Positions 1-64,000 of a DNA stretch of 64,000 nucleotides are shown in pieces. Origin of the DNA: the human T2T-CHM13v2.0 reference genome, Homo sapiens; the NCBI RefSeq assembly GCF_009914755.1, contig NC_060930.1. The stretch is one strand, 5' to 3'. Position 1 is the stretch's first letter, and the number at the start of each line of letters is the position of its first letter. The position numbers and the translations under genes are program-made. Below the pieces are notes generated by a model. The model searched no databases and had not been told where the DNA came from. It saw only the letters and a list, made by a program, of their open reading frames with translations.

Positions 1-495
<495 letters not shown>

Positions 496-643
496 TAGAT
501 TAAACACCCCTAGATTTTTTTATCTACCGTCTGAGAAACTGATGCAAGCCAGCCAGGCTTAGAGCTCACCATCTAAGTAAAGCTTTCCATAGGCCTGCAG
601 AACTGTCAACAGACACATAGTGGTTTTCCGCAAAGGGCTGATG

Positions 644-990
644 TGTAGTGAAGAATTAATTTCACCCAAGGAGAGGCCTGGCCTTTGCCTTCAGCTACTG
701 GGAGGTATCTCTAGACACTTGGAACACCATGCCTAATAGGAGTGTCTTTGTTTGCCTGGGGCTCTGGTTACCTGAACAGTCTAACAATGTGATTTGTGAT
801 CAGAGATCTAGGCCACGTGGTATCATTTCCACCTCCAAATGTCAGCCACATGGGCAGCATGTGATGGAGTACCAGTAAAAACTCTGGCTCACCAAAGGCT
901 TGGGTGAGCTTCCCTGGTTGGCAGTACCCCATGTGTACTGTCACTTGTCAGTGTCAGCAAAGTAATGCTGCCCATGACTTCCTCGGGAGT
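644..990 (+). mobile_element. MER21-like LTR fragment
   Basis: Starts TGTAGTGAAGAATT...GAGAGGCCTGGCCTTTGCC...GGAGTGTCTTTGTTTGCCTGGGG, like MER21. Confidence 0.6.
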
Positions 991-1069
991 ATTTTCCTGT
1001 CTAGTTAATCCCCACTCAAATTCACCCCTCTGCTCGGACCATGTTTCTTGGTTCATGTCCCCATCTCCA

Positions 1070-1215
1070 CCCCTAGGCACAAAATTTAAAGGGCACAAAA
1101 TTTAAAGAGGCCTCACTTTCAGGGCTGACCCCACATTTGCATGACCCTGAGAATGAGCACCTCCTTATCATTTGTGTCCTCAGCCCTTGCTTGCCTCACC
1201 CTGGTCCCAGCCCTG
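1070..1215. mobile_element. MER96-like hAT MITE, with a local duplication of GGCACAAAATTTAAAG
   Basis: Ends GCTTGCCTCACCCTGGTCCCAGCCCTG; internal palindromic arms. Confidence 0.5.
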
Positions 1216-1359
1216 AATTCCAGTCTCCTGGCCCCTCCCCTCCTCTCCCTGCTGATCCTCAGGACTTTTAGCCATAATCACATCTTGCCTTTTTAGAAAC
1301 ACTCCATTCACACTCATGGCCTCCTAGACTTCTTCCCATGAGAAGCAGTTTCTTCCAGA

Positions 1360-2135
1360 CTGCAGGTTTCAAACATATTATTCTGCCTGCCTGGAATACC
1401 ACCCCACCTCTCACCAACCTAAAATCCTCATGACTAATTCCTCCTCAGTCCTCTGTGCTCAGCTTAAATATCACCTGTGCTGATACTTACTCCTAATTCC
1501 CCCAGAGTAAGTCAGATGCCCTGTTACATACTCTTGAAAAGCATTGTATCACAGTTGCAACTAATTATTTGTGTCATTATTTGGTAGATGGCCATCAGGC
1601 TACATGTTATGTAAAGCTAGGTATACCAGTCAGACTGGAAGGAAACACATGGTGTATTTTAATGGGGTAATTGATTTGAGAGTTTGAGGCACCCCAGGGG
1701 TAGCAAGAGTGTGAAGCCATTACTTCTCCAAGGCTTGAAGGGGAAAGAAGAGAGAGTGGTTCCTAGAAACTAGGGAGATCTGTGGGTATTCTAGGAGAAA
1801 TAGCAGCTGTGGCCTTGGGAAGAGGAACGCAGACCCTGCCAGCCTACAGAGCAGCAGGGAAGAAACGAGGGGGATAAATGTCTCAGCCTCTATGGCTAAA
1901 CCCAACTAGATACAAGAAGGCAGGAAGCTCAGGTGATGCAGTTCATACCGTTCACCCTTCGGGGCACAGGGCAGGGTGGAGGAGGATGGAGAAAAAACCT
2001 GGAGGGATAAATTAAGATATCTATCCTGGCAGGGACCATGTCCATCTTGCTCACCCCTGAATCTCTGGTGTGTAGCTCAGTTCCTACCATGGAGAAGGCT
2101 CTTAAGAAATATTGGTGCTGAACAAAGGAATGAAT
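1360..2135 (+). mobile_element. L2 3' fragment split by the LTR33-like insertion (pieces ~1360-1620 and ~2020-2135)
   Basis: CTGCCTGGAATA...CTCAGCTTAAATATCACC, then GGCAGGGACCATGT...AAATATTGGTGCTGAACAAAGGAATGAAT. Confidence 0.6.
1622..2015 (-). mobile_element. LTR33-like ERVL LTR
   Basis: Reverse strand CCACCCTGCCCTGTGCCCC...GAACTGCATCACC; similar to the copy at 20637-21080. Confidence 0.55.
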
Positions 2136-3569
2136 CTCTCCCTCACCTACATCCCAGAGGTACAGTAAGATCAAATGAGATCAAGTGCATGAGAGTATTC
2201 TGTGAATCATAAAAGAGTAAACAAATAGAAAAAAGTATTATTCTGATTCTTCTTCCTATTGTGGAGTCAGTTTCTAAAAGAGAACCACAGCTTCTAGAAG
2301 GAACCACCTGGCTACATTTAATTTCTTAGCTGGCTAGAGCACCAGCCACCAAGGGCTCTGTTGGCTTGAGCACCTGACCTGAAGGTCTTCTTGGAGGGGT
2401 AGCTCTTAGTAAGGGTGCATCTATACCATAAAGGTACTTTATTTTTAATTTATTGAGTTAAAAATAAAATAATGACATTTTCTGGCAGCAAAATTCTCTC
2501 TGTCATACCTTGGGACTAAAGGTTTATTTCAACTTTATTAAAACATATTAGATACATTGAAGAGTCATGCTCTCCAGCCAGCTGACAGAGCCACTGCATC
2601 CCAGTAGATGTTTTGGTTTTGTATTAAGAAAGTTGTCACAAGTAATTTGGACTGCAGCGTGTAGTCATAGACTGCCAAATGTTGATTAATTAAGTCGATG
2701 TTTGGATTAGTTCAGCGTGATCATTGCATTAGGGGAGATGACAGAAAATGTGGAATAAAATATCAAGGGGGAATGAGAAAGCATCATGCCATAAGTGAGA
2801 CCTAAGACAATAACGCCCACCCTGTATTCATTAGGATTTGCATGTTTGTGCATGTGTATGTGTGTTTTCAAGTATTCCAGCAATGGATGGATCCATGGCT
2901 GTAAGAATTATAAATAATTAATGTGAATTCTTCTCCTGGTATCCGCTCCTTTTCTGTCCTCGCCTTTGGGCTTGACGTCTCTCTGCAATGACTTCCCCAA
3001 GTCAAATTTCCAAATGTTCATTGAGCTTTTAGCCTTGAGTTGGAGGACCCCCAGCCACACTGGGGTGACCATTTATGGGACCTTGAGGAACAGCCAGGTA
3101 AAGACTGACAGGGAAAGCTGGGGGTTGACTTCATTCAGCCACCCAGAACCTGGCAGAAATGCCAGATGAAAGGCAAGATTCTCAGAGAGGCAGGAAGATG
3201 CTTTTCCCAACCTCAAGGGAGCCAATATTGATGAAAACGTGAGTCTACCTCAAACACGATGTGCTTTTAAGAAACTGTATTTTTGCTAATACATAACTCA
3301 AATAATGAGAGGCTTGGACATTTTTAGGAGTTTGTATAGATGCATATGGTTTTTACCTTCATAAATTCATTCAAACATTAAACATTAATGTTCAGCCCTG
3401 AGCTGTTCAATTCACAAGAGGGACAAAAGACACAGTCTTTGCTCTTAAAAGATTTAGGATCTGTATGGGAAGGTGAGTTTCCTGTGTTACGTCTTTCTAG
3501 CCCCACATGTCCAGCCAGCATGCCCTGTATCTTTCAACCATATTGTACTTGTTAAAAATTCCTTAACTG

Positions 3570-3950
3570 CATCATGTTCTCTCTCATTGCCAAGATGTTG
3601 CCATGCTGTTCGTGCTGCCTAGAATATTGTTCTCTCAACCCCATCATCCCATCGCCAATTCTTCAGATAATTCCTGCTCGTCATTCAGGTTCCAGCTTAG
3701 CTTAAATGTCATTTCTTCCAGGAAGCCTTCATTAATCGTGGACACTCAGACTAGGTAAGAAGCCCTCATTCTATGCTCCAGAGTATCCTGTGCTTCCCTA
3801 ATCATAGGACCCATCACATCATATTGTTACTTCTTCTTTAATTGCTCATCTTCTCCTCTTTATCATAAGCATGGGGAAGAGAGGGCATTTGTCTAGCTTG
3901 TAACATCCTCAGTGCTTAGTACAACATGTAATAGGCTTAATAAATGAAGA
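3570..3950 (+). mobile_element. L2 3' fragment
   Basis: GCTTAAATGTCATTTCTTCCAGGAAGCCTTC ... TAGGCTTAATAAATG. Confidence 0.65.
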
Positions 3951-4162
3951 GAAAGAATAGAAAGAACATGAGCCAAGAATCTAGATTATTTCTACCAATG
4001 AGAGTGATGGGAACCCTGGCAAGCCACCGCCCATCCTCAACACCCATTCTCTCATCTGCAGAAAAGGAATAATAGATTTGATGGCCATCTGGCACCCACT
4101 AGTGTCCAAGATTGATGTCTGGGCTGATGTAGTTAGCCAAGTGGGAGTCCCATCCCCACTCA

Positions 4163-4621
<459 letters not shown>

Positions 4622-4795
4622 TCAACTGTCAAGCAATACCAGGAGAGAATGGTTGTTACATTAGTGAGACAACTGATGGATACATATTTTGATGGCTTAC
4701 AACAATCAGTGGCCAGATGAATAAAATTCTGCTCTGGCGTGAAGAGGATTTACTCTGACATGCGGTATAGCTAGCCAGCTAAGTAGAGAGAGACA

Positions 4796-4892
4796 CAGAC
4801 GGTCCCCGACCTACTATAGTTTGACTTAGAATTTTTTTATTTTACAGTGGGTTTATTGGGACATAAACCCATCCTAAGCCGAGGAGCATCTG
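4796..4892 (-). mobile_element. Short MER47/Tigger5-type MITE
   Basis: Termini CAGACGGTCCCCGAC...CGAGGAGCATCTG, followed by TA. Confidence 0.7.
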
Positions 4893-6138
4893 TATAGATA
4901 TAGATTTAGGCTAAGGGAATCTGCAACACTTGTTAGCAGCATGTAGGAAGTTAGTTGGATATGGCTTTCCTGGGTATGAAACTTGGACTTCAGTCTCACA
5001 CATGCACAAAAAAGCTAATCATCTTCCCTTCTCTCCCTGCCCCAGTTATTTTCATTTTTTCCCATCCAAGAGGACTTTGATGACACCTCTGTGGAGGCCT
5101 TCACTTAAGGGAGATAGGACCCCTTGCCTTGAGAGTGGGTTCCTTCACATCTCACCTGTCCCCCTTGCTGGTCTCTGGACCACTCTTCCTCACTCACATT
5201 CTAACAACTGCCTATTCCTTCCTTCATCTCCTAGGGAAGTCCAGTTGGCTTATTCCTGTCCCAGAGTGCATTCTTCTGCAGGGTTTTGTCAGGAGAACTG
5301 GGAGGAATGGGGAGGTTAAGGACTGAAGCTTCTACCCAGCCTCACTAGCTGTAAAAGCAGTCAGAGAACAGTGCCCTCCACCTCCACATTCTCCTTCCAT
5401 GATTCCTCAGGAGCCCCACCTCCCTCTACAGTTTTCAATAGGAAAAAAATTCCACCCATTGAAGCTGGTTGATAACATAGCAAATTCTGATTGAAAGGAA
5501 AAATAAAGACATAACAAAAGTGGAACATAGTATAAATTCCCTGCAAGGTCTAAAAGTCCGCCAGGCACAAAAGCTGACAAAAAGAGCTTATGCAGAAAGC
5601 CAGCCCCTTTCCCTATTCTCCCTTGAACTTGCCTCCTCTGCAGGAGGAGCAAGCAAACACTACTCACTACTTTTCTCTGCATGATTTTACTTCCATTTCA
5701 TACAAATTTTAAAAAGTTGCTTAACATGCCTGGAGGTAAGTAGATGTATCCTTCTGGCCCATCTACCCTTGACCAAGGCTAGCAGAGGAGAAAAGCCTCC
5801 TTCTGCACCCTGGAAAGTGACTCTGGCTTGGTGAGATGGGAAACTTGGTTAAACTCGGATAGTTCATGAGCATGCTATAAACTAATACCTGAAAGGACCC
5901 GCACAGCAAAAGGTAAATAAGGGCCCCTGAGTTTGCTGCAACTTCACCAAGTGCCTTCTGAATAATGGAAGAAAGAACAGATTTGGTACAAAGCATGTCT
6001 ATCCATAACAAAAGGTAAGCATAGATGTGGGGATAGCTTTACTAGCTATGTAGCAGCGTAAGATGAAGACAGGTGCATGGGCTTTGGAGTCAGACAGAAC
6101 AGGGTTTGAATTCTGACTCCCTTACCTTGCAAAGTGAC

Positions 6139-6500
6139 TGTCTTAGATTGAGTTCCCCAGAACTAGAGCTTGATTCAAGGATCTGAGGATTATATGGAGA
6201 TGATCCTAGAGAGAACTCATAGCAGAGTGGGAAAGTGAAACAAGGAAGGGAAGAAACCCATAGAAGGTAGGTTAAAGAGCAGGTTACCACTGTGGGGTCA
6301 ATGTCAGGAGAACCTTTTGGAGACTGTGTAATTCATGCCTCAGAGTTGTCTTCCAGCAAGGTGAGAAAGTTGTGATATTTATCTACCAATCCCCACTGTT
6401 TATTCATTGTAGGCTGCTCCCAAGTATGCTACCTGCACCCAGGTTAAGTGGGCTTTCTCACAAAAAGTTTACAGTAGAAAGCTGTCAGTGCATAAAAGAG
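6139..6500 (-). mobile_element. LTR16-like ERVL LTR, preceded by a MIR head at ~6075-6138
   Basis: TGTCTTAGATTGAGTTCCCCAGAA...GAGCAGGTTACCACTGTGGG...CCTCAGAGTTG. Confidence 0.6.
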
Positions 6501-6859
6501 AGGCATGATGGCATTCAATATACCTTTGCATAACTTAAAAATGCAGATACCTTTAAATGAAGTAGAAGAAGCAGAGAATCATCATGCACATTGTGATTGA
6601 AAAGTCTTAAGCTTACTGCAGAGGGTTTCTTTAAGAGGGGACAGACTTCAGGATCTGGTTTCCACAACCCATATCCCTCAATAGACAACCCAAAGCCTGA
6701 GCATCTTGGGACCTCCTCAAGCCCTTGCCTCAAGCAAGGACTTGGAATTCATTAGGAGATTTCATCTCAGCAGCCCCAATATACAAAGTCAGTTCATACG
6801 TACCCAGTCTTAGCATCTCCCTTCCCAAAAAACTACATGCGCTTTGACTGGGAAACAAG

Positions 6860-7030
6860 CAGTAAGGCAGAGCTGGATCTGGGTCTACCAGATGACCCAC
6901 CAACTGTGTGGTCTCAGAGGTGTCATTTAACTTCTTTGGTCTCATTTCTAGTCCTATAATAATTGACCCAGACTTCTCAGAGGCACAGGGAGGATTAACT
7001 TAAGGAGGTAATCCATGTGAATGCAGATCA
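6860..7030 (+). mobile_element. MIR
   Basis: Core CTGTGTGGTCTCAG..GTCATTTAACTTCTTTGGTCTCATTTC. Confidence 0.6.
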
Positions 7031-7481
7031 GCCTGTCTTCCCTCTCTGCACCTCCAACTTACCCTTACAGGGCCCAGAGCACACCGCCAGGTTCTTAGCA
7101 ACCTTCAACTTCTACGTAGATTTGTGACACCCTCAAGGACAGGGAAATTCCAGCCCTGGCCCTGGGCCAAGAGACATCGCCATTGCCCAAAATTGGTGTA
7201 TCCCTTCTCTCTGTGAAGCTAAGATGTGGTCCTAAAAGCCAGCCAATGTGGTAGGCAGGGGCAGGCCGTGTTGTGGGGAGGCCCTCAGGCACTCAGGCTG
7301 GGTTTTGTTGCCTCATTCAGATACCCTGGTCCTATCCTGCCAAGAATCATGCATCACTCTTTTCCGTGGCTGTTAAAATTGGCTCTGTTGCATTTGTGAT
7401 TCTACAGCAGGAAACTATAATCAAATCAAGGAAGAAAACTCCAAAAGAGAATGGTCTCTCCCTCTCCCTTTCTCTTTCTTT

Positions 7482-7514
<33 letters not shown>

Positions 7515-7521
7515 CACACAT
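7482..7521. repeat. (CA)n microsatellite
   Basis: Seen directly. Confidence 0.95.
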
Positions 7522-7803
7522 ACCACTCAGGGAGAATCAGAAAGGAAGGCAATAGCAGATATAAAAATGCAGAGAGAAAAAAAATGGAGATAAAAGGAAA
7601 TAGAAACAAAAAGAGACACACAGGCTCTCTGCAGTGCGGAGGCCTGGTAGGACAGGAAGTCGAGGAGGGGAGGTGTGGAGGTGTGAGATTCTCAGAGGGA
7701 GAGAGTGGAGGAGGCGGCCAGCCATGCAGGAAAGAGAGGCAGCCATGAAGAGATTGTGTTCAGGCTGCAATGTTTAAGATCCTAAATAATAGTAATGACA
7801 TAG

Positions 7804-7846
7804 TGTGCACGTGCATGTGTGCATGCATGTGTGTGTGTGTGTGTAC
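7804..7846. repeat. Imperfect (TG)n / alternating purine-pyrimidine tract
   Basis: Seen directly. Confidence 0.85.
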
Positions 7847-8249
7847 ACCTCTGGGTGTGTGCTCATGAGCATTAATGGCACAGAAACAGAGCACAGGCAC
7901 AAAGGCAGGAAGCAGATGGCCTGGGAAAAATCCAAGGGGCTTTTGAGGGCGCTTATTATCCCAGGCAGAGCCTTGCCTGCTTCTCTGAAGGCACATAATC
8001 AATACTTCCTGAATAATGTTGAACGGTGCAATCCAGTCCTTTACCAAGAGGGTGGATCACAGGTGGGACAGTAAATGCAGACATGGCCCTCCTACCCACT
8101 TTTCCTACTTTACTACCACACCTGCAAAGCCAATCAATAATGAAAAAGTGCCAAGTTGCTGGCCTAGAGCCCTGGGGCTCAGATCCACACATCTCACTTG
8201 GAAGTGCGACTTTCTTTCCTTTCTCTGAGTTAAAATGATGTGTTCAGAT

Positions 8250-8372
8250 CCTCACTCCCCTGCTAGACTGAAGGCACCCTGAGGGCATGCCACATTTATT
8301 ATTTATCTTTGTTTCACCACAGTGCCCAGCACAGTACCAGGTGCTCAATATATGCTTGTTAAATAAATGAAC
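8250..8372 (+). mobile_element. L2 3' end
   Basis: GCTAGACTGAAG...CAGTGCCCAGCACAGTACC...GCTCAATA..TGTTAAATAAATGAA. Confidence 0.7.
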
Positions 8373-8724
8373 TGTATGGCGGTAGCTGTCATATGTCCCA
8401 GGGCACAAAAATGGTCTACAGAGCAAGATTTGACAGGGTGCCACACACACCCAACAACATGCTGTGCTTGTTTTTCCTCCCTCGCTCCCTCTCTTCTCTC
8501 CCTTTCTTCCTCCCTTCACCAGGATTGATCAAGCCCCTATTCCAAACCAAGAACTGTGCCAGATGATACCTAGCTAAAAGAGACTGAGGCTGAAAGAAAT
8601 GCGTGCCCTTGGGTCCCTTGATGTTCTGTGTCCACTTAGGGACATCATGCCTTTGGAGGGCATGAAAGAGCATGGATGAGTCCAATATGTATCTAGGGTC
8701 AGATGAAAGAGGTTACATCTCCTA

Positions 8725-8950
8725 CAGGTTGAGTATTCCTTTTCCAAAATGCTTGGGATAGCAGCGTTTCACATTTCAGATTTTTTCAGATGTTGGAATA
8801 TTTGCATTATACTTACCAGTGAGTGTCTGTAATCTGACAATCTGAAATTAAAAATGCTCTACTGAGTATTTTCTTTGAGCATCATGTCAATGCTCCAAAA
8901 ATTTAGAATTTTGGAGCATTTCAGATTTTCAGATTAGGGATACTCAACCT
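8725..8950. mobile_element. Tigger4a/MER46A-type MITE
   Basis: TA-CAGGTTGAGTATTCCT ... AGGGATACTCAACCT terminal inverted repeats. Confidence 0.85.
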
Positions 8951-9681
8951 AAAATATGTAAAAGACAAGGCTGGGTACGAAGCTTCAAGTTCCTGAGTAA
9001 TCTTGGGGTAAAATTTACTAACTGGATGTTTTCAATTTTCCTGAAAAAAGAAAGACTGAAGGAAGAAAGCAAGGAAAGGAGAAAAGGAGAGAGGATGGAG
9101 GCAAGAAGAAACTGATATTACCAAAGAGGGTCAAGGGTAAGTTTGGAAGAACTCCCCAAGAGCAAGGACACTGATTACCCAACACTTCCACCTTCCAGGC
9201 CTTTTGTGCCCTATCCCATTTACCCTCCACAACAGCAGTGAGGGAGGTACTGTTATGAGGAGGCCCTTTTGCTAATACAGAAACAGGTCTAGGCGGTTCC
9301 AGGAGGGTCCCTGGGTGTGGATCTGAGAGTCTGATTTGGGATTTCTCAACAAAGAGGGATTCGGTGCACACCACCAGGGGCACCAAGTGGTGATGATGAT
9401 TCAGTCCTGCAGATTGTCCCAGCCTGGTCGGTCTCCTTTCATCCCAGAGGGGAAGGAGTCTGCAGTGGCCTGTAAAATGCAACAGATGCTAAGAATTTTC
9501 CTTTTGCAGCTTAAGAGAGCCACTCCCTCCTATCTTCCTCACACCCAGCCGGCTCCCAGGTCACAGAGCCAATTCATCTAAGATGTCACTGCTGGTAACC
9601 AAGCAGGAAGCTGATAGAAGCCTACTGCTGGGGCGTTTAATCTTGCAAAGTAGTGTCAAGCAGGCATGTCTCAGGATGCTG

Positions 9682-9692
9682 TGACTCAGCAT
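9682..9692 (+). promoter_or_regulatory. ARE / NF-E2 (AP-1-containing) motif GTGACTCAGCA
   Basis: Exact match to RTGACTCAGCA; function not shown. Confidence 0.3.
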
Positions 9693-10029
9693 GAGTTCTG
9701 CCCTTCAGGTTTTCATCCTTGGGAAGTCTCAGCCTGTGGGGCCAGGTAGAGCAGGGCAGAGACAAGCAGAAAACCAGCATCTGCCACCTGGTCTCCAAGC
9801 CGTGTCCCTCACTCACAGTGGCCCTCAGCTGAGTTATCTCCCCAAAACCAAACCACTTATAGTCACTTCATTTTCTGTGTCCAGAATGGGTTGTCCTAAA
9901 TGTCCCAGTGGCTTGGCTTGTCATCCAGGTCTCACACCATCCAGCCCCGCCTTACAGGACAGGATTATCCTCCCTACTGACAGCTATCCCTTCTCAAGAC
10001 CAACTCATCTATTCTGATTCCTAAAAGTA

Positions 10030-10180
10030 CAGGCCCTGGCATCTGAGAAACCTGATTCTGCCACTAACTACATAGGACCCTAAGCATGTCACTTACCCAT
10101 CAGTTTCTCATCTTTAAAATGAGCTCATCGTCATCATAACTATCTCACATGGTGGATGTAAGGACAAAATAAGATACGGC
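10030..10180 (+). mobile_element. MIR
   Basis: TCTGCCACTAACTAC...CAGTTTCTCATCTTTAAAATG. Confidence 0.65.
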
Positions 10181-10226
10181 CTTGAACTGCCTACTCGGTG
10201 CTGAGGTTTGACACCAATAGATTTGT

Positions 10227-10650
10227 GTGGTCAGCTAAATAATGCCCCCCAAAGATGCCCACATCCTGATCCTTAGGACCTGCAAAGAGACTTTGCAGAT
10301 GTGATTAAATTAAGGGTCTTGAGATGGGGAGATGATCCTGGATTGTCTGAGTGGCCCAATGTGATCACAAGCATCTTTATAAGAATGAGGCAGGAGGATC
10401 CATTGGAGAAGGAGATGTGATGATGGAAGCAGAGGTCAGAGTTGTGAAGAAGAGTCCAGGAGCCACAGCATAATCTTCCTCTAGAAACTTGAAAAGCCAA
10501 AGAAAGCCAGTTTCTTTCAGAGACTCCAGAAGGAACAAAACCAGCAGACACCTGAATTTCAGACATCTACCTTCTAGAGCTGTCAGGTAATAAACTGTGC
10601 TCTTTGAAGTCACCAAGTTTGTGGTGACTGCACCAGTAGGAAACTAACAT
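10227..10650 (+). mobile_element. MLT1D-like MaLR LTR
   Basis: TGTGGTCAGCTAAATAATGCCCCCCAAAGATG...GACTTTGCAGATGTGATTAAATTAAGG...GGAAACTAA. Confidence 0.8.
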
Positions 10651-10809
10651 AATACAGACATTTGGCTTCCCTCCTTCATATCAGTACTACTAGACTGTAG
10701 GGCTCATGTGTCACAGTTCTCTGAAACTCTCACAGTTCTACCGCAATGCCCCACACAGAATATCCTGCTAGAGATTGCCTAAAAGGCAGGAGAGCAAGTT
10801 GCGTGCTCT

Positions 10810-10935
10810 GAGTTTGGAGGCAGATGATCTAGGTTTGATCCCAGGTCTTCTATGCACTCAATGTGATCTTGGGTAAATCATACCAACTACTTGAGCCCCA
10901 GTTTCTTTTTCAATAAATGGGATAATGATATGAGT
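10810..10935 (+). mobile_element. MIR, followed by a 16-bp tandem duplication TTCTCCAAAATGCATG x2 (10935-10966)
   Basis: TGTGATCTTGGGTAAATC...GAGCCCCAGTTTC. Confidence 0.65.
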
Positions 10936-12599
10936 TCTCCAAAATGCATGTTCTCCAAAATGCATGTCTTGTTCATTTTCCTTTTAATTTCAGGAAGTAC
11001 ATCCATGTTCAGGTGTGTCTCCAAGTGTGTTTTCACTTTTCACAGTAACTTGATGATGGGTCTGACTCAGTATGAATATAAAAATCCTGCTTTTTCTCCC
11101 AGTTGGCTGCTGAGGACATTGAGTCTTCATTTGACACCTGGGACCCTATTTACTCATTCACAAAGCAAGGGGAAAAATAAAAATCGAAGAGATGGATGTG
11201 AATGGTTTCTAAGGGATCCATCATTCCTTTGCTTAATCGCTGAAGGCTTACGAAGCATTGAAGCTATAGAATAAACCCCAAATGGCCCTACTCTTAAGGT
11301 GTTTCCTGTCCATTTGGGATAGATAGGGAAACATCTCTACAGTTCCACGGGGTTCATGGTGTGACATACATGGAACACACCAGGTTCATAGTGCACATAA
11401 ATTGAATATTCTGCAAAGAAATAAAAACATCAGGCTCTTGGGGATGGAAGGTGATGAGGGAAAGGCCTTCTAGGGTTCACCTCGTGCTTTCCCTGGCACC
11501 ACAAAAAGATAAGAGAGTTCTCCCTTCTCTGCAGATCTCTAGGAAAAGATTGGATGGTGGTTCCATGAGTAGTTTTCTAATGACAAACTCCCAGAACATT
11601 CCTAGGGTCTGACCAACGTTTCTTGATGACAAAACTCCTTTTCAGTATGAAGTTGTCTATTCTGTTCAGAAAGTTATTTTGGAAGGTCAGATTAGAAAGC
11701 AGATGGAGCAGGGAGTGCTGAGCAGTCACAGATAGGAAAACTAGGTGGGGTTTCAGGGAGCAAATGGCATCTGAAACTTTGCTCTTAGGACCACTCTGAG
11801 TACACCCAGGTATGCCCCAACAGAGGCATCATGGTCAGAACCACCCTCTGATTGCCTCCCAGAAAGAACCTACCTTTCAAAAAATGGCCTTCATTCCCTG
11901 CCTTCCTGTCCTTGGCTCTGGAGTCCGTGAAGAGTGCAGCAAAGTTTCCCCAGGGCAAGGCGTCCTAGAGGACCCGGCCTTCTCCCACTCCGGCTCACGG
12001 CGAAGTTTCCCAGGGTACAGCCAGAGAGAGACAGTAGTAGGCTTGCCTTTAATCATTTTCCAACTTGCAGGCAGTGACAATTCTAGCTAGGGATGAGCAG
12101 GCACATTAAAGAGGAAAACACTCTGGTTCCTTAACAAGAGGGTAATGTACCTGTTTTCTATTTCTAACGAACAGCACCACAAGATCAAGCATTTGTCATG
12201 AATTAGGAGGCAAGAGGCCAGAGTTCTTGATCAACTCAAGAGTTAAGCCATTCCACATACCCAGTTGTGCCCCTCCATGTGTGCCAGGCACTGTGTTGGG
12301 CACGGGGGGTATGCAGATAGTAAGGTATAGTCCCTGCCTTCAGTGTGCAGCATAATGCAATCGTCTCTTTCTCTAACATTCCTGCCAAGTACAAGGGATA
12401 TAAACACAAGGAAAACATGATCCCTGCCTTTGAAGAGCTTATAACCTGGTTCATTCATTTAATAAACATTATTTGTGAGGTGCTAGGCTAGGCTTTGGGA
12501 ATCACAGCTAAATTAGACAGTTACTACCTTCAAGGAAGCTACATTCTCTTAATGCTAACTGAACTGCCCTTGCTGGGTTCCTGGATAGAATTTTGGCAT

Positions 12600-13490
12600 C
12601 TAGCATTTGGAATGCTAGAATCATCTGGTCCACCCTTCCATTCAGTGTGGGATGAGGGTGGCCACAGAAATCTTCTGGCCAATGAGATAAAACTGGAAGC
12701 TGTTGGATGGCTCTTCTGGGAAAGCTTGTGCAAAAGGGACAGACTCCATGAGCATGCCATCTGTCTGGCTTTAGACATTCGTCCTGTTTAGAAAGAGGTG
12801 TAACATTTGGAAATGCAGCAGCCCTGGATTGAATGAATGAATGAACAATGAGAAAGAAAGCCTCAAGCTAAGGTAGAGGGATGGAAAGACAGCAGGGGCC
12901 TGGGTTCCAGTGGTGCCCCTATTGAGGCAGCATGGAGCCACCATACAAGCCCTTGATGGCCTCTGCATCCATTACCTATTGCTGCATAATAAAGCACTCC
13001 AAACCTTAGTGGTTTAAAACAGCCAACATTTATTAATCACCAGTTCTGTAGTTAAGAAATCTGGGCACAGCTTAGCTGGGTGCCTCTGGCTCAGGGTTTC
13101 TCTCGAGGCTGCAGTTGTGCTGTCTGTCAAGGCTGCAGTCATCTCAACGCTTGACTGAGACTGAAGAATCTGCTGCCAAACTCACTTGGGTGGTTTCTTT
13201 CTGGCAGCCTCAGTTTCCCATGACAAGGGCCTCTCTGTGAGTTGCCTGAGCATGTTCATAGCATAGCAGCTGATGACCTAGGAGATAGCCATGGAGTATC
13301 CAGGTTAGAAGGCACAGCCTAATCCCAGAAATGACAGGCTGGCATCAATAAGAGGGGCTGGGGATCACTGAGAGTCATCATAGAGGCTGCCTACCACAGC
13401 CTCTGACCCCCAGATTTCTTGTTGCACAGCACAAAGAAATGCCTCTTTTATTTTAATCACTATTAACTGAGTGTTCTGCTACTTATAGTC
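12600..13490 (+). mobile_element. MLT1J/K-like LTR hosting a nested MLT1 element
   Basis: TTCTGGCCAATGAGATAAAACTGGAAG..CTTCTGGGAAAGCT; resumes after 13398. Confidence 0.5.
12965..13398 (-). mobile_element. MLT1F/H-like MaLR LTR (nested)
   Basis: ATTGCTGCATAATAAAGCACTCCAAACCTTAGTGGTTTAAAAC...GCTGCCTACCACA; 5-bp TSD GCCTC. Confidence 0.7.
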
Positions 13491-13569
13491 AAATGTTATA
13501 TAGTCTGGTAAAGTCATAACAATATTTGACTTATAGTCAAATGTTATATAGTCTGGTAAAGTCATAACA
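13481..13569. repeat. Perfect 41-bp direct duplication with a 7-nt spacer
   Basis: ACTTATAGTCAAATGTTATATAGTCTGGTAAAGTCATAACA at 13481 and 13529. Confidence 0.95.
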
Positions 13570-13810
13570 GTAGTTTACATGTACAGTATACAGCCTTTAC
13601 TATGTACCAAGCAATCTTCTAAATGCCTTTTATATATAAACTCATATAATCCTTGAAATAACCTTACAAGGGAGGTATTTTGTTATCCTCATCTTGCAGA
13701 TGAGAAAACAGAGGCACAAAGAGGGTACATAACAGACAGCCAGGAAGTGGCAGGTCCTTATGCACACCCAGGCAGTCTAGCTCCAGAGTCCACACTCTTA
13801 ATTAACCACT
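13570..13810 (-). mobile_element. MIR
   Basis: GCAGATGAGAAAACAGAGGCACAAAGAGG...CAGTCTAGCTCCAGAGTCC. Confidence 0.8.
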
Positions 13811-13849
13811 GTGGTTCTCCTGCCAATAAGTACCCATGATCCTGACCTT

Positions 13850-14215
13850 CTCTTCCTGTTTCAAAAATCACCTCCTTGGTGGAGATTTCCCTGATCCCAC
13901 CAGCCCTATGGTTGCCACAAACAGGATTTGTTGTTCTCTCCTTCCCATAATGGCTTGTGTACCTCCATTAGCATGCTGCATCGTACTGGAACTAGGTATT
14001 TACGTGGCTGAATCTCCTTCTGGACTGATTCTGAACTGAGAGCTGCTTCCTCGAGATCGGGACATGAGTGAAAGTAAATGTGTGTGGACAAGAGTGTCCA
14101 CATTTTTGTGTGAGTGTGAGCACACAGAAACAATGGCCATGCAGTAGCCTGCATTCCCATGGCTCAAAGGTACCCCAACAGATGTCTGCTGAATGAATGA
14201 ATGAACCAATGAATG
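13850..14215 (+). mobile_element. L2 3' fragment
   Basis: AATCACCTCCTTGG..TTTCCCTGA ... GCTGAATGAATGAATGAA tail. Confidence 0.55.
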
Positions 14216-14384
14216 AGTAAATAGCAAATAGATGGTATATTCACCTGAATGCTTTCCAAGACCCTTCCTTCAGTAGGCTGACGACAGGAACTTTATCGTC
14301 ATCATTGACAGTCAGTATAACAGTGGTTCTCCAGCTTCCATCAGGACCACCTCGAGGAACTGATTATTAGAAACACAGATGAAA

Positions 14385-14640
14385 ATCATCGCTAACATTT
14401 TTCACTCCTTCCCTATATGCCGGGCACCTATCTGAGCACTTGATTACCTTCATACATTTTATCTTCACAACTGCCTTATCGGATGGGTATTATTGGTAAC
14501 CACACCTTATAGATTCAGAAGCTGAAGCATAGAGAGGTTAAGTAACTGACTCAAGGTCACACAACTTCTAAGGGGTGGACCTGGGATTTGAACCCAGACA
14601 GCCTGGGCTCCAGAGTCTATGCTCATAGCTGTGCACACGA
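14385..14640 (-). mobile_element. MIR
   Basis: AGAGAGGTTAAGTAACTGACTCAAGGTCACAC...GGGATTTGAACCCAG. Confidence 0.85.
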
Positions 14641-15809
14641 TTGTCTCTGTACTATTTTCTCATTGCCTTCTCATATGTTTTGCAAAGTGGTTTCTGAACA
14701 CCCTGGGTGAAGCTTAGGGAAATTTGTGAGTCAACAATATCTAGAAAAAGTGAACATTGTAAAGGCATCTGCATCATGGCCCCAAGCCAGAAAGAGGCTG
14801 TTAAGGCCCCAGCCCACTGGGATAGACTCAGCTGGGGAATCCAGAGAGCAGCCCTTGCCCTCCTCTGACCCTCCACCATTAGCACTCAGTCCTCCCCTGG
14901 AAAACAGGATGGCTGAGATGATACAGGGTAGCTGTCCTCCACATCTGTACGTACCAGGCAGGGGACATGGTTAGGCGTGGCCCACTGCCAGCTCCAGGAC
15001 ACTCCAGCCAGCGGCATTCCGGGCTGAGAGGGCTACAGAGCAAGAGGGGGGTGGAGGCAGCCTCTTTCCCCCCATCCTCCAAAGCTCACTGAGGCAGCCC
15101 AGGGGCCAGATGTGTCACTGCTGTGGCTTCAGGGCAGGCTGTGAGGGAACTATCTGTGGTTCTCTTAAGGCCCTCTGAGTGCAGCAATGTTTAAAAGCCT
15201 TAAATAAATTCCCATCTAATTTCAACTAGCTCCCATCTCCAGCTCGAGCTCTCAGCCGGAGCATGAAACGAGCAGGCGGGGTTTCTCCTGTAGCTGTGTC
15301 TCCTCCACGGGCCCCAGGGGACCCACTCGATGACCTGGCAAGTCTTTTCCATCTCTGATATCTATGGCTCCAGCTTCTCTCCCTCCCCTCCTTCCCGTCC
15401 CCGGCTGGCCTCCTGGGACTGCGCTCTTTGCTCTTCCCCAGCACTGCTAGGCTGCCTCCACAGCCCTCCCCACCCATCTGTAGGTATGGACACAGAGAAA
15501 GGCAGTCTTCAAAACTGCACCCTTCTCTAATGCAGCCCATCTCTCAGAAGCAAGCTGAAGGCTGGCTTTTCATTCTTCCAGGTCTCAGCTCTTCTCTTGC
15601 TCCCAGAGAGGCCTCTCCACCACTCAACTCCCTCCAGGCCCCCCGGCCTTCTCCTGTCCCCTTGAGGAAATGGCCCTCCTACCAGTTCTCCCTCCCCTTC
15701 TAGCCACAACTATGGGGGTCCCTCACACTCCACTCTTGCCCTCTTGGGGCCTTGGCACTGAGAGGCCCTGCTCCCTGCAGTGCTCCCTCCTGGACCCAGA
15801 GCCTCCCTG

Positions 15810-16105
15810 CCTGGCTTCACTCAGGTCTCTGCCCAAATATCACTGCCTCAGACAGGCCTTCCCTGGACTCATTACCTCCTCCTACTACCATATCTTTTTA
15901 TTACACTTATCACATCCTGCCACATTTTATTTTTTATTAAATACAGTAAGTATACTATCTAGAACACATATAAGTATAATACGCTTGTTTTATTATTGTC
16001 TCTGCAGCTTAAATACAATTCCCTTGGCACGAACACTTCTCTATGCCCTCAGCACTGGGAGCAGTGTCTGCTGCATAGGAGATGGTTGTTTGTTGAGTGA
16101 ATGCA
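15810..16105 (+). mobile_element. L2 3' fragment
   Basis: TCAGGTCTCTGCCCAAATATCAC...GGCCTTCCCTG ... TTGTTGAGTGAATG. Confidence 0.65.
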
Positions 16106-16249
16106 TGGTAAATGACAGGACAGATAAAAGCATGAGTTAATCCAGGGAAACTAAGCCAGGTGCTAACAAATTAGGGGTGGAATGGCCTGGAGTCATTTGA
16201 GCAGATAGGCTTTGGAGGTCAGCGTAGGATGGCCTAGGCTTAGAGCTGA

Positions 16250-16450
16250 AACTCAGGAGCCAGGTGCCTGGCCTGGCTTCCAGTCCCAGCTCTGCCAATT
16301 TCCAGCTCTATGACCTTGGGCAAGTCACTGAACCTCTCTGTGCCTCACTAGGGCAGCCCAGGGGCCAGATGGATCATTGCACAATGGGGATGAGAGCACT
16401 ACTCTCAGGTTATTATGAGGATTCCACAAGGAGATACTTGCTTGTAACTG
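16250..16450 (+). mobile_element. MIR
   Basis: TGACCTTGGGCAAGTCACTGAACCTCTCTGTGCCTCA. Confidence 0.85.
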
Positions 16451-16592
16451 CCCAGCCTATGGCAAAGGCTCCAAAGGTGTTAAACGCATGAGACAGACCT
16501 GTCTACAAGAGGAAAACAGCTCGGCCCTAGCTGCATCACACGGGGGCGAGGCTGAGCAGGCTTTAAACTCTGCAGGGGGCTTCCTTTCACAG

Positions 16593-16672
16593 AGCTGCTG
16601 CTGCTGCTGCTGATGCCAGGGAGGAGCTGGCCTTCCAGAGCTCCAGAAAAGATTCCCACCTTGGGCTGACAG
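16593..16672 (+). other. Candidate 80-nt spliced exon, probably non-coding, containing (CTG)6
   Basis: Acceptor TTCCTTTCACAG| and donor CAG|GTGAGC. Confidence 0.3.
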
Positions 16673-18624
16673 GTGAGCTGAGGACACTGTGAAGAGAACA
16701 AAACCTGGCTTCCCAAGAATCTGGGGTCTGGGAGAGAGGAAGAGGGAGGGAACTCTGGTCTAAGAGCGAGCCTGAGGCAGGGATAATAACTGAAAGGGGG
16801 CTGGAAACAGGGCCGGGCTGGAGGGCCCAGCTTCCCATTCAAAGAGCCTGCCAAGACTGCTGACCATGGCATGAGCGCCATGGGGGAGAGAGATGTTGCC
16901 AAGGGCAGAGTGAGGACTGGATCCTGCATCCCAGACACCTGCTATCCCTGGCAGGAATGGGCAGAGGAAAGTGGCCTGGCAGAACTGGAGCTGGGAACTT
17001 GGTGGATGGAGACTTTGGGTTGGGGCGTCTGAGGATAACCAGGATTTTTGTGTACTGTGTAGGGGGAAAGATGATGCCAGCAATGCTGGTGTGAAAATGT
17101 TGGTGGAGGAGCACAGAGCCCCCCACCCCAGGGGAAAGCAGTGAAGTAGAAGAGGGTTGCCCTGGGTGCCCACCCCCTACCAGCTTCCACCACCACTGTC
17201 AGCACAAACACTCCCATTCTTGAGGCCTCATCTTTACTTCCACTTCTCCCACCTACCCCCTCCCTCCCCACACCTACCTGTTCTGCGCTTCACTCCCCGC
17301 CATTCCTGCTGTCTGCAGGGTGGCAAGCTGCTACCCTGGTAAAGGAAACCACAGGAATACATCAAGGGCACCTAGATAATGTACTTGCATTTTATGAGGT
17401 AATGAATACTCCAACAACCCAAAGCAGATCACTAATGCTTTAACAATTCAGTTAACAAACATGCCTACTATAGCTTGAAAGGTTTTGCTCTTGGTACTGG
17501 AAATCAGTGGAGTGTAGGATATTTAAGAGCCATTTAGGCGATGGCAGGATGTATAGGGAACAGCAGAACACCCTTCGCGCTTAGAATCAAAGCAGGCAGC
17601 AGGTTCCTGTTCTCCTGGTGAATGGAAGAGGGGTGGCGACTTCGGAGCAAGGTTGAACCTAGAGTCTAGGGCTCTATGAGGCAGGCAGAGGAGGCTGGCA
17701 AAGCTTTGGCTTCCTGAAAGACAGAATTCCTGGGCAGGAGCTAGGCAGTGGCTCCATCCATTTGGGTAGAGCCCACAGGGACCTGGATGAATCACAGGTC
17801 GATAACCAGGCTCTCAGAATGAGAGGAGAGCAGTTTTTGAGACAGCAGGCTGTCCAGGCGGGATGTATTTGCTCAAGAGATCAATATGTAATCCAACCAG
17901 ATTGTCCCCTCCTTCCTCCCTCCCTCTTCCCTTCAGAGAATTTGAAGCAGAGGAAAGCAAAAAATCTTCAATGTGAATGAGACAGAAGGTCAGGATTGTA
18001 CTGACCTCTCTATCTGAAGATACTCCCCTGCCCTCTCCCGGGAAAGGAAGGCCAAAAGCTAGGGGCTGGGAGGCAGGTGAGTCTGAGGAGATGCACCTAG
18101 GAGGTGGGCAGGACAGTGAAAGGAGCACTTTCCCTGGCCCTTGGCAGCTGCATGGAGATGATTTAGGACAGGAAACATCACTGTGGGTGGAAGGGCCTGC
18201 AGGAGTGTTTTCCTGTGCCAAGTATTGATGGGCAACTGGTCCACTTGGAGGGTGTTTATAAGGAAGTGCAGCTGTTTATAAACAGAATCCGGGCTAATCT
18301 GGGGTTAAAGCAGAGGGAGAGAAATCTGGAACTGATTGAACTCTTTGCTAAGGTAGCAGGATGCTTGCTGGACAGTTGAGAAAGGCAGGAAGACTAGACG
18401 AGGAGAGCAGCAGCTCGGTTTCCCTATTGGACACATAAGCACAAAGGAAAATGACATGGGTTTCTGACATCAGGGAGACTTCACCCTGTGGGACCGACTG
18501 ACTCCAGAAGGGATCCTTTCAATCCCACCAAGAGGGTGGATACAGAGAGAAAAGCTACAAGAAGACTGAGGCACGAGCAACCAACTTGAGGGAGGCAGGG
18601 AAGGTTTCCAACAAAAGGTGACCA

Positions 18625-19050
18625 TGGATCTGAGTCTTCAGGAATAGATGGATTGGAGTGCACATGGTTTATTTGGGAACTGACCTTCCAAAAATATTAG
18701 TAGGGAATGAAATCATGAGACAGGGAGGGAAGACACTGAATGAAAGGTGTGTTATCAACAAATGTAAATGAGGCTCAATCCTACTAGGGAAACGTGGGAG
18801 TTAGAACAATAGGCCAACGAGGGCCTTAGAATTCTCCCCTGAAGTGCAGATATTTAGGGTACTTATTCATGACTCCCATCAGTCCCCAACAAGAGCCATT
18901 CATTCCCAACAGTGGCCATGCAGGCTCCAACAGCCAGGAAGAGCCTGCAGGCAAAGAGGTGCAGGTGCTACAAAGAAGCATTGGGTCCATGTATATGTGC
19001 TTAAAGAATAAGGGCTGATGGGATGGCAGGTGAGCCTCAGCTGTGTCTGC
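18625..19050 (-). mobile_element. LTR16-like ERVL LTR
   Basis: GGAGTGCACATGGTTTATTTGGGAA...GAGACAGGGAGGGAAG; similar to the 6139 copy. Confidence 0.55.
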
Positions 19051-19329
19051 TATAGACTCTGCAGGGCAAGAAAGGATGAGCATTTGGGGACGGTGGATTA
19101 GCACGTACAAAGACCCAGAGGAGATCTGGAAGGGGGCAAGGGCAGGAAATGAAAGAAGGGGGATGTCCTGGGGAATAATGCAGAGAGATTTTGACTGGGA
19201 AGGACTAAATCATTAGGAATGATGACAGACCCCAAACTATAGAACATCTCCAAGTCCAGCTTATTTCCTAAGCTATTCAAGTCTAGGTACTATAGCCAGA
19301 CTCTGGAGCCCTGGATTCCTAATTTTTTA

Positions 19330-19450
19330 GGGCCTGAAGTTCCCTGAGAAATGCAAACACTAATAACTAGAGAGAGAAAGTGATTTGCCCAAACCCACAC
19401 AGCTGGTTAATAGCCATGCCAGGATTAGAACCCATGACTGTAACTCCCTA
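19330..19450 (-). mobile_element. MIR fragment
   Basis: AAGTGATTTGCCCAAACCCACACAGCTGG..GGATTAGAACCCA. Confidence 0.65.
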
Positions 19451-19852
19451 AGGTATTAGTGGCCTGGTCTGCAACTCTTCTTGGAGAAATCTATCTCAGG
19501 ACATAGCCTTCCGGTTGAGGGCATGATCCCTACAGGCAACTCCACACACTTGAGCAAAGGGGGTTGGCATTCCCAAGGTCTAGAAAACGCCTGTGCCTAC
19601 AGAAATAAAGGAAGAGCCCTATTCCTAGGAGTGACTCTAGGGGCCCCTCACAGAGACGGGGCTTTTCCATCAATAGGCATTAGACATTTGTGCCTGGGTG
19701 GGGACATGATAATTTTTAGCAGACGTGCAAAGTGGAACTGCCATGCCGGACTAATTCTGGAGGGGACCAGCCCCCTCACTGAGTGCTGGCAGATGTTTCG
19801 AGCCACTTCCCACCCCATGTAGTCCTGACTTCCTAAGGTGACCGAAAGAGCA

Positions 19853-20170
19853 TTCATTCATTCATTCATTCATTCACTAACAAAACTTTGCTGAGTGCCT
19901 TGTCTGTGCCTAGCAGAAAGTGATGGGAGTGGGCAATGGTGTCTTGGATGGCCAAGGAAGGCCTCTCTGATTAAGGTAGTATCTGCCCAGAGACTGAGGC
20001 AATGAGGAGAAGCCCTGAGGATGTCTGGAAGAATAGCAGTCTACAGAGAGGGAATAACAAGACTAAGGAATGGAAGGGCGTGTGCTTGGTGTGTCTGAGG
20101 AGCAGCAAGCAGGAAGTGGCAATGGCCTAAGTGAAGAGAGGGTGGCAGGAGGGAGACTGGGAGGGAGCAA
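19853..20170 (-). mobile_element. L2 with (CATT)n tail
   Basis: CATTCATTCATT..CTGAGTGCCT..GGAAGGCCTCTCTGA. Confidence 0.7.
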
Positions 20171-20636
20171 AAGGGAAGTTGGGACAGAAGAGAGCCCTTG
20201 ATGGCTGCCTACACCAAGACCCTCTGGAAGGTCTCCCTTCCCGGAGGAGTGAATCACAGAAGGTCATCATTTCAGTGTCTGGTGCCATGACGGGGCCTCT
20301 GGATAGACTGATCCCAGAGTGGGAGAATCATCATGGTGCTGACTGAAGTCCCTCCCAGTGACCCTTCCTGCCCTGCCCACCCCACTGCCCCTGGGGCCAG
20401 CTGGGCTGTGGACCCTTCTGTACTTGGAACATGGAAGGAGACAAATGCTTAGGGATGCAATGCAGTTGGCTTCCACCCTTTCCAAAATCCTACAGCATTC
20501 ATGAGGCCTGAAGGAAAGGAAGCGGCGGGCGTCGCTGGAAGCTCAGAGACACACAGGTCATAACAGAAAGGGAAACGTGGCTGCAGTTCTAGCTTGGTTT
20601 ATGTCCTTCCGGTCTTTTTCCCAGGCATATTAAACC

Positions 20637-21080
20637 CATCAGGGAATAGATGGCTCACTGGGGGAGGAAAGTGAGGAGAGTTTGAAGAAGGAGTTTACAA
20701 GGTGTGGGGCAGGGTTTAAGGAAACCAGCAAGGTAGGGTGCAACACCTGGGGCTAGCCTCAGTGGGTGCAGTTAACACCCCCGACAGGAAGGGGTGAGGG
20801 GAGGGAGGGAGCAGTTGCCAGGACCTCGAAGGCCTAAAGGTCTTGTGGGAGCGCTGCCTGGGGAGAAGAGTCACCTCAGTAGGGAGATGTAGCAGCTTGG
20901 CAGGGAGGGCACGAATGCTGGCCTCACTCTCCTTTTCTCCCATTGGCTGGGCCATCAGGAAGCCAGAGGGCAGGAAGTAGGTTGATGCAGTCCACACAGG
21001 CAAGCCTCCAAGGGCAGAGAGTGGGTGGAGAGGGGGGAGCGTGGATCTGAGAGAGCCAAGGGAAGGGATCCAGCACCCAT
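20637..21080 (-). mobile_element. LTR33-like ERVL LTR
   Basis: GGAAGCCAGAGGGCAGG..GTTGATGCAGTCCAC..CAAGCCTCC. Confidence 0.6.
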
Positions 21081-21083
21081 AAT

Positions 21084-21163
21084 AGAGCGAGTGAGAGAGT
21101 GAGTGACTGACAGAGAGAGAGAGATCTCTGTCTATATACATACATATATATATATATATATAT
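21084..21163. repeat. (GA)n then (TA)n simple repeats
   Basis: Seen directly. Confidence 0.9.
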
Positions 21164-21442
21164 AGTAGAACAGTGCAAATGCTATTTCATGGCCTAATTT
21201 CCTTTGAAACAAATGCTAGACTGATGAAGAGAGAATTCCCACCTCTGAGGAGGACCCCATTATCCAGCCCACCCTGCACACAGGGCCGCTCCTTCAGGGA
21301 GCTTCTTTGGCTCATTACGATAACAAGTCTCAGCCTTCTTATTTAGCCAGGCATCCTGATGCCTCTCCTTCTTCTGCCTCCTAATGAGAAACTAGTGTGG
21401 CCCTGCAAAGGGAATGCAGAGAGAGGCAGTGGTCATGCAGGG

Positions 21443-21456
21443 GTTGCCATGGAAAG
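21443..21456. promoter_or_regulatory. RFX X-box-like motif GTTGCCATGGAAAG
   Basis: 12/14 match to GTTGCCATGGCAAC. Confidence 0.3.
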
Positions 21457-22559
21457 CAAACTGTTCACAGGAACAGGCATCATTCTGGGGAACAAGGGGC
21501 ATTTCAGCCCAGTGCTCTCAAATCCAAGTGTGCACACAAGTTCCCTTAAAGTCAACTTCAAGTCTGGTTTAGGTTTAGGAGGTCTGGTTGGGCGGGGGCA
21601 GTGGGGGGAGGGGGCTGGGCATCCCTAAGAAGCTCCTGGATGAGGCGCATGTGGCAGCCTCTGCCTGCACTTGGAGTATGAGTTTCTAGAGAAGCTTTGA
21701 GACCTATGTGCTCAAGCCCAAGGGGAGGGGAAGTTGGGGTCATTACAGGCAACTGACTAAAGGAGGTACAGCTTATCTTTCTCCCCAAACCTGTCAATGG
21801 GCCTGAAATTTTACCATTAGAGTCACCTCTTTCGAGTTTACTTGGTAATTAAATTCAGCTTCTCTTTTTGGAGGGTAAATCATACTCAGCCCATCATGAC
21901 TTGGCTCTACCCTGTTCGTCTATTGAGATTAATCCCTCAACAAAGGCAAAGCACTGAAGAAAAGGGACACAGGGCTGGGATGTTCTAATGAGATGGGTGG
22001 GGCACACCAAGCACAGACCTGACTGTATTTCCCAGTGACCAGGTCTGGGACAGCCACAACAGAGGTTGTGAGGGCTGAAACTCAGATTCACCCACCCATT
22101 ATGTTCCCTAGAGACAGGTCCACAGGCATCTCTGGAGGCCCTAGTCCCACAAGCCCCATCTTCCTAATATTAGAGGGTCTTCCTTTTGAATAACTCTGAG
22201 CCTAGAGTGTTTGCCTTCTTTAAAGCTTGGCCTTTTCTACCTTTAAGAATGAAGGGAGAAGACCCACAATTTTTTACCTTTGCCCACCAGAATATAAGAG
22301 GTCAGTATGCACATCTGACTTGGTCTCCTCTGGACTTCCAGCATCTAGAGCAGAGCCTCACACAAAGTAGGCACCCAGGAATGTTCACTGAATGAGGAAA
22401 GACTTCCCTGCCAAGAGCTTTCTTCATCAGCTGGCTGCTGGTCTTGGAGGGGAAAGTAAACAATGATGGGTGATTGACTGGATTAACTGAACCCTAGGAC
22501 TTGAGAATTAGAGGAGAAGGAACTTCTGCTTCTAAATATTTAAGACACTTGATCAGGGA

Positions 22560-22920
22560 ACTCAAACAACTTATTTTAAGAATCAGGAAACTGAAACCCA
22601 GAAAGGAGAAGAGGTTTCCCCAAGATCACACAGCACATTTCTAGGGTTAGGCCCCAGCACTCTGACTCCCAGTTCAGGGCTTTGTCTACTTCACCATTCA
22701 GGTGTCCATTCATTCATTCATTCATTCAACAGCTGCCTATTGAGCAACTGCTTTTCCCAGGAACTGTTCTAGTTGCTAAGAATCCAGAATAAACAAGAAG
22801 GCAAAGTCCCTGCCTTTATGGAGCTTACATTCCAGGGGAGGAGACAGAAATAAGCACATAAATCAGCAAATAAATTCAGAAAGGGATAGCAGCTATAAAA
22901 GAAAGAAAACAGGCCAATGA
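22560..22920 (-). mobile_element. MIR (~22560-22700) and L2 3' end (~22707-22920)
   Basis: GGAAACTGAAACCCAG..CCCAAGATCACACAGC; (CATT)n..AAAGTCCCTGCCTTTATGGAGCTTACATTC. Confidence 0.75.
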
Positions 22921-23289
22921 GCTAAGATGTGTGTGCAGTGGGTGGACACCCAAAGTAAAGGTGGTTTTCTGAACCTTGAAGCTGAGAATTATGCACAGAG
23001 GGATGAACAGATACAGCCCCTGCCTCGGGTGCCTAATTCCTTACTCCCCACATTCTGCTCTGTGTCTTCCCAAAGTTCTCCCTCCTGTCCCTTCCTCACC
23101 CTGCTCTGAAATCATCAGTCAGGCTACTGTTTTCTCGATCATGCTCCAACCACCTCTGATTGTCTCCCAGCCTCCAGCCTCACAGCCAGAGGGGGAGCTC
23201 AGATACCAAGGTGCCTCCATGGTCATACCTCCTTCAGTGCCAGAACTGGAAAAGACTAATATTCTGCTGTAAGTCCAAATACCCTAGAT

Positions 23290-23370
23290 TACAAAGGAGG
23301 AGCCTGAGGCCCAGAGAGGGCAAGTGACTTGCCCAAGGTCACACAGTAAGTAGTTGGCAGAATTTCCACT
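23290..23370 (-). mobile_element. MIR core
   Basis: CTGAGGCCCAGAGAGGGCAAGTGACTTGCCCAAGGTCACACAG. Confidence 0.8.
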
Positions 23371-24699
23371 TTCTCGCTTCCCCGTGCATTTCCTCCTTTA
23401 CTCCCAGCCAGCCCTCTAGGAATCCTCAAGGGTCTTCAGGGATGTTCAGCAGACCCTCATCTTGGGCTGCTTCCCCTGGCCCCCAAGGAAACCCAATGTG
23501 CAGTGTGCGGCCTCTCTGCCATCTTGTGGCTGCTCCTAAGAATGTCGCCTGCCTGGCCAGTTTGGAAAAAGTGCCACAGAATTCTCACTGGGATCTGAAC
23601 TCTCCTCCCTGTACCCATAACTTTTGGCAAAAGAGCTTCACCCACACAAATGCTCACCTCCAAGAAAGAAGCTAGGGCAAGGGGTCAGGCCTGCCCCTCC
23701 CCAGCTCTGGACAGACCACAGCAGAGTCACTTCTCCCTTCTGCCTCAGTTCCCTCCTCTATAAAAGGAGGGGGATAATTTCTTCCCACCCACTGCTGGAA
23801 CGGTTGTAAGGCAGGAACAGGTCATAGATGTGAAAGTGGTCTGAGAGGGGAAAAGTGCTGTGTCACTCTTGTCATCCCGCTCTTTCATGTAGCAGGTGCC
23901 CTAACCCACCCCAAAGAGCCTGGATTAGGTGGGCATGAGATGCGGACTTCCCTGACCTGTCATCTGCACACGCAGAAGGCTCATCTGCAGGATGCAAGGC
24001 CTCTGCTGCCTGCAATGGGATTAACTCTTTCCATGGCCACCTGTCTGATCTCTGTCAGGATGTCTGTCTGCAGTCAGGGGAAGGGACGGTATCTGGGTAA
24101 TTTTGCATCACCCAGTGCCAGGTTCATGAGGTAGCAAATGTTTCCAGGTGTGCAGGTGCTGTCAGTGCTCTGCCCAGATCTTCTGACTTGACCCCATCCG
24201 TGTATCCTCTCCTGAGTACTTTTTCTGTCCACTTGAGCCCACTTTGCCATCTGTTTGCAGGCCAGAGGTGTCTGGGGATAAATGCCCTGTTCCCTACCCC
24301 AGCTCTGACATGCTGGCTCCCAGAGCTCCCCTGTGGGACTAAGCCCCCACGCCCAAAGGGATGGCTGACTTGATGAGGCTCCCTTATTGAGGCTTCCAGG
24401 TATTGTCCCACTTACCCGCTCTCCTCCTGGGGTTTCCTTCACCTCCCAATAAACTATGTGCACTCATACCCTCCTCTTAGAGTGGACACCAGTATATCCC
24501 CCAAGCCCTCATGCCTCACCATGCACCTGGCCCTCCCTACACTTGTTCCTGGCCAGCCCTCCCTACCACCATCAGGAGGGACCAGGGGAAGAGAAATTTC
24601 CCCAAAGGGCTGGAATCCATGCTTTCCCATGGCTCTGTTTGTATTCCAGCTGCTGCTCCCATCTCTTGTCACGTCGTTTAGATCAATGGATTATCAAAT

Positions 24700-25670
<971 letters not shown>

Positions 25671-25776
25671 GGAAATGCATGGTGATGAAGATAATTTCAC
25701 CAATACATCAACAGACCCATAGAAGCATCAGGAGTTGGGAATTAAAGTATTTTTATAAGCAAAACCTAAGGGTAAC

Positions 25777-26311
25777 TGTGATGGTTAATACTGAGTGTCA
25801 ACTTCTTGACTGGATTGAAGGATGTGAAGTGTCCCTCGGTGTGTCTGTGAGGGTGTTGCCAAAGGAGATTATTAACATTTGAGTCAGTGGACTGGGAGAG
25901 GCTGACTCACTCTCAGTCTGGATGGGCACCATCTAACCAGCTGCCAGCATAAAAGCAGGAATAGAAAGCGCCAACTTGCTAAGTCTTCTGGCCTCCATCT
26001 TTCTCCCGTGCTGGATACTTCCTGCTCGCGAACACTGGACTCAAAGTTCATCAGCTTTTGGACTCTTGGACCTACACCAGTGGTTTGCCAGGGGCTCTCA
26101 GGCCTTTGGTCACAGACTGAAGGCTGCACTCTCAGTTCCCTACTTTTGAGGTTTGGGGACTCGGACTGGCTTCCCTGCTCTTCAGTTTGCAGATGGCCTA
26201 TTGTAGGACTTCACCTTGTGATCGTGTGAGTCAATATTCCTTAATAAACTCCCCTTCATATATACATCTATCCTATTAGTCCTGTCCCTGTAGAGAACCC
26301 TGACTAATACA
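25777..26311 (+). mobile_element. MLT2A-like ERVL LTR, followed by a short internal stub (GATTTTGGTAC...)
   Basis: TGTGATGGTTAATACTGAGTGTCAAC...AGAGAACCCTGACTAATACA. Confidence 0.9.
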
Positions 26312-26529
26312 GATTTTGGTACTGGGAGTGGGGCATTACCTAAGGATAGCAGTTAGAAGAAAAATATAAACCTTTCTAGATACCAAAAGATATACCTAAC
26401 TCCTCACATCCCTGCAAAGGAGAGAACAAACAAAATGTAGTCACATGGAATATTCTCTTTCTTTCTCTACGCTCAGGTACACACACACCTATTTACAGAA
26501 AATACAAAGGACACAGGAACTTGCTAAAC

Positions 26530-27085
26530 TATCCCACAGGGAGGAAATCAGCAAAATTCAGACTCTGTAAAGCTCTTCAGGGCAAATGATCCAAATTATT
26601 CATTAAGAAATTGGATGGACATTAAAAGACATAGAGGAACAAATAACAAAGATTTAAGACACATCAGCCAATCACCATATATGAATCTTATTTGAATCCT
26701 GATTCACATTTTACAAAAATATGTTTTTCTCAAGCCAATCATGAAAATATCAACACTGACCTTATATTTCTTTATTTTAAGAAATTACTTAAAATATTAG
26801 AAGCGATAATGGTAAGGTGGTTATGTTTTTCTAAAGTTGTATATATGTTTTCAAATTGAGTATATATCTTTTACAGAAATATACTGACATATTTATGGGC
26901 AAAATTATACAATGTGTTGGGTTTGTTTCAAAATAACCTGGAGTGGAGAAGTGGATAAGGTAATAGATTACCCAAGATTCACCACATGTTGATAATTGTT
27001 GAAGCTGGTGATAAATACTTTGATATAAAGTATTTTTTCTCTACTCTTACAGATATTTGAAAAAATCTATAGGAAAAATGTTGAA
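26530..27085 (+). mobile_element. Old L1M (L1MC-type) 3' UTR
   Basis: CTTATTTGAATCCTGATTCA...GTTGATAATTGTTGAAGCTGGTGAT. Confidence 0.7.
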
Positions 27086-27269
27086 GGACCAAGAGAAGTG
27101 AGAAGATAGAGAAATGTCTTGGAGACAGAAATGATCTAATATACTATGGCATGGGATGATGGGGGACCATGAGGGAACTGGAAGTATCAGAGCAGCAGCC
27201 AGATCTCTGGCTTACCCAACTCATCACACGGTGGTTGTACTAACCAGCTCGAAGACCTGTGAAGTCTCC

Positions 27270-27865
<596 letters not shown>

Positions 27866-28059
27866 AGGATGTCATTTACTGAGATGGAAAAGACGGGGAA
27901 AGAACACTGGAAAAAGATAAGTCTACCCTCGTCACAAAGTGAGGATATTAGATTTTCAAATCAACAAAGCTGACCAAAGGTAGGGGGACCCATTACCACA
28001 ATGAAGGTTTTGAAATAAGAATAACAGCACCATCAATCTATCACTCACTTTCCTTAACC

Positions 28060-28490
28060 AGGAACTGTGACAGGTGCTTTCTAAGCATCATCTCATTTCC
28101 TTCTCTTCTACTCCTCATATTACAGATGACAAAGCTGAAGTACAGAGAAGTTGAGTCACTTGTCCAAGGCCATATGCTGGCAAATGGTGGAATGGGGCCC
28201 TGTCTGATGTCAGAATCTACACTTTGTTTCATTCCATTCCCCCACAGTGGAAAATCTCTGACTTTGGAGTCATAGAGGTCTGCGTTGGAATCTTGGTTTT
28301 GCCATTTACTTGTTGAGAGGATTTGGGTAAGTGATAACTTCTCTGAACTTCAGTATCTTCATCTTTAAAATGAAGACTATAATATCATCCTCTCAAGGCT
28401 TTCATGACAATAAGGTTGTGTACGGACAGTGATTGCCACAGAGCAAGCACTTCAAGGGGGCAGCAGCTATTGTTAATATTACCATTTTGT
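28060..28490. mobile_element. Two head-to-head MIRs (- strand ~28060-28240, + strand ~28250-28490)
   Basis: TTACAGATGACAAAGCTGAAG..CAAGGCCA; GACTTTGGAGTCA..CTTCTCTGAACTTCAG. Confidence 0.7.
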
Positions 28491-31400
28491 TATGTACTTT
28501 TATTCACCCTATGCTCCCTTCCCTGGAGGCCCTCAGGAATGTTACTTCTCTGACATCCCTGACAATTTTTACCCCCTTGTTCACAAGTATCCTCCTCACA
28601 ACAGACCAACAGACTGGAGTGCCCTTTGGGTAGGGATGGGCCCAGAATGGGTAGGGCTGGATGTTGTGACTCATTGCTTCCTTCCCTCATTCCTGACCAC
28701 CTATAACTGCCAAATGGGATAAGATGACCAGTACCTCAGCCACAGTATCTCAGGACAGGCCTGGCTTCACACACTGATCCCACTGTTAGACCTTTCCCAT
28801 TTGTGGGGCTCATAAAATGTTCTGCATATTTACAATAACCTGAGTTTCTACTCCTGCTGTTGCAAAGCAGTTCAGTGGATGTCCTGCCCTGTGCAAATCT
28901 TCCAGTTGCCACTGACCATTATTCCAGGTCATTATTCCAGGTAGAGTTTCTCAGCTATCAGGCCCCGTAAAGAGCCCTGGGCAATAGACATCTCAGGTCA
29001 GCTTGCACCAGTTTTATGGCATTGAGGTAAACATGTCCCATTTCTGGACCTGAGCGTCCTCATCAGAGGCTAGGTTAGACGGAGCTCTAAGAGCCACATC
29101 AACCCTGGGGCTGAGCATCTGTTGAGGCCCCAGCTCACGTAGGCTCCCATGTTGATTTTCGAGTGAAACGTGGAAAGCGTGTGGTTCAGTTGCACAGTGG
29201 AGGTTGGTTGCACCTCCCAACCCCCATCCTTAAAGTGTGCCTACTTCTCCATCAGAAAGAAAACCTAATAAGGTGAAAAGCAGATTTCATAATTCCTTGT
29301 AATTCTCTTTGAGGGCTTCACAACATGGATTTTCTGTGCAATTACCTACAGAGAGCAGAAGCGATTAGAAACGCAGAAAGTTTTCTGGGTGTCATGTTAA
29401 GGCCTGACATGTGAGGAAGGAGGCTTAGAAGGCTGCACCCTCAGGAAAAAAGAGTTTAGCACTCATTTACACAGGGCCTGTTAGGTGCCTAGACCAAGCC
29501 CCAAATTGTTGAAAAATAATATCTTAAATATACAAACATCATCTATGTCCTTAAGGCTATTACAATTTACCTCAAAAGACAAAAACAACATGATTCCCAG
29601 ATTCCTGTTTTTTAAATATATGGTGGTTTATTCACACACAGTCAAGATTCCCTATGGCTCTGGGAACCTACACTCCAGGAGGAGATGGGGAGGGAATGAC
29701 CAAGTGACTCACAGAGCCCAAGGTGCTGTCCACAGGAAGGTAGTTGTCACCTCATGTTTATGGGATAGTGGGAGAAGGAGCAGAGATTAAGGCGGGAATG
29801 GGAAGTGACCCCTTGCTCAGGATCACACAGTTAGCTTGTCAGAGAAAAGCCCAGAAAAGGTCCTGGCCAGGCCTCAGGTGACCCCTGCAGACACAGACTG
29901 CACCACTACAGGTTGGCCTAGGGGCAGGAGTTGGGATCTTGGAGTTGACAGCCATTTTTCTCAGCTGTAAAATGGCTCAGAGGATTTTTGTCAGGGTTGC
30001 CACTCTGCTTTGTAAACTATGAAACACTGTATATGCGTGACCCAGATATTTAGAAAAGATGAAATAAAGCCTCATTATTATGCATCATTGATATTTTAAA
30101 TTACATGTATTAACAATAATAACAGGATTAAGCCCATAGAATCTCAAGAGCTAGAAGTGTTCTCTCATCAGCCTTCCTTATCTGGTGTTGGCATCCCCTG
30201 TTCTCTATCTGTGCCAAGTGGTATTAATCTCATTACAAATGATGAACACATTTAATTTCAGAATCCTCCCGGAGAAGAGAGCTACTTTAGGAGAAATTCT
30301 CATATACATCCTCCAGCCAGCCTGGTGTTCAATGGCTTGAGTGCCAGGCCTGTGGGACCTGTAGTGGGGAGGGCCAGGCCATCACTCTGACCCTCTTGGG
30401 AAACCCAGAGCTCCAGAGACCACAGAGTGACCCAAGCCTCTGTGGCTTTACCTGGGCCCAGCTGAAGTCTCTGTGACGCCCATTGTCTTCCTGCCAAGCT
30501 GGTCCTGCTTTTCATGACTTGGAGAAGATAAGAAAGCAGAGAGGGACAGGGGACAGCTGATATCCCCTGTGGCCCTGGATGAACACTTTGTTTTAGTTTT
30601 TACCAATGGAGGATCTCATAAGAACCCATAAATTTCCAGCCCTCCCTGCTGTAGCACTCAGGCTGGTCATGAGAAGCCAATACAGTTGCATTCAGCACCA
30701 GCACACACTGTCATCTTGGTGCCTTCATCATCCCTCACCCAACTACCTGTTTCTCAGGACTGCCACAGCGGCCTTACAGCTGAACATCCATGGGCCCAAG
30801 TCTCCCACAGTACCAGGTCTTCTGGTACAGGGGTCCATTCCTTGTAGAAATAAGAGTTCTCCTCTTATTAAAGTGAAAATACACATAGGATTGTTCTCCA
30901 ACTAAACCACAAGTACCAAGTCACCTAGTGACAGACGAGGCTGTGCTCAAAAAAGGTTGAAGACTGCTGTTAGCCCCCTCAGGCAGAGTGAAGGGCTGTG
31001 GGTGTGGTATACAGGGGCTGGCAGACAGAAGGCCAGGCCCTCTTTACACACTTCCCCTAACGTCCAGCTTCCCTTCGCCGCAGACCCACTGATCCTGACT
31101 GGAAGATGATCCTAACCTGGTCATCTGAGCTCACCAACCCAAACCCTGGCAATAACATACAAAATGCTGTTCTCAAGTGCTTTGAGGGGGGTCTGGTTGA
31201 CGGGCCAGTCTCCTTGGGCCAAAACAAAACTTCCAAGTTCTTCTAAAGTTTGCTGCCAAGGCTAAGGGACTCTGTCCACATTAAAGTGTTGGCTCTGGTG
31301 TTGATGCTACATGGAAAATATCTTTAGGTCACAGCTGAGATTCAGGACAAGGAGACTCGGGGTTGTGATAGAAGACAAAACATCTAGTTAGGTAGGTCTG

Positions 31401-31758
31401 TGTGCCAGGTATAAGAAGATCGGGGAAAGGTACTACTCTAATTTCCATTCCAAAACTATTATAGAAGGAGTTTGAAAAGATATCTTGAATTCATGGGTGG
31501 TCTTCCTCTCCCTCTTAACACACAATTGCATCATTTGGGCTGTCAGAAGTCAAAAAGTGGGTACTGAACAGTATGTAAAATTATATTCTAACATCTCTAG
31601 AGAACTCAAATTGTCATTCTCATCCTCGAAAGTTCAAATGGACACCCCCTCTCGTTTACAGAGAAGAAAACTGAGGCTAAACGTTTAAGTAGCTTTTCCA
31701 GATTTGCACAGGACTCAGAACTTACAAGGTGGAGTGGATCTCAGGACGGGTGATCTAA

Positions 31759-31943
31759 TTTCCTACCTGGAGCTCTGGCAAGTACCCACCCTCCCACCTC
31801 ATCTCTCTTATTTAACACCACCACATCACACATTCGATGGAGACACGAGAAGTGATACTGAGAAACACAAAGCAGCAAAAACAATGCCCTAGAAGCAGAC
31901 CATGAAAGATCTTGGAAGACTGACCAGTCTTCAGGCTTGGCAG
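31759..31943 (-). repeat. Local duplication copy A, containing an exon-like 91-nt cassette at 31857-31767
   Basis: Roughly 80% identical by eye to 32948-33149; minus-strand TTTGTGTTTCTCAG| ... CAG|GTAGGA. Confidence 0.9.
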
Positions 31944-32627
31944 GCTGCGCCAGAGCTTCCCACAGAGCCCACGGGTCCCTGCTGGCTCTGAAGTGGGCTG
32001 TGGGGGTGCCTGTGGAACCTGCCCTCCACTGGTGGAAGAAGTGAGGGGTAAGAAAGAAGGATTCAGCCAGAAACAAATGGGAGCCCCCTAGGATAGCCAG
32101 AGCTCACATGCAGCCCCCTCCACAGGTGGCTCCCAGCCCACCATTCCTGCAGGGAGAAGGAGGGCACAGTGGGGGCCACATGCCTGGAGAGCCCAAGGAG
32201 ATCCAGCCATCACTACTGGGACTAGGCCCCAGGGCCTGTCCAGCCTCCTGCCCAACTGCCTCTGAGAAAAGGGGATGGGGTGAAGGGAAAAAGTGAGGGA
32301 GAGAAGTCTATCTCTCAGCCAGGAAGAGCAAAGTCCCCCAGGCTCTCCCTAAATGCCCTGGGGCTCACTTGGCCACCCCTGCAGAACCACACACTCAGGC
32401 CTCCTCCAGTTAGAGGTTGAGTGTTTTTTCCCACCCCCCAGGCATGGGTGCTGGGAAATGATGGACTTAATAAAGTTTAACAAAGAAATGCAGTAGCCCT
32501 CTTTGGGTGGATAGTCCTCTTCTTTGGATGGGAGAAATAGGAACTTTCAGAAGATTCTAAGACATCTGGATAAACCAAGACTCTCTGAGTGGAGGCTGAA
32601 AAGTGATAAAGATTTTTGAGATCCTGG

Positions 32628-32895
32628 GCCTTCCAAAAAGCTCCACGACCCAACCTCCATGAAGGGAAGGCTCAGGCCAAGGGAGTGAGAGCTTTTAGAA
32701 AATTCCACAGTCCCTAAAGAGGCCATACGGTGACCTTTCAAGATGATAGGTTGAATGGGAAGGGAGACAATAGGGGTTCTGAAAGCTGAGCCTTCTAGAA
32801 AGTTCCACAGGTTGAGATAGCCCTCAACCCAACCTCCATGAAGGAAAGGCTGGGGCCCAGAGGATGAGACCTGTGCCTTCCAGAAAGCGCCATGA
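32628..32895. repeat. Short local repeat carrying HSE-like motifs
   Basis: GCCTTCYAGAAAGYTCCAC-like x4; ACCCAACCTCCATGAAGGRAAGGCT x2. Confidence 0.75.
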
Positions 32896-32947
32896 TCTGG
32901 TAACTGACTTGTGACCCAGCAGGGGCATGGTGGAAAGGTGGGCAGTG

Positions 32948-33149
32948 TTTCCTACCTGGAGCTCTATCACGTACCCACCCTCCAACTTCCTCTCTCTAAT
33001 TTAACATCACCACATCACACATTCAAAGAAAAGACTAGAAGTGACACTGAAAAACACAAGGCAACAGAAACAATGCCCAAGGGTTGACATAAAAACAAAG
33101 ACACAGGCCATGCAAGAGCTTGGAAGACTGACCAGCCTTCAGGCTTGGC
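32948..33149 (-). repeat. Local duplication copy B, containing an exon-like 91-nt cassette at 33046-32956
   Basis: Minus-strand CCTTGTGTTTTTCAG| ... CAG|GTAGGA. Confidence 0.9.
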
Positions 33150-34256
33150 AATCACCACCCTATTACACCTCTAAAAAAAACCAAGGCCAGAAAGACCATG
33201 TCATTGTTATCCATTGTCAGTGACAAGGCTGGAAACTTGACTGGCCTGATGCCAAAATCCCATTATAATCTGAAGCCTCAAGTAAGGTAAGACATTTGGG
33301 ACAGGGCCAGTGCACAGAATTGGAGGGATAAGAGGAAACCCTTCCTCTTGTTAGAAATCTTCCTCACCGTCCTCCCTTCAGGAGCCAGAGACCCCTAATC
33401 TTACCCCTCAAGTGCCAGAAACCTCGAGTCTCCCGCTTGCAGGGGCCAGGAAACCCCAGGTCTCAACCACCAGAGTACAGCCTCTGGGAGAGTCACTGAG
33501 ACAGTCCACGAGAGAAGGAGCAGCCAGGAGATCCCCCAGCTCCTTGTACTGGAAGGTGGTCTGGCCCTCAGTCTAGTTAGGCCTTGGCATCCTGGTATCA
33601 ACTGGTTTAACTGCCGTGTATCCCACTGTCTGGAAAGTGTACCAGATGACCCAGAGACCACCTTCGCATGGCTTCTGAGGCAGGAATCAGAGGCACAAGC
33701 TGCCTGCCGAGATTCCAAAGCACTGGTGTCACCCTGAGGGGTGGAAAGGAACGTCACAGTGGGTGGCCACCCCATGCTTGCTTTGGGGACTGATACTAGG
33801 GGTTCAGGACACCTGTAAGGGGTCTAAGGCAACTGAGTGTTTCAGCATTGTAGGGCCTAGGCAGCTGATCCCCTGTGAGATGAACCAAGGCTGTTGTGGC
33901 CGACTGGTGGTCTAGGCCCCTGGTGGGCCTTGAGATGTTAGGACACAGGCTGGGCACTGGGCAGCTGATATGCTCCAGGAATAGCCAAGGCACCCCGTCT
34001 AAGAGGCAACCCTGTGGATGCAACATTGTAGGAAACAGGTGGCCAGGAGCCAATGTGCTTTTCAGGAGATAACAGTGTCTCCTCTCTGAAGGCCCATTGG
34101 CAAGTGGGCACTGGACAGCCAAGCCTGCACATGCTAAATCAACTAAGGCACTAAGATCATCCTCTAGTCCTTTCTGGGGCTGGCAGCAGAGGTGCTGGTG
34201 TGGCCCAGTGACAGGGGACCAATGGAACTGGCAAGATAATATACTTGAAAGACATC

Positions 34257-34911
34257 CCCCGTCTGGGAGGTGGGGGGTGCCTCCGCCTGGCCGCCGCCCC
34301 ATCTGGGGGTGGGGGGCCCCTCTGCCCGGCTGCCATGTCTGGGAGGTGATGAGCCCCTCTGCCCGGCCGCCACCCCGTCTGGGAGGTGTACCCAACAGCT
34401 CATTGAGAACGGGCCATGATGACGATGGCGGTTTTGTCGAATAGAAAAGGGGGAAATGTGGGGAAAAAAAGAGAGATCAGATTGTTACTGTGTCTGTGTA
34501 GAAAGAAGTAGACATAGGAGACTCCATTTTATTCTGTACTAAGAAAAATTCTTCTGCCTTGGGATGCTGTTAATCTAGAACCTTACCCCCAACCCCGTGC
34601 TCTCTGAAACATGTGCTGTGTCAACTCAGGGTTAAATGGATTAAGGGCGGTGCAAGATGTGCTTTGTTAAACAGATGCTTGAAGGCAGCATGCTCCTTAA
34701 GAGTCATCACCACTCCCTAATCTCAAGGACCCAGGGACACAAACACTGCGGAGGGCCGCAGGGTCCTCTGCCTAGGAAAACCAGAGACCTTTGTTCACAT
34801 GTTTATCTGCTGACATTCCCTCCACTATTGTCCTATGACCCTGCCAAATCCCCCTCTCCAAGAAACACCCAAGAATGATCAATAAACACTAAAAAAAAAA
34901 TTAAAAAAAAA
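34257..34911 (+). mobile_element. 5'-truncated SVA (older, B/C-like): VNTR remnant, SINE-R and poly(A)
   Basis: CCCCGTCTGGGAGG VNTR units; SINE-R ending CCCAAGAATGATCAATAAA; TSD AAAGACATC (34248-34256, 34912-34920). Confidence 0.97.
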
Positions 34912-35595
34912 AAAGACATCAAGAACATGGGGTGTGTACTTCCTACTAACTTTTGAGACTTGCAGAGGCCCAGGCCAACTGTCAAGGGTCAAAGCACTGC
35001 ATGAACTTAACAGTGGGAGTTTAGAGAAGGTTGGGCATCCAGGGCACCAGAAGGAGGAGCAGGCCATGAGGAGGTGAATGTGAAGGCCAGCCGGCAATGC
35101 ACACTGAAAACCACAAAGGCCATGCCAAGGCAAGCCTCAATGGCTTCGGCAGCTGGTACTGGTGGTCCAGGCTCCTTGCCAAGGGGCTGAGGCATTGATG
35201 TAACTCTGGGGATGTGGGTTATGTGGGCAAATTGGGGGCCAGGCAGCCATGCCCTCTAAGAAGAATCAAGTCAATGTGCCAACTACTACTGCCAAGGTTT
35301 GAGGCTTTAGTGCTGACCCAGTGAAGCAGGGTCCAGTAAGACCAGCCAATACACCTTAGGTAAACCAAGGCAGTGTGAAAACAATGCTCTGTTTCTGGGG
35401 TATTGGTGTGGCCCCAGGGATCTAGGGCGAAGGGGCCCAGGCAGCCACGATACTCTGAGAATTTCCAAGGCAATGCAGTGGCTTCCCTGCAAGGTCTTTT
35501 GTGGCTGGAACCCATGGTTCAGGCCCCTTTCCAAGGAGTCATTGGTGTGGCCCCAGCAATAAGGAGAACATGGGGAAAATGTGGAGCCCAACTCA

Positions 35596-35757
35596 CAGAA
35601 TTGACAGATAAAATACAGAATGCCCAGCCTAATTTGAACTTTAGATAAACCACAAATAATGGCATGAAACATACTTACAAAATATTATTTGTTGTTTATC
35701 TGAAATTTAAATGTCACTGAGCATTCTGTATCTTTATTTGCTAAATCTTGCAACGTG
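35596..35757. mobile_element. MER53, internally deleted
   Basis: CAGATAAAATACAG..TTTGAACTTTAGATAAAC ... GTTTATCTGAAATTTAAAT..GCTAAATCTTGCAAC palindrome. Confidence 0.85.
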
Positions 35758-35920
35758 CGATCCATTCAGCCCATGTATTCTAAGAACCCAGGCAGCACAG
35801 AGGCCACCCTCATCGCTGTGGGGCTGGCACCAGATGCTTTGTCACTGCCAAGGGTGAGTCCCTCCTGTGGCCACAGTGGTGTGGGAAAACACCAAGGCAA
35901 ACCACGATGACCCTCTAATG

Positions 35921-36525
35921 CAGCCCTGCCCAACGGAGGCACGTGGGTCATTTTACACATGTGCCTCAGTAGCCACATTAAAAAGTAAAAAGAAATAGGT
36001 GAAATTAATTTGAATAACCCAATATAGCCAAAATAATATCCTTTCAACATGTAATCAATATAAACATATTAATGAGATATTTCACATTTCTTTTTTAGGA
36101 CTAAAGTTTCAAAGTCTGGTGTGTAGCTTGGTGCATCTCAACTTGAACTAGGCACATTTCAACATTTGAAGCGCTCACTAGCCACTTATACCATGGTGCA
36201 GCTTTTTTTTTCTTTTTTCTTTTTTCTTTTTTAAGACAGGGCCTCGCTCTGTCCCCCAGGCTGTAGTGCAGTGGTGCAATCTCAGCTCACTGCAGCCTCA
36301 AAGCCTGGGGCTCAAGCAATCCTCCCACCTTGGTCTCCCCAAGCAGCTGAGACTACAGGTGCACCCCACCACATGTGGATAATTTTTGTATTTTTTGTAG
36401 AGATGGGGTTTTACCATGTTGCTCAGGCTGGTCTTGAACTCCTGGCCTCAAGTAATCCACCTGCCTCAGCCTCCCAAAGTGCTGGAAATACAGGCATGAA
36501 CCATCATGTCCAACCCATAGTGCAG
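35921..36525. mobile_element. MER33 (hAT-Charlie) split by an AluJ
   Basis: TAGCCACATTAAAAAGTAAAAAGAAATAGGTGAAATTAATTT...TTTCAACATGTAATCAATATAAA. Confidence 0.85.
36203..36514 (-). mobile_element. AluJ
   Basis: GACAGGGCCTCGCT and GCTCAAGCAATCCTCCCACC; TSD CCATRGTGCAGCT. Confidence 0.93.
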
Positions 36526-38551
36526 CTCTTATAGCATCTGGGGATGGCACTCAGCACCTTGCCAAGAGTTCCAGGCCTTGGTGGATTCTAGTGATGTTAA
36601 GGATGCAGGGGCCAGGGAGCCAATGAACTCTAAGAAGAACCAAGGCAATGTGAGGACTACTTTCTCATGACTACTTGGGTTTCCCTGATGGCCCAGCCCC
36701 CTGCCAAGGGTCTGTGGTTTTGGGGTAAGCCCAGGGATGTGGGAGACTGGACAGTCAACACACTCTGGGAAGAAACAAGGTAAGGCTTACATTCCTCTCT
36801 AATGGGTGTAGAGACAGGCACCAAAGCCCCAGGCCCCAAGCCTAGGGTCTGAGTCAATGGAGTTGCCATTAATTTGGGGGAGATTTAAAGTTATTTGAAG
36901 GGGGCTAAGCAGCCGGGTAATATCTGTGGCAAGAGCCAAGTTAATGCAGTGACTATGTTCCAATGACTACAGTGGCTGACCTCAGAAATCAAGACCCCCT
37001 GATGACAGGTGATGTGGGGAGTGGTAGCCAACCAATATTGTCCTCAAAGAATCAGGCGACATGGTGAGCTCTGGAGTTGTCACAAAGGCACAAGGCCCTG
37101 CCAAGGGTCCCAAACACTGATGTGGCCTATATGACTTGAGGAAGAGGAGTGGGTGGGAGTCAATACACTCTCAGAAATAAATTCAAGGCATGTTGTCTTG
37201 CAGGTGGGGCCAAGCAGCCACTGTGGTCAATTTCACTCTCTGCCCCAGTAGCACTCAGATCCCACCCTCCAGAGCCATTCCTCCTCCCAGGACCTGTGCT
37301 CTTCCTCCAAGAATGTCTCTAGCTGACATTCTTGGCATGGCAACTGGGCACAAAGTATGCCTACCCCCTGGGATGGCCCACACCAGGCAAACAAAGCAGG
37401 GAGAGGTTGTCATTTTCTCTTGTTATATAAGTTCCTACACAATTGCCTCTGGTCCTCAAAGCCTAAAATGTTTGCTAATCCCTACTCTATATCATGACTT
37501 TCAGAGGCTGGACCAAAGGTCAAGACCCCTGCCAGGGATCTTAGGCCCCAGGGTGGCTCCTGTGATACGTGGGAGGGGGCCAGGCAGGCAAAACACCAAA
37601 AACCGAGACAACATGGTACCCACATTCTAGTGCTTTCTGAGACTGGCACTAGAAGCTAGGTTTCCTGCCAAGATTTGACACTTGGCATGCCCCTGGAGAT
37701 GACATCAGCCCCGGGGGCGGGGGTTGATGTCCCTGAGATTGCATCAGCCCCAGGGGACAATGTGAGCTCCCTAATGACCTGCCACTGAAGGGCGAGTGAA
37801 GAGACCCTTCACCAGGGCAGCCTGCTTACTCAACTATGCATTGCCAGAAAGGTGGCTGGCATGGGGCAGACAGAATCATTTCATTCCCTGGTCAGGAGTT
37901 TTCCTGGTGGAGGACCAGTTGTAAAATATGGGTGTATGAGGGATCCACAGAAAATGTAGCCACATAGGGATGGAACTGTCTAACACGTGTGATGTCGGTA
38001 AACTCAATGAGCGGAGGATGGCAGAATGGTTCTGCTCTGTTAATAGCTCCAAGGTGGAAGGAAAATGTGGATGTGTGTTCTGAAGTAGGAGCCTTGGAAA
38101 AAAGCTGGCCCAAAAGAGGAGCTCCTCTTCTTGTGCGACAGGACAGGAGGGTGAAGGAGAGTACAGAGACCCACCAAACTGACGAGCTGGGAATTTAAAG
38201 TCATTAACTTGGAGAGGTCTAAGATGATTGGGCATTACCTCTGTCTGCAGAGTAGGGTTGAAGATGGAGGGCAGAGAAAGGTGGAGGCAGGAGTGGGGAA
38301 AAAAAGGGAAAGGAGTAGGGTAGTCAGTGCAGGAGGTGCTTAGAGCACATTTGCAGCTTAGCATAAAGACTAGAGCCTCTTGAAGAGGGCTTAAAAAGGT
38401 CAGAGGACAGCATTCAGATTCGTGTCTTCCGGCTAAATGAAGTTGTATGGGCCATTCTCAGAAAATGTTGGGTATTGTGGTCCCAGGCTGAGAAAGTATC
38501 CAGAAGGTCAAGGTGCCCCATGACCAGGGTTCAGGTTTGGCAAATCAGGGG

Positions 38552-39286
<735 letters not shown>

Positions 39287-41802
39287 GGAGCCAGACCCTT
39301 TAAAGGATAAGAGGATCTCTGTGCTATCAAAGGGAAATGGCTGACGGAGGTGGTGTCAGGTGTGCAAGGGGAGTAAGGACATCATGAAGCTGGAAGGAGA
39401 CTTTGGAGGAAGCCGAGGCCCAGCACTGCAGTGAGAGTATATAAGAGCTCAGCAGCAGTTCAGTTTGGAGTTGAGATTAATAAAAGGAGCAGGAGTTAGG
39501 GTCAAAAGAGAAGCCTAAGTTTTGAGATCTCGGACGTGTGGAAGGTATCTGTCAAGGCCCAGCTTATGGTTTTGCCCATGGTAGCAGAAAGTAGTTGAAG
39601 AGGCATGGCAACAGGAAACCAGGATTCTAGAAAGGTCACTAACAAGGATATTGAAGTGACTATGGATGCCCACCTGGCAGGATGAAGAGACCACAGGACA
39701 GGTTCTAACCTTTCTGGAAGGTGGGAGAAGTGTTCAAGGCATGCAAGTGGTGGTAATAAATTACACGTGGTACACTTTGCAACAAGAGCTGTGAAGTATG
39801 TTTTAGATTTATAGGATTGAGTGGAGCAATTTTCTGTTCTCCTGGAGATGGGAGGTGAAGAGGGAATGGAAAGGCGAGGGACATTTCAGTTATGTACAGT
39901 GGTACAAGATGTGAACCAGAAAAGCTTTGGTGAGCGGGAGAGTTCATCATCAAGAGAGGTGATGGGAGTGCAGGAGTCCTACTGCTTAGTGCTTACTATT
40001 CAAACCCATGCTCCAACTCTCATCTTGGAAGTATTTACAAGAGGAGTGCATTGGTTCTCATGGAAAATGGGCAGAAAGGTCACAGATGCATCTATTGCTG
40101 CTGGGCAGAAATGACCAGCTCAGAAGTCAAAGACAAGGAAATAGAGGTTAGTTACATTATATAGATATGCTTCTTTCATTTACTGCAAATTCTGGTACAT
40201 CTACATTCTGATACATCTGTATCTCTAAGTTTGGTGTAAAATGCTCTGTGATTTCAAGTTGCTGTGGAGAAATCTTTCTGTGCACTTGAGCTCTTCTGGA
40301 ACTCCAGAGACACCAAGGATAATGCTTCAAACAACTACAAAATTCTCACAATTGATGACTACATTTACCCCTTCTCTTTTTTAAGCATAAAAATTGTTTA
40401 GTGCAATGTCTGCTTTCCGTGTAAGATCTGCTTAATCTGGATTCCCACTGATTTTTTCTGGGTTGTTTACGTGTTGATTTGGAAGGCTTGCAATCTCTAA
40501 GAATCTGTTAATGGTGGTCGTGTAGACCTGATCAAAGTTTGTTTATGATTTATTGTCCAAGTTTATAAGGTTTGTTTTCATTAAAGCTCTCAGAGATGGC
40601 ACAAGTTCTTTCTATGAGTAAAAACTTTCTGCTCAAATAGACCACTGGATATTTCATATTCATGCATGTGAAGGAGTACTACTCCTAAATCTGCATCTTA
40701 TAGCCATTATAAAAGGTTCCCAAGATACTCTTGGCTGACAGCTCCCTACATTGCAACTATGTGGATTAAATCACAGAGTAGTCTGATACTAGCGTGAAGA
40801 GCAAATCTCCTATGATACTATGCTAATCCCAGGAATGATCTGCCCTAGTTGGTATTTAATAAAGTGGTCCTTTTCTTTTATTATGGCAGCTTTTCTCTAG
40901 TACCTAATAGTGAATCTTTTGTGTCTCAAATATTTAGCTTCAACTATCCCAAGACAATAATTCACTGAGTTTTAGGACAGAGACAGAAGTAAGTGAAGAT
41001 GGTCTAAGCATTCTTCAAAGCTGTTATCTGAAGTTGCTGCTGCACTCTCCATGCAGGAAATGTAATAATATAATGACTCAGCTAATGACTGAGTACCCAC
41101 CATAAAGATTCCTCAGGTCAGGCAGCATTTAAACACGCCAGAGCATTATTTAAGGGGAGGGATCGAGGATTAGGCAAAGCAGATTGCATGATGATGTATT
41201 TAAGCTCTGTGCAAAAACATATGCATCCATCTAATTCTTATTGCTCTACGTGGCAGAAAATGACCTACAGACACATCGAACACCATGGCTACATAAACAG
41301 TAAGCAGAGAGCATGTATGAAGATATAGGTGCCTTTCAGTCAGGATGAGGTCAGGAAAAGAGACTCAGCATCAGTTTGTTAACAGAAGAAATTTCACAAA
41401 AGGAATTAGATAACAGATACTGGAGAGCTGAAAAGGCAAAGGCGACCACTGCAGCGACACCCTCCAGGCCAGGAGAATAAAGGGGGCAAGGATGGGGTTT
41501 TTAGAAGCTCAGGGAAAGGTGCTGATGTCTCAGCAGCTCTGAAGAGGGTCAGATGCCATTGAGGCTGTTGATGGTGTCTGGGTGACTTGGACGAGGGTCC
41601 CTGCATGCCAGGCTCAGGCATCAAAGTAACAGGCACTGACTGGCTGGGCAGGTGGCTCTAAGAGAGCATAGTGAGTCTAGTTCTGGAAGTATGAAAAGAA
41701 CTGGAACCAACTGCCACCACTTGGGGCAAACAGTTGCTTGGGTGAGAAGCAACTGTTTATTATAGGAACCAAACTCAAAACAGAAAAGAATAAGCCCCTC
41801 CT

Positions 41803-42760
41803 CAACCTACAGAATGGGAAAAATTTTTGCAATCTACCCTCTGACAAAGGGCTAATATCCAGAATCTACAAAGAACTTAAACAAAGTTACAAGAAAGAAA
41901 CAAACAACCCCATCAAAAAGTGGGCAAAGGATATGAACAGACACTTCTCAAAAGAAGACATCTATGCAGCCAACAGACACATGAAAAAATGCTCATTATC
42001 ACTGGTCATCAGAGAAATGCAAATCAAAACCACGATGAAGTATCATCCCATGCCAGTTAGAATGGCAATCACTAAAAAGTCAGGAAACAACAGATGTTGG
42101 AGAGGATGTGGAGAAACAGGAATGCTTTTACACTGTTGGTGGGAGTGTAAACTAGCTCAACCATTGTGGAAGACAGTGTGGCAATTCCTCAAGGATCTAG
42201 AACTAGAATTACCTTTTGACCCAGCAATCCCATTACTGGGTATATACCCAAAGGACTATAAATCATGCTACTATAAAGACACATGCACACGTATGTTTAT
42301 TGCGGCACTATTCACAATAGCAAAGACTTGGAACCAACCCAAACGTCCATCAATGATAGACTGGATAAAGAAAATGTGGCACATACACACCGTGGAATAC
42401 TATGCAGCCACAAAAAAGGATGAGTTCATGTCCTTTGCAGGGACATGGATGAAGCTGGAAACCATCATTCTCAGCAAACTATTACAAGGACAGAAAGCCA
42501 AACACCGCATATTCTCACTCATAGGTGGGAATTGAACAATGAGAACACTTGGACACAGGGAGGGGAACATCACATACCGGAGCCTGTTGTGGGGTGAGGA
42601 GCTGGGGGAGAGATAGCATTAGGAGAAATACCTAACGTAAATGATGAGCTGATGGGTGCAGCAAACCAACATGGCCCATGTATACCTATGTATCAAACCT
42701 GCACGTTGTGCACATGTGCCCTAGAACTTAAAGTACAAAAAAAAAAAAAAAAAAAAAAAA
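41803..42760 (+). mobile_element. 5'-truncated L1PA (PA5/6-like): ORF2 C-terminus, 3' UTR and poly(A)
   Basis: ORF 41738-42535 encodes the L1 ORF2 tail ([23 protein letters not shown]); TSD AAAAGAATAAGCCC(C/G)TCCT. Confidence 0.97.
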
Positions 42761-42809
42761 AAAAGAATAAGCCCGTCCTGACGGCATGAGCCTCCTTCCA
42801 GTCTCCCTC

Positions 42810-42828
42810 TAGTGCCCCCTAGTGACAG
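42810..42828 (-). promoter_or_regulatory. CTCF motif
   Basis: Minus strand TGTCACTAGGGGGCACTAG closely matches the CTCF core CCACYAGRKGGCRC. Confidence 0.55.
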
Positions 42829-44076
42829 AATTTGAGAAGGATCTGGCAAAGGAGGGCTGGACCTGGTAAGGTCCCAACGCAGTGTGACACAGCAGGATAT
42901 ATAGGAAGAGGTCAGGAGGTAAGGAGCAAAGGCTTAATAACCCAAACAAGATGCACATGCACCTTATAATCCCGTCTACATGCAGGGAGGAAGGTAAAGC
43001 AGTAAACTAGGTTACTGTGTTCTGTGTATCACCCTTACTTAAATTTGGAATAACCCTAGGGGCTTTCTTAAATCAAAGTCTTAAATTTGTTTTGCCCATC
43101 CAGTGTTTCTAAATCAGATTTTTTTTAACTGTTCCTTCAGTTATATACCAAAAGTATCTCTACAAATTGATGTTAGGAACTTTCTGAGCCCTAAATCAAT
43201 ATAGTAAGAGAATCATTTCTGGGTAGAATGAAAAAGAAATTTTCAGACTGGGTTCATGCTTATATTCTATACGAAGCCTAGCCCTGCTTTTCCAAAGAAG
43301 TAGTGACACATATGGAAATGACAACCAGCAAGACCCAAGTCTGACAAGGAGGCTGAATTGCCCCTTTAGAATTATCATTTCTGCCACCTCCCAGCACTTT
43401 ACCACTTACCTAAAAGAAGACAAAATAATAGACTCTTTTGCTTCCAGTACCTATAATGTACATTTCCAGGTTTGTTTTGGAGTACAGCTGTGAAATCCTT
43501 CAGCACTGACATAATTCTCTTCCCTCCAATTGTGAAGTGTTCTTTGAGCAATGTAATTGTTCCCCACTGCAATTCTTACAGCAGCGTGTCAGCATGCCAA
43601 TCACTTCTTCTTCTTCCAGTTCTGATTCTTCCAGTTCCCTGCTGTGTTAACACCCAGAATGAGTCCTTCCAGCTGTTGAAAGATGTCAGCATATTTATAT
43701 GAACTACTTTATGTTTCCTGGGGAAATGTTCTAAAAGAAAAGAGATCTTGGCCGGTATGCTTGTGATTCTGCAGAGATGTGACTTGGCTTGCATTTATAT
43801 TTTCTTTGGGGTCAGTAATAGTATTAAGTATTTCAAATGGCACATGTGACTACACAGTGTCACTTTATCTTAACTGAGCTTTGGTCATCTGTATTCCATT
43901 CAATTAGACTACACATATCACTCAGATATCTCTTCTGGAAATGAGAAAATTTGTCTTGTGGTAGGTTCTCCCAGGAAAACCTTGAAGATATCATTTATTG
44001 CAATGTTGCTGGACAGCACAAACTCATGGAACTTTTTCTGACATTTCAAATTTCTCTTTATCTTATGTTTGCATAA

Positions 44077-44474
<398 letters not shown>

Positions 44475-44509
44475 TCTTCAAGATTCTTGATAGGAATTGT
44501 TAAACCTCC

Positions 44510-44952
44510 TGTTACAGGCTGGATTGTATCTCCAAAAAGATGTATGGAACCTGACCCCTGGTACTTGTAAATGTGACTTTATTTGAAAATAGAGTGTACA
44601 GATATCATTAAGATGAATGTTAAGATGAGATCATACTGGAGTAGGTCAGGCCTTTAATCCAATATGACTGGTGTCCTTATGAAAGGAAGAGAGAGAGAGA
44701 GACAGAGGGAAGACAGCCGTGTGAAGATAGAGGCAGAGATTGGCCACAAACCGAGGAATACCTGGGGCTACCAAAAGCTGGAAGAGGCAAGAAAAGACCC
44801 TTCCTCCCCTAGAGGCTTCAGAGACAGCATATCATTGCCAACACTTTGATTTTGGACTTTTGGCCTCCAGAACTGTGAAAAAGTAAATTTACGCTGTTTT
44901 AAGCCACCCAGTTTATGGTACTTTGTTTCTGTAGCCTTAGAAAACTAATACA
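44510..44952 (+). mobile_element. MLT1B/C-like MaLR LTR
   Basis: TGTTACAGGCTGGATTG..AATCCAATATGACTGGTGTCCTTAT..GAAAACTAATACA; TSD CCTCC/CCTCT. Confidence 0.85.
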
Positions 44953-45654
44953 CCTCTCAAATCTGCCAACTAAAATTTTAACAGAATAGATTTCTTTTTC
45001 ACACTTTCCCTGTCTCTGCTTTCTTCTAAGTTAGTGCCTTCAGCACTAGTGAGCTCTTCCCTTCTTTTGCATTGGCTGAACACAGAAACAAAGAATTCTA
45101 TAAACTCCTTCAAGGACACTCCTGGTAGATGCTGTGGCCCGTGCCTTTGCACGCACTGTCTGATAATTGTGGGGCATCCTGGGAATGGGTGCAGCATCGT
45201 TGGTGTTACATTTGGGACACTGTACATGCCCAGTTAGCACTGGCCACTGCTGTGACTAAAGAGAAAAGCCCACAAGCAAATTTTAGAACTCCCAGCATCT
45301 TCACCCAGTTCAATAAACTTGTTTCTTAGTTGCCCTGGATTTACAATCTTGTATTTCAATTCTCTACAAGCATGCTATTCTATAACAAGCAGAATCCCAG
45401 GACTGCCATAGGATACCTCTCTCTGATGTAGGTCCAGAGGTTTGTTTAGTTCCGAAAGAGCACTATCCCAGGCCTGCTCCCTCATGTGTGTGTCCCTAAT
45501 TTCTCCTAATTATGATGATTCTGGATCTGCACTCTCTTAGTGTTCTAGGGGTCTCTAACCAGATACTTCCTTATTCTTATACCTCTATCGACAGTTCCAT
45601 TTCAGAATGTCACAATGCTAAACATACCTGTGATTTCAAAGTTAAGTTATACCG

Positions 45655-46735
<1,081 letters not shown>

Positions 46736-47657
46736 AAAAGACATGTACATTAGAATGGAATAAATAAAACCATCCCTATTTGTAGATGACATGGTTGTCT
46801 ACATAGGCAATCCAAGAAATCTAAAAAAAAAAAAAATTCCTAGAATAAGGGAGTTCACCAAGGTACAAGGTGAACACACAAACATCAATCACCTGTTTAT
46901 TTATAAACAAGCATGTGGACATAAAAACTAAAAACACAATACCATTCATAATTGCTGCAAACTAAAAGAAATATTTGGATACCAATCTAACAAAACATTC
47001 TATACATTGAAAATTGCAAAATGCTGAAGACAGAAGTCAAAGTAGCCCTAAGTAAATGGAAAGGCATGCCGTGTGAGTGGATTGGAAGACTTAACATAGT
47101 AAAAATGTCAGTTATCTCCAAAGTGACCTATAGGTTAAGGCAATTTCCATCAAATTCCCAGGAAGGTTTTTCTCCCATCCACATGCTTATTTTTAAATCT
47201 ATATGGAAAGTTGAAGGACCTAGAATACCTAAAACAATTTGAAAAGAACAGAGTGAGAGGAATCACTCTACATGATGTTAAGGCTGACACTTTAGCCACA
47301 GTAGTCAAGACAGTGCAGTATTGGCAGAGAGCTAGACACAGACCAATGAAATAGAATAGGGAACCCAGAAAGAGACTCACACAAATATGCCCAACTGATT
47401 TTTGACAAAGGTGCAAAAGCAGTTCAATGGAGGAAAGACGGTCTTTTCAGCAAATGATGTTAGAACAACTGACATCCATAGGCAAAAACCAATAATAATA
47501 AGTACTTCAACCTAAACTTCACACCTTATATAAAAATTGACTCCATATGTATCATGGGCTTACATGTAAAACATAAAATCAAAATACTTTTAGAAAAAAA
47601 TTAAAAAATATTTAGGACATATGGGTAGGTGAAGAGTTACGTATCTGACACCTAAAG

Positions 47658-47936
47658 CAGTAGTCCCCAACCTTTTTTGGCACCAGGGACCAGTTTTGTG
47701 GAAGACAATTATTCCCCAGACACAGGGCGGGAGGGTGGTGGGCATTAGATTATCACAAGGAGGGTGCAACCTACATCCCTTGCATGTGTGGTTCACATTA
47801 GGATTTTTGCTCTTACGAGAATCTAAGGACCCTACTGATCTGACAGAGGTGGAGCCCAGGCCCTAATGCTTACCTCCTGATGCGTGGCAGGGTTCCTACC
47901 AGTACAGGACCATGGCTCTGGGATTGGGGACACCTG
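47658..47936 (+). mobile_element. MER1B (hAT-Charlie MITE)
   Basis: CAGTAGTCCCCAACCTTTTTTGGCACCAGGGACC...TTGGGGACACCTG; 8-bp TSD ACCTAAAG. Confidence 0.9.
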
Positions 47937-48166
47937 ACCTAAAGCACAATCCATAAAAAGGAAAAACTGATAAATTGGAGCTCAACAAAATTAAAAACTT
48001 TTGCTCTTCCAAAGACCCTCTTAAAGTCATGTAAACACCAGCTACAGACTGGAAGAAATTGTTTGCAGACCACATATCCAACAAAGTTTTTGTATCTAGA
48101 ATATATAAATAACTCAGCATTCAACAGCACAAGACAAAAAGCCCAATTAGAAAATGGGCTGCTTCC

Positions 48167-48458
48167 GGCCGGGCGCAGTGGCTCACGCCTGTAATCCCAG
48201 CACTTCGGGAGGCCGAGGTGGGCAGATCACCTGAGGTCAGGAGATCGAGACCATCCTGGCTAACGCGGTGAAACCCCGTCTCTAATAAAAATACAAAAAA
48301 TTAGCCAGGCATGGTGACGGGTGCCTGTAGTCCCAGCTACTCAGGAGGCTGAGGCAGGAGAATGGCATGAACCCCGGAGGCGGAGCTTGCAGTGAGCTGA
48401 GATCACACCACTGCACTCAAGTCTGGGCGACAGAGCAAGACTCCGTCTCAAAAAAAAA
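48167..48458 (+). mobile_element. AluY-like (mosaic)
   Basis: GAGATCGAGACCATCCTGGCTAAC and GGAGCTTGCAG; TSD AGAAAATGGGCTGC(T/A)TCC. Confidence 0.96.
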
Positions 48459-49479
48459 AGAAAATGGGCTGCATCCATGAACAGACATTTCACTGAAGAG
48501 GATATACAGATGGTTAATAAGCACATGAAAAGATACTCAACATCATTGGCCATTACATCTCTGTACATTAAAACCGCAAGCAGATATCACTATACACCTA
48601 TGAGAATGGCTAAAATAAAAAATAGTGACAATACCAAATGCTGGCAAGAATGAAGAGAAACTATATATTTATATATTGCTGGTGGGAATGTAAAATGGTA
48701 GAACCACTTTGAAAATTCGTTTGGCAATTTCTTTTAAATCTAAACATGTTGGTACCATACGGCTGAGAAATCCCAAACTCTTGGGAATTTATCCCAGAGG
48801 AATGAAAATGATGTTCACACGAAAATCTGTTCATGAATGTTCATAGCAGTTTTATTTATATTTGCCAAACACTAGAAGTAACCCAGATGCCCTTCAAGGG
48901 GTAAAAAGTTAAACACACTGTAGCACATTCAGCGCTACTGCTCAGTAATAAAAAGGAACAAACTATTGATATACACAACAGCGTGAATCAATTTCAAGGA
49001 AATTATATTGAGGGGAAAAAAGCCTATTTCAAAAGGTTATACACTGTATAATGGTTACACAACATTCTAGAATATTCTTGAAATAACAAAATTATAATGT
49101 TGCCAGAGGTTGGGAATGGGGGCGAAGGATCAGGTATGTCTATAAAGGAGTAACACAAGGGAGCCTCATGGTGCTGGAATAGTTCTGTATCTTGATTATG
49201 GTGGTGGCTACATGAAGCTACACGAAGCTACACACCAGGTAAAATTGCATGAGCTGTACACACACACAAATGGGCACATGTAAAGCTGTAGAAATCCACA
49301 TAAGCTCTGTGGCTTGTACTGATGTCAATTTCCTGGATTTCATACTGTACTATTGTTAGATAAGATGTTACCATTGAGGGAAGATGGGTGAAAGAGTGCA
49401 CAACACATCAACATGTTTTTTGAAGCTTCCTGTGAATCTTTTATTATTTCAACATAAAAAGTGTTAAAAAATTAAATTT

Positions 49480-49595
49480 TGTACACCATTTGAGTTCTAA
49501 TTCCTACCAGCAATGTATGAATGATTCCATTTCTCCACATCCTTACCAGCATCTGCTGTTGTCACTGTTTTTTATTATAGCCATTCTGATAGGTT
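49480..49595 (-). mobile_element. L1M fragment, antisense
   Basis: TTCCTACCAGCAATGTATGA..CTCCACATCCTTACCAGCA..TAGCCATTCTGATAGG. Confidence 0.75.
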
Positions 49596-51343
49596 TTGTT
49601 CTTTTCTTGCTTGTGTAGGGATACATTTTAATGTTTTCTTGTTTGCACGCTTTATTTTGAATTGTTGCTATCGTTGTTTTGCTAAAAGCTGAAGTACTTT
49701 GGCACTTTACTGAATACTCTGATTAAAATTTCCCACCTTATTTTTAAAATAATCAAAATTTAGAGAGCTTGACTTAAAAAATCGATACTACTACTGTAGG
49801 AAACTGAGGTTGATCTATAAAGTAGTTCTTCAAAGGCTTTAAACTTTTTAAAGCCAATTGACAAGGCAGCAAAGAGAAAGATGTACTGCCATACTGAAAT
49901 ATTTTATTGTTTCCAACGTAAGCTTCATAACAGAGTTTAATTCGTTTAATTCTGGTTGAGTGACTAGAAATTGAAAATTCTCAAAATCACACTGTCTGTG
50001 CCAGCTGGCAAAATATTATATCTTGTTTGAACCCTTGGGGTATGATTATGGTGAAGCCTCATGGAGGAACACCAAAGTTTATCACTAAGTCCCCAAAATC
50101 AATTATTGTCTCTGGAATCCATATCAGATACCAAAGGCCACTGGAGTGACCTCAGAATTAGTCATTAGAGAAACAGATGTAGATTTATCAGAAAAACTTT
50201 CCCAAGAAGCCAGCCTTCAGAAAATGTCAGTGCATTCAACTAAAAAACCATGTTGATTTCATGAAAGTTCTGCATTTATGTGTGTTTACAATGTAAATAG
50301 GTTCTGCCTACAATGATTAAAGAGAAGAGAAATGACCTAGTGTCTGTCATCACCTCCATGTATTGGTGATAAAACTGATTTGGAACAACATTACCTGCCT
50401 GGTTAACTGAATATGGCAGCGTTGGTCACTTTCCCCTGTCTCATTAGCGAGGTTGATGAGGGTTCATTATGTATTCATGAGGCTGAGGCAGAGTGCATCT
50501 TTTCAACTAAAAAGATTAAGCCTGCTACAGCAACTGCTTCAGCTCAGGTAGCAAACATATGTAAAAGGAATTCTCATTATCCCTCCTCCCTTGAACCTGA
50601 CGGGTTTGATTTTCAGTGTCACCTGCCTTCACACATATGACTGTGAAGCAGTTAAGGGTTATTCTGGGTAAAGATTTGCAGGAGTTTAAAGTATTTGCCA
50701 ACAAAGGACAGCTTTATGAAGCTGATCTCTAGTAACTGAAGATGTCAGAAACCTTGATACTAGTAAGATGGGGTTGGAGGAACTCTGCCTATTATTATTT
50801 CAAATATGAACATGATAGGCAACAACCAGTAATCCTGGAGCCTCAGACAAATCCACATTCTAAAAACATCAAGCTGCCTGAGAATGGAACTGGTTGTGAG
50901 ATTGTTGAAGGATGCATTTTCTTCCACAAAAAGCCAAGTACAATCTCCAGGTGTACTGGAGTGATGCTGTGTTGCTGATACCTGCTGTGATGCTGGGGAA
51001 TTCCCTGCTAGGAAAATTCAAAATGAAAAAGAGCAAGCCACTTAAGACACGATGAAGAACAGATAATTTATACAAACACCCACACTTAATTCTTAAACAC
51101 TGCAAGCATGAAGAGTTGGCTCATGTAATGTTGAAGCCAAGGTCATGGAATACCTCTAGCTAGAATAGTTCGTGCTGTGCCAACATGATCATAATTCAGT
51201 GCCATAATTAGTATCTCTTCAAGAATAAGTATTTGCCTGACTTCTCACTTGAGTCCAGGGTTAGGGAGTGCTTGGTACTACCAGTTAATAGACCTGTCGG
51301 AGACAGCTCATGGCTCTCTGAATCAGAAGCAGGCTTTAATTTC

Positions 51344-51644
51344 TTTTTTTTTTTTTTTTTTGAGATGGAGTCTTGCTTTGTCACCCAGGCTGGAGTTCAG
51401 TAGCGCAATCTTCGCTCACTGCAACCTCCGCCTCTCTGGTTCAAGCAATTCTCCTGCCTCAGCCTCCCAAGTAGCTGGGATTACAGGCATCTGCCACCAC
51501 ACCCGGCTAATTTTTGTATTTTTAGTAGAGATGGGGTTTCACTATGTTGGCCAAGCTGGTCTCAAACTCCTGACCTCAGGTGATCCACCTGCCTCAGCCT
51601 CCCAAAGTGCTGGGATTACAGGCATGAGCCAATGAGCCCACCCT
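51344..51644 (-). mobile_element. AluS (Sx/Sz-like)
   Basis: Full dimer; TSD AGGCTYTAATTTCT. Confidence 0.96.
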
Positions 51645-52564
51645 AGGCTCTAATTTCTGTTTTAACCTACCTTTAATCACTTCCCTTCTTAGATGAAGTT
51701 GTTTCTTGTGGCTCCAATGAGTGCTAATGAACAGCCTGGTATTTTCCAAGGAGTAGCAGATTAGCAAGGGTTTGATTCAATGGTACCCTCTCTATATCTG
51801 TAAGAAATTTCCATGGATTTAAGAGCTACAAAGTTATGTTTATTTTTCCACCAGTCTAGAGTTATTAGTGAATACACTGTTTATAAGGAAAGGAAAGCAT
51901 GTTTTTCCAGTCTTCCCTTCTCCAACCCTGCATGAATCAGACACTCCCATTTACTTCCGCATGGACACTCACCTTGCTGGGCCCAGGTCCTTAGACTGGT
52001 TCCTGTTTCTAGGTCCCAGGCCATTTCTGGATTCAAGATTTCCCTTTAGAAAAATACTTTCTTCCATGCAAGGCAGTGCCTTCAAGGCCTTTATTTTCTG
52101 GTAAGTAACTCCTTTCTTGTAGTTATGCCCTAGAGTCTAAGATACTCTCTTGCTTTTCCCTAACATGACATCTTGTGCTTTAGGTGGATCTCTAAGACTT
52201 AGTTACTCTAAGTTAATATGTCTCCTGAAAACTTTGGGTCCCAGGTAGAACCAATTTCTATCCTGGAGTATATCTTTCCAAAAGTAATAAGAGGGAGTGA
52301 CTCAACCAGATAAGTACCTTATTTGTAAAATCACACTAAGCCAGCACAAACCTCTTTTGTTTAAATCTCCACATGTCAAAGCATTGTGTAAGTGCATTTT
52401 GGTTTCTAGTGACATTGTCCTGTCTGGAAGGCCACCCCTGACCCATTCTGCCCATGTTGATATTTAAACAAACATGTGTTTGTACTCCAACAATAGATTT
52501 AAGAGCATCACCTTTTCCTAACCTGTCTGTAATCTGTTTATAAGGGTCGAAGCAGCTCAGGCTG

Positions 52565-52568
52565 CTGT

Positions 52569-52620
<52 letters not shown>
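52565..52620. repeat. (TG)n microsatellite
   Basis: Seen directly. Confidence 0.97.
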
Positions 52621-52622
<2 letters not shown>

Positions 52623-54959
52623 AAATCTCTAATCTCCATCTTGTCTCTATTCACTATTCCCTACCTCTTCCACACCCAATATCCCCCAGTAGAAAAGATT
52701 CCCAGGGATTCTCATGAGCCAGCCTCTGTTTTCAGCAGACCCTTTTTAAAAGTCTGAAATATGAAAGATCTTCTAGATGTCTCTATTAGTTGGAAAAGGG
52801 AGGAAGCCTGACCGATTAAGAGGCCTGATGTTGCCAGCCAGTTTATGTTGAGGAAATGGGGAAGAAGGGACCCTTTCCAAAAGCCTGTATGGGGAAAAGG
52901 ACATCTATGAACCTTTTGTGAGGATTCGTTCTTGGTCCTCTGTAACACATTCCTCACTTCTAACAGCGTTGCAGGCTCCTGCTGGCTGTTTTCTATCCAT
53001 TTAGGGAAAAAGATATTTCAATAGTGAAAGCCACTGAACAGCATAAGGTTATGATAGTGACCATATTGAGAAGGTAAGATAGTTGTTGTAGGATTGGCCA
53101 TAAGTAAGGTTCCAGCTTTGGGGAAAATATTAGTAAACTACCCTCTGAAATGAGTATTCTTACTCATTTTTGTGAAAGTCTCCCCCAGGATGAATTATCA
53201 TGTGGGATCTGCTTTAAGATAATCCAATAAGAAATAGAAGAAGGAAGATTGGATACAGATTAATAACTGATGAAACCAGATGACTGGCACATGGGATTTC
53301 ACATTATTCTTTCTACTTTTGTGTAGAATTAAGAGTTTTTATAATAAAAATGTTTTACATCTCCCCAGGAGACACCCACCTAGGACATGTTTTGTAAATG
53401 TGTTCCTGATAATATAGCACTGCCAAAACCCCAGGACTGTCTCTCAGTCAAAGGTATTGATTTAACATGTAGCTTTTGAAGGGCACGCTGTATTCTTGTT
53501 GCCTATTGCCTGTTTGCTCCAAAGGAGTGTACTCATGACAGAAATTTGGGTAAGTTGATAAAAGAATATTAAAACACTGCTGCATATGACTTGGGTTAAG
53601 AGTATGCTTTCTTGTATATGCATACAATGTTTCTGGAAGAATTCACTATTTGCTTCTAGACAGGGAAGCCAGGTTTCTGAGGAAAGGGATTGAGAGGCTA
53701 GGTTTAAATAAATTAAAATTAAATGATTAAATGAACAAAACTATGCTGTCACTGGAGGGTTAGATTTGTTACTACCTGTGATACTGTCCCAAGTGAAAGT
53801 GATCTGCCCAGTGAGCCTAAAACCAAGTTAATTAAAGATTATGTACCTAGCTCCATTGTTTAGCAGTTGAGTAACAACTGCTTGACAGACTCAACTTGAT
53901 GAATCAGTACATTAGGGCATCAGTTAAGCTGTTTAACTCCAGCCTTGGAACCACCGTGGAGACAATAGCTTTTGCTCACATTCTTAAAATGCTGCAGGAT
54001 TATGTCCATAGTACATGAGAAGGTGCAAACTTCTCAAAGCTCATCTATACCCTCATCTCTGCAAGTGGACTTCTTAGAAAAATGACTTAGGAATGATATG
54101 GAAGATACACAAGCTGTCCCAACTGAGTGGGAACAAAGGCATCCCTGCAGGCAGGCAGGAAAGGGCCCCCTAACTGAGATGATGGCACCCCTGAAATCTG
54201 CACTTTTCGGTGAATTTGCCATGAAACTATTCTTACACCTGAGAATGTGAACCTGCCTGTGTTACAAAGCTCCTGATCTTTTCAATGCAGAGAGAACACT
54301 GTTCCTCTGAAAGAACAAGCTGGCACAGTTATTGCTAGCTGCTGCCACAACATCCTTGTTTCAGAAGAAAACAGATGAACTGGAAGTCAGGAAAATCTGC
54401 TTATGATTTTTGGCCTCAAGACACGCATGTTGAAGTTCATCATCCCAAATGCGGGAGCATTCGAAAGACTGGTAAATGAATGGAGTCTTTACAACTGCTT
54501 CTGATGTTGGAGTGACTATATGCTATTTGAGTATATGTGTTAAACAAGTCCATGATGTTCTTCTACAAACAGAAGAACAGCGGGGCACATTTACCTATTT
54601 AGGGGAGGGAGCTGGAATCTATAGCCAGTTATGAATTGACTTAGAAAACAGAACCAAAGCAAATGTAATACCAGTTTTTAGACAATGCTTATGACTTGTG
54701 CATATGTCTCTGCTGAAGCATTACTAGGCTGTTGGATTGAGGCAGAGAAGAATTGACAATTTCTAGTTGAAATATCACCTGCAGTTCATCCAGGACTCTG
54801 TTCCAAAGACAGAAGCCATAACCTGTATTAATTCTTTCTGTTCCATCAGTCTGCTCAGCTTATTATGGACTACTCTTGAGGACATGAAGATTCTTACGTG
54901 TGTAATGAGATGTACCAAACCGCAACATTCTTGGGTGCAGAGAACCAGCAAAAATTGAA

Positions 54960-55500
54960 AGTTTCACATCAACACACACTTGGTGAGGAGGACAACGTGG
55001 CAATGTATATCAAAATTGTAAGTAACTCCACGTCTGAGAATTTACCTTAAAGATGTATACATTCCAAAATGATGCATGTAAGAGATAATTCATCATAGCA
55101 TTGTTTATAACAGCAAAAGATTTAAACCAACGCCTTCTGTAGAGGACCGGTTAAATAATGGTACCTCCACACAATGACATAGTATACCATCATGAAAGAA
55201 TGAGGCATCTTTAAGTACTTTAAAATCTTGAAGATAAATCAAGAGGAAAAGGTTAGAGCAGTAGTTAAAAGCAGACTTTCATTTGTAAAAAGGAAGAAGG
55301 TGGATAAGAATATGTTTTTGTATTTGTTTACATCTTTCCTGAGATTTTGTACCTATACAAAAGAAACTGACTACTAGCATCATCCAGGGTGAGAAACTGA
55401 ACGTCCAGAAGACTTTTCACAGTACAGTTTCCATTTTTCAATCATGAAAAATCATTCAAAATTTTGACTGTTTAATCATGAATTATCTATTCCAAAAGAA
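54960..55500 (+). mobile_element. L1ME-type 3' fragment
   Basis: TGGCAATGTATATCAAAATT..TTCATCATAGCATTGTTTATAACAGCAAAAG..GGTTAAATAA. Confidence 0.7.
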
Positions 55501-56410
55501 ATATTTTAAGTTAGACTTTGAAATGACTATAAGACGGTATCTAATACATAGTTGGCACACTTCTTACGAATGATGATTTCTTGGATATACAATTAAATAT
55601 GAACTTGGAATTTCTGCTTTTAGCATTATGGCTAAAATAGAGTTTTTTCTCCTACTCAAAAGTTAACAAAGGAATTGTAGAACTTTCTTTTTTTTACCAG
55701 CCTCCCCCATCCTCTACCCCCTGACTTTTATGACGATTCTGAAGACTGCTGAGAAGTAAACGTTGGGTGTGAGAGAAGCGCTGTGTCCTTGAACTCCCCA
55801 AGATTTAGAAGTGCCAGGAGCACTAAGAAATTGCCTGGAGCTATTTTGCTTACATTTATTTCTGCCCACCCGGCTCCAGGCTTTGTATTTAGTCCTCTTT
55901 CCTCTGGCCCTCCCTCTGGTTTCTACTGAATCTAAAACTACAAGAAAGAAACTAGGTATTTTTGAGGCATAAATTATTGGGCACAATTTAATCATTTACA
56001 AAGTCTTGCTGATGAACTCAGTTATTTGGTGATATTTATTAAAAAGAAATAATAATTGGAATAAATGTATTTATAAGTGGTTTTCATGATTCTCTAATTA
56101 GATGAAAACAATATATAAACAAAGCCCCTTGAATCTGGGACCAATATGGACAGTTCTTGGCTTAGCAATATGGCACATCTCCTTGAGAAATGAGTATAGT
56201 GTATCTTGGGGGTAAAAGGAAATGAAAAGAGCTGAACTTGCTCTAAGACAATGATGCCTACATTCTGCAATGTGCATTGGTCTTATTCTTACCTTCCCAT
56301 TCTGACTGCCTCACAGGATTGGTTGAGAGGATCAGAGTGTAGTATGTGTGGATGCACTTCATAAATGCAAAAGTGTGGTTCATGTACAAATACTGGCCCT
56401 TATAGTGCTG

Positions 56411-56446
56411 AATTTACCCAGAATTTTGCCCAGAAATTTGCCCAGA
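56411..56446. repeat. 12-bp tandem trimer (AAWTTRCCCAG-like)
   Basis: AATTTACCCAGAATTTTGCCCAGAAATTTGCCCAGA. Confidence 0.8.
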
Positions 56447-58184
56447 ACTGTAAGATCAAATGTGTGCAGATATGCTGAAAATACTGTAAAACAGTTGATG
56501 ATTAGCAACTATGATATTTCTAAGCAAAATACTGGATATTTCTTGGAGAACCCCTAGGACGTTGGTTTTTAAGCCTACTCTTGGGACTTGCAGTTTTATT
56601 ATTGAAACTTGAGAATGCCTTTGCATTCTCAAGCAGACTGGCTGAGGCTGCTTAATGGTTTCCATATCCAGGCACTCTGTGGGCCCCCACATTGAAGTGT
56701 GGACCTCCAGGTTCTGGTGCAGGTGTCAGTTTTCATTTCCTGTGCTCAGAAAGGAAGGAATTATCACCACAGCTGGGCCTTCAGTTTTTACTGAGGTGAG
56801 GGAGATGAAGAACCTTAATACTGGTCACTAACTTGTAATGAGATTGTTTCAGGAGTCAACCTGCTGGTTAAAGAGGACCAAGCCATCTAGGGGTATTTAG
56901 GCATCAATCGGCTGCTCCACCATCAAATTTTAGCAGCCAATAAAGCTGATCATGTGTGTGACCCACCTTCCCCTGCTTGGGAATGCAGTGCTTAGCTCTT
57001 AAGGTTGGAAGGTGATTGACAACAGGACTTCCAGTACAGAGAGAACCTTTGAGGTATAAGAGGAAAAAAAAAAAGCCCAAGGCTGAATTAGGCTATCAGA
57101 GATATATCCTGGTGTATAATTAGCGTGGCTTCTAAGAAGCTATTTTAGTGGAAGTACACATATAATAGAATGGCCCAGTGACTTGTTCAAATGTAACCCT
57201 GGGAGTGAATCAGCTTTTAGTGGAATAAAGATTTCCAAGGTCAGCCTTTTTGAACCCACTGTGAATTAGTTTTCTCTTCTGTCCAAGAATATGCAGACAT
57301 GGTCAGAGTGAATGCTGTGGTTGAAGTGGAAGACGTCTTTGTCTACACTGTCCCAAAACCTCGTGAACGGTTTCCTTATGTGATTAGCTCTGCCCTTAGT
57401 CGCTTAACTAAGTTGTTAACTCTGCTCTGGTTACTTATTGCACATGGGTTGGAAGACTCAAACGGGATCATGCCCATACAAGCACTGTTAAGTTGTATAA
57501 CGCTGCATACGTGTAACTGTTTCACAGGGTGGTCATTAGGAATAAATGAGATTGCCTGTAGGAGCCAGCCACTTTCGGTGTTCCATTCATAGAGCAATTA
57601 GGGCCCTGATCAGAAGCCTGATTCCAGAAATAAAGGGCCTCTGCTTTGCACCTGATGGTCTAGTCTCCTGTCTGTGTCAGCCCCATCTTCAGTTTCCAGC
57701 TTTGGCACACTGTGCTCCCAGTGTCTACTCTCCAGCCAGCAATGTTGGCTTTTCTTCATCTTCCAAGCCCACTACTGAGACTCCAAACCCAGGCATGTGA
57801 ACTCTGACTGAAAATCATGAACATCTCAGGGAGAGAGACTAAAGCCATCCTCAGCACATCAGGCCTGATACTACCAAGGCAACCTTCTTCTCCTTTGTCT
57901 TTCCTGTTTCGGCTTTCCAGGTCTCCACCTGGAAAGCAGAGGCCAAAGAGGGACAGGAAAAAAATCGAGTTTAGTAGCAAAGAGCCAAATAATTGCTTCA
58001 CTGGTACCTTGGTACAAAGTTCTAATTAATTAACTGGTAGAAACAGCTGCAAATATTAAGACTTGAGCAAATGTTTTGTGGGACTTGACATACCCTAGGA
58101 CATTGAAACAGCAATGGAGTGGCATGGGGATCTGGCCACTGATAGACCAAATCCTGACATCACATCTGTTAGCTGAAATATGGA

Positions 58185-60810
58185 CTAAGTTGTTTTTAAA
58201 CTGTATACTTAAAAATAATATAGATCAATAGGAAGTTGCAAAGATACTGCAGAGTATCATGTACCTGTTCCCAGATTTCCACTAACGGTTACATCTTACA
58301 TGACTATAATGCAATTTAAAAACCAGGAAACATATTGGTATAATGTGGGTATAGCTTTATGCCATTTTACTACAAATGTAGATTTATGAGAACTTCAGTC
58401 AAGATACAGAACTATTCCATCATCACAAAAATCTCCTTCATGCCACCGCATCATAGTCTCACCCCCATCATCATTACCACATCCCTAACCCCTGGCAACC
58501 ACTAATTCATTATCCATCTCTATAATTTTGTCATTTTGAAAATGTTTTAGAAATGGAATTATACAGTATGTGACCTTTTGAAGTTTGCTTTATATATATT
58601 GCCGAATTCTATTTGCTGATAATTTCCTGAAAGTTTTTGCATCTATATTCATGAGGGATTCTGGTCTTCCGCTTTCTTTTCTTGTACTGTCATTGTCTGG
58701 TTTTAGTATCAAGGTAATATTAGCTTCTTAAATTACTGGAGAAGTGTTCCCTCCTCTTCTATTTTCTGGAAGTGATTGTGTAGAATTGGCATTAATTCTT
58801 CCTTAAACATTTGGTAGAATTTGCCAGTAAAACCATCTGGTACTGGAGAGGTTTTTTTTTCAGCAGTTTTTAACTTATAAATTCAATTTCCTTTATAGTT
58901 ATAAGGCTATTCAAATTGTCTATTTTATATAAGGGAGGTTGTGATAGTTTGTGTTTTGCAAGGAATTTTGGTCCATTTCACCTAAGTTGTCAAACTGATG
59001 TGTGTAGAGTTGTTCATAGTACTCTCATGTTATCCTTTTGATGTCTACAGGGTCCGCAGTGATATCTGCTGTTTCATTCTTTATACTGGTAATTTGTCTT
59101 CTCTCTTTCTTTTTTGTTAGTCTTGCTAGAAGTTTGCCAATTTTATTAATCTTTTTAAAAAGTTTGTGTCTTATTGGATTTCTCTATTGTTTTTCTGCTC
59201 TTCTCTTTTCATTTCTTTCCTTCCCCTTGTTTTATGTTTATTATGTTCTTCTTTGTCTAAGTTCTTGAGGAAGGAGCTTAGGTTACTGATTTGAAACTTT
59301 TCCTCTTTTCTACTGTAAATGTTAAGTGCTATACACTTCTCTTTCAGCACTGCTTTAGCATAGATTTCTTTTTTACTTGCCTTGAGACCTCCTCTTTGAT
59401 TATTTAGCAGTGTGTTATTTGAACATTTCATTTTCTCTTTCTTTTTATGTGTAGTTTAATTCCATTTTTGTTAGAAAACATAATTTGCATAATTTCAGTT
59501 ATTTCAAATTTGTTGAGGTTATTTTTGTGGCCCAGGATGTGGCCTCTCTTGGTATCTGTTCCGTGGGCTCTTTAGAATGTGTTCTGCTCTTGTGGATATG
59601 CTGTTCTATAAATGCCTATTAGATCCTGTTGTTTTATGGTGTGGTTGAGTTCTTCTATATCTTGCTGATACTGTTTATACAGGTTTCTCTCTGGTTGCTG
59701 TATCAATTCTTGAGAGATAGGGGATTCAAATATCCAACTATGATTGTGAATTTCTGATTTCTTCCTTCACTTCCATCGGTTTTTGCTTCACGTATTTTTC
59801 AGCCCTGTTTTTGTGGTCCACGCACATGTAGGACTGCATATCTTAGTGGATCGGCCATTTTGTTATCATGTAATGTTCTTCCCTGTTCCTGGTACTTTTC
59901 TTTGGTCTGAAGTCAACTTTTTCTGAAAGCTCCTCTTGCTTTCATTTGATTAACCTTTGCGTAGTATACTTTCTTAAACCCCTTTACTTTCAACCTACCT
60001 AAATTATTATATATGAAGTTTCTTATAGACAGCTTATAGTTGAGGCATGTATTTTTATCCACTTGACCAATTACTCTTTTAATTTATATATTTAGATCAT
60101 TTATATTTAATGCAATTATTAATAATCTTAGGACTTAAATCTGCCATTTTAGTTTTTCTTTTCTGTTGTTCTCTGTTTTTAATTTCTCTGTTTTCCTTTT
60201 TCTGCCTTCCTGTGAGTGAAAGTAACATTTTTAGGATTCCATTATCATCTGTCTAGAGCATGTCTGAATGTATCTTCTAGAAATTTTTTTAGTGGTTGTT
60301 CTAGGTATTACATAATATAACGTAAGTTATCACAGTCTACCGGTATCATCATTTTACCAGTTTGAGTGAAGTATAGAAAACTTACTATCCCTTATGTTCC
60401 TTTACCCTCTCCTGTATATAATTATTAATTATGTTTTAATTATTTCCTGTACATTCACTGAGAGCCACATCAAACAGGGTTATATTTTTGCTTCGACCAT
60501 CAAACATAATATAGAAAAGCCAAAAGGAAAAGAAAAGTGTATTACATTTACCATATTTTGTGCCCATTGACATTTCCAGGTTACCTGCTTGTCCTGATCC
60601 AAGTCTGGGATACATGAGGCAAAAAGAAAACCCAGGGAACTTACTACATATTGTTCCTCACCTCCTGAGTTTCCTAGCTGTCCTACCTTCTTTTCTCCTC
60701 ATTTCAGAAACTTCTTGTGTCTGTTTTATATGTAATGTCCAGCGTATTTAGTTGTACTTATTGGGAGGAATAGGGAAAAGTGTGTTTTCTTGTCTTGTCT
60801 AGAAGTGATG
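58185..60810 (-). mobile_element. Antisense L1M fragments (3' UTR and ORF2 pieces)
   Basis: CCCTAACCCCTGGCAACCACTAAT; GCATCTATATTCATGAGGGAT; minus-strand peptide AKAVLKEKCIALNIY. Confidence 0.85.
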
Positions 60811-61184
60811 TGACTAAGTGGATTTTAACTGCTCCTGCAATTACAGTTCGTGGCTTGAAATCTCCTTGCTCTTTCTTCTATTCTGTTGCTTATTCTGTTT
60901 CTTGGAATAAAAGTTAAATGTATCTTTAAATAATCTTGACCTCTTAGATTAATAGTTGATTTAACCTTTGATGGGTCGGACGGGGGCGGAATGGAGATGG
61001 AGCTACTAGAAAGCTATCAGTTAGAACAGCAAAAGACAGCAGGTAGACCAAATAGATATGCTAAATAGACACAGTGCTGGCTCCTGAGAGTTGCTTCCCC
61101 AGTGAGCTAAGTCAGTCTTTTTGCTCATTGCCTTATCATTCTTACATAACCTACACTACACTGCCTTATGAAATAAGAAAGGTT

Positions 61185-61330
61185 GCTAGACTGGAGTCAG
61201 GAGACCTAAGTTACAGATGACACTGTGACCTTGAGCAAGTGACTTGACCTTCCTCAGCTCTGTTTTATTCATCCTTAAAATGTGCTTGTTGGTGGATTAG
61301 TTCCTAAAGTTTCTTCCAGCTCTTATGGTT
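61185..61330 (+). mobile_element. MIR
   Basis: CTGGAGTCAGGAGACCT..TGTGACCTTGAGCAAGTGACTTGACCT. Confidence 0.75.
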
Positions 61331-62939
61331 TGTAATTACTCTTCACAGACAGCTTCCCCACCACTACTACACACGCACATGCAAGCACCTGCAGGCAACT
61401 GCTCACCGACTACTTTGTCCTACAGAATTCTTTAAAGAGGATTTGGCAACATGCTTCTACAAGACATTTAAAACCTCACTCATCAGTTTTTGAAAATCTT
61501 GCTCATTTAAATTGTCACAGCTCAAGAGCCCTGGGATTTAAACCTTGGAAAGGGTAAGGCTTGTCAGCAGAATTTCTGTGTTAATTTGTAAAAAGCTAAG
61601 AGATATTAAAACTTTCCACTCTGCAGAAGGCAGTAGAGAGACTGCAGACAAGGAAACCCAGAGGGGTAGTAGAGGGAAAGTCACTGACAAATGCCTGCAC
61701 TCTCAGACCCCGGTTTTTCCCCTGTCCTGCCAGTATCTCCAGCCCTACTGGAATAAAAGGGACATGAACTCGAGGGAGAGGAAAAATTGTAGCCAGTAGA
61801 GACAAGCTTAGAAGGAACAGGAACGAGAACAGGATCTGAACATAAACAGGCTTGAGATAGTCATGATTTATGAAAGATCAAATAGATATCTGCCCTCAAA
61901 GTACAAATACATTACAGAAAAGCTTATCCCATATATTTCCTCTTTGTCCTTTATCACTTAAGCTACAGAGATGATACCATTGGTTGAAATATTTCCAGGA
62001 AATGCTTGTTCACACATTAAATTCCTTAATACACAGTGATTGGACAAATTGCTCAAATCTACTAGAAGAAGGAAACTTTTTGAAATTACTAACACTTCCC
62101 ATCCACTAATTTCTTTTTTAAAAAAATTACACCAAATGGGAGTGTTCTTTCCCAGGCAGTCACTAAAAATCATTGTCAGTGGTGAGAGTTGTTTCTGATA
62201 GACTTTTTGTGTATGGAAACTCAAAGGAGGCAGAAGAGACAGAGGCATTATGAGATGGGCCATGTGAAATACAAGATCATGTGAAATGATTGGGGAATCC
62301 AGAGAATGGAACCTTGGCTCAGGAGATCCTCTGGCTGGAAAAGGAGGACTGGAAGGGGGTCATGGAGCAGGCTTGGGGAAAAACGGGCTGGCCTCAGATC
62401 TTCTGTTACCACTACCCCTTCTCAAAATTATTTTCAGGGAATATTTTCATGCTGTCCTAAGTCATTTGGTAGACTTTGTTACTCAAAGGTTCATAGCATC
62501 TGAAGAACTGACAATATTTTGAGTATTTTACCAACGTATATATTTCTCCCCACCTTGAGAGACAATTGAAGGCTGACAAAAAGAGTTATTTACATCTATC
62601 TCTCTCTTGTCCTTTCTCATCTCCCTTTAACTTTCCTTCATTTCACAAGTGAAGGCCCATACTACCAGGCTGGTAGGGAAGACAGGAAAAGAGTATGCCT
62701 ACAAGCCTCACAGGAAATGGAGAACAGCAGGAGGAGCTAGCACCAGCACCGTTTATGACTGCACAATGCACTGCTACATAACAGATGTTTAAAAATTCCT
62801 TGAGTCCCTAAGGCCTAAGATCATAAAAGAAGAGATCACAGAGAAATAACAAAGTATATAATACCATGATTATATGGTGCCAACAAAGCCAGAGTTTGCA
62901 AAAAAGAAGAGTGGCCAATAGATAAAATAAAGCAGAGTG

Positions 62940-64000
62940 AGCACTGGGGACTATGAGAATTGATTGGATTTTACCATTAGGATATTATTGATGACCGTAG
63001 CAAGGATGGTTTTATGGAGTTATTAGGGACTGAAAGCTAGATTGTACTGAGATACAGTAGAATAAAGACAAGTGGAAGCTAAGCAGCGAGCACCAAGTTT
63101 GAGAATAAAAATGTTGGTAACTTCAAGAGGAGGCTCAAAGGTGGTTTTTGAGAAAAATGAGCAATGTCTGTAGGCTGAGGGTGGGAATATGGAAAGGGGA
63201 TGTTAAAGCTATCAAGGAAGCTGGGTTAATGGAGCAAGATTGCAGAGGAAGAAGTGAGGAAGGGTACAGTGGAAGGATTGGCCTAGGGTACTGAAGGAAG
63301 GAGGATGAGAGTCTGTGGGAATCCCAGTGGAGTTTGGATGAGTAATTGCTGCAGTTCTCTCAGCATCTCTGGGAGAGCACAGCCCAGCCTGGGCTTGGAG
63401 GGCTGTGGTATATCAGGGGCAAAGTTTCCATGAAAGCTTAAAAAGTAGGAGATTTTGACAACGGAGGGAGGATTTGGGAAAGCAGGTGGGGGAAGGAAGG
63501 GTTCATTATAACAGAAGCCAAGGCAATAAGCACCTGAGAGAAAAAAGCAGATAATGAAAGGAAAAAGAAAACTGCTACATTTTTTCATGTGGAAATTGAT
63601 GGTTATAAAAATAAAATCAGAAATCACTGACCTACAAAATTCAACTTCAGTGTGAGTCCCTGTGGTGGCAGAACTTTCAAGGTGGTAACTGTGGTGGATT
63701 TATGGAGGAGTTGGTGTGGGCCTTTGTCTTGCTGAGTTAAAGGCAGATATCTTGGGTGTGCACAGCAACAGAGAGGGCTCTGATCTTTCTCCATGGAGAG
63801 ACGTCTTAATGTATAGGGAGTAGGGAGGGCCCTGGTCTGGTCCCAGCAGGGACTGTCTTGCAGTGAACAGACACACTAGGTATTAAGTAGATCAAAGAAA
63901 GATGATGTGAAAGTCTAGGAAGTTTTTAGGGGAAAGAGTCAAGCTTAGACTGCATATTAAGAAGATAAGGTAGTTTCTGGCAGGAGGCTTTGGACATGGA
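62940..64000 (-). mobile_element. L2 ORF2 relic
   Basis: Minus strand near 62960-63045 resembles the L2 RT segment QSGFR..HSTETAL..VTND; purine-rich plus strand. Confidence 0.55.

What the first reader, a model, noticed from the sequence alone, without database searches (positions are those of the whole stretch)
33640..37690. Cryptic ancient ~140-bp tandem array matching no repeat family I recognise
Seen: after removing SVA, MER53, MER33 and AluJ, ~2.6 kb remains, made of diverged units with a hand-built consensus of approximately GGTCCAGGCCCCTGCCAAGGGTCTGAGGYATTGGTGTGGCCCCAGGGATGTGG..GGGGCCAGGCAGCCAATACACTCTGAGAAGAACCAAGGCAATGTGGTGACYACCTTCCAATGRCTTCTGTGGCTGGMACCA. TGCCAAGG-type anchors fall at about 33705, 33814, 34981, 35177, 35290, 35530, 35847, 36560, 36702, 36839, 37099, 37530 and 37666. 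Units are so diverged that tandem-repeat finders may miss them. Inference: a locus-specific repeat domain of a lncRNA, a small-RNA precursor cluster or a lost gene. This is the best candidate in the window for an undescribed system.
Basis: partly seen in the sequence, partly recalled or inferred. Interest (0 to 1): 0.85.

Follow-up and report, generated by a model that had tools for sequence, protein, structure and literature searches.

The report
Old decayed 142-bp tandem array
This stretch of a human chromosome 6 intron is a genuine but very old and heavily mutated head-to-tail repeat found only at this one place, and nothing suggests it does anything, so it is most likely ordinary decaying DNA.

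Summary
Window 33653-37690 carries about 20 head-to-tail units, all on the + strand. The full unit is about 142 bp and many units are shortened by deletions. Untrained single-unit nhmmer queries gave 22 hits inside the array, 0 elsewhere in the 64 kb and 0 on the minus strand. An iterated HMM finds 14 units at E<0.01, against self only in 20 of 20 shuffles. TRF misses it.

Units are about 57% identical pairwise and CpG o/e is 0.08. An SVA, a MER53-like element, a MER33-like element carrying an Alu, and one older fragment each split a unit, so the array predates them.

No second copy appeared in T2T-CHM13 by BLAST-type searches or by two core motifs. These tests are blind to copies below about 70% identity, and Dfam and other mammals were not available.

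I found no RNA family, consensus structure, stable hairpin, Pfam match or coding paralogue. The array lies in an intron of LOC105375053.

Best reading: an ancient locus-specific minisatellite-class array decaying neutrally. Interest is low.

The parts
33653..37690 (+). Whole decayed tandem array: about 20-21 units of a roughly 142-bp unit, all head-to-tail on the + strand, interrupted by four later insertions (one of them carrying a nested Alu)
33653..34256 (+). Array block A: a partial tail, then units starting near 33703, 33812, 33900, 33988, 34063 and 34175. Most are short (75-112 bp) variants that lack the unit tail.
   Evidence: HMM rows; units 33805 and 33899 align only to model positions 2-93
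34257..34911 (+). SVA-type insertion (37-bp VNTR, SINE-R-like body, poly-A) flanked by the duplicated target AAAGACATC at 34248-34256 and 34912-34920. It splits one array unit.
Evidence: Sequence; TRF 37-bp period at 34302-34372 and the A-run; one HMM hit bridges 34189 to 34960 once the insertion is excised.
34912..35567 (+). Array block B: units starting near 34975, 35174, 35289, 35382 and 35526
35568..35776 (.). Palindromic MER53-like DNA-transposon copy inserted into a unit. Matches to other genomic copies cover about 35594-35760.
Evidence: Inverted self-match, 68.5% over 213 bp; 764 first-look candidates in the genome, best copies 71-89% identical. Head of the unit lies before it and 'CAGCCCATGTATTCTAAGAACCCAGGCA' after it.
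35777..35920 (+). Array block C: tail of the unit split by the MER53-like element, then a unit head at 35845 that is cut off at 35920
35921..36527 (.). MER33-like hAT element with an Alu nested at 36203-36515 (minus orientation). It is flanked by CTCTAATG / CTCTTATAG and splits one unit.
Evidence: 1621 first-look candidates, best copies 71-81% identical; Metazoa_SRP hits on the minus strand; Alu matches within the window. One HMM hit bridges 35880 to 36534 once it is excised (E 0.005).
36528..37239 (+). Array block D, the best preserved: units at 36557, 36699, 36836, about 36965, 37096 and a head-deleted unit near 37200
37240..37480 (.). Non-array insert inside a unit, probably an old interspersed-repeat fragment (boundaries approximate)
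   Evidence: No HMM match. Window 37337-37476 has two weak dispersed matches, on contigs C11 (75%) and C21 (80%).
37481..37690 (+). Array block E: tail of the interrupted unit, a full unit at 37527-37663, and a last head-only unit at 37664

Best explanation
This is an ancient, single-locus, non-coding tandem array of the minisatellite class. The unit is about 142 bp, there are about 20 units, and about 2.4 kb survives.

Inferred history: one segment of about 142 bp was duplicated locally and expanded by unequal exchange or replication slippage in an early mammalian ancestor. Shortened unit variants were themselves re-duplicated. Homogenisation then stopped. Since then the array has decayed as methylated, unconstrained DNA through substitutions, CpG loss and indels. 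It was later hit by a MER53-like and a MER33-like DNA transposon, an older fragment, an Alu and an SVA.

It sits in an intron of the predicted lncRNA LOC105375053 and has no detectable function of its own.

Shown: the periodicity, the strand uniformity, that the array predates the insertions, the divergence level, the CpG depletion, and the absence of close copies elsewhere in the genome.

Inferred: the mechanism of expansion, the age, and neutrality.
For: Periodic array on one strand:
- The five self-BLAST direct pairs have offsets that differ by 142 bp.
- 22 of 22 untrained single-unit hits lie inside the array on the + strand.
- 14 HMM units at E<0.01, against self only in 20 of 20 shuffles.

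Growth by local duplication:
- A run of short, tail-less units with spacings of 109, 88, 88 and 75 bp sits at 33703-34063, beside full 142-145-bp units elsewhere.

Age:
- Mean pairwise identity is 57% (range 42-75%, 65 pairs); K2P is about 0.67.
- A neutral star simulation with 30% substitutions per unit gives a mean column identity of 0.726, close to the observed 0.72.
- Units continue across the excised SVA and the excised MER33-like+Alu (bridging HMM hits). They also continue across the MER53-like element.
- Those two DNA transposons belong to dispersed families whose best other copies are only 71-89% identical.

Neutral decay:
- CpG o/e is 0.084 at 53% GC, against 0.16 in the rest of the window.

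Locus-specific, within the limits of the tests:
- Four TE-free chunks (436, 611, 641 and 711 bp) searched against the 3.1-Gb assembly found only themselves. The exceptions were two weak hits, and both fall in the non-array insert.
- The same tool does recover 71-89% identical old repeats.
- A 24-mer core at up to 3 mismatches gave 7 genome hits: 2 in the array and 5 elsewhere. Three of the five are one identical contig-C9 sequence. None of the five loci showed an array under the HMM.
- A degenerate 29-mer gave 5 genome hits: 4 in the array and 1 on contig C2, with no array there.
- The unit HMM has no hit in 200 kb upstream, and only one at E 1.2 in the rest of the window.

No sign of function.
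Against: - No library of interspersed-repeat consensus sequences (Dfam, Repbase) could be searched, so 'uncatalogued' is untested.
- The whole-genome tests cannot see copies below roughly 70% identity. Copies of an old family would be that diverged from these units.
- No other mammalian genome was available. Synteny, age and constraint therefore rest on inference from within-array divergence.
- Column conservation is somewhat uneven. The SD of column identity is 0.182, against 0.11-0.17 in 26 usable neutral simulations. The best 8-column mean is 0.896, reached by 1 of 26. The conserved parts are the TGCCAAGG head and the AGCC...CCAAGGCA core.
- That unevenness could hint at constrained motifs. 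However, the real alignment has fewer letters per column than the simulations and the units are not a star tree, so it is not evidence of selection.
Confidence: 0.65

Rival explanations
1. The array is a piece of, or was seeded by, an ancient interspersed repeat that is already catalogued. Either it is an internal tandem region of an old TE copy, or it is a TE-derived minisatellite. In that case it would carry a Dfam/RepeatMasker label and would not be a new sequence family.
For: - Ahmed & Liang 2012 (PMC3389668, abstract read) report that at least 23% of human minisatellites and satellites derive from TEs.
- Kojima 2018 (PMC5753468, passages read) lists many still-unclassified ancient human repeat families (Eutr, EUTREP, MARE and others). 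Any of these could hold such a unit.
- My genome tests cannot detect copies below about 70% identity.
Against: - No other copy was found by four BLAST-type genome searches. The two core motifs gave 6 of 12 genome hits inside the array, and none of the six outside loci showed an array.
- The unit HMM finds nothing in about 260 kb of surrounding sequence, which must contain the abundant old families.
- The flanks 32300-33650 and 37680-38540 are also unique at BLAST level, apart from one local duplicate. The array is therefore not visibly embedded in a larger dispersed element.
Confidence: 0.2
2. The array is functional non-coding DNA. It could be a reiterated transcription-factor platform or chromatin element, since the conserved sub-motifs TGCCAAGG and AGCCAAT resemble NFI half-sites and CCAAT boxes (recalled). 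Alternatively it could be a repeat domain of an unannotated transcript.
For: - The head and core motifs are kept better than the rest of the unit. Column-identity SD is above all 26 usable neutral simulations.
- CCAAGG occurs 13 times on the + strand and once on the minus strand. The shuffle mean is 2.6 and the maximum 8 in 200 shuffles.
Against: - The motif excess simply reflects the repeat itself.
- CCAAT is not enriched: 6 on the + strand against a shuffle mean of 3.7 and a maximum of 10.
- CpG o/e of 0.084 argues for long-term methylation rather than an active regulatory island.
- RefSeq functional elements in the window lie elsewhere, and the array is intronic (hub annotation).
- The simulation difference is explained by fewer sequences per column and by shared ancestry among the units.
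- Five mobile-element insertions (one nested in another) and many unit deletions have been tolerated.
Confidence: 0.08
3. The array is a relic of expressed products: either a cluster of small-RNA precursors, or the decayed tandem-repeat exon of a lost protein-coding gene (142 bp is about 47 codons).
For: Several stop-free frames of 85-125 aa run across units on the minus strand. The unit length is near a multiple of three.
Against: - The Rfam scan at E<=1 hits only the Alu and the MER53-like hairpin.
- RNAalifold predicts 0 pairs. Twelve of 12 unit folds are no better than shuffles, with z from -1.0 to +1.65.
- Pfam matched 0 of 7 frames.
- The 99-aa frame finds no paralogue at E<0.04 in the six-frame genome and does not even recover its sister units, so similarity is no stronger at protein level.
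- The best-preserved spacings are 142-145 bp and are not multiples of three.
- Long open frames are expected by chance in 53% GC sequence.
Confidence: 0.04

Closest known systems
Locus-specific minisatellite or VNTR-type tandem arrays that have stopped homogenising (decayed tandem repeats, as discussed for ULTRA, PMC11580682, passages read)
   Same: Head-to-tail units on one strand at a single locus. Unit-length variants were themselves re-duplicated. There is no coding or RNA signal. The array is invisible to TRF because identity is far below its roughly 70% limit.
   Different: The unit (about 142 bp) is longer than classical minisatellite units. The array is much older and more decayed (about 57% pairwise identity) than arrays normally catalogued. 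Polymorphism in copy number was not testable here.
TE-derived minisatellites and satellites (Ahmed & Liang 2012, PMC3389668, abstract read)
   Same: A tandem array of a unit about 100-150 bp long inside otherwise unique intronic DNA, expanded by local duplication.
   Different: No parent TE could be identified. No dispersed copies of the unit were found. Dfam was not available for a proper test.
Repeat domains of lncRNAs such as the 156-bp RRD of FIRRE or the NORAD units
   Same: Reiterated units of roughly 100-400 nt within a lncRNA locus.
   Different: Here the units lie in an intron of the only annotated transcript. They show no conserved structure and are far more decayed. No expression data were available.

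Membership tests
Tandem array (minisatellite class), single locus | Units lie head to tail, on the same strand and in register, with a constant period | tested here: met
   22 of 22 single-unit hits are on the + strand inside the array. HMM unit starts are spaced 142-145 bp for full units. Self-BLAST offsets differ by 142 bp.
Tandem array (minisatellite class), single locus | The similarity among units exceeds chance | tested here: met
   14 units at E<0.01, against self only in 20 of 20 dinucleotide shuffles. Untrained pairwise E-values reach 1.6e-9.
Tandem array (minisatellite class), single locus | The unit is absent from other loci of the genome | tested here: inconclusive
   No other copy was found by four BLAST-type searches or two motif scans of the 3.1-Gb assembly, and none in 200 kb upstream. 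Sensitivity ends near 70% identity.
Catalogued interspersed repeat (Dfam/Repbase family) | Significant match to a family consensus or profile | not testable with these tools
   No Dfam or Repbase library is on hand. Rfam shows nothing in the array units.
Catalogued interspersed repeat (Dfam/Repbase family) | Many dispersed copies in the same genome | tested here: not met
   Array chunks find only themselves. The inserted MER53-like and MER33-like pieces give 764 and 1621 first-look candidates with the same tool. Copies more than about 30% diverged would be missed.
Catalogued satellite (multi-locus or large arrays) | Further arrays of the same unit elsewhere in the genome | tested here: not met
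   4 of the 5 genome-wide hits of the degenerate 29-mer core, and 2 of the 7 hits of the 24-mer core, are in this array. The other hits show no array.
miRNA or small-RNA precursor cluster | Each unit forms a hairpin more stable than shuffled sequence, with a conserved structure or an Rfam match | tested here: not met
   z-scores run from -1.0 to +1.65 in 12 of 12 folds. The consensus has 0 pairs. No Rfam hit falls in the array units at E<=1.
lncRNA repeat domain | The repeats lie in exons of a transcript | tested here: not met
   The hub annotation places the LOC105375053 exons at 13072-13277, 14245-14359 and 43410-43670, so the array is in the intron. Unannotated transcripts could not be tested.
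Coding tandem repeat or pseudogene | Protein-level similarity to a known family or paralogue, and a period that is a multiple of three | tested here: not met
   Pfam matched 0 of 7 frames. The best foreign hit in the six-frame genome search has E 0.04. Full-unit spacings are 142-145 bp.

The most novel reading that the evidence does not exclude
The array is a eutherian-wide or older syntenic tandem array whose head (TGCCAAGG) and core (AGCCAAT...CCAAGGCA) motifs are held by selection. On this reading it would be a reiterated protein-binding platform, or a repeat module of an unannotated transcript, in the gene-poor interval around chr6:40.6 Mb. It would be an uncatalogued class of ancient, locus-specific regulatory repeat.
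Probability: 0.05. Interest if true: 0.55.

Novelty: new member of a known kind. Interest (0 to 1): 0.2.

Why it matters
If the array is simply a decayed minisatellite, it matters only as an example. Several kilobases of 'unique' human intronic DNA can be an old tandem array that TRF and masking miss. This is relevant to annotating genomic dark matter and to avoiding spurious self-similarity in homology searches. It would matter more only if cross-species data showed the unit motifs to be under constraint.

Tried and rejected
- Chance. Rejected by the shuffle control and by the confinement of hits to one strand and one locus.
- TRF-detectable repeat. None of this period was found.
- Searching the whole genome with my own sequence profile (model R1). 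The tool does not accept it for this genome. I used BLAST-type DNA queries and two short core motifs instead, which are far less sensitive.
- The motif hits outside the array were inspected. Those on contigs C1, C7 and C2 were read as sequence and scanned with the unit HMM. The C9 loci were scanned with the HMM only. All show no array and look like chance.
- Six-frame Pfam scan of 12 kb around the array. Only 7 stop-free frames were scanned, with 0 hits, so broken TE reading frames in the flanks remain unexamined.
- Protein-level search of the genome with one 99-aa frame. Nothing significant.
- Rfam, RNAalifold and single-unit folding. Nothing.
- Column-conservation test against a neutral simulation. 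There is a mild excess of heterogeneity, but it is confounded by the lower number of sequences per column and by non-star ancestry, so I do not use it as evidence of constraint.
- Earlier findings of the scan.
- A second 200 kb of neighbouring sequence downstream.
- Literature. One paper mentions LOC105375053, only as the gene nearest a suggestive GWAS indel. The searches turned up no description of this array. No search by sequence string was made.


Full report

Yes. The region was read. They carry 0-3 mismatches to TGCCAAGG. The exact octamer occurs 6 times in 33640-37690, against 2 times in the other 58.5 kb.

A low-stringency self-BLAST of 33000-38500 gave five direct pairs between the blocks at 35.1-35.6 kb and 36.55-36.98 kb. 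Their offsets (1525 and 1383; 1317 and 1175) differ by 142 bp.

Seven single units were used as untrained nhmmer queries against the whole window. Together they gave 22 hits at E<0.01. All 22 lay inside the array on the + strand, none elsewhere in the 64 kb, and none on the minus strand. Two of the seven queries, the most decayed left-hand units, found nothing.

I excised the younger insertions and iterated a profile. This reports 22 rows at E<=10, of which 14 have E<0.01, all in register. Start-to-start spacings are 142-145 bp for complete units and 58-131 bp where a unit carries deletions. The same procedure on 20 dinucleotide-preserving shuffles returned only the seed itself in 20 of 20. 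Tandem Repeats Finder sees nothing of this period.

**Anatomy**

The array runs from about 33653 to 37690 and holds about 20-21 units.

- The left part (33703-34175) is a run of shortened units that lack the unit tail, with spacings of 109, 88, 88 and 75 bp. This implies that a truncated variant was itself re-duplicated.
- The best-preserved units are at 36557, 36699 and 36836.

Four insertions interrupt the array, and in each case the unit resumes on the other side.

- An SVA-type element at 34257-34911, with the duplicated target AAAGACATC. A single profile hit bridges 34189 to 34960 after excision.
- A palindromic MER53-like element at 35568-35776.
- A MER33-like element at 35921-36527, flanked by CTCTAATG / CTCTTATAG, with a minus-strand Alu nested at 36203-36515. 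A profile hit bridges 35880 to 36534 with E 0.005.
- A fragment of about 240 bp near 37240-37480, which has two weak dispersed matches elsewhere.

What I tested is that the two DNA-transposon-like pieces belong to dispersed families. They gave 764 and 1621 first-look candidates, and the best other copies are 71-89% identical. Kojima 2018 (PMC5753468, passages read) files MER33 under hAT and MER53 under Mariner/Tc1.

**Age and mode of evolution**

- Over 65 unit pairs the mean identity is 57% (range 42-75%) and K2P is about 0.67.
- A neutral star simulation with 30% substitutions per unit, run through the same pipeline, gives a mean column identity of 0.726 against the observed 0.72.
- A per-unit divergence near 30% is, from recalled knowledge of human repeats, in the range of MIR and L2 copies. 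That points to an origin before or early in the eutherian radiation. This is an inference and an upper bound, because the units need not have been identical at the start.
- CpG o/e is 0.084 at 53% GC, against 0.16 in the rest of the window. This fits long-methylated, unconstrained DNA.

**Is the unit found elsewhere?**

- Four TE-free chunks (436, 611, 641 and 711 bases) were searched against the 3.1-Gb assembly. They matched only themselves, apart from two weak hits that fall in the non-array fragment.
- The same tool readily finds 71-89% identical old repeats. The blank is therefore meaningful down to roughly that identity and no further.
- A 24-letter core motif at up to 3 mismatches gave 7 hits genome-wide: 2 in the array and 5 elsewhere. 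Three of the five are one identical sequence on contig C9. The unit HMM found no array at any of these loci, and the C1 and C7 sequences were also read.
- A degenerate 29-place motif gave 5 hits: 4 in the array and 1 on contig C2, with no array there.
- The unit profile has no hit in 200 kb upstream. Its only hit in the rest of the window has E 1.2. The unit is therefore not derived from one of the abundant old families present in any 260 kb of human DNA.
- The flanks 32300-33650 and 37680-38540 are also unique, apart from one local duplicate.
- A profile search of the whole genome was not possible. Dfam and Repbase are not on hand, and no other mammal could be examined. These are the main gaps.

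**Function**

- The array lies in the 14359-43410 intron of the one annotated transcript, and RefSeq functional elements lie elsewhere (hub annotation).
- An Rfam scan at E<=1 hits only the Alu and the MER53-like hairpin.
- RNAalifold on 11 units predicts no pair.
- Six units folded on both strands have z-scores from -1.0 to +1.65.
- Seven stop-free frames have no Pfam match.
- A 99-residue frame across the units finds nothing better than E 0.04 in the six-frame genome, and does not recover its sister units.
- The head and core of the unit are kept somewhat better than the rest. The SD of column identity is 0.182, above all 26 usable neutral simulations. However, the real alignment has fewer letters per column and the units share ancestry, so I do not read this as constraint.
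- CCAAT itself is not enriched.

**Conclusion**

Its functional readings find no support.

The best explanation (0.65) is an ancient single-locus tandem array of the minisatellite class. It was built by local duplication and has since been left to decay. The main rival (0.2) is that the unit stems from a catalogued old interspersed repeat. At least 23% of human minisatellites and satellites are TE-derived (PMC3389668, abstract). Decayed tandem repeats are a known annotation problem (PMC11580682, passages).

The only paper that names the lncRNA lists it as the gene nearest a sub-threshold GWAS indel (PMC11253699, one passage). The searches found no description of this array.

This is a new member of a known kind, and its interest is low.

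Noticed in passing
window 31759-31942 and 32948-33150; also 32643-32693 and 32822-32872: Local direct duplications (79% and 80% identity) just left of the array. The first pair was also the only non-self genome hit of the left flank.
   Followed up: no
window 37690-37765: Immediately after the last unit there are two look-alike pieces of about 35-40 bp (GATGACATCAGCCCC... and GATTGCATCAGCCCC...), seen by eye. This may be the remnant of another short duplication.
   Followed up: no
window 36203-36515: An old Alu in minus orientation, nested at the 3' side of the MER33-like element and flanked by ATGGTGCAGC / ATAGTGCAGC. It carries a sub-threshold Rfam mir-3135 match (48.9 bits against a gathering score of 80), as Alu-derived sequence often does.
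   Followed up: partly
window 38000-40000: Strong excess of G over C on the + strand (GC skew up to 0.37) to the right of the array. A dispersed repeat with 3031 first-look candidates starts near 38543.
   Followed up: no
window 37337-37476: The non-array fragment inside a unit has weak matches on contigs C11 (75%) and C21 (80%). It is probably an old interspersed-repeat fragment of unknown family.
   Followed up: partly
LOC105375053 locus (outside the array): A GWAS of chronic axonal polyneuropathy lists an indel at 6-40,807,644 (build not stated in the passage) with p = 1.4e-6, nearest gene LOC105375053. It is below genome-wide significance and has no known link to the array (PMC11253699).
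   Followed up: no
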